The notes under the pieces are model-generated. The model made no database searches. It was not told where the DNA came from and saw only the letters and a program-made list of their open reading frames with translations. Below, piece by piece: positions 1-13,648 of a DNA stretch of 13,648 bases. The position numbers and the translations under genes are program-made. How positions within the stretch are numbered: position 1 is the first letter of the stretch; every line of letters begins with the position of its first letter. This DNA is from a virus. The stretch lies in the UHGV virus genome UHGV-0343520. The stretch is one strand, 5' to 3'.

Positions 1-141
<141 letters not shown>

Positions 142-307
142 TCGTTTTTAATAATAAGTGTTGTATTTCTATCCTTGTATCAGCTATTTGATATGTAGTG
201 TTTGTTCATGTTATGTGGAGCTTTACACCATAGCCAGTTTATTTATACTTTATTCGTCAGCCTGAACAACTGGCATCTGCTGCACTGCGCCATCGAGAGA
301 TTGAGAA

Positions 308-907
308 ATGGCGCATATACAACTGGTCAAACAAACCTCTTCTGGACTACTTCTCCCGGCGACGCCGGAGAGTTGCGATTTTTTGCATCAAATCAAAATA
401 GGCGAGTGGATACACGCAGACTTTAAGCGTGTGCGTAACTACGCATTCCACAAGCGTTTTTTCAAACTCCTGCAACTGGGATTCGATTACTGGACTCCGG
501 TCGGTGGGGCGATCACGCCTCGCGCACGAAAGCTGGTTTCAGGATTCGTTGATTACCTATGTGAATCAGTAGGCCGGGAACATACGCCAGCTCTGAGCGA
601 AGCCGCAGAGCAATATCTGAATACAGTTGCGACACGCAGAACCCGGGATACGGCATTGCTAAAGTCGTTTGAGGCTTTCCGCGAGTGGGTAACCATTCAG
701 GCCGGATTTTACACCGAGCATCTTTATCCTGATGGTAGCCATGGGCGTCGGGCGAAATCCATCGCTTTTGCGAATATGGACGAAACCGAGTTTCAGCAGG
801 TTTATAAATCTGTTCTGAATGTGCTGTGGAACTGGATTCTGTTCCGTAAATTTTCCTCTCCGGAACAAGTCGAAAATGTGACCGCGCAGCTGCTGGAGTT
901 TGCGTAA
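308..907 (+). CDS. DUF1367-like phage protein (nin-region gene upstream of Q)
   Basis: 199-aa ORF with ATG start. Its stop overlaps the next start (TAATG), indicating translational coupling. Size and sequence are consistent with the ~200-aa DUF1367 family found next to Q in lambdoid prophages. Family assignment is from memory, not a search. Confidence 0.7.
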   Translation: MAHIQLVKQTSSGLLLPATPESCDFLHQIKIGEWIHADFKRVRNYAFHKRFFKLLQLGFDYWTPVGGAITPRARKLVSGFVDYLCESVGREHTPALSEAAEQYLNTVATRRTRDTALLKSFEAFREWVTIQAGFYTEHLYPDGSHGRRAKSIAFANMDETEFQQVYKSVLNVLWNWILFRKFSSPEQVENVTAQLLEFA

Positions 908-1197
908 TGGTGGATTTACGTAAAGCGGCGCGGGGGCAGATGTGCACCGTCAGAATTCCTGGCTACTGCAATCACGATCCGGAAACGTCTGTGCTGGCGC
1001 ATTACCGACTGGCGGGAACGTGCGGAACAGCGACAAAACCACACGATATGCAGGCGGCGATTGCCTGTAGCTCATGCCACGATCTAATCGACGGGCGGGT
1101 AAAAACCAGCGATTACACCAAAGAAGAATTACGCCTGATGCATGCAGAAGGTGTTTTTCGCACACAAGAAATCTGGAGAAAGGAGGGATATTTGTGA
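907..1197 (+). CDS. DUF1364 / YbcO-like cysteine-rich phage protein (putative zinc-binding nuclease-like)
   Basis: 96-aa ORF coupled to the upstream gene. Contains five Cys including a CSSCHD motif, suggesting a zinc ribbon. Size matches the ~95-aa YbcO/DUF1364 family of lambdoid nin regions. Confidence 0.7.
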   Translation: MVDLRKAARGQMCTVRIPGYCNHDPETSVLAHYRLAGTCGTATKPHDMQAAIACSSCHDLIDGRVKTSDYTKEELRLMHAEGVFRTQEIWRKEGYL

Positions 1198-1736
1198 TTT
1201 ACCCAACGAATACAGGAAAAAGCGGAGAACACCTTCGTCTCGCCACGCTGGAAAGTGTCTGGATTCAGGGCAAACTGCGTATGTGGGGGCGCTGGTCGTA
1301 TATTGGCGGTGGCAGGTCAGGAAATATGTTCAATCAGTTGTTGGCATCCAAAAAATTGACGAAAACAGCCATCAATGAAGCCCTGCGCAGAATGAAAAAA
1401 GCGGGAATAGAGAAAGCTGAGCTGGAAGCGTTTTTGCGAGAGATGATCAACGGCAAGCAAAAGAGCTGGCTGGCGCATTGTACTGATGCAGAGGCGTTAT
1501 GTATTGATCGAGTCATAAGTGAGGTGCTGGCAGAGCATCCAGGATTGATTTGCATTCTCCGGCAACGCTATGAAGGGCGGGGGATGACTAAGCGTAAAAT
1601 GGCTGAATTGCTAAATGATGCACACCCAGAGTGGTGTTTTAGCACATGCGAAAAACGGATTGCTAATTGGTTAGCTGTTGCTGAGTATGCCCTATATATT
1701 CCCATGCGTGAATCATTTGCTGAGAAAATGGCTTGA
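1194..1736 (+). CDS. Late-gene antiterminator Q-like protein
   Basis: GTG at 1194 is preceded by AGGAGGG (1181-1187) and overlaps the stop of the upstream gene. An in-frame ATG at 1074 is an alternative start but lacks a Shine-Dalgarno. The N-terminal W-x-G-x-W region (RMWGRW) recalls Q proteins of the 933W/PF06530 type. Position is canonical: immediately upstream of a terminator-rich leader and the lysis cassette. Confidence 0.6.
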   Translation: MIYPTNTGKSGEHLRLATLESVWIQGKLRMWGRWSYIGGGRSGNMFNQLLASKKLTKTAINEALRRMKKAGIEKAELEAFLREMINGKQKSWLAHCTDAEALCIDRVISEVLAEHPGLICILRQRYEGRGMTKRKMAELLNDAHPEWCFSTCEKRIANWLAVAEYALYIPMRESFAEKMA

Positions 1737-1820
1737 TTTCTTACGTATAAACTGCTTCAATTTTGCTATGCTTCGCAAAGCTGTATCGCGAGGCGGATTG
1801 CAGACATGGACATCGTAAAA

Positions 1821-1843
1821 AAACCGCTTAATGCGGTTTTTTT
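1821..1843 (+). terminator. Rho-independent terminator downstream of Q (candidate tR'-like)
   Basis: Stem AAACCGC (1821-1827), loop TTAAT, stem GCGGTTT (1833-1839), then a T-run to 1843. An A-tract upstream means it could also terminate on the opposite strand. Confidence 0.7.
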
Positions 1844-2334
1844 ACGTCAGGAAAGCAGGGGAGAATGCTGCTAGTTGGGCAACTGGTCTTTCTGCTTGCT
1901 TAAGTGGAGAATTCGCATATTGGCGTGTAACTTGCGCAGAATACACATCTTTTACACGACTTGTTAGTTTATCCTGCGGCTTGTTATGATTATTTTAGCA
2001 TATTATCAGTTTTCACGGCCTGAATCTTGGTTAAGGCTCTTTATCCTGTTGTAATGACAGAAATAAATGGTGGATGGAATTCAGGACGGTTTGTTTTAAT
2101 AAAAAATGTAACTCAGGAAATAAGTTAACCTAACTGGAATCACTTTCGGATTATTAAGATTGAAGTGCCTTTTCTTCCTTTTTAGTATCGGTGCCAGTTC
2201 CGGGGAGAGCGGCTTTTATTGTTTGATTAGAGCTGACACGAAGAACTAATGTAGATCTGGTTTAGTCGGTATGGCTCATGATTTGAAATCTAATCAGTAG
2301 TTTATTTGTTCGAGCGCGATAGTTGGTACCATAT

Positions 2335-2380
<46 letters not shown>

Positions 2381-2723
2381 CGTGGATGAGGCTCTGGTTT
2401 TGCAGCACTGGCGTTTTTTCGTGGGGAAAGGTCTCCTGAGCTCCTTTATCGCTACCCCAAATTATAACAGAGACCAGTTATAGTTTCGGTGCTGTGTTTT
2501 TTTTACAATATTGTGATAACACATTGCTGGCGGGAGTTTTGATATTCCTTGGCAGGGGATGATGATGCGTTATCCTGATGTCGTCAACTCATATAAAATG
2601 AGATGAGAGATCATCGCCGGGTGGTTTGTAATTCGCTGTTTAGCGGGACAATATGTTGTCTGATACAAGACACCCGACGCCTCAGATTACTATAATAAAG
2701 ACGAAGCATCCTTTGTATTGACC

Positions 2724-2749
2724 AACCGCCTGTTTAGGCGGTTCTTTTT
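2724..2749 (+). terminator. Rho-independent terminator
   Basis: Stem AACCGCCT (2724-2731), loop GTTT, stem AGGCGGTT (2736-2743), followed by CTTTTT. Confidence 0.7.
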
Positions 2750-3272
2750 GGGCTGGTTTATTGTATGCCAAATGATTATTAAAAAGGTTGTGTTAATAAC
2801 AAAATCCGAAATAATATGCCTGCATATTTTTATCTTGCTTATATTGTGCATAGCAGGCTCATCCCTGCAATCAAAACTGTATGATGAGTATTTTTTGTTT
2901 TCCTTTTTTCCAGTCATCTGATGATGACCTGCTTCTTTTTAATCCGGATCGACATCAGTTTTTTAAGATAATTCCTGCGAGTTATATGCACAAATGCCAC
3001 AAACTCCGCATTTTATGTGGTTGGGAGTTGCCGGGCGCGCAGTGAGTTTGCTAAGAAAACTCCTGCATGGTGAATCCCCCTGTGCGGTGGGGTGATACCA
3101 TTAACCTTTTCTGTCGCCGACAGGTATCACGAACATTTTGTTCACCGGGAGGCACCCGGCACCATGCACTTCAATAGATTCTCTCCACATTATGGATATT
3201 CTTTCAGAATATCCCACGCAGACTTTGTGTAAATGTTAACAAATGTGCGTTTTATTTGATCTGATTCGCTGT

Positions 3273-3302
3273 TTGAGCGTCCAAAACAACGGTATATATA
3301 AT
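3273..3302 (+). promoter_or_regulatory. Sigma70-like promoter for the lipoprotein moron genes
   Basis: TTGAGC (3273-3278), 18-bp spacer, TATAAT (3297-3302). This leaves a ~25-nt leader to the ATG at 3332, which has GAGGAAAA as Shine-Dalgarno. Confidence 0.45.
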
Positions 3303-3331
3303 CCTTTACTATATGACATATGTGAGGAAAA

Positions 3332-3760
3332 ATGGGTTTTCGTAGCGCATCAATTCTTACGTTGATTATTAGTGGGATTATTATCGGGTGCACTGATGCT
3401 GTATCGACAAATTATCATGACCGTACATCATATTACTCCGATAAAGCAATAGAGACACAGTATGTGAGTTCATCTGAACGTACTTCTGATGTTAGTGAGG
3501 ATATCCGTCTGTATGCCCATCAAATCAAGAGCGCCATCGAAAAACAGTTCGGGGATGCGAGTAAGTATTCAGGAAAAGAGTGTACACTGAGAATGCATAT
3601 GGCCCCGAATGGCCTTCTACTGGAGGTTAAAAGAGAAAGTGGAGACCTCGATTTATGTCGTGAAGCGATGAATGCGATAAAGAATGCTGATATACCTGCC
3701 CCCCCTTCGCCGGAAGTATATAAAGTATTTCAAAATGGGGTGCTGGATTTTAAACCCTGA
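3332..3760 (+). CDS. Lipoprotein with TolA C-terminal (domain III)-like domain
   Basis: 142 aa. N-terminal signal peptide with lipobox IIGC. The C-terminal ~85 aa (YAHQIKSAIEKQF...CTLRMHMAPNGLLLEVK...PPSPEVYKVFQNGVLDFKP) align closely with the recalled C-terminus of E. coli TolA (...YAGQIKSAIESKF...CTLRIKLAPDGMLLDIK...VFKNAPLDFKP). AT-rich with its own promoter. Confidence 0.8.
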   Translation: MGFRSASILTLIISGIIIGCTDAVSTNYHDRTSYYSDKAIETQYVSSSERTSDVSEDIRLYAHQIKSAIEKQFGDASKYSGKECTLRMHMAPNGLLLEVKRESGDLDLCREAMNAIKNADIPAPPSPEVYKVFQNGVLDFKP

Positions 3761-3910
3761 TATTTATTGTTTTGTAATAAACGGTTTCGGCTTAGGTTTG
3801 TTCTGACACAGCTACGGCACTGAGCTAAATTTAGCGGATAGTCAGCTCTGAGCCAGTGGCGGACGTAACAACTACTATTGCTGAGATTTTAATGGATTGA
3901 GGAGCAAGAA

Positions 3911-4306
3911 GTGGGATTAAAGAAAATCGTTATGTTGACTTTTTGGGTCGGTTTTGTTGCGGGATGCACACCTTTACACCCTTCAGATTGCCACAAAACT
4001 ACTGCTACAGGTAGTTGCAGTTCAGGACGCTGGGATGATCAGGATGAATGGGGGGCGCAAGCGCGGGGAATCAGAGCTGCAATTAATGCCAAACTTGATG
4101 AGCCGCATAACTGGAAAGGGAAAAAATGCAGGTTGCATATGGAATTCTCTCAGGATGGCACGGCGTTAAAAATATCTACCAGTAACGGTGATAAAGCCTA
4201 TTGCGAAGCGATAAAGTCCGCAGCTCATAAAGCCAAATTTCCGGCCTTCAACAATCCGGAAGTCTACAGAGATTTTCAGAAATCTGGCTTTGACATGCGA
4301 GGTTAG
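3911..4306 (+). CDS. Second, divergent lipoprotein with TolA domain III-like C-terminus
   Basis: 131 aa with GTG start after GAGGA. Lipobox VAGC. C-terminal region (IRAAINAKL...KKCRLHMEFSQDGTALKIS...FNNPEVYRDFQKSGFDMRG) follows the same TolA-III pattern as the upstream gene but is more divergent. Confidence 0.75.
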   Translation: MGLKKIVMLTFWVGFVAGCTPLHPSDCHKTTATGSCSSGRWDDQDEWGAQARGIRAAINAKLDEPHNWKGKKCRLHMEFSQDGTALKISTSNGDKAYCEAIKSAAHKAKFPAFNNPEVYRDFQKSGFDMRG

Positions 4307-4431
4307 CTCTTCAATTACTATATCTCATTCATAGCAAACTGACAGATTTAATGATGTTCTATATACGAAACCTGTGATGTCAAGTCTGAGCTAATACAAA
4401 TAAACATAATATCAGAGAAATACATTTTATT

Positions 4432-4453
4432 AGCTCGCTACGGCGAGCTTTTT
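4432..4453 (+). terminator. Rho-independent terminator after the lipoprotein pair
   Basis: Stem AGCTCGC (4432-4438), loop TACG, stem GCGAGCT (4443-4449), then a T-run to 4453. Confidence 0.65.
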
Positions 4454-4557
4454 ATATTGCATCGTCTCCAGCATATATATCAATTAAGGCTCTGATTGAT
4501 GTGTCTGAAAGCCTACACATAATAACTATGCCATCCGTTCCGTGCGGAGGTGAGGCT

Positions 4558-4773
4558 ATGAAATCCATGGACAAAATTTCAACAGGCATTGCCTACGGCA
4601 CCTCCGCAGGCAGTGCTGGCTACTGGTTTTTACAGTTGCTCGATAGAGTAACTCCGTCACAGTGGGCTGCAATCGGTGTGCTGGGTAGTCTGGTATTTGG
4701 CCTGCTGACGTACCTGACAAACCTTTATTTCAAGATTAAAGAAGATAAGCGCAAGGCTGCGAGAGGTGAATAA
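4558..4773 (+). CDS. S: Pinholin, phage 21 S21 type (class II holin/antiholin with dual start)
   Basis: Translation [26 protein letters not shown]...[15 protein letters not shown] is near-identical to S21 as recalled. Dual-start motif M-K-S-M, with GGAGGTGA just upstream. Stop overlaps the endolysin start. Confidence 0.9.
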
Positions 4774-5270
4774 TGCCTCCATCATTACGAAAAGTCGTTG
4801 CTGCTGCTATTGGTGGCGGAGCAATTGCTATAGCATCAGTGTTAATCACTGGCCCAAGTGGTAACGATGGTCTGGAAGGTGTCAGCTACATACCATACAA
4901 AGATATTGTTGGTGTATGGACTGTATGTCACGGGCATACAGGAAAAGACATCATTCCCGGTAAAACGTATACCAAAGCAGAATGCAAAACACTCTTGAAT
5001 AAAGACCTTGCCACTGTCGCCAGACAAATTAACCCGTACATCAAAGTCGATATACCGGAAACAACGCGCGGCGCTCTTTACTCATTCGTTTACAACGTGG
5101 GTGCTGGCAATTTCAGAACATCGACGCTTCTTCGCAAAATAAACCAGGACGATATCAAAGGCGCATGTGATCAGCTACGTCGCTGGACATATGCTGGCGG
5201 TAAGCAATGGAAAGGTCTCATGACTCGTCGTGAGATTGAGCGTGAAATCTGTTTGTGGGGTCAGCAATGA
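4773..5270 (+). CDS. R: SAR endolysin (R21-type lysozyme with signal-anchor-release domain)
   Basis: 165 aa. N-terminal Gly/Ala-rich SAR domain ([18 protein letters not shown]) followed by a lysozyme catalytic region. Near-identical to phage 21 R as recalled. Confidence 0.92.
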
Positions 5271-5731
5271 ACAGAGTAACCGCGATTATCTCCGCTCTGG
5301 TTATCTGCATCATCGTCTGCCTGTCATGGGCTGTTAATCATTACCGTGATAACGCCATTACCTACAAAGCCCAGCGCGACAAAAATGCCAGAGAACTGAA
5401 GCTGGCGAACGCGGCAATTACTGACATGCAGATGCGTCAGCGTGATGTTGCTGCGCTCGATGCAAAATACACGAAGGAGTTAGCTGATGCGAAAGCTGAA
5501 AATGATGCTCTGCGTGATGATGTTGCCGCTGGTCGTCGTCGGTTGCACATCAAAGCAGTCTGTCAGTCAGTGCGTGAAGCCACCACCGCCTCCGGCGTGG
5601 ATAATGCAGCCTCCCCCCGACTGGCAGACACCGCTGAACGGGATTATTTCACCCTCCGGGAACGACTGGTAATGATGCAGGCCCAACTTGAAGGTGCTCA
5701 GCAATACATAACCGAGCAGTGTTTAAAGTAA
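5267..5731 (+). CDS. Rz: Rz, inner-membrane spanin (i-spanin)
   Basis: ATG at 5267 overlaps the endolysin stop. N-terminal transmembrane helix and coiled-coil periplasmic domain. Matches lambda Rz as recalled. Confidence 0.9.
5487..5672 (+). CDS. Rz1: Rz1, outer-membrane lipoprotein spanin (o-spanin), embedded in Rz in the +1 frame
   Basis: 61 aa. Lipobox VVGC and a proline-rich mature region ([16 protein letters not shown]). Matches lambda Rz1 and lies wholly inside Rz, the classic embedded architecture. Confidence 0.9.
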
Positions 5732-5868
5732 AATCTTAACTACAATATGATTCATTTTGATGATTGTTTCATAAGGAACAGTGAAGTAAGATCTAAGAGG
5801 AGTTAAATTTTATACAGTATAATCATAATATTGCAGCAAGGTGGTTATAATTGAAAGAATATTTAGAT

Positions 5869-7326
5869 ATGAATACATCTCATGTAAGAGTTGTTACTCA
5901 TATGTGTGGGTTCCTGGTTTGGCTCTATAGTCTTTCAATGTTGCCACCAATGGTTGTAGCATTGTTTTATAAAGAAAAAAGCCTGTTCGTTTTCTTTATA
6001 ACTTTCGTTATATTTTTTTGCATTGGTGGCGGAGCGTGGTATACAACTAAGAAATCTGGCATTCAATTACGTACCCGTGATGGGTTTATTATAATTGTAA
6101 TGTTTTGGATTTTGTTTTCTGTTATTAGTGCATTCCCTTTATGGATTGACTCAGAACTTAATTTAACGTTCATTGATGCTCTGTTTGAAGGGGTTTCTGG
6201 AATAACAACAACAGGAGCAACTGTAATTGATGATGTTAGTTCATTACCTCGGGCATATTTGTACTATCGGTCACAGTTAAATTTTATAGGTGGTTTAGGA
6301 GTTATTGTTCTGGCGGTTGCTGTATTGCCATTATTGGGTATTGGTGGTGCAAAGCTTTATCAGTCAGAAATGCCGGGGCCATTTAAGGATGACAAACTCA
6401 CTCCCCGCCTGGCCGATACGTCACGGACACTGTGGATAACTTATTCTTTATTAGGTATTGCTTGTATTGTCTGTTATAGACTTGCAGGAATGCCTTTGTT
6501 TGATGCTATTTGTCACGGGATTTCCACAGTTTCGCTTGGTGGTTTCTCAACTCATAGCGAGAGTATCGGATATTTTAATAACTATTTGGTTGAGCTGGTG
6601 GCTGGTTCTTTTTCCCTGCTATCGGCTTTCAACTTCACTCTTTGGTATATTGTTATTAGCAGGAAAACGATAAAACCTTTAATCAGAGATATTGAACTTC
6701 GTTTCTTTCTGTTAATAGCCTTAGGGGTGATCATTGTTACCTCTTTCCAGGTCTGGCATATAGGTATGTATGACTTGCATGGAAGTTTTATTCATTCGTT
6801 TTTTCTTGCCAGCTCCATGCTCACTGATAATGGTTTAGCTACGCAGGATTATGCAAGTTGGCCCACGCACACGATAGTGTTTTTGCTGTTGTCAAGTTTC
6901 TTTGGGGGATGTATAGGTTCAACTTGTGGTGGAATTAAGTCACTTCGATTTCTTATACTTTTCAAACAAAGCAAACACGAGATAAATCAGCTTTCTCATC
7001 CCAGAGCGTTGTTGAGTGTAAATGTAGGAGGGAAGATAGTTACAGATCGTGTAATGAGGTCTGTATGGAGTTTCTTTTTTCTTTATACTCTCTTCACGGT
7101 GTTTTTTATACTGGTGTTAAATGGTATGGGATATGATTTTCTTACATCATTTGCAACAGTGGCTGCATGTATTAATAATATGGGATTAGGTTTTGGGGCT
7201 ACTGCATCGTCATTCGGAGTGCTTAATGACATTGCAAAATGTTTAATGTGCATAGCTATGATTCTTGGTCGCCTTGAAATTTATCCTGTTATTATATTGT
7301 TTTCAGGTTTTTTTTGGCGCTCCTAA
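5869..7326 (+). CDS. trkG: TrkH/TrkG-family potassium uptake protein (prophage-borne)
   Basis: 485 aa from ATG 5869 (MNTSHVRV...). An in-frame TTG at 5851 with AGGTGG upstream is an alternative start. Multi-pass membrane protein with Gly-rich selectivity-filter-like segments (GITTTGAT, GIGGAK, LGGFSTH, STCGG). Strongly AT-rich relative to its neighbours. trkG is known to sit in the Rac prophage downstream of Rz/Rz1. Confidence 0.9.
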   Translation: MNTSHVRVVTHMCGFLVWLYSLSMLPPMVVALFYKEKSLFVFFITFVIFFCIGGGAWYTTKKSGIQLRTRDGFIIIVMFWILFSVISAFPLWIDSELNLTFIDALFEGVSGITTTGATVIDDVSSLPRAYLYYRSQLNFIGGLGVIVLAVAVLPLLGIGGAKLYQSEMPGPFKDDKLTPRLADTSRTLWITYSLLGIACIVCYRLAGMPLFDAICHGISTVSLGGFSTHSESIGYFNNYLVELVAGSFSLLSAFNFTLWYIVISRKTIKPLIRDIELRFFLLIALGVIIVTSFQVWHIGMYDLHGSFIHSFFLASSMLTDNGLATQDYASWPTHTIVFLLLSSFFGGCIGSTCGGIKSLRFLILFKQSKHEINQLSHPRALLSVNVGGKIVTDRVMRSVWSFFFLYTLFTVFFILVLNGMGYDFLTSFATVAACINNMGLGFGATASSFGVLNDIAKCLMCIAMILGRLEIYPVIILFSGFFWRS

Positions 7327-7412
7327 TATATGGCTGATTTATAATTGTGAGTTTAATATTATGTTGACTCACTCATTGATCCAATACCTAACTTTACCAG
7401 CAACCCCTCCGT

Positions 7413-7447
7413 CCCCAGTAGCACTGGCTGCTGGGGTGCGTTTTATT
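7413..7447 (+). terminator. Candidate intrinsic terminator downstream of trkG
   Basis: Stem CCCCAGTAGC (7413-7422), loop ACTG, stem GCTGCTGGGG (7427-7436) with one G-U pair, followed by TGCGTTTTATT. Confidence 0.5.
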
Positions 7448-7463
7448 CATAAAGCAAGGCTGT

Positions 7464-9179
7464 ATGAGCGAGAAATTAAAGATAGTCTATCGCCCATTAC
7501 AAGAATTGTCACCGTATGCGCACAACGCCAGGACGCACAGTACTGAGCAGGTGGCACAACTGGTAGAAAGTATTAAGCAATTCGGCTGGACTAATCCGGT
7601 GCTGATTGACGAAAAGGGCGAAATTATTGCGGGTCACGGTCGTGTTATGGCGGCTGAAATGCTCAAAATGGATTCTGTTCCGGTCATTGTTCTGTCTGGC
7701 CTGACGGATGAGCAGAAAAAGGCGTACCGCCTGGCAGATAATCGCCTGCCGATGAATGCTGGCTGGGATGAAGATCTGTTGCGGATGGAGCTGTCGGACC
7801 TAATCAATGCTGATTTTGATGTCTCCCTGACAGGCTTCATCCCGACAGAAATTGATGAACTGTTGACGGATGTTTTGCCCGGTACAGGAAATGAGGAGGA
7901 GCCGTATACGACGAAAATTGATACGCCTGTTTATGAGCCGTCGGGCGGTAAACCGGATATCAGTGAACTGTACGACGATACGAAAACTCAGGAGCTGATC
8001 AGCCGGATACGTTCGGCGTCCCTTGAGCCTGATATTGAGAAATTCCTCCTGTGTGCGGCAGAACGTCACACGGTGTTTAATTTCAGCAGAATTGCGGACT
8101 ATTACGCTCACGCCCCCGCTGAAATTCAGTGTTTTTTCGAGGAGTCGGCGCTGGTGATCATTGATTATCAGCAGGCTATTGAAAATGGATTTGTCCGGAT
8201 GACGCAGCGCATGGTGGAGATCATGCATGGTGGTGAGGAGGAGAATATGCGTGATGATTTTTGCGCCTTTATTCTGACTCACGGGCGACCGGACAAAGTT
8301 CTGACTTACCGGACGTTGCGTCGTGCTGGCTATACCGGGAAAATTTTTATCGTTGTTGATGATGAAGATAAGACACGGCATCAGTACATGGCTGAATTTG
8401 GTGAACAGGTGCTGGTGTTTTCCAAAGCCGATATCGCCAGTCGTTTTGACGAAGCCGATAATTTCTGTGACCGCCGCTCAATTTTTTACGCCCGTAATGC
8501 CTGTTTCGACCAGGCAAAACTGGTCGGGTGTAAATACTTCATTCAGCTCGATGATGATTATCACGAGTTCCAGTTTCGGGTGGATCGCAACTATGACCAG
8601 GCCTATTTTCCGATAAGGAAACTGGATGCGATCCTTTCTGAAATGCTGGCGTACTACGAATCAATACCTGCTCTTTCCATCGCTATGTCGCAGGGCGGGG
8701 ATTTTCTTGGTGACAATGGCGGCCATGCTTCGTGGGTGAAACGCAAGGCAATGAACAGCTTTATCTGTTCGGTTGATCGACCGTTCTCATTCATGGGGCG
8801 CATTAACGAGGATGTGAATACGTACACGAATCTCGGTCGCTGTGGTGAATTGTTTATGACGATCGGTGCTGTCCAGTTAGGGCAGAAACAGACGCAGAAA
8901 AACAGCGGCGGAATGACCGAGCTGTATCTGGATTCCGGAACCTACGTTAAAAGTTTTTACTCCGTCATGTATGCGCCGTCGTGCGTAAAAATCTCACTGA
9001 TGGGTGCCAGCCATAAACGCATTCACCATCAGGTCACCTGGAACAACGCTGCAGTAAAAATCCTTCACGAAAAATACAGGAAGAAGACACCCTGCATATC
9101 AATGGGGGTGACAAATGATTCCGTATTCGAAAGTCGAGTCTCTGGCAGCGTGCCGGATGACTGCACAACAAATCGCTGA
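7464..9179 (+). CDS. ParB/Srx-like N-terminal domain protein fused to a large uncharacterised C-terminal domain (not a recognisable methyltransferase; DxD-type motifs)
   Basis: 571 aa. The N-terminal ~130 aa (IVYRPLQELSPYAHNARTH...IIAGHGRVMAA...KKAYRLADN) is a typical ParB-like nuclease-domain module as found on phage DNA methyltransferases. The C-terminal ~430 aa has no DPPY/NPPY or FxGxG motifs but has acidic clusters (FIVVDDEDK, IQLDDDYHEF). Position between the lysis cassette and terminase is typical of phage ParB-fusion enzymes. Confidence 0.8.
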   Translation: MSEKLKIVYRPLQELSPYAHNARTHSTEQVAQLVESIKQFGWTNPVLIDEKGEIIAGHGRVMAAEMLKMDSVPVIVLSGLTDEQKKAYRLADNRLPMNAGWDEDLLRMELSDLINADFDVSLTGFIPTEIDELLTDVLPGTGNEEEPYTTKIDTPVYEPSGGKPDISELYDDTKTQELISRIRSASLEPDIEKFLLCAAERHTVFNFSRIADYYAHAPAEIQCFFEESALVIIDYQQAIENGFVRMTQRMVEIMHGGEEENMRDDFCAFILTHGRPDKVLTYRTLRRAGYTGKIFIVVDDEDKTRHQYMAEFGEQVLVFSKADIASRFDEADNFCDRRSIFYARNACFDQAKLVGCKYFIQLDDDYHEFQFRVDRNYDQAYFPIRKLDAILSEMLAYYESIPALSIAMSQGGDFLGDNGGHASWVKRKAMNSFICSVDRPFSFMGRINEDVNTYTNLGRCGELFMTIGAVQLGQKQTQKNSGGMTELYLDSGTYVKSFYSVMYAPSCVKISLMGASHKRIHHQVTWNNAAVKILHEKYRKKTPCISMGVTNDSVFESRVSGSVPDDCTTNR

Positions 9180-9366
9180 CGTTCTGGATGTTGATCTGAA
9201 CCGACTGAAAGAAAATCGGGAAGCAATGACAGATTTTTATGCGGCCATCCGTAAGGGCAGAGCGAAAGGTGAAGCCGAGTTACGAGCGGCATTGTTTAAG
9301 CTTGCCAGAAAAGGGGATGCCTTTGCTCTGCGCGAACTACTCAGGGTGGATAAAAATCAGGACTAA
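9115..9366 (+). CDS. Small hypothetical protein, possibly a helix-turn-helix DNA-binding protein preceding the terminase
   Basis: 83-aa ORF with GGGGGTGA upstream of ATG 9115. An alternative ATG lies at 9157. It overlaps the 3' end of the ParB-fusion ORF by 65 nt and ends 4 nt before the terminase small subunit start. Function not recognised. Confidence 0.45.
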   Translation: MIPYSKVESLAACRMTAQQIADVLDVDLNRLKENREAMTDFYAAIRKGRAKGEAELRAALFKLARKGDAFALRELLRVDKNQD

Positions 9367-9369
9367 CTG

Positions 9370-10464
9370 ATGAGCAGACCGGACTGGGGGGCGTTGCAGC
9401 AGGAGTATATTGCTGAATACACCCGCTCCGGTATATCTCCGGTGGCATGGTGTGAAGCAAGGGGACTGAATTACGCAACAGCCCGTCGTTACATCAAAAA
9501 AACTCCGAAAAATGCGCAGACAGAAATGTGCAAAACTGCGCAAAAAAGTGCGCAGAAAAAATCTGCGCAGACTGCACAAAAGCGGAACGAAAAATCTCAG
9601 GAAAAAAAGCCAGTATTCGATGCGGGCCTGAATGAGGGCGACGCGGAGGAATTTTCGTTCTGTCCCGATGAATTCGGCATTTCTGACCAGCAGGCTAAGT
9701 TTGCGATGCTTGTTGCTCAGGGTAAAAAGCCGACAGAGGCGTACCGACTAGCCGGTTATGAGGGGCAAGGTGCGACAGCTAACAGCAACGCCAGTCGTAT
9801 GCTTAGAAATGCCAGGGTTTTTCGCGCTATCAGCTACTTCCGCAATCAGTACCAGAAACGCTATACCGCAGACCTGGATTTACTAGTGAGTCAGTTGATG
9901 GCTATTGTCCTGGCCGACCCCAATCAGCTTGCACAATTTCGCCGTGTTAACTGCCGTTATTGCTGGGGCGAGAATCATCTCTACCAGTGGCGCGATATAG
10001 CAGAATTCGACAAGGCAGCGGCGCAGGCTTCCAGAGATGGCAAACCCGAACCGGAATATGGAGGCCTCGGCTTTGTTGATAACGCCATACCCAATCCGGA
10101 CTGCCCGAAGTGCTGCGGTGAGGGAACGGGACAGCTTTATATGGCTGATACCACTCTGCTTGATGGGGATGCGCGGCAATTATATGCAGGGGCAAAATTC
10201 GGAAAATTCGGCGTTGAGATCCTGCTGGAGGATAAGGCTGCCGCCCGGCGTGAATTGTTGCGTTTGTTTTCTGCTGGCGGGGCTTTATGTGCAGATAAAC
10301 GGCTACAGGAACTGGAAATTGAACGGCGCAGAATGGAAAACCAGAAGCTGCGCAAAGAGATCGAAACGGTGGAAGATAATGAACATCCCCAGCCTGTGGC
10401 GATCAATATTAATGTGGTTGATGCCAGAGTAAGGAGTGATGAAGATGATCTCTCCGACGCTTAA
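9370..10464 (+). CDS. Terminase small subunit (Terminase_2/P27-like core with N-terminal extension and C-terminal Cys-rich region)
   Basis: 364 aa. Central region (ISDQQAKFAMLVAQGKKPTEAYRLAGY...SRMLRNARV) is typical of P27-family small terminases. It lies immediately upstream of, and overlapping, the large subunit. Has an N-terminal HTH-like segment, a Lys/Gln-rich low-complexity repeat, and CxxC...CxxCC cysteines. Confidence 0.8.
   Translation: MSRPDWGALQQEYIAEYTRSGISPVAWCEARGLNYATARRYIKKTPKNAQTEMCKTAQKSAQKKSAQTAQKRNEKSQEKKPVFDAGLNEGDAEEFSFCPDEFGISDQQAKFAMLVAQGKKPTEAYRLAGYEGQGATANSNASRMLRNARVFRAISYFRNQYQKRYTADLDLLVSQLMAIVLADPNQLAQFRRVNCRYCWGENHLYQWRDIAEFDKAAAQASRDGKPEPEYGGLGFVDNAIPNPDCPKCCGEGTGQLYMADTTLLDGDARQLYAGAKFGKFGVEILLEDKAAARRELLRLFSAGGALCADKRLQELEIERRRMENQKLRKEIETVEDNEHPQPVAININVVDARVRSDEDDLSDA
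9513..9578 (+). repeat. Cluster of short direct repeats TGCGCA(G/A)A within the terminase small subunit gene
   Basis: TGCGCA occurs at 9513, 9537, 9549 and 9564, with variants TGTGCA (9527) and TGCACA (9573), all within ~65 bp. They encode the AQK-rich low-complexity peptide. Confidence 0.6.
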
Positions 10465-11746
10465 TGTGCCTCAGGCGCGATTTCTTTCAATGCCCCATAA
10501 ATTTAAAGCCTATATTGCTGGTTTTGGCTCGGGCAAAACATGGGTTGGGTGTGGCGGCATATGCAAGGGGATTTGGGAGCATCCAGGTATAAATCAGGGA
10601 TATTTTGCGCCAACGTATCCCCAAATTCGCGATATTTTTTACCCTACAGTGGAAGAAGTTGCTGCTGACTGGGGATTGAACGTAAAAATTAATGAGGGAA
10701 ATAAAGAGGTTCACTTTTATTACGGACGCCAGTATCGGGGAACCACTATCTGCAGATCGATGGAGAAGCCACAAACGATCGTCGGTTTCAAAATTGGTAA
10801 TGCGTTGGTGGATGAACTGGACATTTTGCCGAAGGAAAAAGCCAGAACGGCGTGGCGCAAGATAATTGCACGTATGCGTTATAAGATTGATGGACTTCGC
10901 AACGGTATTGACGTTACAACCACGCCGGAAGGATTCAAATTTGTCTACGAGCAGTTTGTTAAAGCCGTGCGTGAAAAAACAGAGCTGGCCTCACTGTATG
11001 GTCTGGTGCAGGCATCTACTTTCGATAATGAAAAGAACCTGCCAGCAGATTACATTCCTTCGCTTCTTGAATCATACCCTCCAGAGCTGATTAAAGCCTA
11101 TCTTCGAGGACAGTTTACTAACCTGACAAGTGGTACTGTTTACCATCAGTTTGACCGGAAACTGAATAATTGCGAAGAAGTGGAGCAGCCAGGGGAGCCG
11201 ATTTATATTGGGATGGATTTTAACGTTGGAAAGATGGCGGGAATCGTCCATGTGCTGCGTTTGGGGCTTCCATGTGCGGTAACTGAAATCATCAATGCCT
11301 ACGATACGCCGGATATGATCCGCATCATTAAAGAACGCTTCTGGCTGTATGATGGGAATGATTACCGGAAAGTGAGGGAAATTTATATTTATCCAGATGC
11401 TTCCGGGGATTCCAGAAAATCAAGTAACGCAAGTACGACGGATATAGCCCAGCTTAAGCAGGCTGGTTTTAACGTTGTGGTGAACAGCTCGAACCCGCCA
11501 GTAAAAGATCGCGTTAACTCAATGAATGCAATGTTCTGCAATGCCAATGGTGAGCGTCGCTATAAAGTTAATGTGAAGCGTTGCCCGTTATATGCCGAAT
11601 CTCTGGAGCAACAGGTCTGGGATGAGAAGGGGGAGCCTGATAAAAAATCTGGCAATGATCACCCGAATGATGCCGGAGGTTATTTCATCGTTAAGCAATT
11701 CCCTATTGTCAAACCGACCGGAAGAGTCACATCACTTCGGATTTAA
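10445..11746 (+). CDS. Terminase large subunit (ATPase/nuclease)
   Basis: Walker A motif AGFGSGKT near the N-terminus and acidic nuclease-domain motifs in the C-terminal half (YIGMDFNVG, YPDASGDS, NDHPNDAGG). ATG 10445 is 8 nt after AAGGAG (10431-10436). The ORF is open from GTG 10436. Overlaps the small subunit stop. Confidence 0.9.
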   Translation: MISPTLNVPQARFLSMPHKFKAYIAGFGSGKTWVGCGGICKGIWEHPGINQGYFAPTYPQIRDIFYPTVEEVAADWGLNVKINEGNKEVHFYYGRQYRGTTICRSMEKPQTIVGFKIGNALVDELDILPKEKARTAWRKIIARMRYKIDGLRNGIDVTTTPEGFKFVYEQFVKAVREKTELASLYGLVQASTFDNEKNLPADYIPSLLESYPPELIKAYLRGQFTNLTSGTVYHQFDRKLNNCEEVEQPGEPIYIGMDFNVGKMAGIVHVLRLGLPCAVTEIINAYDTPDMIRIIKERFWLYDGNDYRKVREIYIYPDASGDSRKSSNASTTDIAQLKQAGFNVVVNSSNPPVKDRVNSMNAMFCNANGERRYKVNVKRCPLYAESLEQQVWDEKGEPDKKSGNDHPNDAGGYFIVKQFPIVKPTGRVTSLRI

Positions 11747-11748
11747 TT

Positions 11749-13155
11749 ATGGCTGATATATCAACACCCAACCTCGACTATAACGATATGCTGGAGGCGT
11801 GGGATATTAACGACGCACTGATGGGCGGTACGCTTGAAATGCGCAGGCAGGGGGAAAATTATCTCCCAAAATGGCCTAACGAAGATGAAGACGCTTATAA
11901 AAAACGCCTGTCTGTGGCTACGCTACTTCCTGTGTATGAAGAAAGCATCAAGCAAAATATTGGGCGCATATTTGCAGAGCCGACAGTATTGAGTGAGGAA
12001 ACGCCGGCAAAAATCAGGGAATATGCAGAAAATATCGACATGGAGGGGAGCCGACTGGATGTGTGGGCGCAGCAATTTTTCAGCCTCGCATTTCAGTATG
12101 GTGTGGCACATGCGCTGGTGGACTATCCACGAACGGATATGAAAGAGATTCGGACAAAAGCCGATGAAAACGCGACCGGTGGTCGTCCGTACGTTACGAT
12201 GCTGAATCCACGCCAGGTTATTGGATGGAAATCGAAAGTTGAAAAAGGGAAAGTTGTTCTCACTGATTTGCGTATAAAAGAGGTCATCATTATTGATGGT
12301 GATGATTTCGGGCAGAAGAAGGTGGAGCAGATCCGCCATATTATGCCCCGTCGAGTTGAAATTTATCGACGTAGCGAAGGCACTAATGGCGAATCTGTCT
12401 GGACGCTTCATGAGTCATGGAATACCAGCCGTGATGATATTCCTCTGGTAACACTGTACACGAAGAAAACAGGATTTATGCGTGGTACACCGCCATTGCT
12501 TAATCTTGGCTTGCTGAATATCAAGCACTGGCAAAGCCAGAGCGAGCAGGACAATATTCTTCATGTTGCCCGCGTTCCATTGCTGGTGGCCTACGGGCTG
12601 GACAGGAATGAAGAACTGACGGTTGGTGCATCCACCGCTACGATTTTTGAGGACAGAACAAAAAATGGCCTCGAATATGTTGAACATAGTGGCGCAGCGA
12701 TAGAATCTGGCGAAACATCACTTGAGAAGCTGGAAAATCAGATGCGTCATGCCGGCGCTAAACTTCTGCGTGCTGAAAATACATCCACCAAATCTGTTGA
12801 TCAGACTAATGAAGAGCGAATGCAGGAAAACTCGCCGCTTTATACAATGGCGAACTCCCTCGAAGATGCCCTCGATAATATTCTCCAGATAATGGCGGAA
12901 TGGATCGGAGAGAGTTGCGGTGGCAATGTGGATGTGCGCACTGAACTGGATGTATCTGCCCAGGTGTTTGACTCATCCTCCGCGCTGGCTGTTCAGTCAT
13001 TGCGTCAGGGCGGTGATATACGTCAGATTGATGCGGTTCGGGTGTTGCAGGCGTTGAAATTTATCGATCAGGATTCCCGTCCAGAGGAAGTGATCGATGA
13101 ATTAAAAAATCAGAGTGTAATGCTGATGGAAATCAATGATGCAAACCGTGAATGA
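11749..13155 (+). CDS. Portal protein
   Basis: 468-aa ORF immediately after the large terminase and before a head-morphogenesis-like gene. Size and acidic C-terminus are consistent with a portal. Family not confirmed by search. Confidence 0.75.
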   Translation: MADISTPNLDYNDMLEAWDINDALMGGTLEMRRQGENYLPKWPNEDEDAYKKRLSVATLLPVYEESIKQNIGRIFAEPTVLSEETPAKIREYAENIDMEGSRLDVWAQQFFSLAFQYGVAHALVDYPRTDMKEIRTKADENATGGRPYVTMLNPRQVIGWKSKVEKGKVVLTDLRIKEVIIIDGDDFGQKKVEQIRHIMPRRVEIYRRSEGTNGESVWTLHESWNTSRDDIPLVTLYTKKTGFMRGTPPLLNLGLLNIKHWQSQSEQDNILHVARVPLLVAYGLDRNEELTVGASTATIFEDRTKNGLEYVEHSGAAIESGETSLEKLENQMRHAGAKLLRAENTSTKSVDQTNEERMQENSPLYTMANSLEDALDNILQIMAEWIGESCGGNVDVRTELDVSAQVFDSSSALAVQSLRQGGDIRQIDAVRVLQALKFIDQDSRPEEVIDELKNQSVMLMEINDANRE

Positions 13156-13648
13156 ACGGCTGCGTGATGAATCAATTGCTCATGCAGTCTGGATATCCCG
13201 CTATAGCACTGGCGTGGCTGCCAGAATGGTGAAAATACTGAATGACAGCGATGCGGAACTTACTGCTCGCCTGCTGATAGCACTGGACAGCCTCGATCCA
13301 GGTAGTTTTACCGTTAAGCGCCTGGAGTCACTTCTGGCGAGCGTCAGAGAGGTTGGCTGGAATACATTAAGACCGTTTGCTATTGATAACGCAACCGGCG
13401 AACTGGTTATTGGAACCAAGCTGTCTGCAAGTCTGAACGGTAACGCATTGACAGCAACAAAGCTGCAAACGCCAAGACTGGTTTCTGGGGTTGAGTTTGA
13501 TGGTTCAAAAGATATTACTTTAACCGCCGCGCATGTGGCTGCTTTTGCCAGAAGGGCAACGGATACATATGCCGATGCGGATGGTGGCGTTCCCTGGAAT
13601 GCCGAATCAGGCGCTTACAATGTCACCCGCTCTGGCGACAGCTATATT
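13136..13648 (+). CDS. Partial ORF (runs off window): head-morphogenesis-like N-terminus continuing into tail-fibre-like repeat sequence; possible fusion or pseudogene
   Basis: ATG 13136 or 13139 overlaps the portal stop, and the frame is open to the window end. The N-terminus (MMQTVNERLRDESIAHAVWISRY...) sits where a minor head protein is expected. From about residue 80 the sequence (GTKLSASLNGNALTATKLQTPRLVSGVEFDGSKDITL) resembles side-tail-fibre repeats. Confidence 0.55.
   Translation, partial: MMQTVNERLRDESIAHAVWISRYSTGVAARMVKILNDSDAELTARLLIALDSLDPGSFTVKRLESLLASVREVGWNTLRPFAIDNATGELVIGTKLSASLNGNALTATKLQTPRLVSGVEFDGSKDITLTAAHVAAFARRATDTYADADGGVPWNAESGAYNVTRSGDSYI

Follow-up and report, generated by a model that had tools for sequence, protein, structure and literature searches.

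The GC-rich cluster of hairpins at positions 3064–3168 of the window (by which we mean the whole 13,648-nucleotide stretch of viral DNA that was analysed) is the folded core of STnc100, an sRNA also called EcOnc27 or sRNA103 and related to PasD. We consider it likely that the element as a whole is the structured 5' domain of a prophage sRNA gene of this family. It belongs to a known and widely annotated family, and the window contains no new kind of element: the observation made in the initial annotation is real but ordinary, because STnc100 is a catalogued sRNA gene of lambda-like prophages. By cmscan against Rfam 15, window positions 3035–3221 on the + strand match RF02076 (STnc100) with a score of 86.6 bits (E = 7.9e-18), for a family gathering cut-off of 47 bits. 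The match extends over model positions 1–206 of 206, is not truncated, and is the only one in the whole window to exceed a gathering score. The core helices of the model are recovered in the minimum free energy (MFE) fold of the window sequence, namely the closing helix, the CCCCC/GGGG hairpin, and the CCGGG-AGGCA-CCCGG hairpin that abuts the closing helix. A permissive Rfam scan of positions 1600–4600 (E ≤ 1) found no second family on the element. The possibility that the segment is a structured RNA, one of three raised in the initial annotation, is thus the correct one; the segment is the RF02076 core and its helices are backed by covariation, as described below.

STnc100 is a gammaproteobacterial family, first listed in Salmonella, and has been listed as one of the most abundant annotated sRNA families of bacteria (PMC9029176). 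Lambda-like prophages of both E. coli and Salmonella have its gene in the interval that separates the late regulator Q from the lysis genes. In EHEC strain Sakai, EcOnc27/sRNA103 crosslinks to Hfq, is positive on northern blots, and occupies the interval from PR' to the lysis genes in no fewer than eight prophages (PMC4104026, PMC7873438). In strain EDL933, 11 STnc100 copies are transcribed, and a northern blot was positive for one of these (PMC5331693), while in Salmonella LT2 the sigma factor RpoD was found bound at STnc100 promoters by ChIP-exo (PMC10794520). One copy, located 75 nt after stx2B, was detected in outer-membrane vesicles (PMC12370729). Overexpression of sRNA103 leads to increased levels of fimZ and espA transcripts by a mechanism that is unclear (PMC7873438, PMC12711010), and STnc100 variants have been associated with clinical outcome (PMC12711010). 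No molecular mechanism is established for any member of the family in the papers that we consulted.

PasD1 and PasD2 of EPEC E2348/69 (Pearl Mizrahi et al. 2021, PMC8550237; Zhu, Shabalina and Storz 2026) are reported structural relatives of STnc100 (bioRxiv 10.64898/2026.05.13.724894), and their stability is Hfq-dependent (PMC8550237). They are encoded by lambdoid prophages, close to the genes for lysis and for the Q antiterminator, and the usual neighbors are LpxR and a sialate esterase. According to the preprint of Zhu, Shabalina and Storz, PasD is too divergent from STnc100 for BLAST, and we liken it to the window element through these published descriptions.

The window represents the late region of a Rac-type lambdoid prophage, and the element is in its moron-insertion zone, pointing in the same direction as the late operon. 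The gene order on its 5' side is a gene for a DUF1367 protein, YbcO, a Q-like DUF1133 protein gene that ends at position 1736, and a pR'/tR'-like unit at approximately 1750–1850, after which there is about 1.5 kb without credible ORFs. On its 3' side are two genes for lipoproteins with a TolA C-terminal domain (3332–3760 and 3911–4306), followed by a P21-type holin, lysozyme, Rz, and then trkG. The element is oriented in the same way as all of these neighbors. It had been described as lying upstream of the lipoprotein promoter, and we find a promoter match (TTGAGC-18-TATAAT) in the appropriate place, at 3273–3302. Phage mEp460 has an occupant at the same genomic position, as does an Stx2a phage, where it directly follows stx2B. 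RefSeq has no annotation at the site.

Several other features were seen on the + strand between the Q-like gene and the element. Directly after the Q-like gene, at 1750–1850, there is a pR'-like promoter with a tR'-like terminator (AAAAAAACCGCTTAATGCGGTTTTTTT, approximately 1821–1847), and this interval weakly resembles isrK, below the threshold (21.6 bits, E = 0.1). At 2667–2752 there is a candidate for a very short sRNA of about 50 nt, consisting of a promoter match AAGACA-18-TATAAT (2667–2696, 10/12 positions) and a strong terminator, AACCGCC-TGTT-TAGGCGGTT plus a T-run (2724–2749); this candidate folds with −16.6 kcal/mol (z = −2.8) and has no Rfam match and no counterpart in the phage collection. 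Phage tRNA genes, such as ileZ-argN-argO of Stx phages, occupy the same niche between Q and the lysis genes, and the window has decayed tRNA-like sequence at approximately 2280–2400 (GGTATCGTATAATGGCTATTACCTCAGCCTTCCAGGCTGATGA...) that is not called by ARAGORN.

The sequence features on which the initial annotation was based are all present. CCCCC is found at 3076–3080 and GGGG at 3089–3092; the 8-bp inverted repeat GTGATACC/GGTATCAC is at 3092–3099 and 3123–3130, with 100% complementarity in an inverted-repeat scan (repeat I6); and the CCGGG-AGGCA-CCCGG hairpin is at 3145–3159. The GC content is 0.46–0.51 over positions 2900–3199 as compared to 0.35–0.41 in the flanks, which agrees with the description of a GC-rich island in AT-rich DNA, and we also agree that no T-run occurs 3' of any of the three hairpins. 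The description of them as nested hairpins needs to be modified, because although all three are real they are not independent elements but parts of one multi-helix domain. That domain is delimited by a feature that had been missed, a perfect 9-bp closing helix (TGCATGGTG at 3064–3072 with CACCATGCA at 3160–3168; repeat I2 in the inverted-repeat scan) that encloses all three hairpins. Also missed were a hairpin GAACA-TTT-TGTTC at 3131–3143, and two hairpins downstream (3194–3214 and 3216–3250), the second of which is followed by TTTATTT. The features are listed in Table 1.

Table 1. Coordinates of the STnc100-family element and associated features in the window.
Feature	Position	Strand	Details and basis
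Putative promoter region	3021..3057	+	TTGGGA 3021-3026, TTGCCG 3028-3033, GAGTTT 3044-3049, TGcTAAGAA 3049-3057
P1 closing helix, 5' strand UGCAUGGUG	3064..3072	+	Pairs with 3160-3168
P2 hairpin, CCCCC-UGUGCGGU-GGGG	3076..3092	+	Loop with invariant GCGG; sequence, fold
P3 5' strand GUGAUACC	3092..3099	+	Left arm of the 8-bp repeat; corresponds to the family pseudoknot strand 2-6 nt after P2
Inner hairpin within P3, UGUC-GCC-GACA	3112..3122	+	Variable insert; MFE fold; length and sequence vary among copies
P3 3' strand GGUAUCAC	3123..3130	+	Right arm of the 8-bp repeat; in relatives, the loop of hairpin P4
Local hairpin P4', GAACA-UUU-UGUUC	3131..3143	+	MFE fold; competes with canonical P4 in the window allele
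Invariant 28-nt block	3141..3168		No differences among the six alleles compared; zone of mosaic crossover
P5 hairpin, CCGGG-AGGCA-CCCGG	3145..3159	+	Invariant; sequence, fold
P1 closing helix, 3' strand CACCAUGCA	3160..3168	+	Fold, covariation in 32 copies, inverted-repeat scan
C/U-rich linker CUUCAAUAGAUUCUCUCCACAUUAU, 25 nt	3169..3193	+	Predicted single-stranded; unpaired in MFE and centroid folds
Hairpin A, GGAUAUUCU-UUC-AGAAUAUCC	3194..3214	+	AU-rich, without U-run; -9.5 kcal/mol; inverted repeat I4
Hairpin B, ACGCA...UGCGU (3216-3250), then UUUAUUUG	3216..3258	+	Imperfect; -9.3 kcal/mol; weak terminator candidate

The cluster of hairpins exceeds what is expected by chance. The 111-nt core on the + strand has an MFE of −45.6 kcal/mol (z = −3.9), and none of 200 shuffled sequences folded as well; for the 205-nt unit the folding z-score is −4.7. 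The fold of the core consists of five helices around one junction: P1, P2, P3 with a small inner hairpin, the local hairpin at 3131–3143, and P5. In the general layout, P1 closes the domain, an AAU junction leads from it to hairpin P2, helices P3 and P4 come next, and the invariant hairpin P5 is last.

Comparison among relatives supports the helices. We aligned 32 cores from many enterobacterial genera and found that, for P1, P2 and P5 taken together, 94.1% of alignment cells are paired, as compared to 86.9% in shuffled alignments, and two-sided changes are seen in 52 cells (no shuffle of 500 was as high). P1 has two-sided changes at 7 of its 9 pairs; P2 is near-invariant in sequence (99.2% paired), with a single compensatory change; and P5 is also near-invariant (99.4% paired), with a compensatory change to CCAGG...CCUGG in two copies. 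In the canonical form of the family P4 is a hairpin that ends directly before the sequence ACCGGG, and it is 90.5% paired versus 67.2% in shuffles, with 72 cells showing two-sided change (again, 0 of 500 shuffles were as high). One of the P4 pairs is G.U in 17 of the 32 copies, so the RNA strand is the + strand, a point on which the initial annotation had been silent. The terminators with T-runs in relatives are also on the + strand. The variable region differs in length among copies (51, 52, 53, 56, 57, 59 ... nt).

The P4 loop can pair, in nearly every copy, with a complementary segment located 2–6 nt after P2. Because MAFFT registers shift in this region we did not use a column-based test, and instead compared cognate to non-cognate partners by permutation. 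The summed score of the cognate partners is 495, as compared to 356 ± 16 for permuted partners, and none of 5000 permutations was as high. On this covariation evidence, P3 of the family is an H-type pseudoknot formed between the post-P2 segment and the P4 loop, and the 8-bp repeat pointed out in the initial annotation is this covarying pseudoknot helix. The pseudoknot is missing from the RF02076 structure line printed by cmscan, and the word "pseudoknot" is absent from the 2026 preprint on PasD and STnc100 (bioRxiv 10.64898/2026.05.13.724894).

The window allele departs from the family in this part of the structure. Canonical P4 in the window (3119–3124 with 3137–3142) keeps 6 of 8 pairs, with three G.U pairs and C.C at the closing pair, as read from the alignment, and P3 has been lengthened to 8 bp by the pairs C3098:G3124 and C3099:G3123. 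The energy model favors a nested alternative, consisting of the extended P3 plus the local hairpin GAACA/UGUUC, over the pseudoknot of the family. In E. coli O91 RM7190 the repeat reads GUGAUAUC/GAUAUCAC, which is a compensatory change at pair 3098:3124 and fits the extended P3. We infer the choice of conformer, since the O91 RM7190 change is also compatible with canonical P4; from the predicted energies, P3 in the window allele most likely folds as a nested helix and not as a pseudoknot.

The way the repeat changes among relatives also bears on the suggestion that this segment acts as DNA, either as an operator of the lipoprotein promoter, bound by a phage or host regulator, or as a site for site-specific recombination. 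In favor of this, the region has perfect inverted repeats near a promoter, and mosaic joints do occur at 3141–3168. The 8-bp repeat, however, changes in sequence among relatives yet stays complementary, as in O91 RM7190, and the covarying repeats of the region include G.U pairs that are workable on one RNA strand only. Complementary sequence change fits an RNA helix, not a protein-binding site, so an operator is not supported; the element also ends more than 100 bp before the −35 box of the lipoprotein gene. There is no adjacent recombinase gene, and ordinary homologous crossover in the 28 nt of identical sequence accounts for the joints. We therefore regard a DNA-level function as very improbable.

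These joints are visible in a comparison of alleles. The mEp460 and CP55_Sichuan alleles are 100% identical to the window only from position 3141 onward, for at least 360 nt; upstream of 3141 they are different and have a canonical P3/P4 set. The O91 RM7190 allele shares the 5' half with the window only as far as 3168, after which it has a terminator and a gene for a SASA-esterase. As judged from these alleles, the 28-nt invariant block joins the 5' half of the window core to the upstream region of the TolA-like lipoprotein gene. The mosaic joints fall in the invariant 3' block, and therefore cargo modules have been exchanged there by homologous crossover. The proposal of a recombination site holds only in this sense, as a point of homologous crossover with joints at 3141–3168, and not as a site-specific site. 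The window copy is without a strong terminator and without a convergent partner RNA because the crossover joined its core to the lipoprotein upstream region.

At the 5' end of the element, the TTG(ACA), GAGTTT and TTTGnTAAnAnAA motifs are common to six E. coli and phage alleles, and in the same six-allele comparison TTG, TTTG.TAA and flanking bases are invariant. Among 35 copies, an A/T-rich block resembling a −10 box is found at a fixed distance, 8–14 nt 5' of P1. From these consensus matches we propose a putative promoter in the window, with either TTGGGA (TTGACA in relatives) spaced 17 nt from GAGTTT, or an extended −10 box, TGcTAAGAA. The −35 box of the window is weaker than that of relatives. 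The start site would then be at approximately 3055–3066, at the foot of the closing helix; the first position of the RF02076 model is 30 nt 5' of this. The presumed −10 box is overlapped by a near-perfect hairpin of 9 bp (GAGTTTGCT/AGAAAACTC, window 3044–3062), whose formation would be limited to RNAs initiated upstream, for example a Q-dependent late transcript. In two genomes (loci L011 and L021, at approximately 1440–1500) an STnc100 promoter region, TTGACT-17-TTAACG, is directly 3' of the end of a tRNA gene (GGTTCGAGTCCTCGATGGCGGACCA).

The family's 3' terminator is a GC-rich hairpin with a U-run, which the literature regards as an Hfq-binding module, and by our count from the alignment a canonical terminator is present 50–60 nt after P1 in approximately 16 of 25 aligned relatives. 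It is not found in the window copy: hairpin A is aligned by Rfam to the family's terminator position and has no U-run, hairpin B with its tail is a weak candidate for an intrinsic terminator as judged by folding, and a scan for consensus terminators picked up none at 3194–3258. The linker that precedes hairpin A, predicted to be single-stranded, is a candidate base-pairing (seed) region. A duplex search of positions 3166–3196 against 15 start regions in the window gave no significant result; the best duplex was with the start of the second holin gene (−20.4 kcal/mol, z = −2.1, not significant over 15 tests).

In Stx2 phages of EHEC, EcOnc27 (sRNA103) is encoded immediately 3' of stx2B (Tree et al. 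2014, PMC4104026; PMC7873438). It is a member of the same family, in the same orientation and the same place between PR' and the lysis genes, and the EcOnc27-type copy of the Stx2a phage aligns with the window over P1, P2 and P5. EcOnc27 ends in a canonical terminator and is paired with an anti-sRNA, AsxR, which is encoded convergently on the opposite strand; in the Rfam scan of window positions 1600–4600 there was no match at E ≤ 1 to AsxR (RF02703) or to the anti-sRNA AgvB (RF02702). The downstream cargo also differs, being nanS-p for EcOnc27 and the TolA-like lipoprotein gene in the window. In the O91 RM7190 (locus L035, approximately 470–520) and Stx2a_WGPS6 (locus L033, approximately 3150–3230) alleles, a second hairpin occurs after the STnc100 terminator with an A-run before it. 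This would be a terminator for the minus strand, and it matches the EcOnc27/AsxR convergent dyad of Tree et al. (PMC4104026). The 3' module of the window is without this convergent terminator pair. Relative to STnc100 in general, then, the window shares the closing helix, the P2 and P5 sequences and the position in the prophage late region, but has hairpin A, without a U-run, at the position of the terminator and a P3/P4 region that is apparently rewired in favor of a nested fold. One very common E. coli allele has apparently rewired the P3/P4 region and lost the canonical terminator.

This allele is widespread. By megablast, the 196-nt unit was found in 1459 of 5426 complete E. coli genomes, with most of the unit covered in 462, and 719 E. 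coli records are at least 99% identical to it. The nearest genome (G001) has an identical copy (locus L009). Among phage records, the conserved 5' part of the family matches many Stx1 and Stx2 phages. A search of 301 Enterobacteriaceae genomes with RF02076 gave matches in 58 of them, spanning 42 of 178 genera, often with several matches per genome, some of them in tandem, and with many limited to model positions 31–147, which is the folded core. Tandem STnc100 cores include three that are about 257 nt apart in locus L007 (1268–1907, genome G216) and two in locus L001 (1528–2034, genome G302), and in both loci each copy has its own covarying P3/P4 set.

Published work on relatives suggests how the window RNA may act. 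It would be transcribed in the lysogen from its own sigma-70 promoter, would be bound and stabilized by Hfq, and would act in trans by pairing through the single-stranded stretch 3' of the domain, here 3169–3193, with the folded core serving as a stabilizing or protein-binding scaffold. In the window copy there may be read-through into the lipoprotein genes, given only a weak terminator candidate at 3216–3258.

Read-through is the starting point of the main rival to a trans-acting sRNA, in which the domain is a leader within the TolA-like lipoprotein mRNA, at its 5' end, or belongs to the Q-antiterminated late transcript, and acts in cis on the moron genes downstream by controlling their stability, processing, termination or translation. 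The rival gains some weight because no strong terminator separates the core from the lipoprotein gene in the window allele. Consistent with it, the many family matches that consist of the core only have no flanks of their own, tandem copies without individual terminators exist (for example, the three in L007), and the element is always co-directional with the late operon at the loci we inspected. Against it, the lipoprotein gene has its own good promoter match downstream of the element, relatives have their own terminators about 50–60 nt after the core, and the RNAs of relatives are seen as discrete bands on northern blots and crosslink to Hfq (PMC4104026, PMC5331693). On balance we consider a cis leader unlikely.

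A further reading is that the element encodes a small protein. The program-made ORF list contains a 46-codon ORF with a GTG start at 3092–3232, and ribosome footprints have been reported on some of the EDL933 STnc100 copies (PMC5331693). We rejected this coding reading, to which we give almost no credence, because the lengths of the insert differ among copies by numbers that are not multiples of three. In mEp460, which shares the 3' part, the insert is 5 nt longer and the frame is shifted, and conservation tracks the helices, not codons.

One observation is left unexplained by the trans-acting sRNA model: the sequences of P2 and P5 are nearer to invariance than a simple scaffold needs. P2, P5, the loops GCGG and AGGCA, and the AAU junction are near-invariant in the 42 genera, in contrast to the free covariation of P1, P3 and P4. 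This pattern would fit a function that resides in the fold, with a pseudoknotted, tRNA-sized domain that binds or decoys a host or phage protein or a ligand, and with pairing via Hfq being secondary or incidental. The outline of the element is cloverleaf-like: a closing stem and a 3-nt junction are followed by an arm of 4–5 bp, the loop of which has 8 nt, and another arm, of 5 bp, is directly next to the closing stem. The loop of this arm, which is in the position of a T-arm, is 5 nt long, and a pseudoknot is found in place of an anticodon arm. The element is recognized neither by ARAGORN nor by the Rfam tRNA model, and we rejected a tRNA or tRNA-like identity after ARAGORN reported 0 genes and no tRNA or tmRNA model (or other family) matched at E ≤ 1 in 1600–4600. 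No partner is known, and the window allele has apparently loosened the pseudoknot and is nevertheless common, with its 719 near-identical E. coli records. A function of this kind appears to us decidedly unlikely, and we continue to prefer a trans-acting sRNA.

A combination of these ideas is worth stating, even though we think it rather doubtful. The STnc100/EcOnc27/PasD core may be a pseudoknotted domain, conserved in the sampled Enterobacteriaceae (42 of 178 genera), whose function is in its fold (for example, the binding of a conserved host or phage factor), and the common Rac-type allele in the window may be a rewired variant, nested and terminator-less, that works as a cis leader of an accessory gene.

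STnc100 sits beside Shiga toxin genes in EHEC phages. To what is known of this family our analysis makes small additions: that the repeat is a covarying pseudoknot helix, that a common allele is apparently rewired and terminator-less, and that the invariant 3' block is, as judged from the alleles compared, a crossover point for accessory genes. The pseudoknot, the rewiring and the crossover points would be useful in designing mutants to probe the role of the conserved fold.

What the first reader, a model, noticed from the sequence alone, without database searches (positions are those of the whole stretch)
3273..4453. Tandem prophage lipoproteins that mimic TolA domain III: candidate periplasmic decoy or superinfection-exclusion module
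Two adjacent AT-rich genes encode lipoproteins (lipoboxes IIGC and VAGC) whose C-terminal ~85 residues align with the C-terminal domain III of TolA; the first even ends in the same ...LDFKP motif. They have their own sigma70-like promoter (TTGAGC-N18-TATAAT) and are followed by a strong intrinsic terminator, so they are probably expressed in the lysogen independently of Q. They occupy the Q-to-lysis slot where Stx phages carry stx. Established knowledge: TolA-III is the docking site for Ff filamentous phage g3p-N1 and for group A colicins (A, E1, N), and interacts with TolB/CpoB; periplasmic overproduction of TolA-III has been reported to make cells tolerant to these agents. Inference: the phage-encoded copies could titrate such ligands to give exclusion or immunity, or modulate Tol-Pal envelope functions. 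I am not aware of this being described as a phage system.
Basis: partly seen in the sequence, partly recalled or inferred. Interest (0 to 1): 0.85.

Follow-up and report, generated by a model that had tools for sequence, protein, structure and literature searches.

The report
Phage lipoproteins copying TolA's docking domain
A lambdoid E. coli prophage carries two small predicted outer-membrane lipoproteins whose folded part copies the TolA domain that filamentous phages and many colicins must bind to enter the cell, so they most likely act as periplasmic decoys; close relatives sit on conjugative and bacteriocin plasmids, and I found no paper that tests what they do.

Summary
ORF A (3332-3760, 142 aa) and ORF B (3911-4306, 131 aa) each have a signal peptide with a lipobox, a low-confidence linker and a TolA C-terminal domain (Pfam E 2e-23 and 1e-14). 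The models superpose on solved TolA-III at 0.6 and 1.1 A.

A is 59% identical to E. coli TolA-III. It keeps the disulfide cysteines, the LDFKP strand used by g3p, colicin N and TolB, and most of the first helix. B is 31% identical with diverged contact residues, but evolves under strong purifying selection (dN/dS 0.08).

The block 3044-4774 (STnc100-like RNA, A, B, terminator, holin) recurs at 96-99% identity in phages with other Q genes and lysozymes. The A+B region occurs in 773 of 5,426 complete E. coli genomes.

New here: B-type genes lie 68 bp after nikB in I-complex conjugative plasmids and on pO157. Other lipoprotein TolA-III genes sit on Klebsiella plasmids, one paired with an exported TonB C-terminal domain beside a cloacin operon. 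The family has at least 60 diverse lipoprotein clusters.

The decoy function is plausible but untested, and expression in lysogens is not shown. Ten literature searches found no functional study. Interest 0.72.

The parts
3035..3221 (+). STnc100-like RNA element. It marks the left edge of the mosaic block 3044-4774 that travels with the two genes.
   Evidence: Rfam RF02076 at 86.6 bits against a gathering score of 47. The block boundary comes from blastn against related loci. The terminal hairpin lacks the consensus U-run.
3273..3302 (+). Sigma-70-like promoter match, TTGAGC-N18-TATAAT, 30 nt upstream of the ORF A start.
   Evidence: Consensus scan, 10 of 12 matches. Activity is not shown. The upstream region is not conserved in the A' variants.
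3332..3760 (+). ORF A, a 142-aa predicted outer-membrane lipoprotein with a TolA-III domain.
   Evidence: Shine-Dalgarno GAGGA at 3324-3328.
3332..3391 (+). Signal peptide and lipobox of A (MGFRSASILTLIISGIIIG/C). Cys20 is followed by Thr at +2. A 34-residue low-confidence linker follows (3392-3493).
   Evidence: Sequence read. The Cys is invariant in the family alignment. Residues 1-50 have pLDDT below 50. Pattern analysis.
3494..3757 (+). TolA-III domain of A (residues 55-142, equivalent to TolA 334-421).
   Evidence: 52 of 88 residues identical to E. coli TolA. First helix 11/16, last strand 7/10 (LDFKP kept), colicin A site 4/9 plus conservative changes, both disulfide Cys kept. Rmsd 0.6 A to 2x9a_B. 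dN/dS 0.23-0.37 against variants.
3911..4306 (+). ORF B, a 131-aa predicted outer-membrane lipoprotein with a diverged TolA-III domain. GTG start, Shine-Dalgarno GAGGAG at 3899-3904, lipobox VAGC (Cys19, Thr at +2).
   Evidence: 88% identical to the pO157 and I-complex plasmid protein.
4043..4303 (+). TolA-III domain of B (residues 45-131, equivalent to TolA 335-421).
   Evidence: 27 of 88 residues identical. First helix 4/16, last strand 2/10 (Asp kept, Lys to Arg), colicin A site 2/9, disulfide Cys kept. Rmsd 1.1 A to 3qdp. dN/dS 0.08.
4432..4459 (+). Intrinsic terminator: a 7-bp GC-rich hairpin followed by UUUUUAUAUU, after ORF B and before the holin.
   Evidence: Scan. Folding gives -13 kcal/mol, z -3.8.
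4501..4773 (+). P21-type holin S gene, the right end of the shared mosaic block. This is context, not part of the TolA-like module.
   Evidence: PF04971 E 4.5e-35. Block boundary.

Best explanation
The two genes encode lipoproteins anchored in the inner leaflet of the outer membrane. Each hangs a free-standing copy of TolA domain III into the periplasm on a flexible tether.

They lack TolA's membrane anchor and long helical domain, so they cannot couple to TolQR or transmit force. They can only bind what TolA-III binds.

The most likely role is as competitive decoys placed where incoming proteins first emerge from the outer membrane. There they would capture the TolA-binding parts of Tol-dependent invaders: the g3p N1 domain of pilus-specific filamentous phages, and the translocation domains of group A colicins and related bacteriocins. 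They might also capture the TolB N-terminus that nuclease colicins use to reach TolA. Import would then stall and the lysogen would become tolerant.

A, the close mimic of the host's own TolA-III, is the better candidate for the known ligands. B, conserved across mobile elements but with a different surface, probably has a different or narrower ligand set.

Shown here: homology, fold, architecture, conservation and distribution.
Inferred: outer-membrane localisation, ligand binding, the protective phenotype, and expression in the lysogen.
For: 1. Both are real TolA-III domains with a lipobox and linker and no other domain.

2. A keeps the elements that the literature maps as binding sites. The last strand, with D418 and K420, is needed for g3p-N1, colicin N and TolB binding, and the first helix also contacts g3p (PMC4339652). 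The strand 375-380 and the lysines bind colicin A (PMC3365938). Among all representatives, A is closest to E. coli's own TolA-III.

3. Across 76 short family members, the last-strand motif F-K-N-x-x-L-D-F-K is conserved about as well as in full-length TolA. Asp418 is conserved more strongly, 0.67 against 0.36.

4. Purifying selection acts on both domains.

5. The distribution fits an entry-blocking cargo gene:
- The A+B cassette is a mosaic unit in lambdoid prophages with different neighbours.
- The A+B region occurs in 773 of 5,426 complete E. coli genomes.
- The B type lies directly after nikB in all 6 sampled I-complex plasmids that encode conjugative pili. Phage If1 uses I pili and binds TolA-III (PDB 2x9a).
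- The B type is also on pO157.
- Unrelated lipoprotein TolA-III genes are on Klebsiella plasmids. One overlaps an exported TonB C-terminal domain gene beside a cloacin, immunity and lysis operon.

6. From my own knowledge, not checked here: exporting TolA-III to the periplasm makes E. coli tolerant to group A colicins and Ff phages (Levengood-Freyermuth, Click and Webster 1993).
Against: - There are no expression, localisation or binding data.
- The promoter is only a consensus match and is not conserved upstream of the A' variants. The genes lie in the late-operon direction just before the holin, so they may be expressed mainly during lytic growth.
- B's contact residues are mostly different from TolA's.
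- Known affinities are weak: about 12-15 uM for g3p-N1 and 40 uM for TolB (PMC4339652). A decoy would need to be abundant or well placed.
- Binding TolB should cost envelope integrity.
- Some short TolA-III lipoproteins are chromosomal with no mobile-element context, which hints at a housekeeping role for part of the family.
- Only one of 50,697 deposited phage genomes carries the genes.
Confidence: 0.5

Rival explanations
1. Tol-Pal modulators. The tethered TolA-III domains bind the TolB N-terminus (or Pal or CpoB) at the outer membrane and damp the host Tol-Pal cycle. This would loosen the outer membrane to aid lysis and progeny or toxin release, or raise vesiculation. Colicin or phage tolerance would then be a side effect.
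For: - The genes lie on the same strand immediately upstream of the holin, lysozyme and Rz cassette, and travel with the holin gene as one block.
- TolB uses the same last strand that A conserves, and disrupting the TolA-TolB contact gives a full tol phenotype (PMC4339652).
- A' variants sit in the slot used by stx, whose release depends on lysis.
Against: - Close homologues are backbone or cargo genes of plasmids that have no lysis programme.
- The cassette has its own promoter-like site and terminator.
- In L048 the A' gene lies upstream of the STnc100-like element and of nanS-p, separated from the lysis genes by about 5 kb.
- Virulent phages in the 50,697-genome collection lack such genes.
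- A chronic tol phenotype would be costly, yet the cassette is held at 99% identity or more in 786 records of complete E. coli genomes.
Confidence: 0.25
2. A different partner altogether, at least for B. The TolA-III fold would serve as a scaffold for a function tied to conjugative pili or DNA transfer, or to an unknown envelope ligand. Possible examples are recipient-side exclusion, pilus retraction or a secretin interaction.
For: - B's TolA-like contact residues are diverged, yet the protein is under very strong constraint (dN/dS 0.08).
- That constraint extends to its linker, which has two extra conserved Cys.
- B lies 68 bp after the relaxase gene nikB in all 6 sampled I-complex plasmids.
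- One distant family member is next to a secretin gene.
- Some members are chromosomal.
Against: - Binding by strand addition depends on the backbone and tolerates sequence change (PMC4339652), so divergence does not exclude TolA-like ligands.
- B also occurs in prophages and on non-conjugative pO157.
- No domain other than TolA-III is present.
Confidence: 0.15
3. Non-functional captured fragments of tolA, or annotation artefacts.
For: RefSeq names ORF A simply 'tolA'. Many truncated copies exist in databases.
Against: - Both have intact ORFs with an acquired signal peptide and lipobox, a Shine-Dalgarno sequence and conserved disulfide Cys.
- Both show purifying selection.
- The family has hundreds of clusters, of which at least 60 diverse ones are lipoproteins.
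Confidence: 0.03

Closest known systems
E. coli TolA domain III (PDB 1S62, 3QDP, 1TOL, 2X9A)
   Same: Same fold. A is 59% and B 31% identical in sequence, with rmsd 0.6 and 1.1 A. Both keep the disulfide Cys. A keeps the C-terminal LDFKP strand and most of the first helix.
   Different: They lack the N-terminal transmembrane anchor and the long helical domain II, so they cannot couple to TolQR. They are anchored to the opposite membrane by a lipid. They are encoded on mobile elements rather than in the tol-pal operon.
Laboratory export of a TolA-III fragment to the periplasm (Levengood-Freyermuth, Click and Webster 1993; own knowledge, not checked here)
   Same: A free TolA-III domain in the periplasm. 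It is reported to give tolerance to group A colicins and Ff phage, together with a leaky outer membrane. This is the mechanism proposed here.
   Different: That was an artificial, soluble, over-produced fragment. These are natural, diverged, lipid-anchored proteins whose expression level and phenotype are unknown.
Phage outer-membrane lipoproteins that exclude superinfecting phages by blocking FhuA (Cor of lambdoid phages, Llp of T5)
   Same: Small phage-encoded lipoproteins of the outer membrane's inner leaflet that act on the entry pathway. The Llp-FhuA case is described in bioRxiv 10.64898/2026.03.26.714494, listed.
   Different: There is no sequence relationship: PHROG 5772 is 'unknown function' and Pfam finds only TolA. 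Cor and Llp plug a receptor. These would imitate a host co-receptor and bind the invader.
Filamentous-phage g3p expressed in the host (own knowledge: Boeke, Model and Zinder 1982)
   Same: It blocks the same g3p-TolA step and gives resistance to Ff phage and tolerance to colicins.
   Different: The logic is mirrored. There the phage ligand saturates host TolA. Here a TolA copy would saturate the ligand.
Exported TonB C-terminal domain (own knowledge: Howard et al. 2001, a periplasmic TonB fragment inhibits FhuA and FecA transport)
   Same: A natural counterpart sits next to a lipoprotein TolA-III gene on a Klebsiella cloacin-type plasmid. It has a Sec signal and matches PF03544 at 8.9e-11. This suggests a shared decoy strategy for both energy-transducing systems.
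   Different: It is not present in this window. It is soluble rather than lipid-anchored.

Membership tests
TolA C-terminal domain (Pfam PF06519) | Profile score above the curated cut-off of 25 bits. | tested here: met
   A scores 82.6 bits and B 54.6 bits.
TolA C-terminal domain (Pfam PF06519) | The TolA-III alpha/beta fold with a three-stranded sheet. | tested here: met
   Models with pLDDT above 90 match 2x9a_B at 0.6 A (TM 0.96) and 3qdp at 1.1 A (TM 0.92).
TolA C-terminal domain (Pfam PF06519) | The conserved disulfide pair (TolA C363-C388). | tested here: met
   Both Cys are present in A and B and invariant in the 18-sequence alignment. Bond formation cannot be tested here.
Full-length TolA (NCBIfam NF007065 / TIGR02794 equivalogs) | Whole-protein score above the curated cut-off. 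| tested here: not met
   For NF007065, A scores 107.8 and B 53.7 against a cut-off of 213. For TIGR02794, B scores 47.2 against 59.45. A scores 75.6 on TIGR02794, but the match covers only the last 98 profile positions.
Full-length TolA (NCBIfam NF007065 / TIGR02794 equivalogs) | An N-terminal inner-membrane anchor that couples to TolQR, plus the long helical domain II. | tested here: not met
   The proteins are 142 and 131 aa. The N-terminus is a cleavable lipoprotein signal, followed by a 25-34 residue linker. The RefSeq name 'tolA' for ORF A is an over-annotation.
Bacterial lipoproteins (signal peptidase II substrates) | A positively charged N-region, a hydrophobic core and a lipobox [LVI][ASTVI][GAS]C within the first ~35 residues. 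| tested here: met
   A has R4 and IIGC at residues 17-20. B has K4, K5 and VAGC at residues 16-19. About 60 of 96 short family representatives carry a lipobox.
Bacterial lipoproteins (signal peptidase II substrates) | Actual lipidation and cleavage, and outer-membrane sorting (no Asp at +2). | not testable with these tools
   Thr at +2 in both predicts outer-membrane sorting. Confirmation needs globomycin or palmitate labelling and membrane fractionation.
Phage morons (independently transcribed cargo) | Own promoter and terminator flanking the cargo. | tested here: inconclusive
   A promoter-like site and a good terminator are present, but activity is not shown and the upstream sequence is not conserved in the variants.
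Phage morons (independently transcribed cargo) | Present or absent among otherwise related phages, and able to move between backbones. | tested here: met
   The same block is flanked by different Q genes and lysozymes. The slot holds other cargo in related prophages.
Known anti-phage defence or superinfection-exclusion families (PADLOC; Cor/Llp) | Sequence membership in a described defence family. | tested here: not met
   No PADLOC match. PHROG 5772 is 'unknown function'. Pfam finds only TolA and a weak TonB_2 match.

The most novel reading that the evidence does not exclude
Mobile elements of Enterobacterales (lambdoid prophages, I-complex conjugative plasmids, pO157 and bacteriocin plasmids) share a previously unrecognised strategy that could be called 'import immunity'. 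They export stand-alone copies of the C-terminal domains of the host's own Tol and Ton energy transducers, usually lipid-anchored under the outer membrane. These copies intercept pilus-specific filamentous phages and Tol- or Ton-dependent bacteriocins before they reach the real TolA or TonB. Pilus-encoding plasmids would thereby cancel the phage susceptibility that their own pili create.
Probability: 0.4. Interest if true: 0.85.

Novelty: new variant of a known kind. Interest (0 to 1): 0.72.

Why it matters
If these proteins are decoys, a quarter of sequenced E. coli strains carry an unrecognised tolerance factor against group A colicins and filamentous phages (1,342 of 5,426 complete genomes match the cassette region). 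This bears on several areas:
- colicin- and bacteriocin-based therapeutics;
- M13/Ff phage-display hosts;
- competition in the gut;
- the biology of epidemic IncK and IncB/O resistance plasmids and of pO157.

It would also add a new logic to superinfection exclusion: host co-receptor mimicry inside the periplasm, rather than receptor masking. It would give natural variants of TolA-III with altered specificities for dissecting Tol-dependent import.

The hypothesis can be tested directly with standard plating and colicin assays.

Tried and rejected
1. Literature. Ten full-text searches and targeted reads found no functional study.
- PMC10269471 only notes 'TolA' and 'TolB family' genes on a Klebsiella cloacin-type plasmid.
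- The IncK pCT paper does not mention the gene.
- Subscription-only papers are not covered, so prior description cannot be excluded.

2. A lead for expression evidence failed. PMC11125564 links a 32-fold ciprofloxacin-induced CP-933O gene (EDL933_2012) to 'TolA'. That locus is a real tail-fibre gene, so I discarded it.

3. Promoter conservation. Upstream regions of A and of the A' variants do not align. Only about 45 bp upstream of B, including its Shine-Dalgarno sequence, is shared with the plasmid copies. Neither result is evidence for or against lysogenic transcription.

4. No tRNA genes lie in the Q-to-lysis gap, unlike in Stx phages.

5. PADLOC gave no match.

6. tblastn against 50,697 deposited phage genomes found only mEp460_ev081. 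Isolated phages therefore add no comparative depth.

7. The idea that the whole short family is restricted to mobile elements was rejected. Two of six sampled distant members are in ordinary chromosomal neighbourhoods.

8. Complex prediction with g3p-N1, TolB or the colicin domains was not possible with the tools and caps available.
Full report
What is there

The window is a lambdoid prophage late region. In order it encodes DUF1367, YbcO, a DUF1133/Q-like protein (1074-1736), about 1.6 kb without convincing genes, the two ORFs of the finding, a P21-type holin, a lysozyme, Rz/Rz1, a TrkH-like transporter, a ParB_N-TAGT protein, the terminase subunits and a portal.

ORF A (3332-3760, 142 aa) and ORF B (3911-4306, 131 aa, GTG start with GAGGAG seven bases upstream) are at the stated coordinates.

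Homology and fold

- Pfam's TolA C-terminal model scores 82.6 bits (E 2.4e-23) for A and 54.6 bits (E 1.3e-14) for B, against a cut-off of 25.
- Against PDB sequences the best hits are E. coli TolA-III entries, at E 5e-28 for A and 5e-9 for B.
- AlphaFold models are confident only for the C-terminal domain: residues 51-142 of A and 45-131 of B have pLDDT above 90. The signal peptide and linker are below 50.
- The models superpose on solved TolA-III at 0.6 A over 88 residues (TM 0.96, 2x9a_B) and 1.1 A over 86 residues (TM 0.92, 3qdp).

Neither protein is a TolA orthologue. They fail the NF007065 equivalog cut-off (107.8 and 53.7 against 213) and lack the membrane anchor and domain II. The RefSeq gene name 'tolA' for ORF A is an over-annotation. 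PHROGs places both in phrog_5772, function unknown. PADLOC has no match.

Architecture

Both N-termini fit lipoprotein rules: a basic residue or two, a hydrophobic core, and lipobox IIGC (Cys20) or VAGC (Cys19). Thr at +2 predicts sorting to the outer membrane. The lipobox Cys is invariant in an 18-sequence alignment of both subfamilies, as are the two Cys that correspond to the TolA C363-C388 disulfide.

A linker of 34 residues (A) or 25 residues (B) follows. B's linker is itself conserved and carries two further Cys.

The predicted product is a TolA-III domain hanging from the inner face of the outer membrane.

Binding surfaces

Published work maps two sites on TolA-III:
- g3p-N1, colicin N and the TolB N-terminus bind by strand addition to the last strand. 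Backbone hydrogen bonds at D418 and K420 are essential. g3p also contacts the first helix (residues 334-349) (PMC4339652).
- Colicin A binds the opposite edge: strand 375-380 plus K368, K379, L392 and K396 (PMC3365938).

With ungapped numbering (TolA = A + 279 = B + 290), one search gives:

| Region | A identical | B identical |
|---|---|---|
| Whole domain (88 positions) | 52 | 27 |
| First helix (16) | 11 | 4 |
| Last strand (10) | 7 | 2 |
| Colicin A site (9) | 4 | 2 |

A's last strand includes L-D-F-K-P. At the colicin A site A has conservative changes (D to E, I to V, L to M) and keeps two of the three lysines. B keeps the Asp of the last strand and has Arg in place of Lys.

A is more similar to E. 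coli's own TolA-III (60%) than to any other representative in a 1.8-billion-protein library.

So A is a credible mimic of the host co-receptor. B has a different surface.

Both are maintained by selection. dN/dS is 0.23-0.37 for A's domain against 65-68% variants, and 0.08 for B's domain against the plasmid copies.

Transcription signals

A TTGAGC-N18-TATAAT match lies 30 nt before ORF A. No terminator separates A and B. A -13 kcal/mol hairpin with a U-run (4432-4459, z -3.8) follows B.

These are consensus matches only. The upstream regions of A variants do not align with this one. I found no expression data. One apparent lead in the literature turned out to concern a tail-fibre gene.

The genes point the same way as the lysis genes, so late read-through is also likely. 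Q-independent expression in the lysogen remains an inference.

Mobility and distribution

blastn shows a sharply bounded block, window 3044-4774, made of an STnc100-like RNA element, A, B, the terminator and the holin gene. It is shared at 96-99% identity with phages that have unrelated Q genes, such as mEp460_ev081, and lysozymes only 33-35% identical.

The A+B region is present at 80% coverage or more in 773 of 5,426 complete E. coli genomes. 1,342 genomes have some match. Only one of 50,697 deposited phage genomes has it.

Variants of A (65-68% identical) occur alone in EHEC-type prophages. There they lie between a porin or methylase gene and nanS-p, DUF826 and the holin. This is the slot that holds stx in Stx phages.

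Beyond the finding

- The B type is widespread in Citrobacter, Enterobacter, Klebsiella, Raoultella and Serratia.
- A copy 88% identical to B lies on pO157 between hok and toxB.
- About 600 plasmid records carry a full-length copy at 80% identity or more.
- In all six conjugative plasmids I sampled (IncK2/Z, IncB/O/I1, one an IncF cointegrate), the gene lies 68 bp after the relaxase gene nikB on the same strand.
- Klebsiella plasmids carry other TolA-III proteins (27-39% identical) that are also lipoproteins.
- On a 10-kb ColRNAI plasmid, the TolA-III gene overlaps a gene for a Sec-exported TonB C-terminal domain. Both sit next to a cloacin-type bacteriocin, immunity and lysis operon.
- A profile search of 1.8 billion representatives found 588 clusters. 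Of the best 150, 96 are 175 aa or shorter and about 60 have a clear lipobox. Others have Sec signals.
- In these short proteins the last-strand motif is conserved about as well as in full-length TolA.
- Contexts of six distant members were mixed. One is phage-like, one is beside a secretin, two are in ordinary chromosomal neighbourhoods and two are uninformative.

Interpretation

A lipid-anchored TolA-III domain cannot energise anything. It can only compete for TolA-III ligands.

I rate the decoy reading most likely (0.5). In it, the domains capture g3p-N1 of pilus-specific filamentous phages and the translocation domains of Tol-dependent bacteriocins as they emerge under the outer membrane. 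The reasons are:
- the ligand sites retained in A;
- the presence of the family on elements that either encode the pili used by such phages or take part in bacteriocin warfare;
- the pairing with an exported TonB domain;
- the classical report, from my own knowledge and unchecked, that periplasmic TolA-III confers tolerance.

The main rival (0.25) is deliberate damping of Tol-Pal through TolB binding, to loosen the outer membrane during lysis. The position before the holin favours it. The plasmid copies and the apparent low cost count against it.

A third possibility (0.15), mainly for B, is an unrelated partner linked to conjugation.

Pseudogene or artefact explanations are very unlikely (0.03).

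Novelty

The domain family and the laboratory effect of free TolA-III are known. The natural, mobile, lipid-anchored versions are annotated only by homology. As far as the searchable literature shows, they have not been studied.

I class this as a new variant of a known kind, namely entry-blocking lipoproteins of mobile elements. What is unusual is the mechanism of host co-receptor mimicry.

Noticed in passing
window 3035-3221 (+): A match to the Rfam sRNA family STnc100 (86.6 bits) forms the left edge of the mosaic block carrying the TolA-like genes. Its terminal hairpin lacks the U-run of the family consensus, so transcription might read through into ORF A. In locus L048 a similar element lies after the A' gene and just before nanS-p. 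Its role is unclear; it could be a late leader or an sRNA.
   Followed up: partly
window 7464-9179 (+): A 571-aa protein combines a ParB N-terminal domain with a TET-associated glycosyltransferase domain (PF20691, E 7e-34). It lies between Rz and the small terminase subunit and could be DNA-modification cargo.
   Followed up: no
window 5851-7326 (+): A TrkH/TrkG-like potassium transporter gene (PF02386, E 5e-145; GC 0.38) sits directly after the lysis cassette, as trkG does in the Rac prophage. It is present in only some of the related loci.
   Followed up: partly
window 1897-2456: This 560-bp stretch in the non-coding gap after the Q-like gene is absent from most otherwise near-identical loci. 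The gap has several promoter-like sites and a strong terminator at 1814-1846 (-19.7 kcal/mol) right after the Q-like gene.
   Followed up: no
L003:4908-5641 (Klebsiella pneumoniae plasmid NZ_CP028788.2): A lipoprotein TolA-III gene overlaps the start of a gene for a Sec-exported TonB C-terminal domain. Both are adjacent to a cloacin-type rRNase bacteriocin, immunity and lysis operon on a 10-kb ColRNAI plasmid.
   Followed up: partly
L086:6965-7396 and L087-L091 (I-complex plasmids): A protein 88% identical to ORF B is encoded 68 bp downstream of the relaxase gene nikB in all six sampled IncK2/Z and IncB/O/I1 conjugative plasmids. This suggests a backbone gene of the transfer region.
   Followed up: partly
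L004:4229-5258 (Klebsiella IncF plasmid pCuAs): Another lipoprotein TolA-III gene sits immediately after a thioredoxin/DsbA-like gene with a signal peptide. This may be relevant to forming the domain's disulfide.
   Followed up: no
L094:6001-6408; L092:85-465; L099:6001-6333: Distant short TolA-III proteins also occur in ordinary chromosomal contexts: between a ClC channel and an osmoprotectant ABC transporter, and next to yaiY/yaiZ-like genes. One occurs beside a secretin gene. The family is therefore not confined to mobile elements.
   Followed up: partly

What the first reader, a model, noticed from the sequence alone, without database searches (positions are those of the whole stretch)
5732..7463. 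AT-rich trkG potassium transporter as cargo between the lysis cassette and packaging genes
A complete TrkH/TrkG-family K+ transporter gene, with markedly lower GC than its neighbours, sits between Rz/Rz1 and the ParB-fusion gene and is followed by a hairpin plus T-rich tract. This matches the known Rac-prophage position of trkG in K-12. Here it is embedded in an apparently more complete late region (intact S/R/Rz and terminase), which may represent a less decayed relative of Rac.
Basis: partly seen in the sequence, partly recalled or inferred. Interest (0 to 1): 0.4.

Follow-up and report, generated by a model that had tools for sequence, protein, structure and literature searches.

The report
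Rac prophage trkG potassium transporter
This is the well-known trkG potassium-uptake gene carried as AT-rich foreign cargo in the E. coli Rac prophage, here sitting in a copy of Rac that keeps more of its late genes than the K-12 copy; it is real but ordinary and already described.

Summary
Window 5869..7326 (+) encodes a 485-aa protein that is 100% identical to E. coli K-12 TrkG and 41% identical to K-12 TrkH. It lies between an intact Rz/Rz1 spanin pair and a parB-like gene. It is the most AT-rich stretch of the window: GC 0.38 and GC3 0.32, against 0.47 and 0.48 elsewhere (chi-square p about 1e-13). A hairpin with a short T-tract follows at 7413..7446.

K-12 Rac shares only window 5287..7717, at 99.6% identity. 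K-12 rzpR, rzoR and ynaK are therefore truncated remains of the intact genes here. ydaY is a tail-region gene that lies outside the window.

The foreign origin, low GC, Rac location, partial H-NS repression and Na+-dependent K+ uptake of trkG are all published. About 29% of complete E. coli genomes carry the gene, and 5% carry most of this window.

What this analysis adds:
- This copy is also decayed. It has an IS5 end at 1..138 and a minor-head/stfR deletion fusion at about 13354.
- The "ParB fusion" is a private 1-nt deletion that joins two genes.
- Closely related lambdoid phages carry bor in the same slot.
- Other TrkG-clade genes in Enterobacterales are chromosomal and less AT-rich.

Verdict: correct, already known, low interest.

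The parts
5869..7326 (+). trkG, the K+-translocating subunit of the Trk uptake system (485 aa). A possible alternative TTG start lies at 5851 and would give 491 aa.
   Evidence: 100% aa identity to K-12 TrkG. Pfam TrkH 5e-145. TIGR00933 scores 415 against a cut-off of 331. PDB TrkH structures 3pjz and 4j9u match at 1e-120. GC 0.381, GC3 0.323.
5732..5868 (+). AT-rich 5' spacer (GC 0.255), the presumed trkG promoter and H-NS target region. It holds TATAAT hexamers at 5818..5823 and 5846..5851 and an SD-like AAGGTGG at 5838..5844.
   Evidence: The consensus scan found only a weak promoter-like site at 5722..5751. That a promoter lies here is inferred from K-12, which keeps this DNA but lacks the phage late promoter and still expresses trkG (PMC9898762).
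7413..7446 (+). Terminator-like hairpin (7413..7436) plus TGCGTTTTAT, located in the 137-nt 3' spacer 7327..7463.
5267..5731 (+). Rz (i-spanin), intact. In K-12 it survives as the pseudogene rzpR, which lacks the first 20 nt and is fused to ydaW.
   Evidence: Pfam Phage_lysis 3.7e-53. K-12 homology begins at window 5287.
5487..5672 (+). Rz1 (o-spanin lipoprotein) embedded in Rz; equals K-12 rzoR.
   Evidence: 61 aa, identical to K-12 RzoR.
4558..5270 (+). Phage-21-type holin S (4558..4773) and endolysin R (4773..5270). Both are absent from K-12 Rac.
   Evidence: Pfam Phage_holin_2_1 4.5e-35 and Phage_lysozyme 5.7e-45. No K-12 Rac match.
7464..8246 (+). parB-like (ParB_N nuclease-type) gene. 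K-12 ynaK corresponds to its first 85 codons.
   Evidence: Pfam ParB_N. phrog_620 1.3e-90. ynaK alignment.
8247..9179 (+). TET-associated glycosyltransferase (TAGT) gene. It is fused in frame to parB here by a 1-nt deletion at 8242.
   Evidence: Pfam PF20691 7e-34. phrog_842 5.6e-104. Indel analysis.
9370..13155 (+). Packaging module: terS 9370..10464, terL 10445..11746, portal (DUF4055) 11749..13155.
   Evidence: Pfam Terminase_2, Terminase_6N/6C and DUF4055.
1..138 (.). End of an IS5 element, abutting the nin/Q region.
   Evidence: 100% identical to the end of K-12 IS5Y. This junction is found in none of 5426 complete E. coli genomes.
13139..13648 (+). Minor head protein gene (about the first 71 codons) fused in frame near 13354 to the C-terminal half of side-tail-fibre gene stfR. 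This fusion deletes the head and tail genes.
   Evidence: This junction is found in none of 5426 complete E. coli genomes.

Best explanation
The interval holds trkG, a lysogenic-conversion ('moron') gene of Rac-family lambdoid prophages.

A TrkH-family K+ transporter gene from a second, sporadically distributed Enterobacterales paralogue clade was captured by a lambdoid phage. It sits in the gap between the lysis cassette (S-R-Rz/Rz1) and the packaging module (parB-like, TAGT, terS, terL). In close relatives that gap holds other cargo, such as bor.

The gene has its own AT-rich 5' region and a terminator-like 3' hairpin. It is expressed from the resident prophage under partial H-NS repression. 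Its product joins the host's TrkA gating ring to give Na+-dependent K+ uptake, plus some Na+ uptake, alongside chromosomal TrkH.

Because it benefits the host, it is kept under purifying selection while the phage genes around it are deleted in many different ways. K-12 Rac and this window show two different stages of that decay.

What is shown here: the identity of the gene, its position, the composition shift, selective retention, and the alternative occupants of the slot. What is taken from the literature on the identical K-12 protein: transport properties, H-NS repression and TrkA dependence. What is inferred: an autonomous promoter in 5732..5868 and termination at 7413..7446.
For: - Identity: 100% aa identity to K-12 TrkG and 41% to TrkH. 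The score falls below the TrkH equivalog cut-off but above the TrkH-family cut-off. The residues D121, E231 and D327 and the four pore-loop glycine motifs are present.
- Composition: GC 0.381 and GC3 0.323 against 0.468 and 0.485, p about 1e-13.
- Position: inside a prophage, on the same strand as the late genes, between Rz and parB. The arrangement is the same in fuller Rac-like prophages integrated next to ttcA and in strain APEC 102026.
- The slot is variable: phage PhiR11_1 has S-R-Rz 97% identical to the window but carries bor and small ORFs between Rz and Nu1. Homology to the window stops at about 5658.
- Selective retention: 1551 of 5426 complete genomes carry the interval, 1516 records at 99% identity or more, but only 291 genomes carry 80% or more of the window. 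In 80 IMG/VR contigs the block of homology around trkG ends at many different points to the right (7351 to 13220) and to the left, but never inside trkG. dN/dS between E. coli and E. albertii is 0.047, with dS 0.93.
- Origin: TrkG-clade homologues at 62-79% identity in E. fergusonii, Citrobacter, Pectobacterium, Enterobacter, Buttiauxella and Morganella lie in ordinary chromosomal neighbourhoods. Their GC3 values are 0.43-0.72. Most have a GC close to that of their flanks; the Pectobacterium gene is lower (0.428 against 0.497).
- Literature: low GC (38% against 53%), Rac location, horizontal origin, partial H-NS repression, Na+-dependent K+ uptake and shared TrkA are reported in PMC9898762, which cites Schloesser et al. 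1991. trkG and recE are described as the best-conserved Rac genes in PMC5700373.
Against: - No sigma-70 promoter with a good -35 element was found in the 5' spacer. The scan gave only a 9-of-12 match at 5722..5751, and the number of promoter-like sites is no higher than in shuffled sequence.
- The hairpin has a short T-run and a fold z-score of only -1.9. It also lies outside the segment shared with E. albertii, which ends at 7330, so it may belong to the phage backbone rather than to the cargo.
- No relative was found with Rz directly joined to parB-like, that is, a true empty site.
- The AT-rich donor lineage was not identified.
Confidence: 0.9

Rival explanations
1. trkG is mainly a phage-benefit gene of the lytic cycle. 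It would be co-transcribed with S-R-Rz and the packaging genes from the late promoter under Q antitermination. K+ influx late in infection would support phage yield or tune holin-triggered lysis timing, and benefit to the lysogen would be secondary.
For: trkG is on the same strand as the late operon and sits directly between Rz and the packaging genes. Only a weak terminator-like hairpin follows it, and no strong promoter precedes it. In E. coli trkG is always linked to at least the 3' part of Rz, and in E. albertii to the last 40 nt or so of Rz.
Against: trkG is kept intact and under strong purifying selection in prophages that have lost Q, S, R, the terminase or the head genes. These include K-12, this window, and most of the 1551 carrier genomes. 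In K-12 it is expressed without any late promoter and supports growth (PMC9898762). Closely related phages do without it and carry bor in its place.
Confidence: 0.07
2. trkG is not phage cargo. It would be a resident chromosomal gene, or part of a separate islet, that ended up inside prophage DNA through rearrangement or nested insertion.
For: All other TrkG-clade genes examined are chromosomal. The E. albertii copy lies among non-Rac genes: copCD, an NleF-like effector gene and rsmF.
Against: The gene is collinear with the late operon in every Rac-like prophage examined, and 142 IMG/VR viral contigs carry it. No IS, integrase or repeat flanks it within 5732..7463. The E. albertii copy still carries the last 40 nt or so of Rz upstream, which marks it as a prophage remnant. 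PHROGs has a dedicated family for the gene (phrog_1916).
Confidence: 0.02
3. The gene is an inert remnant, silenced or non-functional, and its conservation only reflects recent common descent.
For: It is AT-rich and a known H-NS target. 1516 records are 99% or more identical, which by itself could reflect recent spread.
Against: The protein is identical to K-12 TrkG, which has been shown experimentally to transport K+ and to complement loss of TrkH (PMC9898762). dN/dS is 0.047 across a synonymous divergence of 0.93 to E. albertii. The ORF is intact while neighbouring genes are disrupted.
Confidence: 0.01

Closest known systems
trkG (b1363) of the cryptic Rac prophage of E. coli K-12
   Same: The protein is identical. 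The DNA is 99.6% identical over window 5287..7717, with 10 differences; the two inside trkG are synonymous. The neighbours are the same: Rz/Rz1 upstream and the parB-like gene downstream.
   Different: K-12 has lost everything from the ydaW (DUF1627) gene up to Rz codon 7, and everything from parB codon 85 up to the tail-chaperone gene ydaY. This window keeps the nin/Q region, S, R, full Rz, parB-like, TAGT, terS, terL and portal. It has its own lesions instead: an IS5 end at 138, a 1-nt deletion at 8242 and a minor-head/stfR fusion near 13354.
TrkH (b3849), the core-genome Trk K+ transporter of E. coli, and the solved TrkH structures 3PJZ and 4J9U
   Same: Same fold family (PF02386, TIGR00933), with full-length alignment and the four pore-loop glycine motifs. 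According to the literature, both use TrkA.
   Different: Only 41% identical. The score is below the TrkH equivalog cut-off (449.7 against 866). GC is 0.38 against 0.53. TrkG needs Na+ and also conducts Na+, while TrkH does not; trkG is repressed by H-NS and trkH is not (PMC9898762).
Lambdoid late-region morons, such as lambda bor next to Rz
   Same: Non-essential cargo in the gap between the lysis cassette and the terminase genes, with a composition unlike the backbone. PhiR11_1, whose S-R-Rz is 97% identical to the window, has bor in exactly this gap.
   Different: bor is a small lipoprotein gene on the opposite strand. trkG is a 1.46-kb polytopic membrane transporter gene on the late-gene strand, and it depends on host partner proteins.

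Membership tests
TrkH/TrkG family K+ transporters (Pfam PF02386, TIGR00933) | Full-length match to the family profile above the curated cut-off | tested here: met
   PF02386 scores 484 bits against a cut-off of 27, covering profile positions 3-500 of 502. TIGR00933 scores 415.4 against a cut-off of 331. PDB TrkH matches at 1.2e-120 over residues 7-485.
TrkH/TrkG family K+ transporters (Pfam PF02386, TIGR00933) | Four pore loops, each with the conserved selectivity-filter glycine | tested here: met
   The motifs TTTGA (113), SLGGF (222), TDNGL (319) and NNMGL (436) are present. The role of the glycines is taken from PMC9898762.
TrkG orthologue (as opposed to TrkH) | Closer to K-12 TrkG than to TrkH, and does not reach the TrkH equivalog score | tested here: met
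   100% identical to TrkG and 41% to TrkH. NF008020 (TrkH equivalog) scores 449.7 against a cut-off of 866.
TrkG orthologue (as opposed to TrkH) | Na+-dependent K+ uptake with D327, and dependence on TrkA | not testable with these tools
   D327 is present. The function was shown for the identical K-12 protein in PMC9898762.
Phage moron (lysogenic-conversion cargo) | Gene with no role in the phage cycle, inserted between conserved phage modules, and absent from the same slot in close relatives | tested here: met
   The gene lies between Rz and the parB/terminase genes. PhiR11_1 has bor in that slot. No relative with an exactly empty site was found.
Phage moron (lysogenic-conversion cargo) | Base composition distinct from the phage backbone | tested here: met
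   GC 0.374 against 0.468, p = 2.6e-13. GC3 0.323 against 0.485, p = 4e-11.
Phage moron (lysogenic-conversion cargo) | Own promoter, active in the lysogen | tested here: inconclusive
   Only weak consensus matches were found; TATAAT hexamers lie at 5818 and 5846 without a good -35 element. Indirect support: K-12 expresses trkG although the late promoter region is deleted.
Phage moron (lysogenic-conversion cargo) | Own terminator | tested here: inconclusive
   A hairpin at 7413..7436 is followed by TGCGTTTTAT. The fold z-score is -1.9. The site lies beyond the segment shared with E. albertii.
Rac prophage family | Near-identical DNA shared with K-12 Rac, and the same gene order as Rac-like prophages integrated at ttcA | tested here: met
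   99.6% identity over 2431 nt to K-12 Rac. 99.5% identity over window 4547..13354 to the ttcA-integrated prophage in ON470595.
Rac prophage family | Integration next to ttcA, with intR | not testable with these tools
   The attachment site and the integrase gene lie outside the window.

The most novel reading that the evidence does not exclude
In intact, inducible Rac-like phages, trkG may be read through from the late promoter together with the lysis and packaging genes. It would then act as an auxiliary ion-homeostasis gene of the lytic cycle, for example by sustaining K+ and membrane potential and so setting holin-triggered lysis timing or burst size. Its role in the lysogen would be a later domestication. 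The constant linkage of trkG to the 3' end of Rz, even in the divergent E. albertii remnant (dS 0.93), would then reflect function and not only history.
Probability: 0.07. Interest if true: 0.4.

Novelty: already known. Interest (0 to 1): 0.1.

Why it matters
It matters little beyond annotation. trkG is a textbook example of a host-useful gene delivered by a prophage and then retained while the phage decays.

This window is useful mainly as a fuller reference for reading K-12's Rac pseudogenes:
- rzpR corresponds to Rz with its 5' end removed.
- rzoR corresponds to Rz1.
- ynaK corresponds to the first 85 codons of a parB-like gene, which in intact relatives is followed by a DNA-glycosyltransferase-family gene.

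The window also shows that the gap between Rz and the terminase genes is a cargo slot shared with bor-carrying lambdoid phages. The still unidentified AT-rich donor of trkG is a minor open question.

Tried and rejected
- I looked for an 'empty site', meaning Rz joined directly to the parB-like/TAGT genes without trkG. In the phage collection, every close DNA relative of the parB-TAGT genes also carries trkG (blastn). The distant protein-level relatives found by tblastn are unrelated phages of Lactobacillus, Haloarcula, Nocardia and Vibrio. The slot comparison therefore rests on PhiR11_1 with bor.
- The GenBank 'phage' records that carry trkG (ON4705xx) might have shown an active phage. They are in-silico prophage predictions from clinical isolates and include host flanks, so they give no evidence of virions.
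- I searched for the window's source strain through its two edge junctions. Neither junction is present in any of 5426 complete E. coli genomes, so the source remains unidentified.
- I searched for tRNA genes in the Q-S spacer and found none. At Rfam gathering thresholds the only match in the window was STnc100.
- I looked for an AT-rich donor. The closest homologues outside the phage-linked E. coli/E. ruysiae/E. albertii allele, in E. fergusonii, Citrobacter and Pectobacterium (75-79% identity), are less AT-rich and chromosomal. No donor was identified.
- dN/dS against E. fergusonii could not be computed because synonymous sites are saturated.

Full report
**Observation**

The interval 5732..7463 runs from the stop codon of Rz to the start codon of the next gene. 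It contains one long ORF, 5869..7326 on the + strand (ATG to TAA, 485 aa). The product matches Pfam TrkH (PF02386) at 5e-145 over almost the whole profile. It also matches the solved TrkH structures 3PJZ and 4J9U at 1e-120.

The protein is 100% identical to E. coli K-12 TrkG and 41% identical to K-12 TrkH. Against NCBIfam it passes the TrkH-family subfamily model (415 bits, cut-off 331). It falls far short of the TrkH equivalog model (449.7 bits, cut-off 866).

**Composition**

- trkG has GC 0.381 and GC3 0.323. The 137-nt upstream spacer has GC 0.255, and the whole interval 0.374.
- The rest of the window has GC 0.468, and thirteen other genes have a pooled GC3 of 0.485.
- Chi-square p is 2.6e-13 for GC and 4e-11 for GC3.
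- The lowest-GC 1458-nt window anywhere in the sequence starts at 5722.
- A second, milder low-GC stretch lies in the ORF-poor Q-S spacer at about 1800..3400.

**Flanks**

- Upstream lies a complete phage-21-type lysis cassette: holin 4558..4773, endolysin 4773..5270, Rz 5267..5731 and the embedded Rz1 5487..5672.
- Downstream lie a parB-like gene, a TET-associated glycosyltransferase (TAGT) gene, a small ORF, terS, terL and the portal gene.
- A hairpin at 7413..7436 is followed by TGCGTTTTAT. It looks like a terminator but is weak. The T-run is four bases, the fold z-score is -1.9, and the number of such sites is not above the shuffle expectation.

**Relation to K-12 Rac**

Only window 5287..7717 is shared with K-12 Rac. 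It is 99.6% identical, with 10 differences; the two inside trkG are synonymous. The correspondences are:

- K-12 rzpR is Rz without its first 20 nt, fused to the remnant of ydaW.
- rzoR equals Rz1 (identical).
- ynaK is the first 85 codons of the parB-like gene, followed by a junction.
- ydaY has no counterpart in the window. In fuller Rac-like prophages it lies after the tail-tube gene (ON470595, integrated next to ttcA with intR; APEC 102026).

So K-12 carries two large deletions that this window does not have.

The window's prophage is nevertheless defective in its own way.

- Bases 1..138 are the end of an IS5 element.
- Near 13354 the first 71 or so codons of the minor head protein gene are fused in frame to the C-terminal half of stfR, which removes the head and tail genes.
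- Neither junction occurs in any of 5426 complete E. coli genomes.

**Distribution and selection**

- The interval is present in 1551 of 5426 complete E. coli genomes. In 1516 records it is 99% or more identical.
- Only 291 genomes hold 80% or more of the window.
- In 80 IMG/VR contigs the block of homology around trkG ends at many different positions on both sides. Right ends range from 7351 to 13220, and left ends cluster at module boundaries 2457, 4543 and about 5265. No end falls inside trkG.
- E. albertii carries a 93% aa / 84% nt copy in a non-Rac remnant. The shared segment is only 5689..7330 and still includes the last 40 nt or so of Rz.
- dN/dS between the two is 0.047, with dS 0.93.

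Together these results show a gene kept by purifying selection while the surrounding phage genes erode.

**Cargo slot**

Phage PhiR11_1 has an S-R-Rz cassette 97% identical to the window. Homology stops at about window 5658, and bor plus small ORFs fill the gap before the terminase gene Nu1. The gap between Rz and the terminase genes is thus a variable cargo slot. I found no relative with Rz joined directly to the parB-like gene.

**Origin**

TrkG-like proteins at 61-79% identity form a clade that is scattered across Enterobacterales.

- Those examined lie in ordinary chromosomal neighbourhoods: E. fergusonii 79%, Citrobacter 77%, Pectobacterium 75%, Enterobacter 70%, Buttiauxella 68% and Morganella 62%.
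- Pectobacterium and Morganella share a position downstream of pth-ychF.
- Most of these genes have a GC close to that of their flanks, although the Pectobacterium gene is lower than its flanks (0.428 against 0.497). Their GC3 ranges from 0.43 to 0.72.
- The phage-linked E. coli and E. albertii alleles are the most AT-rich of those measured (GC3 0.32). The E. ruysiae copy is also phage-linked and equally AT-rich.
- The donor was not identified.

**Mechanism**

The following comes from the literature on the identical K-12 protein. TrkG is the membrane subunit of a Trk system that shares TrkA with TrkH. It needs about 2 mM Na+ for K+ uptake, and D327 is implicated; that residue is present here. 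It also conducts Na+ and can substitute for TrkH. It is partly repressed by H-NS and StpA (PMC9898762). The low GC, the Rac location and the phage-mediated origin were already noted there and in Schloesser et al. 1991 (cited). PMC5700373 lists trkG and recE as the best-conserved Rac genes.

What I infer is an autonomous promoter in the AT-rich spacer. It contains TATAAT hexamers at 5818 and 5846 but no good -35 element. The inference rests on K-12, which expresses trkG even though the phage late promoter region is deleted.

**Verdict**

The observation and the interpretation are correct. The finding is already known and is of low interest. Minor additions are listed under things noticed in passing.

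Noticed in passing
window 7464..9179 (indel at 8242): The 571-aa 'ParB fusion' ORF exists only because of a 1-nt deletion in a GAGGAGGAGG run, which is the Shine-Dalgarno sequence of the downstream gene. 37 of 104 related loci have the undeleted two-gene form (parB-like 264 aa plus TAGT 311 aa), and none has the window's form. It may be a private mutation or a sequencing error.
   Followed up: yes
window 7464..9179; phage hits: A ParB_N-nuclease-like gene followed by a TET-associated glycosyltransferase gene (PF20691, phrog_842 'beta-glucosyl-HMC-alpha-glucosyltransferase') sits just upstream of terS. The same pair is found in Lactobacillus phages c5, phiLdb and jlb1, Haloarcula HHTV-2, Nocardia NTR1 and large Vibrio phages. 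No TET/JBP or other base-modifying gene is evident in the window, so what the transferase acts on in Rac-like phages is unclear.
   Followed up: partly
window 1..138: This is the end of an IS5 element, 100% identical to the end of K-12 IS5Y, abutting the DUF1367/nin region. The junction is absent from all 5426 complete E. coli genomes.
   Followed up: yes
window 13139..13648 (junction about 13354): There is an in-frame fusion of the first 71 or so codons of the phage minor head protein gene to the C-terminal half of side-tail-fibre gene stfR (97% identical to K-12 stfR). This implies deletion of all head and tail genes between them. The junction is absent from all 5426 complete E. coli genomes.
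   Followed up: yes
window 3332..3760 and 3911..4306: Two paralogous small ORFs carry lipoprotein-like signal peptides (…IIGC and …VAGC) and a TolA C-terminal domain (PF06519; both fall in phrog_5772, function unknown). They lie between the Q region and the holin gene. They could be cargo that interferes with TolA-dependent colicin or filamentous-phage entry, but this was not tested.
   Followed up: no
window 3035..3221 (+), within the ORF-poor stretch 1737..3331: There is an Rfam match to the sRNA STnc100 (86.6 bits, gathering score 47) in the low-GC spacer downstream of the Q-like gene. Positions 2240..2380 resemble the tRNA-Thr/Gly region of a related prophage at 77% identity, but ARAGORN finds no tRNA there, so these may be decayed tRNA genes.
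   Followed up: partly
window 5838..5871: A TTG at 5851 is preceded by AAGGTGG at 5838..5844. This arrangement is conserved upstream of trkG in E. albertii and E. fergusonii. It would give a 491-aa protein, which is the length of most TrkG-clade homologues and of the PHROG profile. The annotated ATG start (485 aa) may therefore not be the only start, or not the true one.
   Followed up: partly
L007 (E. albertii NBRC 107761) 5819..7462: The E. albertii trkG (93% aa identity, dS 0.93 against E. coli) sits in a prophage remnant between copCD and rsmF, next to an NleF-like effector gene. Only the last 40 nt or so of Rz are preserved upstream. The synonymous divergence looks large for these two species, which hints at separate acquisition from related phages.
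   Followed up: partly

What the first reader, a model, noticed from the sequence alone, without database searches (positions are those of the whole stretch)
7464..9179. ParB-domain protein carrying a non-methylase C-terminal domain: candidate DNA-modifying or anti-restriction enzyme
The N-terminal ~130 aa is the ParB/Srx-like module that in many phages is fused to an N6/N4 DNA methyltransferase next to the terminase genes. Here the ~430-aa C-terminal part lacks the methyltransferase motifs (no DPPY/NPPY, no FxGxG). Instead it shows acidic DxD-like clusters (VVDDEDK, QLDDDYHEF) flanked by predicted beta-strand-like hydrophobic runs, which is compatible with a nucleotide-sugar or nucleotide transferase-like fold. 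This suggests domain swapping on a DNA-targeting scaffold, with possible DNA glycosylation, nucleotidylation or another protective modification.
Basis: partly seen in the sequence, partly recalled or inferred. Interest (0 to 1): 0.7.

Follow-up and report, generated by a model that had tools for sequence, protein, structure and literature searches.

The report
ParB-partnered phage glycosyltransferase, accidentally fused
The 571-aa "ParB plus unknown domain" protein is two overlapping late genes of an E. coli Rac-type prophage, a ParB-like helper and a TAGT-family sugar transferase, joined here by the loss of one base; the gene pair is widespread in phages and its target is still unknown.

Summary

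The single ORF is not the natural architecture. The window lacks one G at position 8242. Relatives there have a 263-aa ParB-partner gene that overlaps a 310-aa TAGT gene by 8 nt (ATGCGTGA). None of 956 complete E. coli genomes carrying this junction has the fused form. IMG/VR has 0 fused junctions against 12 wild-type ones. None of 85 TAGT genes in related viral and metagenomic loci is fused. The only other occurrence is a 506-nt metagenome scaffold.

The two-gene pair is conserved in 38 viral lineages, including phages of Lactobacillus and a haloarchaeal virus. It always lies upstream of terminase genes, and no hydroxymethyl-pyrimidine pathway is visible.

Most likely the pair is a DNA glycosyltransferase activated by a ParB-fold partner, like DpdB/DpdA and ParB176/5mYOX176. 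The acceptor is unknown.

The parts
7464..8243 (+). ParB-fold partner gene (aa 1-260 of the fused ORF). In relatives it is a 263-aa stand-alone protein ending ...EEEEYA*.
   Evidence: P0122 is 100% identical, 263 aa, and represents 1812 member sequences.
7464..7868 (+). ParB/Srx NTP-binding N-domain, with the GxxR P-motif GHGR at 7632-7643.
   Evidence: Pfam, PHROG and PADLOC hits. AF2 model plus Foldseek matches to ParB-CDP, Noc, KorB and PadC at E ~1e-6. The Arg is kept in 32 of 35 lineages that have this domain.
7905..8213 (+). Conserved C-terminal domain of the partner (aa 148-250; R201, H202, E226, SALVIID234, E240). It has no Pfam or NCBIfam model.
   Evidence: It is the most conserved part across 38 lineages. 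It persists alone, coupled to TAGT, in L057 and L064. No family hit. The AF2 model is low-confidence and helical.
8232..8254 (+). Junction. One G is missing between 8241 and 8242 relative to all relatives. Contains a GGAGG Shine-Dalgarno and the TAGT start ATG at 8247. The partner's stop (TGA at 8252-8254) is now out of frame.
8247..9179 (+). TAGT-family GT-A glycosyltransferase gene (310 aa). Motifs: R14 (THGR), DDED at 8358-8369, DDD at 8550-8558, NED at 8805-8813.
   Evidence: The exact 310-aa product is on at least 1000 public contigs.
9157..9366 (+). Small 69-aa ORF that overlaps the TAGT 3' end by 23 nt. Annotated as hypothetical in enterobacterial relatives. Function unknown.
   Evidence: No Pfam hit.
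9370..13155 (+). Packaging genes directly downstream: small terminase (9370-10464), large terminase (10436-11746) and portal (11749-13155).
7413..7436 (+). Terminator-like hairpin (10-bp stem, 7 GC pairs) after the trkG moron and just upstream of the partner gene.

Best explanation
Shown: the region holds two translationally coupled late genes of a Rac-type lambdoid prophage. The first encodes a ParB/Srx-fold partner (263 aa in relatives). It has an NTP-binding N-domain, a disordered linker and a strongly conserved, unclassified C-terminal domain. The second encodes a 310-aa GT-A glycosyltransferase of the TAGT family. In this window a single-base deletion just upstream of the second gene's ATG puts both in one frame and gives a 571-aa ORF that keeps every conserved residue of both halves.

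Inferred mechanism: the TAGT enzyme binds a nucleotide-sugar through its DxxD and DDD-metal site and transfers the sugar to a hydroxyl acceptor, most probably on phage DNA. The partner docks through its C-domain and uses its ParB-type nucleotide switch to give the enzyme productive access to double-stranded DNA. This would happen late in infection, just before the adjacent terminase packages the genome, and would protect the DNA from host nucleases. The acceptor group is not known. The fused protein may still work, and free TAGT may still be made from the internal SD and ATG.
For: Two genes, not one:
- Alignment to relatives and public annotations.
- 0 of 956 E. coli genomes carry the fused junction.
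- IMG/VR has 0 fused junctions and 12 wild-type ones.
- No ORF hits both profiles among 85 TAGT genes. 82 of the 85 junctions overlap by 1-20 nt, mostly 11 or 8 nt.
- Each of the best 150 hits among 1.84 billion representatives matches only one half, except one junction-spanning fragment.

GT-A/TAGT assignment.

Obligate partnership: the partner sits at position -1 in 38 of 38 lineages, and nothing else is conserved around the pair. Partners are 37% identical over about 250 aa in distant phages. The pair is also found in Lactobacillus phage phi jlb1 and in haloarchaeal HHTV-2.

DNA as target:
- The same ParB N-module is fused to DNA methyltransferases in phages (PMC12704722).
- Characterised TAGT/GT-A phage enzymes glycosylate 5hmC or glucosyl-5hmC in DNA (PMC13216743; bioRxiv 10.1101/2023.12.21.572611).
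- Stand-alone ParB-fold proteins are required by DNA-modifying enzymes: DpdB for DpdA (PMC10164549) and ParB176 for 5mYOX176 on dsDNA (PMC13229309).
- The pair lies upstream of terminases of four unrelated TerL families.
- It sits in the late operon, after the moron terminator.
Against: - No hydroxymethyl-pyrimidine source is visible. The complete Rac prophage, phi jlb1 and HHTV-2 show no TET/5mYOX, no thymidylate-synthase-like enzyme and no phage DNA polymerase in their annotations. A Pfam scan of Rac's unannotated ORFs found none either. Neither family is among the 25 most frequent Pfam families listed for flanking genes of 38 lineages (only the top 25 of 44 and 66 families are shown).
- No enzyme is known that glycosylates canonical DNA.
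- TAGT relatives can act on proteins (GREB1, PMC7968844). The closest solved folds are glycan and protein GTs.
- The GxxR arginine is lost in 3 lineages and the whole ParB N-domain in 2, so NTP switching is not universally needed.
- The partner's C-domain model is low-confidence, and no complex was modelled.
- No experiment was done.
Confidence: 0.5

Rival explanations
1. The glycosyltransferase acts on something other than DNA. Candidates are a phage or host protein (O-glycosylation as by GREB1) or an envelope glycopolymer (as by the prophage enzyme TarP). The ParB-fold partner would then be a regulator or adaptor unrelated to DNA modification.
Against: The pair keeps a strict partnership with a ParB-type module that phages otherwise fuse to DNA methyltransferases. 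Its position is late-operon and next to the terminase, not a lysogenic-conversion moron site. It occurs in Gram-negative, Gram-positive, actinobacterial and haloarchaeal viruses, whose envelopes and proteins share little. All phage TAGT/GT-A enzymes characterised so far act on DNA.
Confidence: 0.25
2. The pair serves DNA packaging rather than bulk protection. It would mark a few specific sites (a pac region or DNA ends) or modify terminase or portal components, with the ParB module giving site specificity.
For: The pair lies upstream of the terminase genes across four unrelated TerL families. ParB proteins classically load at specific sites. The ParB-dependent dioxygenase shows sequence preference and low-level modification (PMC13229309).
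Against: No HTH or other DNA-binding domain was found in the partner. In HHTV-2 the pair lies about 3 kb from TerL, with eight small genes between. Phage DNA methylases and other accessory genes also commonly sit at this position. Nothing links it directly to packaging.
Confidence: 0.1
3. One reading: the 571-aa ORF is a genuine, evolved bifunctional protein in which a methyltransferase domain was swapped for a new catalytic domain on a ParB scaffold.
For: The ORF is open in the window. The same fused junction occurs on one 506-nt metagenome scaffold. ParB-methyltransferase fusions do exist in phages (PMC12704722).
Against: 0 of 956 E. coli genomes, 0 IMG/VR contigs and 0 of 85 related TAGT genes are fused. 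The fusion point is exactly the stop/start overlap with its Shine-Dalgarno. The other apparent fusions in databases are decayed or deletion chimeras (P0016, P0075). The scaffold with the same junction carries further deletions.
Confidence: 0.03
4. The missing G is a sequencing or assembly error, and the organism really has the normal two genes.
For: The difference is a single base in a GGAGGAGGAGG repeat. The allele is unique among complete genomes. The full-length product is absent from 15 billion proteins.
Against: The window is otherwise clean: 99.75% identity to E. coli E7 over 10.9 kb, with only one other indel, a 9-nt repeat deletion. The run is not a long homopolymer. An identical junction appears in another public dataset.
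Confidence: 0.4

Closest known systems
T2/T6 beta-glucosyl-HMC-alpha-glucosyltransferase, founding phage member of Pfam PF20691 (TAGT)
   Same: Same Pfam family and PHROG 842 annotation. GT-A fold with DDD motif (PMC13216743).
   Different: Very distant in sequence: T-even-type relatives are at most 24% identical. The T2/T6 enzyme adds a second glucose to glucosyl-5hmC made by a dedicated hmC pathway and an alpha-GT. Neither is present here, and no ParB partner is described for it.
Metavirome GT-A DNA glycosyltransferases of C5-MT/5mYOX (TET) clusters (Pyle et al., bioRxiv 10.1101/2023.12.21.572611; Cell Rep 2024)
   Same: GT-A fold and the R...DDD...ED active-site pattern (R14, D102-104, E188-D189 here). 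Phage-encoded. That study noted ParB-like genes and terminases among the neighbours.
   Different: Those enzymes sit next to a cytosine methyltransferase and a dioxygenase that supply 5hmC. Here no such genes are found. [quoted passage not shown]
ParB176 / 5mYOX176, a ParB-dependent phage thymine dioxygenase (PMC13229309)
   Same: A stand-alone phage ParB-fold protein with an NTP-binding domain, a linker and a C-terminal domain, and no obvious DNA-binding domain. It is encoded beside a DNA-modifying enzyme and needed for activity on dsDNA.
   Different: The partner enzyme is a dioxygenase, not a glycosyltransferase. The C-terminal domain here is a distinct, highly conserved module that can occur without the ParB domain. 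Dependence has not been tested here.
DpdB / DpdA of the Dpd 7-deazaguanine system (PMC10164549)
   Same: A ParB-fold NTPase encoded as a separate protein and required for a transferase to modify dsDNA.
   Different: DpdB belongs to the DGQQR/DUF262-like branch and works with a transglycosylase in a bacterial restriction-modification system. There is no sequence relationship beyond the fold.
Phage ParB-N6/N4 DNA methyltransferase fusions (phrog_498; PADLOC MTase_II; PMC12704722)
   Same: The closest sequence relatives of the N-domain (E 4e-50 and 2e-38). They occupy a similar position near the terminase.
   Different: Those are true single-chain fusions with methylase motifs. Here there are no methylase motifs and the catalytic partner is a separate gene.
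E. coli K-12 ynaK (b1365), cryptic Rac prophage
   Same: Same locus after trkG. ynaK is the 87-aa 5' remnant of this partner gene.
   Different: In K-12 the rest of the partner, the TAGT gene and the head genes are deleted. The window represents the intact Rac-type state, apart from the 1-nt deletion.

Membership tests
TAGT, Pfam PF20691 (TET-associated glycosyltransferase) | Match to the family profile above the curated cut-off | tested here: met
   118 bits against a 27.5 cut-off, aa 269-483, E 7e-34. phrog_842 E 3e-103. The best BFVD structural matches are TAGT-domain proteins, E 3e-27.
TAGT, Pfam PF20691 (TET-associated glycosyltransferase) | GT-A fold with the R...DDD...ED catalytic pattern | tested here: met
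TAGT, Pfam PF20691 (TET-associated glycosyltransferase) | Genomic association with a TET/JBP dioxygenase or another source of 5-hydroxymethyl-pyrimidine | tested here: not met
   None is annotated in the complete Rac prophage, phi jlb1 or HHTV-2, and Rac's unannotated ORFs have no such Pfam hit. Neither family is among the 25 most frequent Pfam families listed for neighbours in 38 lineages. Solitary TAGTs are known to be common: 288 of 753 phage genomes (PMC13216743).
TAGT, Pfam PF20691 (TET-associated glycosyltransferase) | Transfer of a sugar to modified DNA | not testable with these tools
   Needs nucleoside LC-MS or an in vitro assay.
ParB/Srx superfamily (PF02195, ParB-CTPase fold) | Profile match and fold of the N-terminal NTP-binding domain, with the GxxR P-motif | tested here: met
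   Pfam 27.6 bits against 26.3. phrog_620 E 1e-89. Foldseek matches to ParB-CDP 6sdk, Noc and KorB at E ~2e-6. GHGR at aa 57-60; G57, G59 and R60 invariant among close homologues.
Canonical partition ParB (TIGR00180) | HTH DNA-binding domain, C-terminal dimerisation domain and a ParA partner | tested here: not met
   TIGR00180 scores 38 bits against a 58.45 cut-off and matches the N-domain only. No HTH family was found. No parA is annotated in the Rac prophage. It should not be filed as a partition protein.
Phage ParB-DNA methyltransferase fusion proteins | N6/N4 methyltransferase domain with (D/N/S)PP(Y/F/W) and FxGxG motifs in the same chain | tested here: not met
   No such motifs. No N6_N4_Mtase Pfam hit. 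Only the N-module matches.
ParB-fold-partner-dependent DNA-modifying enzyme pairs (DpdB/DpdA; ParB176/5mYOX176) | Separate ParB-fold gene strictly co-inherited with the catalytic gene | tested here: met
   The partner is at position -1 in 38 of 38 lineages. 82 of 85 junctions overlap.
ParB-fold-partner-dependent DNA-modifying enzyme pairs (DpdB/DpdA; ParB176/5mYOX176) | Catalytic activity on dsDNA requires the partner | not testable with these tools
   Requires co-expression or reconstitution.
Natural single-chain ParB-TAGT fusion (the architecture claimed by the finding) | Both domains in one ORF in independent relatives | tested here: not met
   0 of 956 E. coli genomes. 0 of 85 TAGT genes in related loci. 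No hit covers more than 65% of the query among 5.8 billion clusters. Each of the best 150 hits among 1.84 billion representatives matches one half only, except one fragment with the same deletion.

The most novel reading that the evidence does not exclude
The ParB-partner/TAGT pair is a self-sufficient two-component system that puts a sugar directly onto DNA that carries no hydroxymethyl-pyrimidine. The acceptor could be a canonical base, the backbone or the DNA ends. The partner's unclassified C-terminal domain would either create or expose the acceptor, or act as a new GT-activating module. This would be a previously unseen DNA modification made by common temperate phages, including Rac-type prophages present in about a sixth of complete E. 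coli genomes and relatives in Lactobacillus and haloarchaeal viruses.
Probability: 0.2. Interest if true: 0.85.

Novelty: new variant of a known kind. Interest (0 to 1): 0.4.

Why it matters
The fusion itself is a private frameshift and has no general significance. What matters is the underlying two-gene module. It is abundant: at least 586 relatives in IMG/VR, and 889 of 5426 complete E. coli genomes carry the full-length region. It is conserved from enterobacterial prophages to a haloarchaeal virus and always moves as a unit. It combines two things that were each recently shown to act on DNA, TAGT-type glycosyltransferases and ParB-fold activators. Yet it sits in small temperate genomes with no visible way to make the hydroxymethyl bases that all known DNA glycosyltransferases need.

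Finding the acceptor would either reveal a new DNA modification chemistry or show that 'TET-associated' glycosyltransferases have a non-DNA role in phages. The system is directly testable in E. coli. The accidental fusion is a ready-made single-chain construct for asking whether the two proteins work as a complex.

Tried and rejected
- I tried to model the fused chain with a joint alignment of homologues of both halves, hoping for an interface. MAFFT misaligned the half-length sequences (TAGT homologues 12-15% identical to the query), so I modelled the halves separately. No complex model was obtained.
- The partner's C-domain gave only a low-confidence AF2 model. Fold matches for that domain would be meaningless and were not interpreted.
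- Profile scans of the C-domain (Pfam at E up to 10, NCBIfam) found nothing.
- Sequence search of both halves against PDB found ParB N-domains only and no TAGT structure.
- The AFDB Foldseek library was unavailable, so similarity to trypanosome JGT or GREB1 models was not tested.
- The founding TAGT paper (Iyer et al. 2013, PMC3763556) is not held. Its content is cited only through later papers.
- Literature searches for TAGT with ParB and for ynaK found no functional study of this pair.
- I considered a canonical partition ParB and rejected it: no HTH, no ParA, below the TIGR00180 cut-off.
- I considered a defence-system component and rejected it: the only PADLOC hit is to the ParB module of MTase_II.
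- I considered programmed frameshifting to make a fusion in wild-type phages. There is no evidence for it and I did not pursue it.
- Database proteins that looked like fusions (P0016, P0075) turned out to be decayed or deletion chimeras. TAGTs with long N-terminal extensions have no ParB domain.
Full report
**Observation**

Window 7464-9179 (+) is an ATG-initiated ORF of 571 codons.
- a ParB/Srx N-terminus (Pfam ParB_N aa 23-90, 27.6 bits against a 26.3 cut-off; phrog_620 E 1e-89);
- GHGR at aa 57-60;
- no (D/N/S)PP(Y/F/W) or FxGxG methylase motifs;
- the acidic clusters VVDDEDK (aa 297) and QLDDDYHEF (aa 361).

**What the C-terminal part is**

Residues 262-571 match Pfam PF20691, 'TET-associated glycosyltransferase' (TAGT), at 118 bits against a 27.5 cut-off. 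They also match phrog_842, annotated 'beta-glucosyl-HMC-alpha-glucosyltransferase', at E 3e-103.

In the homologue alignment, R14, D38, D41, D102-D103-D104-Y105 and D189 (TAGT numbering) are invariant. The fold guess was correct, but the domain is an already curated family. NCBI names the E. coli protein 'GREB1-related protein'.

**One gene or two**

Megablast finds the region in 1580 of 5426 complete E. coli genomes, and 889 of them cover at least 80% of it. In nearly all of these the match spans 1717 bases against 1716 in the window, and it is annotated as two genes.

Alignment locates the difference. Relatives read GGTGAGGAGGAGGAATATGCGTGA, while the window reads GGTGAGGAGGAGAATATGCGTGA, with one G fewer at 8242. 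In the relatives:
- a 263-aa ParB/Srx protein ends at the TGA;
- the 310-aa TAGT protein starts at the ATG 8 nt upstream of that stop;
- a GGAGG Shine-Dalgarno lies just before the ATG.

Losing the G puts both genes in one frame (...MHGGEEE-N-MRDDF...).

The fused form is essentially private to this window:
- A 60-nt query across the junction hits 956 complete E. coli genomes, none at 99% identity or above. The best matches are 60/61.
- The fused junction has no exact match in IMG/VR, whereas the wild-type junction has 12.
- The exact 571-aa product is absent from a ~15-billion-protein collection, while the exact 310-aa TAGT is on at least 1000 contigs.
- No database protein covers more than 65% of the fused query.
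- In an exhaustive search of 1.84 billion representatives, each of the best 150 hits matches one half only. The single exception is P0263.

P0263 comes from a 506-nt metagenome scaffold (L105). It has exactly the same fused junction, together with a 90-nt internal deletion and another indel.

Apparent fusions P0016 and P0075 are decayed or deletion chimeras. TAGTs with long N-terminal extensions contain no ParB domain.

The window is otherwise clean. It is 99.75% identical to E. coli E7 over 10.9 kb, with only one other indel, a 9-nt repeat deletion at 2840. I therefore cannot tell a real private mutation from an isolated error, and I lean slightly towards a real allele.

**The natural unit is a conserved two-gene module**

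Every one of the 85 TAGT ORFs in them has a homologue of the ParB partner directly upstream on the same strand, and no ORF hits both profiles.

The two genes overlap in 82 of 85 cases: 11 nt in 44, 8 nt in 29 and 14 nt in 6.

After collapsing to 38 lineages (TAGT below 85% identical), the partner (38/38, position -1) and TAGT are the only gene families shared. Everything else varies.

- Downstream lie large terminases of four unrelated Pfam families (Terminase_6N 15, Terminase_3 11, GpA 4, TerL_ATPase 4), plus small terminases and portals.
- Upstream lie ordinary replication and recombination genes.

The pair also occurs, with an 11-nt overlap, in Lactobacillus gasseri phage phi jlb1 and in the haloarchaeal virus HHTV-2. 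Homologues at 40-47% identity occur in Nocardia, Vibrio and L. delbrueckii phages. T-even-type TAGTs are at most 24% identical.

**The partner protein**

Its N-domain (aa 1-135) is modelled confidently and matches CTP-bound ParB, Noc, KorB and PadC (E ~2e-6). GxxR is intact (GHGR).

It is not a partition ParB. It scores below the TIGR00180 cut-off, has no HTH domain, and there is no parA in the prophage.

After a disordered linker comes a C-terminal domain (aa 148-250) that is the most conserved part of the protein. R201, H202, E226, S228-ALVIID234, E240 and G242 are each conserved in at least 90% of 38 lineages. This domain has no Pfam or NCBIfam model.

The GxxR arginine is lost in 3 lineages. 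In two lineages (L057 and L064; L057 has a tandem duplication of the unit) the partner consists of the C-domain alone, still coupled to TAGT. So the C-domain looks like the obligatory TAGT partner, and the ParB module looks like a usual but dispensable addition.

**Context in the window**

The element is an intact Rac-type lambdoid prophage (integrase, recET, racR ... at ttcA in E. coli E7). The window holds, in order:
- Q antiterminator;
- two TolA-C-like ORFs;
- holin, lysozyme and Rz;
- the low-GC trkG moron with a strong terminator-like hairpin (7413-7436);
- the ParB partner, TAGT and a 69-aa ORF;
- TerS, TerL and portal.

The pair is therefore part of the late transcript that runs into the packaging genes. 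In E. coli K-12 only an 87-aa remnant survives, ynaK.

**Mechanism**

Shown: the GT-A/TAGT identity with intact catalytic motifs, the ParB-fold NTP-binding module, the strict co-inheritance and translational coupling, and the late, terminase-proximal position.

Inferred: the enzyme glycosylates phage DNA and needs the partner for access to dsDNA. The inference rests on three lines:
- Characterised phage TAGT/GT-A enzymes act on 5hmC or glucosyl-5hmC in DNA (PMC13216743; bioRxiv 10.1101/2023.12.21.572611).
- The same ParB module is fused to DNA methyltransferases (PMC12704722).
- There are two experimental precedents for separate ParB-fold proteins required by DNA-modifying enzymes: DpdB for DpdA (PMC10164549) and ParB176 for the thymine dioxygenase 5mYOX176 on dsDNA (PMC13229309).

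The main difficulty is the acceptor. The complete Rac prophage, phi jlb1 and HHTV-2 show no TET/5mYOX, no thymidylate-synthase-like hydroxymethylase and no phage polymerase. Neither family is among the most frequent neighbour families listed for the 38 lineages.

I put about 0.45-0.5 on DNA glycosylation, 0.25 on a non-DNA acceptor (a protein as for GREB1, PMC7968844, or an envelope glycan as for TarP) and 0.1 on a site-specific packaging-linked role.

The fused protein keeps all conserved residues and loses only the partner's last three residues, in a variable acidic tail. It may still be active. The internal SD and ATG could still yield free TAGT, but free partner would no longer be made.

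**Comparison and novelty**

The catalytic half is a member of TAGT by profile, fold and motifs. It fails the family's name-giving context, association with TET or a hydroxymethyl-pyrimidine source. Such 'solitary' TAGTs are known to be frequent (288 of 753 phage genomes) and uncharacterised (PMC13216743). ParB-like genes have been noted among GT neighbours (bioRxiv 10.1101/2023.12.21.572611). A survey of ParB-fold fusions lists methyltransferases but no TAGT (PMC12704722).

I found no functional study of this pair. I therefore rate it a new variant of a known kind: a ParB-fold-partnered solitary TAGT with a distinct, unclassified partner domain.

**Verdict**

- Observation: partly confirmed.
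- Interpretation: partly supported. The fold and motifs are right. The fusion, the 'domain swap' and the novelty of the domain are wrong.
- Interest: 0.4. The fusion is trivial, but the module underneath poses a clear, testable open question about what these glycosyltransferases modify in phages that lack hydroxymethylated bases.

Noticed in passing
window 3035-3221 (+): Rfam match to the gammaproteobacterial sRNA STnc100 (86.6 bits, gathering score 47). It lies in the ORF-poor, low-GC stretch between the Q antiterminator and the TolA-like ORFs.
   Followed up: no
window 3332-3760 and 3911-4306 (+): Two tandem ORFs that encode TolA C-terminal domains (Pfam TolA E 2e-23 and 1e-14; both phrog_5772), in the moron position between Q and the lysis cassette. 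In E. coli E7 one copy is annotated as a pseudogene. They could be decoys or exclusion factors against TolA-dependent colicins or filamentous phages.
   Followed up: no
window 5851-7326 (+) and 7413-7436: TrkG potassium-transporter moron with low GC (~0.39), placed between the lysis genes and the ParB partner and followed by a strong terminator-like hairpin. This matches the known trkG of Rac.
   Followed up: partly
window 1897-2456 and 2840: About 560 bases of the window have no counterpart in the E. coli E7 Rac prophage. The window also lacks 9 nt at 2840, inside a direct repeat (ATATTCTGC/ATATTGTGC).
   Followed up: no
window 9157-9366 (+): A 69-aa ORF overlaps the TAGT 3' end by 23 nt and ends 4 nt before TerS. 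Enterobacterial relatives annotate it as hypothetical, and it has no Pfam hit. It may belong to the module or to packaging.
   Followed up: partly
L057 7015-9525; L064 3871-5203: The partner is reduced to its conserved C-terminal domain (134-153 aa, no ParB module) and is still overlap-coupled to TAGT. In L057 the [C-domain][TAGT] unit is tandemly duplicated.
   Followed up: partly
proteins P0260, P0049, P0313, P0291, P0007, P0295, P0083, P0076: Natural single-chain fusions of TAGT with SAM-methyltransferase, sulfotransferase, a second TAGT, a P-loop NTPase-like N-terminus, radical SAM and GT1 domains. This suggests the transferred sugar is further tailored or extended in some lineages.
   Followed up: partly
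L004 6769-8398: LicD-family transferase, Methyltransf_23 and cytidylyltransferase genes lie immediately upstream of the ParB-partner/TAGT pair in one metagenomic phage. This hints at a phospho-alcohol decoration of the glycan.
   Followed up: no
L105 (ENA ERZ28634112, scaffold_138593, 506 nt): Carries exactly the same fused junction as the window (GGTGAGGAGGAGAATATGCGTGA), plus a 90-nt internal deletion and another indel. This is the only other sighting of the allele.
   Followed up: yes
protein cluster: The 90%-identity cluster that holds the 310-aa TAGT also lists 263-aa ParB-partner proteins as members. This implies that bridging (fused or read-through) sequences exist somewhere in that collection.
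   Followed up: no

What the first reader, a model, noticed from the sequence alone, without database searches (positions are those of the whole stretch)
9513..9578. Clustered TGCGCA(G/A)A repeats inside the terminase small subunit gene: candidate pac recognition site
Four exact TGCGCA copies and two one-mismatch variants lie within ~65 bp at the 5' part of the small terminase gene. In several pac-type phages (P1, P22, SPP1, Sf6) the packaging recognition site lies within or next to the small terminase gene and consists of short repeated motifs. The same DNA encodes a Lys/Gln/Ala-rich low-complexity linker, so the protein tolerates the repeats.
Basis: partly seen in the sequence, partly recalled or inferred. 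Interest (0 to 1): 0.45.

Follow-up and report, generated by a model that had tools for sequence, protein, structure and literature searches.

The report
P1-like packaging-site hexamer array in terS
A cluster of six TGCGCA-type hexamers inside the small terminase gene of an E. coli Rac-family prophage is kept by selection on the DNA itself. It most likely marks where the phage starts packaging its genome, built like the known pac site of phage P1 but with a different hexamer.

Summary
TGCGCA lies at 9513, 9537, 9549 and 9564, with one-mismatch copies at 9527 and 9573. All six sit in codons 48-70 of terS (9370-10464), in a linker that the structure prediction leaves disordered.

The array is not a by-product of the peptide:
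- In 164 related loci from two collections it follows a conserved 44-residue N-terminal helix-turn-helix domain.
- The hexamer occurs in all three reading frames.
- Its synonymous positions are fixed (Ala GCG 93%, preceding wobble T 94%), while neighbouring conserved codons are scrambled.
- TGCGCA is about ten times more frequent than the peptides require.

The hexamer follows one residue of the recognition helix. A-R-RYIK goes with TGCGCA, and A-K-RYIK goes with TGCGAA/TTCGCA, without exception. Stx-phage TerS (ARTRIK) carries (C/T)GATCAT four times.

The N-domain is homologous to the PacA N-terminus of phages D6 and P1. In P1 the proven pac hexamers (TGATCA/G) occupy the same place in pacA.

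Best reading: this is the TerS-recognition part of a P1-type pac site. It is a new variant, with no Dam site, a single array, and a Terminase_2 TerS partnered with a T4-type TerL. No virion-end data exist, so binding, cleavage and packaging are inferred.

The parts
9513..9578 (.). Hexamer array: six TGCGCA-type hexamers with start-to-start spacing 14, 10, 12, 15 and 9 bp, separated by A-rich spacers. This is the proposed TerS-recognition part of pac.
   Evidence: The homologous arrays in 164 related loci are.
9513..9518 (.). Hexamer 1, TGCGCA, read as aaT-GCG-CAg (N-A-Q).
9527..9532 (.). Hexamer 2, the variant TGTGCA, read in another frame as aTG-TGC-Aaa (M-C-K). In most close relatives it is TGCGCA, read as (M/V/L)-R-K.
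9537..9542 (.). Hexamer 3, TGCGCA (T-A-Q).
9549..9554 (.). Hexamer 4, TGCGCA (S-A-Q).
9564..9569 (.). Hexamer 5, TGCGCA (S-A-Q).
9573..9578 (.). Hexamer 6, the variant TGCACA (T-A-Q). It is TGCGCA in STEC306, the Shigella locus L013 and many IMG/VR relatives.
9370..9501 (+). Coding segment for the N-terminal PacA-like helix-turn-helix domain of TerS (residues 1-44, recognition helix ...NYATARRYIK). This is the proposed reader of the hexamers.
   Evidence: AF2 gives three helices at pLDDT 72-82. hhalign to the D6 PacA N-terminus gives 98% probability, E 1.5e-13, and to P1 PacA 91%, E 1e-6. There are sub-threshold transposase-type HTH hits.
9502..9651 (+). Coding segment for the Lys/Gln/Ala-rich linker (residues 45-94), predicted disordered. 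It contains the array.
9370..10464 (+). terS, small terminase subunit, 364 aa. The Terminase_2 core spans residues 122-321 and carries an inserted CxxC...CxxC segment.
10436..11746 (+). terL, large terminase subunit (Terminase_6N plus Terminase_6C). This is the presumed nuclease and motor recruited to the array.
11749..13155 (+). Portal protein (DUF4055, PHROG 145).

Best explanation
The array 9513-9578 is the recognition part of the prophage's packaging-initiation (pac) site, built on the plan of the phage P1 pac site.

Proposed mechanism:
1. TerS carries an extra N-terminal three-helix HTH (residues 1-44) homologous to the N-terminus of P1-type PacA. A disordered, Lys-rich linker of about 50 residues tethers it to a Terminase_2 oligomerising core.
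2. The DNA that encodes this linker carries six TGCGCA-type hexamers, roughly one per helical turn.
3. Several N-domains of one TerS oligomer bind several hexamers on concatemeric or still-integrated phage DNA.
4. The complex recruits TerL, which cuts nearby and starts headful packaging, probably rightwards towards terL and the head genes.

Shown here: the array is real, it is under purifying selection at the DNA level, it travels with the N-domain, it co-varies with that domain's recognition helix, and the domain is homologous to PacA.

Inferred: binding of the N-domain to the hexamers, the place of cleavage, headful packaging and its direction.
For: 1. Clustering is far beyond chance.

2. 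Conservation across relatives. In 85 loci from one-genome-per-species contigs and phage records, the 150 nt after the ...A(R/K)RYIK helix hold a mean of 4.8 TGCGCA. This is 30.9 per kb, against 0.58 per kb in the rest of the same loci. The result is replicated in 79 IMG/VR loci, mean 4.96 and minimum 4.

3. Selection acts on the DNA.
- The hexamer occurs in all three frames (254/72/22), coding x-A-Q/H, (M/L/V)-R-x or C-A.
- Resampling synonymous codons for the same peptides gives 36.4 +/- 5.4 TGCGCA against 356 observed. For the window the figures are 0.38 against 4, with 0 of 1000 resamples reaching 4.
- Ala in linker A-(Q/H) is GCG in 266 of 287 cases, and the preceding wobble base is T in 271 of 287. 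Elsewhere in the same ORFs the figures are 26% and 24%.
- Conserved G7, P24, A38 and R40 of the adjacent domain use scrambled synonymous codons, so the loci are saturated at neutral sites.

4. Co-variation. All 72+73 loci with A-R-RYIK carry TGCGCA and essentially no TGCGAA. All 13+6 loci with A-K-RYIK carry TGCGAA/TTCGCA and no TGCGCA. K-type loci are scattered among R-type loci when clustered by the rest of the domain, at up to 97% identity. Stx-phage TerS (ARTRIK) has (C/T)GATCAT four times at a 12-bp period. An unrelated N-terminal HTH in phage pPE4 is followed by GTTTCCAC x2 plus the inverted GTGGAAA x2 at the same place.

5. Link to a proven pac site. The N-domain profile aligns to the PacA N-termini of D6 (98%, E 1.5e-13) and P1 (91%, E 1e-6). 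In P1, TGATCA hexamers lie at nucleotides 194-233 and 324-352 of pacA, flanking the annotated cleavage sites. Synonymous mutation of those hexamers lowers P1 genome packaging about 9-fold (PMC10028697).

6. In 26 of 71 TGCGCA-type loci a second cluster lies about 160 nt downstream, as in P1.

7. When the N-domain is lost (Rac-SA53 and CFIA fusion genes), 3 of the remaining 5 hexamers are mutated.

8. The array encodes a segment predicted to be disordered.
Against: - There is no direct evidence of binding, cleavage or packaging for this phage family. The near-identical 'phage' records are PHASTER predictions, not virion DNA. No paper in the held library maps ends for any phage with this TerS.
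- The window type has one array, not the two clusters that flank the cleavage site in P1, so the cut site cannot be placed.
- The hexamer has no GATC, so P1's Dam control cannot apply.
- The R/K residue lies only about 25 nt from the array, so their perfect association could partly reflect physical linkage of two old alleles rather than recognition.
- P1 itself has ARRY in its helix but TGATCA hexamers, so the helix alone does not set the hexamer.
- The hhalign match to P1 PacA is moderate (91%).
- Self-complementary hexamers also give stable RNA hairpins.
- A 100%-identical copy of terS and its upstream ORF (the 1,350-bp query, window 9115-10464) lies in strain ECCHD184, in a prophage whose tape-measure gene is cut by an IS. 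This particular prophage may therefore be defective.
Confidence: 0.7

Rival explanations
1. The array is a protein-binding site with a role other than packaging initiation. One possibility is an operator through which TerS, or another phage protein, controls expression of the terminase operon. Another is a terminator for antisense transcription.
For: DNA-level selection and co-variation with the HTH show binding-site behaviour, not packaging as such. On the minus strand the hexamers plus T-runs score as terminator-like hairpins at 9569-9549 and 9580-9562.
Against: The reader domain is part of the small terminase and is homologous to PacA. PacA's hexamers at the same gene position are an experimentally defined pac site. 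No promoter-like site lies nearby. The cassette is always fused to a TerS core, although the cores differ.
Confidence: 0.12
2. The element acts at the RNA level. The self-complementary hexamers form hairpins in the terS mRNA that tune translation, ribosome pausing between the two TerS domains, or mRNA stability.
For: The region folds much better than shuffles: -29.8 kcal/mol, z -4.5 in the window, and z -4.7 in the Klebsiella phage. The alternative motifs (TGCGAAT/ATTCGCA, GTTTCCAC/GTGGAAAC, GATC-containing) are also palindromic or occur inverted.
Against: What is conserved is one exact sequence across genera, not pairing kept by compensatory changes. In the K-type arrays direct copies outnumber inverted ones by 3.5 to 1.7. 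The hexamer changes together with a protein residue. There is no Rfam match. Extra folding energy is an automatic result of repeating a GC-rich palindrome. The P1 hexamers are known to work as DNA.
Confidence: 0.06
3. The array is only a low-complexity coding repeat. Replication slippage duplicated a K-(T/S)-A-Q unit, and the DNA repeats are a by-product of a flexible linker with no function of their own.
For: Tandem Repeats Finder reports period-12 and period-36 arrays. The peptide is repetitive and predicted to be disordered.
Against: The hexamer is kept in three frames that code different peptides. Synonymous sites inside it are fixed at 93-94% while neighbouring conserved codons are scrambled. 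There is a ten-fold excess over synonymous resampling. Residues next to the hexamer vary (M/V/L) while the hexamer stays. The arrays persist in a decayed Vibrio locus after the reading frame is lost.
Confidence: 0.02

Closest known systems
Phage P1 pac site (seven TGATCA/G hexamers, HEX4 plus HEX3, inside pacA; Sternberg and Coulby 1987, Skorupski et al. 1994, as summarised in PMC10028697)
   Same: Both are arrays of a 6-bp TG..CA palindrome inside the 5' part of the gene for the recognition subunit of the terminase. In both, the array lies just downstream of the segment coding a homologous N-terminal HTH. The hexamers occur in more than one reading frame in P1 too. A bipartite layout like P1's is present in 26 of 71 relatives of the window's array.
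   Different: The hexamer is TGCGCA, not TGATCA, so there is no Dam site and no methylation switch. The window has a single array of six, not 4+3 around a cleavage region with an IHF site. The array starts 8-14 nt after the HTH, not about 65 nt. The rest of TerS is a Terminase_2 core, not PacA. TerL is Terminase_6N/6C, whereas PacB matches no Pfam family. The host element is a lambdoid siphovirus-type prophage, not a plasmid myovirus.
SPP1/SF6 pac (G1P small terminase, Pfam Terminase_2; repeated boxes in pacL and pacR around pacC)
   Same: TerS has the Terminase_2 core with its own HTH (residues 99-160, pLDDT 77-90). From my own knowledge, that pac site partly overlaps the small terminase gene, uses short repeated boxes and bent A-rich DNA, and packaging is headful.
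   Different: Here an additional PacA-like HTH precedes the Terminase_2 HTH, and the repeats lie in the DNA that codes the linker between the two. No pacL/pacR-like pair of boxes was looked for or seen.
933W-like Stx phage small terminase genes (for example phi24B sterm)
   Same: They share the N-terminal domain (53% identity) and the layout: four (C/T)GATCAT copies at nucleotides 142-178 of terS, at a 12-bp period, coding IDHE-IDHK-TDHE-IDHD.
   Different: The hexamer is GATC-containing and P1-like, the recognition helix is ARTRIK, and the TerS core is different. I found no published pac assignment for these phages in the held library.
P22 pac (a single asymmetric site of about 22 bp in the middle of gene 3)
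   Same: It is a recognition site embedded in the small terminase gene, and wobble-position mutations disable it (PMC11260489).
   Different: It is one non-repeated site, and the TerS has no N-terminal HTH of this kind. The P22-like prophage Gally of LF82, whose pac was mapped by virion sequencing, has an unrelated 140-aa TerS.

Membership tests
P1-type pac site (hexamer-repeat pac inside the recognition-subunit gene) | The site lies inside the 5' part of the small-subunit/pacA gene, downstream of the N-terminal HTH-coding segment. | tested here: met
   The array is at nucleotides 144-209 of terS, starting 12 nt after the ...RYIK codon. The P1 hexamers are at nucleotides 194-352 of pacA.
P1-type pac site (hexamer-repeat pac inside the recognition-subunit gene) | Multiple copies of one short palindromic hexamer. 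| tested here: met
   There are four exact TGCGCA plus two one-mismatch copies, and the consensus at all six positions in relatives is TGCGCA. The hexamer sequence differs from P1's TGATCA/G.
P1-type pac site (hexamer-repeat pac inside the recognition-subunit gene) | The recognition subunit is homologous to PacA. | tested here: inconclusive
   Only the N-terminal 41-46 residues are homologous: hhalign 98% for D6 PacA and 91% for P1 PacA. The remainder is Terminase_2, which PacA is not.
P1-type pac site (hexamer-repeat pac inside the recognition-subunit gene) | Two hexamer clusters flank a central cleavage region that contains an IHF site. | tested here: not met
   The window type (window, L013-L016) has a single array, and the next exact hexamer is 780 bp away. 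The feature is met in 26 of 71 related loci with another TerS core. No IHF site was searched for with a tool.
P1-type pac site (hexamer-repeat pac inside the recognition-subunit gene) | The hexamers contain GATC, and Dam methylation controls cleavage. | tested here: not met
   There is no GATC between 9197 and 10217.
P1-type pac site (hexamer-repeat pac inside the recognition-subunit gene) | The terminase binds the hexamers and cuts nearby, and processive headful packaging starts there. | not testable with these tools
   This needs virion-end mapping, gel shifts and pac-cleavage assays. No such data were found for this family.
Terminase_2 small terminases (SPP1 G1P / SF6 type) | A match to Pfam PF03592 above the gathering score. 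| tested here: met
   34.5 bits against a cut-off of 26.1, E 3.7e-8, residues 122-321. PHROG 51, E 1.7e-75.
Terminase_2 small terminases (SPP1 G1P / SF6 type) | A pac site made of pacL and pacR boxes flanking pacC. | not tested
   No comparison with the SPP1 pac sequences was made.
P22-type pac | A single asymmetric site of about 22 bp in a P22 gp3-type TerS gene. | tested here: not met
   The element is a repeated hexamer array. TerS is Terminase_2 with an added HTH, not gp3-like.

The most novel reading that the evidence does not exclude
The array is one instance of a portable 'self-addressed' packaging cassette. A PacA-like HTH domain and the hexamer array it reads are encoded back to back. 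The array doubles as the coding sequence of the domain's own linker, and the pair moves as one unit between unrelated small-terminase cores: the Rac-type and Klebsiella-type Terminase_2 cores, the Stx-phage core, and P1/D6 PacA.

Specificity would be reset by very few changes, for example R39K in the recognition helix together with TGCGCA becoming TGCGAA. If this holds, pac sites, and so the origins and direction of lateral transduction, could be read directly from sequence for a large set of enterobacterial prophages. The set includes about 900 of 5,426 complete E. coli genomes with this terS and the 933W-like Stx phages.
Probability: 0.55. Interest if true: 0.72.

Novelty: new variant of a known kind. 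Interest (0 to 1): 0.6.

Why it matters
Pac sites are known experimentally for only a handful of phages. For most headful phages they cannot be predicted from sequence; the ES18 pac site, for instance, is still unknown (PMC11260489).

This finding ties a very common E. coli prophage family, present in 906 of 5,426 complete genomes, to the proven P1 pac architecture. It also covers relatives across Enterobacterales, Vibrio and Aeromonas, and the Stx-converting phages.

It gives a simple sequence rule: a PacA-like N-terminal HTH followed by an in-gene hexamer array. If the rule is right, three things follow:
- The start point of packaging can be predicted, and with it the chromosomal regions exposed to lateral transduction next to these prophages.
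- Short, portable packaging signals become available for phagemid and transduction tools.
- It offers a natural recognition-code pair (R39 with TGCGCA, K39 with TGCGAA) for studying how small terminases read DNA.

Tried and rejected
1. Looking for packaged-end data.
- The near-identical 'phages' vB_EcoS-606R9 and its relatives are PHASTER-predicted prophages, not virion DNA.
- The Yersinia phage paper gives no termini.
- The LF82 Gally pac peak belongs to an unrelated P22-like TerS.
- Papers on Rac-SA53, phage D6 and the P1 genome were not held.
- Searches for TGCGCA plus terminase, or 933W plus pac site, found nothing relevant.

2. The idea that the array marks a mosaic recombination joint. 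Homology to Rac-SA53 starts inside the array, but that record is annotated as a deletion fusion. In pPE4 the swap covers the N-domain and the linker together.

3. A second hexamer cluster in the window, as in P1. None was found; there are only scattered one-mismatch hexamers.

4. D6 PacA as a bridge to P1 by tblastn. It finds only D6 itself, so profile comparison was used instead.

5. More relatives of the pPE4-type N-domain. Only an identical copy and two weak hits turned up, so that case stays anecdotal.

6. Structure and family searches. A PDB sequence search gave nothing significant for TerS. The AF2 model is good only for residues 1-44 and 99-160, so no fold search was run. There was no Rfam hit.

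Full report
**Context**

The window is the late region of an E. coli Rac-family lambdoid prophage. In order it carries:
- S21-type holin, 4501-4773
- lysozyme, 4773-5270
- Rz, 5255-5731
- trkG, 5851-7326
- a ParB-N/TAGT fusion ORF, 7464-9179
- a small ORF, 9115-9366
- terS, 9370-10464
- terL, 10436-11746
- portal, 11749-13155

The terS region is present at 89-100% identity in 906 of 5,426 complete E. coli genomes.

**Observation**

TGCGCA starts at 9513, 9537, 9549 and 9564. TGTGCA lies at 9527 and TGCACA at 9573. These four are 4 of the window's 10 exact copies.

No dinucleotide-preserving shuffle of the window (2000) or of the local A-rich stretch (5000) reached four copies in such a span.

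The array occupies nucleotides 144-209 of terS. It codes NAQTEMCKTAQKSAQKKSAQTAQK, inside a Lys/Gln/Ala-rich segment. AlphaFold2 leaves that segment unstructured (residues 45-94, pLDDT below 50). Residues 1-44 form three helices at pLDDT 72-82, and residues 99-160, the Terminase_2 HTH, reach 77-90.

**Is it the DNA or the peptide that is conserved?**

A first alignment of E. coli relatives showed that the two 'variant' hexamers are exact TGCGCA in other strains. In one of them the hexamer is read in another frame, ATG-CGC-AAA.

More distant TerS proteins at 36-43% identity, from Klebsiella, Yersinia and Providencia phages and from E. coli phage PHB10, share only the first 44 residues or so with the window protein. 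Each has a short-motif array directly after that domain.

I then fetched 80 loci from one-genome-per-species contigs, covering Enterobacterales, Vibrio and Aeromonas. A further 80 came from IMG/VR, where more than 579 stretches match. Results:

| Measure | In the array | Comparison |
|---|---|---|
| TGCGCA in the 150 nt after the helix, A-R-RYIK loci | mean 4.83 (72 loci) and 4.96 (73 loci, minimum 4) | |
| TGCGCA density | 30.9 per kb | 0.58 per kb elsewhere in the same loci |
| Reading frames used by the hexamer | 254 / 72 / 22 | codes x-A-Q/H, (M/L/V)-R-x, C-A |
| TGCGCA observed | 356 | 36.4 +/- 5.4 after synonymous resampling of the same peptides |
| TGCGCA in the window | 4 | 0.38 expected; 0 of 1000 resamples reach 4 |
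| Ala codon GCG in linker A-(Q/H) | 266 of 287 | 26% elsewhere in the same ORFs |
| Preceding wobble base T | 271 of 287 | 24% elsewhere in the same ORFs |

The base after the hexamer is free (CAA 145, CAG 113). The invariant residues G7, P24, A38 and R40 of the adjacent domain use scrambled synonymous codons. The loci are therefore saturated at neutral sites, and the hexamers are held by selection on the DNA.

In close relatives the residue coded across hexamer 2 varies (M, V or L) while the hexamer is kept. In a decayed Vibrio locus the reading frame is lost but twelve hexamers remain.

**Who reads it?**

The hexamer follows one residue of the predicted recognition helix:
- All 145 loci with A-R-RYIK have TGCGCA and essentially no TGCGAA.
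- All 19 loci with A-K-RYIK have no TGCGCA. They carry TGCGAA(T), and its inverse TTCGCA, often as the palindrome TGCGAATTCGCA.

K-type loci are scattered among R-type loci when clustered on the rest of the domain, at up to 97% identity.

The 933W-like Stx phages have the same domain at 53% identity, with helix ARTRIK. It is followed by (C/T)GATCAT four times at a 12-bp period.

Phage pPE4 has the window's TerS core but an unrelated N-terminal HTH. Its linker DNA carries GTTTCCAC twice and the inverted GTGGAAA twice.

The downstream TerS cores differ widely in length and family. The domain and its array therefore behave as one cassette.

One caveat applies. Residue 39 lies only about 25 nt from the array, so linkage could contribute to the perfect association.

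**Link to a proven pac site**

The tblastn search with the N-domain also hit the PacA N-terminus of the P1-like phage D6. Profile comparison gives 98% probability (E 1.5e-13) for D6 PacA and 91% (E 1e-6) for P1 PacA over 41-46 columns. P1 PacA reads ...NPNTARRYLR where the window reads ...NYATARRYIK.

In the annotated P1 record:
- TGATCA hexamers lie at nucleotides 194, 201, 213 and 228 of pacA.
- TGATCG/A hexamers lie at nucleotides 324, 336 and 347.
- They flank the IHF site and the mapped cleavage positions at nucleotides 276-285.

The P1 pac site is described as 161 bp inside pacA with seven TGATCA/G hexamers. Synonymous mutation of these hexamers lowered P1 genome packaging about 9-fold (PMC10028697).

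TGCGCA, TGATCA and the Stx hexamer are all TG/CA-ended or GATC-centred 6-bp palindromes at the same place relative to a homologous domain. In 26 of 71 TGCGCA-type loci, mostly the Klebsiella-type core, a second cluster of two to four hexamers lies about 160 nt downstream, as in P1. The window type has only the first array.

**Mechanism proposed**

The TerS oligomer displays several PacA-like HTH domains on flexible basic linkers. These bind the six hexamers, spaced 9-15 bp apart. TerL is recruited, cuts nearby and begins headful packaging.

- The headful part is inferred from the Terminase_6N/6C TerL. Its nearest phage relatives are Jersey-like, HK578-like and K1G-like siphoviruses. To my own knowledge these are described as headful packagers, but I did not verify this here.
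- The direction, rightwards into terL, is by analogy only.
- The cut site cannot be placed.

**Differences from P1**

- There is no GATC anywhere between 9197 and 10217, so there can be no Dam switch.
- There is a single array rather than two clusters.
- The array starts 12 nt after the helix.
- The TerS core is Terminase_2.
- TerL is unrelated to PacB by Pfam.

**Rivals**

- A binding-site array with a regulatory rather than a packaging role cannot be excluded. The hexamers with their T-runs also score as minus-strand terminator-like hairpins.
- An RNA-level role is formally possible, because the region folds with z about -4.5. That is automatic for a repeated GC-rich palindrome, and exact sequence rather than pairing is what is conserved. 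There is no Rfam match.
- A pure slippage or low-complexity origin is contradicted by the frame and codon data.

**What is missing**

I found no virion-end data for any phage with this TerS.

A 100%-identical copy of terS and its upstream ORF (the 1,350-bp query, window 9115-10464) lies in strain ECCHD184, in a prophage with an IS-disrupted tape-measure gene. This particular prophage may therefore not make infectious particles, although terS, terL and the portal gene are intact in the window.

**Verdict**

This is a new variant of a known kind. My confidence in the pac reading is about 0.7, and I score the interest at 0.6.

Noticed in passing
window 7464-9179 (+): A 571-aa ORF directly upstream of the terminase genes fuses a ParB N-terminal domain (PF02195) to a TET-associated glycosyltransferase domain (PF20691, E 7e-34). 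RefSeq copies annotate it as a ynaK pseudogene fragment plus a 'GREB1-related' or hypothetical protein. No TET/JBP gene was seen in the window. A DNA-modification role near the packaging genes is possible but was not examined.
   Followed up: no
window 9115-9366 (+): The small ORF just before terS (70-83 aa) matches the middle of a different small-terminase family (PHROG 309, E 8e-23, profile positions 145-218 of 319). It could be a second TerS-like or accessory DNA-packaging protein, or a remnant.
   Followed up: no
window 9950-10130 (terS residues about 195-250): The Terminase_2 core carries an inserted segment with CxxC...CxxC (C195-C198 and C245-C248), which looks like a zinc ribbon. AF2 confidence there is poor.
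   Followed up: no
L093 1501-2307 (Stx2 phage phi24B terS) and about 230 Stx-phage records: The 933W-like Stx phages share the PacA-like N-domain. They carry four (C/T)GATCAT copies at nucleotides 142-178 of terS at an exact 12-bp period. These are the only four GATC sites in the gene, and they form a P1-like, Dam-methylatable candidate pac array. I found no published pac assignment.
   Followed up: partly
L009 1501-2505 and 25 other loci: Klebsiella-type TerS genes have two TGCGCA clusters, six at nucleotides 138-201 and three at nucleotides 360-403. This resembles the HEX4/HEX3 layout of P1 and suggests that cleavage falls between them.
   Followed up: partly
L001 2912-3940 (Rac-SA53) and L005 1412-2440: LT-II toxin prophages have a terS whose N-domain is replaced by a deletion fusion. 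Homology to the window starts at 9522, inside the array, and three of the five remaining hexamers are mutated (TTCGCA, TGCGCT, TGCCCA). This fits relaxed selection once the reader domain is gone.
   Followed up: partly
L006 2207-3298 (phage vB_Apl-pPE4, recorded host Actinobacillus) and L099: This TerS has the window's core (83% identity from residue 91) but a different N-terminal HTH. Its linker DNA carries GTTTCCAC x2 and the inverted GTGGAAA(G/C) x2. The record is 93% identical in DNA to the E. coli prophage over 590 bp, which is odd for an Actinobacillus phage.
   Followed up: partly
L101 about 1290-1420 (IMG/VR contig 3300024040_000027): A distant TerS-like gene with another 'DW...' N-terminal HTH is followed by CTAAGC four times, one copy in a different frame. 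The pattern of an HTH followed by an in-gene hexamer array may therefore be wider than this family.
   Followed up: no
L089 2501-3000 (Vibrio salinus): A decayed terS (71-aa ORF, then frameshifts) still carries twelve TGCGCA hexamers in two groups, at nucleotides 131-187 and 314-460. The downstream gene is not a recognisable terminase. This could be a remnant or a satellite-like element keeping a pac signal.
   Followed up: no
window 10349-10354: An isolated exact TGCGCA at nucleotide 980 of terS is conserved at the same position in the Shigella and E. ruysiae loci (L013, L014). Its significance is unknown.
   Followed up: no
window 5851-7326 and 3332-3760: Two host-like cargo genes sit inside the late operon: trkG (potassium uptake) lies between Rz and the ParB-like gene, and a 142-aa TolA C-terminal-domain protein lies upstream of the lysis genes.
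   Followed up: no
window 9549-9580, minus strand: Hexamer pairs plus the T-runs of the complementary strand score as intrinsic-terminator-like hairpins (4 sites in 9000-10000 against 1.2 expected, two of them in the array). This is probably a by-product of palindromes with A-rich spacers.
   Followed up: no

What the first reader, a model, noticed from the sequence alone, without database searches (positions are those of the whole stretch)
13136..13648. Possible deletion scar: head-morphogenesis-like N-terminus running directly into tail-fibre-like repeats
The ORF after the portal begins like a minor head (morphogenesis) protein. After ~80 residues the sequence switches to motifs characteristic of lambdoid side tail fibres (TATKLQTPR...GVEFDGSKDITL). 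If this is real, the capsid, tail-shaft and tape-measure genes are missing and the prophage is defective despite its intact lysis and terminase genes, as with the Rac remnant in K-12. The ORF is cut by the window end, so this is tentative.
Basis: inference. Interest (0 to 1): 0.5.

Follow-up and report, generated by a model that had tools for sequence, protein, structure and literature searches.

The report
Deletion scar at a prophage hotspot
A deletion of about 19 kb in a Rac-type E. coli prophage has fused the start of a head-assembly gene, in frame, to the last third of a tail-fibre gene; the scar itself is ordinary prophage decay, but the break sits on one exact TA dinucleotide where at least eleven other deletions in public E. 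coli genomes also begin.

Summary
Window 1-13354 is 99.7-100% identical to intact Rac-type prophages (lysis genes, trkG, ParB/TAGT, terS, terL, portal, first 72 codons of the Mu-F/SPP1-gp7-type minor head gene). Window 13354-13648 is 99.7% identical to codons 753-850 of the side tail-fibre gene stfR. The two meet at 13354|13355, in frame, sharing one nucleotide. About 19-20 kb are missing: the scaffold, P22-type coat, connector, tube, tape-measure, tip (K, I, J) and lom genes, and two-thirds of stfR.

This exact junction occurs in none of 5,426 complete E. coli genomes or the other collections searched.

The left breakpoint is not random. It is the central TA of the palindrome GGTTAACC. Eleven other deletions start there and end in K, J, lom, stfR (three sites), an S74 fibre, sit genes (two sites), an acyltransferase island and an inverted fibre segment. 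One rearrangement ends there from the other side. One junction recurs on two haplotypes. Partner sites nearly always carry TA in GC-rich flanks.

No known recombinase, IS, att, or type II topoisomerase motif fits the site, so the mechanism remains open.

The parts
4501..5731 (+). Context: intact lysis cassette (P21-type holin, lysozyme, Rz)
   Evidence: Pfam PF04971, PF00959, PF03245. Collinear with relatives.
5851..7326 (+). Context: trkG, the cargo gene that marks Rac-type prophages
   Evidence: Annotated TrkG under the match in relatives. TrkH Pfam hit in all related loci.
9370..11746 (+). Context: terminase small subunit (9370-10464) and large subunit (10436-11746), full length
   Evidence: Same lengths as in the intact relative L001. 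99.8% identity.
11749..13155 (+). Portal gene (DUF4055), full length, 468 aa
   Evidence: 100% identical to WP_000763701-type portal genes.
13139..13354 (+). Codons 1-72 of the minor head (Mu-F/SPP1 gp7-like) gene: the retained left side of the deletion
   Evidence: 100% identity to intact genes up to 13354. The Mu-F domain (residues 153-274 of the intact protein) is lost.
13345..13354 (+). Left arm (CAGAGAGGTT) of the 20-bp imperfect palindrome CAGAGAGGTT|AACCGCACTG. Its core GGTTAACC is the recurrent breakpoint. The junction is 13354|13355.
   Evidence: Palindrome found in the intact gene (I3). Three-way alignment at the junction. Eleven other junctions at the same TA.
13355..13648 (+). stfR codons 753-850 (side tail fibre), in frame with the head N-terminus and cut by the window end
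   Evidence: 99.7% identity to stfR of many E. coli. Position within stfR. Native stfR sequence upstream of the joint is ...TTTATGGT|GGCTGG.

Best explanation
The ORF at 13139 onwards is a chimeric pseudogene left by a single deletion of about 19-20 kb inside a Rac-type lambdoid prophage of E. coli. Codons 1-72 of the minor head gene are joined in frame to codon 753 of stfR. Everything between is gone: the rest of the head gene, the scaffold, P22-type coat, head-tail connector, tail terminator, tail tube, ydaY, tape measure, M, L, K, I, J and lom genes, and the first 752 codons of stfR. The prophage therefore keeps lysis, terminase and portal genes but cannot build capsids or tails. This much is shown by sequence comparison.

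The joint was made by illegitimate recombination, not homologous recombination, because only one nucleotide is shared. Its left end is a recurrent, nucleotide-precise breakpoint: the central TA of GGTTAACC. From this point at least eleven other deletions run rightwards to different places in the same prophage. This is shown by comparison with public assemblies.

Inferred, not shown: this TA suffers a site-specific break, nick or strand-exchange event. Its 3' end is then joined to a downstream T-A (rarely T-G) step that lies in GC-rich flanks. The responsible activity is not identified.

The in-frame fusion is a by-product, not a function. In E. coli genes TA falls mostly on codon boundaries (NNT|ANN), so TA-to-TA joints tend to preserve the frame.
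For: Scar:
- two near-perfect alignments abut at 13354|13355.
- intact relatives carry 19 genes between the two joined points.
- the gap is about 20.0 kb in APEC 102026, including an IS1203, so about 18.7 kb without it.
- the frame is kept, and the predicted product is 72 + 380 aa.
- the chimera lacks the Mu-F domain and the fibre's N-terminal tail-attachment domain PF08400.

Hotspot:
- among short proteins that begin like the head protein, 13 clusters depart at residue 72/73, against 9 scattered over residues 46-160.
- DNA junctions: K is GGTTA|ACTGG; J is GGT[TA]CCGCG; sitB is GGT[TA]GCGG; sitB/A is G[GTTA]CGCC; stfR C-terminus is GGT[TA]TTGG and GGT[TA]CTGT; the S74 fibre is G[GTTAAC]GGGG; the acyltransferase island is GGT[TAAC]TGAT; the inverted tfa'/stf' segment is GGTT|AGCGGG.
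- lom and the stfR N-terminus are inferred from the protein plus the native DNA.
- in L045 the same site is used as the retained right end.
- the same head x stfR joint sits on two haplotypes that differ at -6, -15 and further SNPs on the left and at +21 and +34 on the right, in prophages that also differ elsewhere.
- other deletions in the same loci use ordinary microhomologies (GA, CTG.TG, GAGGAGGAG), so the TA signature is specific to this site.
- partner TAs are GC-flanked compared with 1,358 background TAs (p about 1e-4 to 1e-5, post hoc), and codon phase does not explain this.
- 56% of TA dinucleotides in the coding sequence lie on codon boundaries.
Against: - The window's own junction is a singleton. 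It is absent from 5,426 complete E. coli genomes, the phage collection, metagenome, GTDB and IMG/VR scans and 5.8 billion proteins. Its downstream sequence could not be seen.
- Hotspot alleles are individually rare. The site is intact in 723 of 739 complete genomes that carry the region, in 32 of 32 metagenome contigs and in 56 of 57 IMG/VR contigs.
- The hotspot census comes from a protein search that only returned short proteins, not from an unbiased survey.
- Two junctions (P0017, P0023) were seen only as proteins.
- The partner-site statistics were devised after looking at the data.
- No enzyme is identified, and the site is not conserved in distant homologues of the gene (SVWDTNR, SVRELNQ, SVKAINK).
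Confidence: 0.88

Rival explanations
1. Assembly artefact: the window is a chimeric contig in which an assembler joined a head-gene contig to a repeated tail-fibre sequence.
For: The exact junction is found nowhere else. The window ends inside stfR, a multi-copy sequence with up to 6 places per genome, as draft contigs often do.
Against: Only 1 nt is shared at the joint, so there is no repeat to mis-join. The joint falls exactly on the TA used by eleven other deletions, two of them in complete genomes (WL164; BE2-5). An assembler could not know that position.
Confidence: 0.05
2. The deletion is real but the shared endpoint means nothing. Either the junction alleles descend from one ancestral deletion reshaped by later events and homologous exchange, or they are a chance cluster of ordinary microhomology deletions.
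For: Rac-type prophages sit at the same chromosomal site and recombine between strains. Fusions of Stf C-termini to portal, ClpP, terminase, tape-measure, I and J genes are common in public data. A head(1-223)::Stf(853-) fusion with other endpoints also exists (P0163).
Against: Right partners span about 11 to 27 kb and include the smallest deletion (K). Larger deletions would have had to restart at exactly the same nucleotide. Junctions occur on both main haplotypes. Ten or more distinct joints fall at one codon, against one or two at any other codon between 46 and 160. Other joints in the same loci lack the TA signature.
Confidence: 0.07
3. Hotspot mechanism A (generic, favoured): a recurrent single- or double-strand break or replication stall at the TA, followed by microhomology-mediated end joining or template switching (MMBIR-like). 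The right-hand end is degraded because no correctly oriented Chi protects it.
For: Microhomologies of 1-6 nt all overlap the same T. All Chi sites are on the + strand, with none in the other orientation for more than 25 kb to the right. L045 shows short inserted fragments (80 nt and 155 nt) and an inversion, as in serial template switching.
Against: RecBCD would also resect the left end (the nearest active Chi is 772 nt away), yet the left end is kept to the nucleotide. The model does not explain the GC-flanked partner preference or the repeated use of the same partner. The cause of the break is unknown, and no stable hairpin forms (z = -0.84).
Confidence: 0.35
4. Hotspot mechanism B: strand transfer by a type IA topoisomerase (E. 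coli Topo I or III). The enzyme cuts single-stranded DNA at T|A with C at -4, stays on the 5' A, and religates it to a foreign 3'-OH T.
For: The published in vivo Topo I rule is a cut at a TA dinucleotide 4 nt downstream of a required C (PMC9352719). Eight of 9 partner sites with a known native sequence have C at -4 on at least one strand, against 49.5% of background TAs (P = 0.018), and 3 of 9 have it on both strands. The crossover is exactly T|A.
Against: The head site itself has G at -4 on both strands, and the paper calls the C strictly required. The consensus T at -2 is mostly absent. The statistic is weak and post hoc.
Confidence: 0.1
5. Hotspot mechanism C: conservative site-specific recombination with a 2-bp TA core, by a serine recombinase using the palindrome as a strong quasi-site and other TA sites as weak partners. 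This would resemble Cin acting on quasi-cix sites.
For: The 20-bp dyad symmetry is centred on TA. Every event is compatible with exchange within a 2-bp core that is T-A in both partners, or T-A x T-G resolved either way. The same pair of sites recombined twice. pinR lies at the right end of these prophages.
Against: The site is GGT-TA-ACC, not the ...AAACC-NN-GGTTT... core of hix/gix/cix, and no good hix-like site lies at the partners (consensus from my own knowledge). Invertases normally give inversions, not deletions. Several affected prophages have sit genes in place of pinR. Partners do not resemble the head site beyond TA (p = 0.26).
Confidence: 0.1
6. Hotspot mechanism D: other site-specific cutters. 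Candidates are type IIA topoisomerases (4-nt overhangs annealing through a central TA, favoured by quinolones), terminase (a pac-like cut leaving one protected end), or a TA-targeting mobile element that inserts and then excises imprecisely.
For: - Trimming the 5'-adducted nucleotide of 4-nt overhangs would reproduce the observed pattern of +1 from the head site and +4 from the partner. Several partners carry GTAT or ATAC, which are type IIA determinants (PMC3814380 and PMC10117906).
- All partners lie inside the prophage (attR is just before uspF), which fits a phage-linked process.
- Phage P1 pac cleavage protects one end only (my own knowledge).
Against: - The head site lacks -4G, -2A, -1T and a cut before G.
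- pac sites lie in or next to terS in the headful phages I know of, and no phage record starts at the site.
- No insertion element was seen at the site in any locus or protein, and IS630-type elements prefer CTAG.
Confidence: 0.12

Closest known systems
Rac cryptic prophage of E. coli K-12, and prophage 'grounding' and decay in general
   Same: Same element type: trkG, ParB-like ynaK, ydaY, lom, stfR, tfaR, pinR, with the att site at ttcA. Like K-12 Rac it has lost its morphogenetic genes by internal deletion. Decay of prophages by deletion is well described (PMC6379469).
   Different: By my own knowledge of its gene list, K-12 Rac has lost terminase, portal and head genes entirely and keeps a tape-measure remnant and a full stfR. 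Here lysis, terS, terL and portal are intact, and one deletion runs from head codon 72 to stfR codon 753. The endpoints are different, and this allele is in no complete genome.
Other chimeric Stf fusions in E. coli prophages
   Same: Public proteins join Stf C-terminal parts to portal, ClpP, TerL, Nu1, tape-measure, I, J and ParB N-termini. P0163 joins head residues 1-223 to Stf 853 onwards. These are the same kind of scar.
   Different: Those fusions have scattered endpoints. The window's left endpoint is the shared TA of GGTTAACC.
Deletion hot spots with one fixed end at a nick or arrest site (M13 and pC194 replication origins, terB), and Cin recombinase acting on quasi-cix sites (my own knowledge, not checked in the paper library)
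   Same: One endpoint is fixed to the nucleotide and the other is variable. There is little or no homology at the joint, and in the Cin case the 2-bp core is shared.
   Different: No replication origin, Ter site, HUH nick site or cix/hix-like sequence is recognisable here. The fixed end lies inside an ordinary phage structural gene.
In vivo cleavage specificity of E. coli topoisomerase I (PMC9352719)
   Same: Cleavage occurs at a TA dinucleotide with C at -4. Eight of 9 partner sites fit on at least one strand.
   Different: The recurrent head site does not have the required C. No link between Topo I and large deletions was tested here.

Membership tests
Rac-type lambdoid prophage | trkG cargo gene between the lysis genes and the ParB-like/terminase genes | tested here: met
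   Window 5851-7326 is annotated trkG in relatives at 99.7% identity.
Rac-type lambdoid prophage | Integration next to ttcA with att core TTGTTCAGGTTGTATTGTTCTTTCTT, and recET/intR at the left end | not testable with these tools
   The window holds neither end. Relatives with the same late region have them.
Rac-type lambdoid prophage | stfR-tfaR-pinR at the right end | tested here: inconclusive
   The stfR part is present at 99.7% identity. tfaR and pinR would lie beyond the window end.
Phage_Mu_F / SPP1 gp7-type minor head protein (functional member) | Mu-F domain PF04233 (residues 153-274 of the 370-aa protein) | tested here: not met
   Only residues 1-72 remain, and there is no Pfam hit on the chimera's N-terminal part.
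Lambdoid side tail fibre Stf (functional member) | N-terminal tail-attachment domain PF08400 (phage_tail_N) | tested here: not met
   PF08400 lies at residues 1-134 of intact StfR, and the chimera starts at residue 753.
Lambdoid side tail fibre Stf (functional member) | C-terminal collar and receptor-binding part (PF07484 and others) | not testable with these tools
   It would lie downstream of the window. It is present in the modelled chimera built from L002.
Serine-invertase (Hin/Gin/Cin/Pin) crossover site | 26-bp site with an ...AAACC-NN-GGTTT... core | tested here: not met
   The hot site is GGT-TA-ACC. The scan for hix-like cores found nothing at the hot site or its partners. The consensus comes from my own knowledge.
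Serine-invertase (Hin/Gin/Cin/Pin) crossover site | Identical 2-bp core in both partners | tested here: inconclusive
   TA in 9 partners with a known native sequence and TG in 2. Microhomology joining would give the same result.
Type IIA topoisomerase (gyrase/Topo IV) cleavage site | -4G, -2A, -1T | 4-bp stagger, cut before G | +5A, +6T, +8C | tested here: not met
   The head site GAGG|TTAA|CCGC matches only -4G and +8C. Some partners carry GTAT or ATAC, but in another register.
E. coli Topo I cleavage site | Cut at T|A with C at -4 | tested here: inconclusive
   Partners: 8 of 9 on at least one strand (P = 0.018). Head site: G at -4 on both strands.
IS-mediated adjacent deletion | IS element retained at the fixed endpoint | tested here: not met
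   No IS at any of the junctions; head DNA abuts partner DNA directly.

The most novel reading that the evidence does not exclude
The central TA of GGTTAACC in the minor head gene of Rac-type prophages is the substrate of a specific, so far unrecognised DNA cleavage or strand-transfer activity, host- or phage-encoded. This activity repeatedly and precisely deletes the capsid and tail genes by joining the site to GC-flanked TA steps downstream. That would be a sequence-directed route to prophage inactivation rather than random decay.
Probability: 0.3. Interest if true: 0.75.

Novelty: new variant of a known kind. Interest (0 to 1): 0.5.

Why it matters
The scar is one more defective prophage. 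It shows that intact lysis, terminase and portal genes do not make a prophage inducible to particles, which matters for prophage-prediction tools that count such hallmark genes.

The recurrent breakpoint is the interesting part. Nucleotide-precise re-use of one deletion endpoint in independent lineages, with a defined partner signature (TA in GC-rich flanks), is a natural and abundant record of an illegitimate-recombination mechanism in E. coli. It could be turned into a simple reporter assay. If a specific activity is behind it, it would explain how one widespread prophage family is repeatedly disarmed. It would also give a handle on RecA-independent rearrangements, whose enzymology in bacteria is still poorly defined.

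Tried and rejected
- Extending the window. An exact-protein look-up of the window's ParB-TAGT ORF found nothing. The modelled full chimera is not in the protein collection. No collection holds the junction.
- A hairpin or cruciform at the site. Folding gives z = -0.84 and only a 20-bp imperfect palindrome.
- Homology-guided partner choice. Partners do not resemble the head site beyond TA (p = 0.26). The J and lom2 resemblance to TAACCGCGCTG looks anecdotal.
- IntR/att. The Rac att core is unrelated to the site.
- Pin-type sites. There is no hix/gix-like core.
- Gyrase or Topo IV. The head site does not fit the published motif.
- HpaI-like restriction at GTT|AAC. Most junctions keep GGTTA, and only one partner is itself a GTTAAC site.
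- An IS at the site. None was seen.
- A pac site. No phage record begins at the site.
- Sequential re-use of the left half, first suggested by the shared ...RKV allele of P0013 and P0017. I withdrew this because the allele exists in an intact prophage.
- Codon phase as the cause of the GC-rich flanks. Background TAs have similar flanks in all three phases.
- A literature search for this hotspot or for GGTTAACC in this context found nothing relevant.
Full report
**1. The observation**

The ORF that follows the portal gene starts at 13139 (a second ATG lies at 13136) and is still open at the window end after 170 codons.
- A megablast of 12600-13648 against 5,426 complete E. coli genomes matched positions 12600-13354 at 100% identity. 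The match covers the portal (DUF4055) gene and the start of the 'phage minor head protein' gene of many strains.
- A second search with 13250-13648 matched 13354-13648 at 99.7% identity to stfR, annotated 'prophage tail fiber N-terminal domain-containing protein'.
- In neither search did a single genome hold both parts in one place.
- A three-way alignment shows the switch directly. The intact head gene reads ...GTCAGAGAGGTTAACCGCACTG. The window reads ...GTCAGAGAGGTTGGCTGGAATAC. Native stfR reads ...TTTATGGTGGCTGGAATAC.
- The joint is 13354|13355, and only the T at 13354 is common to both parents.
- Position 13354 is the third base of head codon 72. The matching stfR base is the third base of codon 752 of a 1132-codon gene, so the fusion is in frame. 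The switch is at residue 72/73 rather than at about 80.

**2. What the element is**

Window 138-1795 and 5267-13354 are 98.6-99.8% identical to an intact prophage of strain 7/2 (L001). The best relative overall is APEC 102026, at 99.7% over 138-13354.
- These prophages carry, in order: Q-like genes, holin, lysozyme, Rz, trkG, a ParB-like gene, a TET-associated glycosyltransferase gene, terS, terL, portal, minor head, scaffold (DUF6651), P22-type coat, connector genes, tail terminator, tube, ydaY, tape measure, M, L, K, I, J, lom, stfR, tfaR and pinR. The host genes uspF and ompN follow.
- Relatives have recE/recT, xisR, intR and ttcA at the other end.
- The att core TTGTTCAGGTTGTATTGTTCTTTCTT is repeated just before uspF.
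- This is the Rac family. Integration at ttcA and the incompleteness of K-12 Rac are described in PMC6379469.

**3. What was lost**

In APEC 102026 the head breakpoint and the stfR breakpoint lie about 20.0 kb apart, including an IS1203. That is about 18.7 kb without the IS.
- Nineteen whole genes and parts of two others lie between the breakpoints.
- The window keeps a full lysis cassette, terS (364 aa), terL and portal (468 aa), with the same lengths as in intact relatives.
- The predicted fusion product is 72 residues of head protein plus StfR 753-1132, 452 aa in total. It lacks the Mu-F domain of the head protein and the N-terminal tail-attachment domain of the fibre.
- I therefore read it as a pseudogene. 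The prophage should lyse cells if induced but cannot make particles. That last step follows from what is known of tailed-phage assembly and was not tested.

**4. A singleton allele**

The exact joint was not found in any of the following:
- complete E. coli genomes;
- the phage collection;
- 32 metagenome contigs, 2 species-representative genomes and 57 IMG/VR contigs that contain the 24 nt to the left of the joint;
- 5.8 billion proteins, searched with a modelled full-length chimera.

The window's fused ParB-TAGT ORF is also not on record. I could not extend the window.

**5. The left breakpoint is shared**

The first protein search returned only short proteins. Many of them begin like the head protein and then change. 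Thirteen clusters depart at residue 72/73, and nine others are scattered between residues 46 and 160. I fetched the DNA for most of them. The junctions are listed below.

| Right partner | Junction sequence | Locus or protein |
|---|---|---|
| K (C40 peptidase) | GGTTA\|ACTGGTGG | L003 |
| J C-terminus | GGT[TA]CCGCGCTGG | L006-L009 |
| sitB | GGT[TA]GCGGCC | L005 |
| sitB/sitA boundary region | G[GTTA]CGCCAGG | L046 |
| stfR C-terminus, site 1 | GGT[TA]TTGGTGC | L047, L059, L060 |
| stfR C-terminus, site 2 (9 nt upstream of site 1) | GGT[TA]CTGTCGG | L048 |
| S74-type fibre | G[GTTAAC]GGGG | L004; complete genome WL164; IMG/VR L106 |
| acyltransferase/McrBC island | GGT[TAAC]TGAT | L049-L051 |
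| antisense of an inverted tfa'/stf' segment | GGTT\|AGCGGG | L057, L058 |
| stfR N-terminus | protein plus native DNA only | P0017 |
| lom | protein plus native DNA only | P0023 |

- Brackets mark bases present in both parents.
- With the window, that makes twelve different right partners for one left end.
- In strain BE2-5 (L045) the same site is the retained right end, joined to the terS stop codon through TTAA. It forms part of a complex rearrangement.
- The breakpoint is the centre of GGTTAACC, itself the core of a 20-bp imperfect palindrome, CAGAGAGGTT|AACCGCACTG.

**6. Are these events independent?**
- The junctions occur on both main haplotypes of the gene (GCGAGC.../GCGAGT..., K/T at residue 60).
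- The head x stfR-C1 joint is found on two haplotypes. They differ at five positions within 75 nt on the left (the nearest at -6) and at +21 and +34 on the right. The two prophages also differ elsewhere: one has a ParB::portal fusion and the other has intact terminase genes.
- The sitB site of L005 is also the right end of a different deletion, lom codon 17|sitB, in L006.
- The smallest deletion (to K) cannot be the parent of the others unless later deletions restarted at the same nucleotide.
- I first took the shared ...RKV allele of P0013 and P0017 as evidence of sequential re-use. I withdrew that because the allele exists in the intact prophage of APEC 102026.

**7. Signature of the events**
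- Every partner with a known native sequence has a T in register with the fourth base of GGTTAACC. Nine have TA. Two (K and the window's stfR site) have TG.
- Shared bases range from 1 to 6 nt and always include that T.
- Other deletions in the same loci use unrelated microhomologies: GA, CTG.TG, GAGGAGGAG.
- Beyond TA, partners do not resemble the head site (p = 0.26).
- Partners do sit in GC-rich flanks. On average 5.8 of the 8 flanking bases are G or C, against 3.8 for 1,358 other TAs in the same 30 kb (p about 1e-5). G or C fills the -4/+4 positions in 16 of 18 cases. Codon phase does not explain this. These tests were designed after seeing the data.
- TA falls on codon boundaries in 56% of cases in these genes. 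That accounts for six of eight same-strand fusions, including the window's, being in frame.
- All partners lie inside the prophage, because attR is just before uspF.

**8. How common**

Each junction allele is rare. The site is intact in 723 of 739 complete genomes that carry the region, in 32 of 32 metagenome contigs and in 56 of 57 IMG/VR contigs. This is the pattern of many recent, independent, short-lived events.

**9. Mechanism**

Shown: illegitimate joining at a fixed TA. Inferred: a site-specific break, nick, stall or strand exchange at that TA. Candidates I tested:

(a) A generic break plus microhomology joining or template switching.
- This fits the short overlaps and the complex L045 structure.
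- All Chi sites here are on the + strand, with none in the opposite orientation for more than 25 kb downstream. The right-hand end of a break would therefore be unprotected.
- It does not explain why the left end is kept to the nucleotide, or why partners are GC-flanked and re-used.

(b) E. coli Topo I.
- It cuts at TA with a required C at -4 (PMC9352719).
- Eight of 9 partners fit on at least one strand (P = 0.018), but the head site has G at -4 on both strands.

(c) A serine recombinase with a TA core.
- This would fit the dyad symmetry and the fixed register.
- The site is unlike hix/gix/cix cores, invertases give inversions, and several affected prophages lack pinR.

(d) Type IIA topoisomerases.
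- Annealing of 4-nt overhangs through a central TA could give the observed joints, and some partners carry GTAT or ATAC.
- The head site lacks the published determinants.

(e) Other candidates.
- Terminase: no phage record starts at the site.
- HpaI-like restriction: most joints keep GGTTA.
- An inserted element: none was ever seen at the site.
- IntR: the att core is unrelated.
- A hairpin: z = -0.84.

None of these is established.

**10. Comparison with what is known**
- The scar belongs to the well-known class of prophage decay by deletion. It is a new allele of the Rac family, with endpoints different from K-12 Rac.
- Stf C-terminal fusions to other phage genes are common in public data.
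- The recurrent endpoint resembles deletion hot spots at nick or arrest sites, and recombinase action on quasi-sites. Those comparisons rest on my own knowledge. None of their defining sequence features is present here.
- I found no paper describing this site.

**11. Verdict**
- As a deletion scar it is ordinary. Its breakpoint reveals a nucleotide-precise, recurrent deletion hotspot with a defined partner signature and no known mechanism. That lifts the interest to moderate.
- Main limits: the census came from one protein search rather than an unbiased survey; the statistics are post hoc; two junctions were seen only as proteins; the window's own junction is a singleton that I could not extend.

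Noticed in passing
window 3035-3221 (+): Rfam match to sRNA STnc100 (RF02076): 86.6 bits against a gathering score of 47. It lies between the Q-like gene and the TolA-like ORFs.
   Followed up: no
window 3332-3760 and 3911-4306 (+): Two adjacent ORFs with TolA C-terminal domains (PF06519) lie just upstream of the holin. This module is absent from relative L001 but present in L059.
   Followed up: no
window 7464-9179 (+): ParB_N and the TET-associated glycosyltransferase (TAGT, PF20691) are read as one 571-aa ORF. Relatives have two overlapping genes (263 + 310 aa) and are 1 nt longer. The exact fused product is not on record. It could be a real fusion, a frameshift or a sequencing error. No TET/JBP gene is visible nearby.
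   Followed up: partly
window 1-137 and 1796-5266: These stretches do not match the otherwise near-identical relatives (the match to APEC 102026 starts at 138; L001 lacks 1796-5266). They look like mosaic module boundaries.
   Followed up: no
window 6594, 12114, 12582; L001 1495-14983: All Chi sites (GCTGGTGG) are on the + strand, with none in the opposite orientation in the window or for more than 25 kb downstream in relatives. RecBCD protection of a break in this region would therefore be one-sided.
   Followed up: partly
L045 (NZ_CP032986.1, strain BE2-5) 7300-10700: Complex rearrangement: the terS end, then an 80-nt head fragment starting at the hot site, then a 155-nt stfR fragment, then an inverted ParB-TAGT segment. 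It includes a reciprocal inversion with an AAT/AT overlap between L001 at about 11527 and stfR at about codon 999.
   Followed up: partly
L006 4131|4132, and L005 10219|10220: The same sitB position (CCCA-TA-GCGG) is the right end of two different deletions: lom codon 17|sitB in L006 and head|sitB in L005. This looks like a second preferred TA site.
   Followed up: partly
L010 8701-8703: A separate head::lom fusion 27 nt downstream of the hot site also joins at a TA (ATGTT[TA]ACCGCTGG). It recreates a GTTTAACCGC sequence that resembles the hot site.
   Followed up: no
proteins P0084-P0091, P0149, P0162, P0163, P0176, P0189: Many public E. coli proteins are fusions of Stf C-terminal parts to tape measure, ClpP, TerL (GpA), tail protein I, portal, ParB, J, minor head (residues 1-223), Nu1 or TerL. 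Large deletions ending in tail-fibre genes therefore seem common in lambdoid prophages.
   Followed up: partly
L004, L005, L006, L046 (right ends): In some strains a sitABCD-type metal transporter operon and DUF2971/DUF4236 genes replace pinR-ydfK between the tail-fibre genes and uspF. That places them inside the prophage boundary defined by attR.
   Followed up: no
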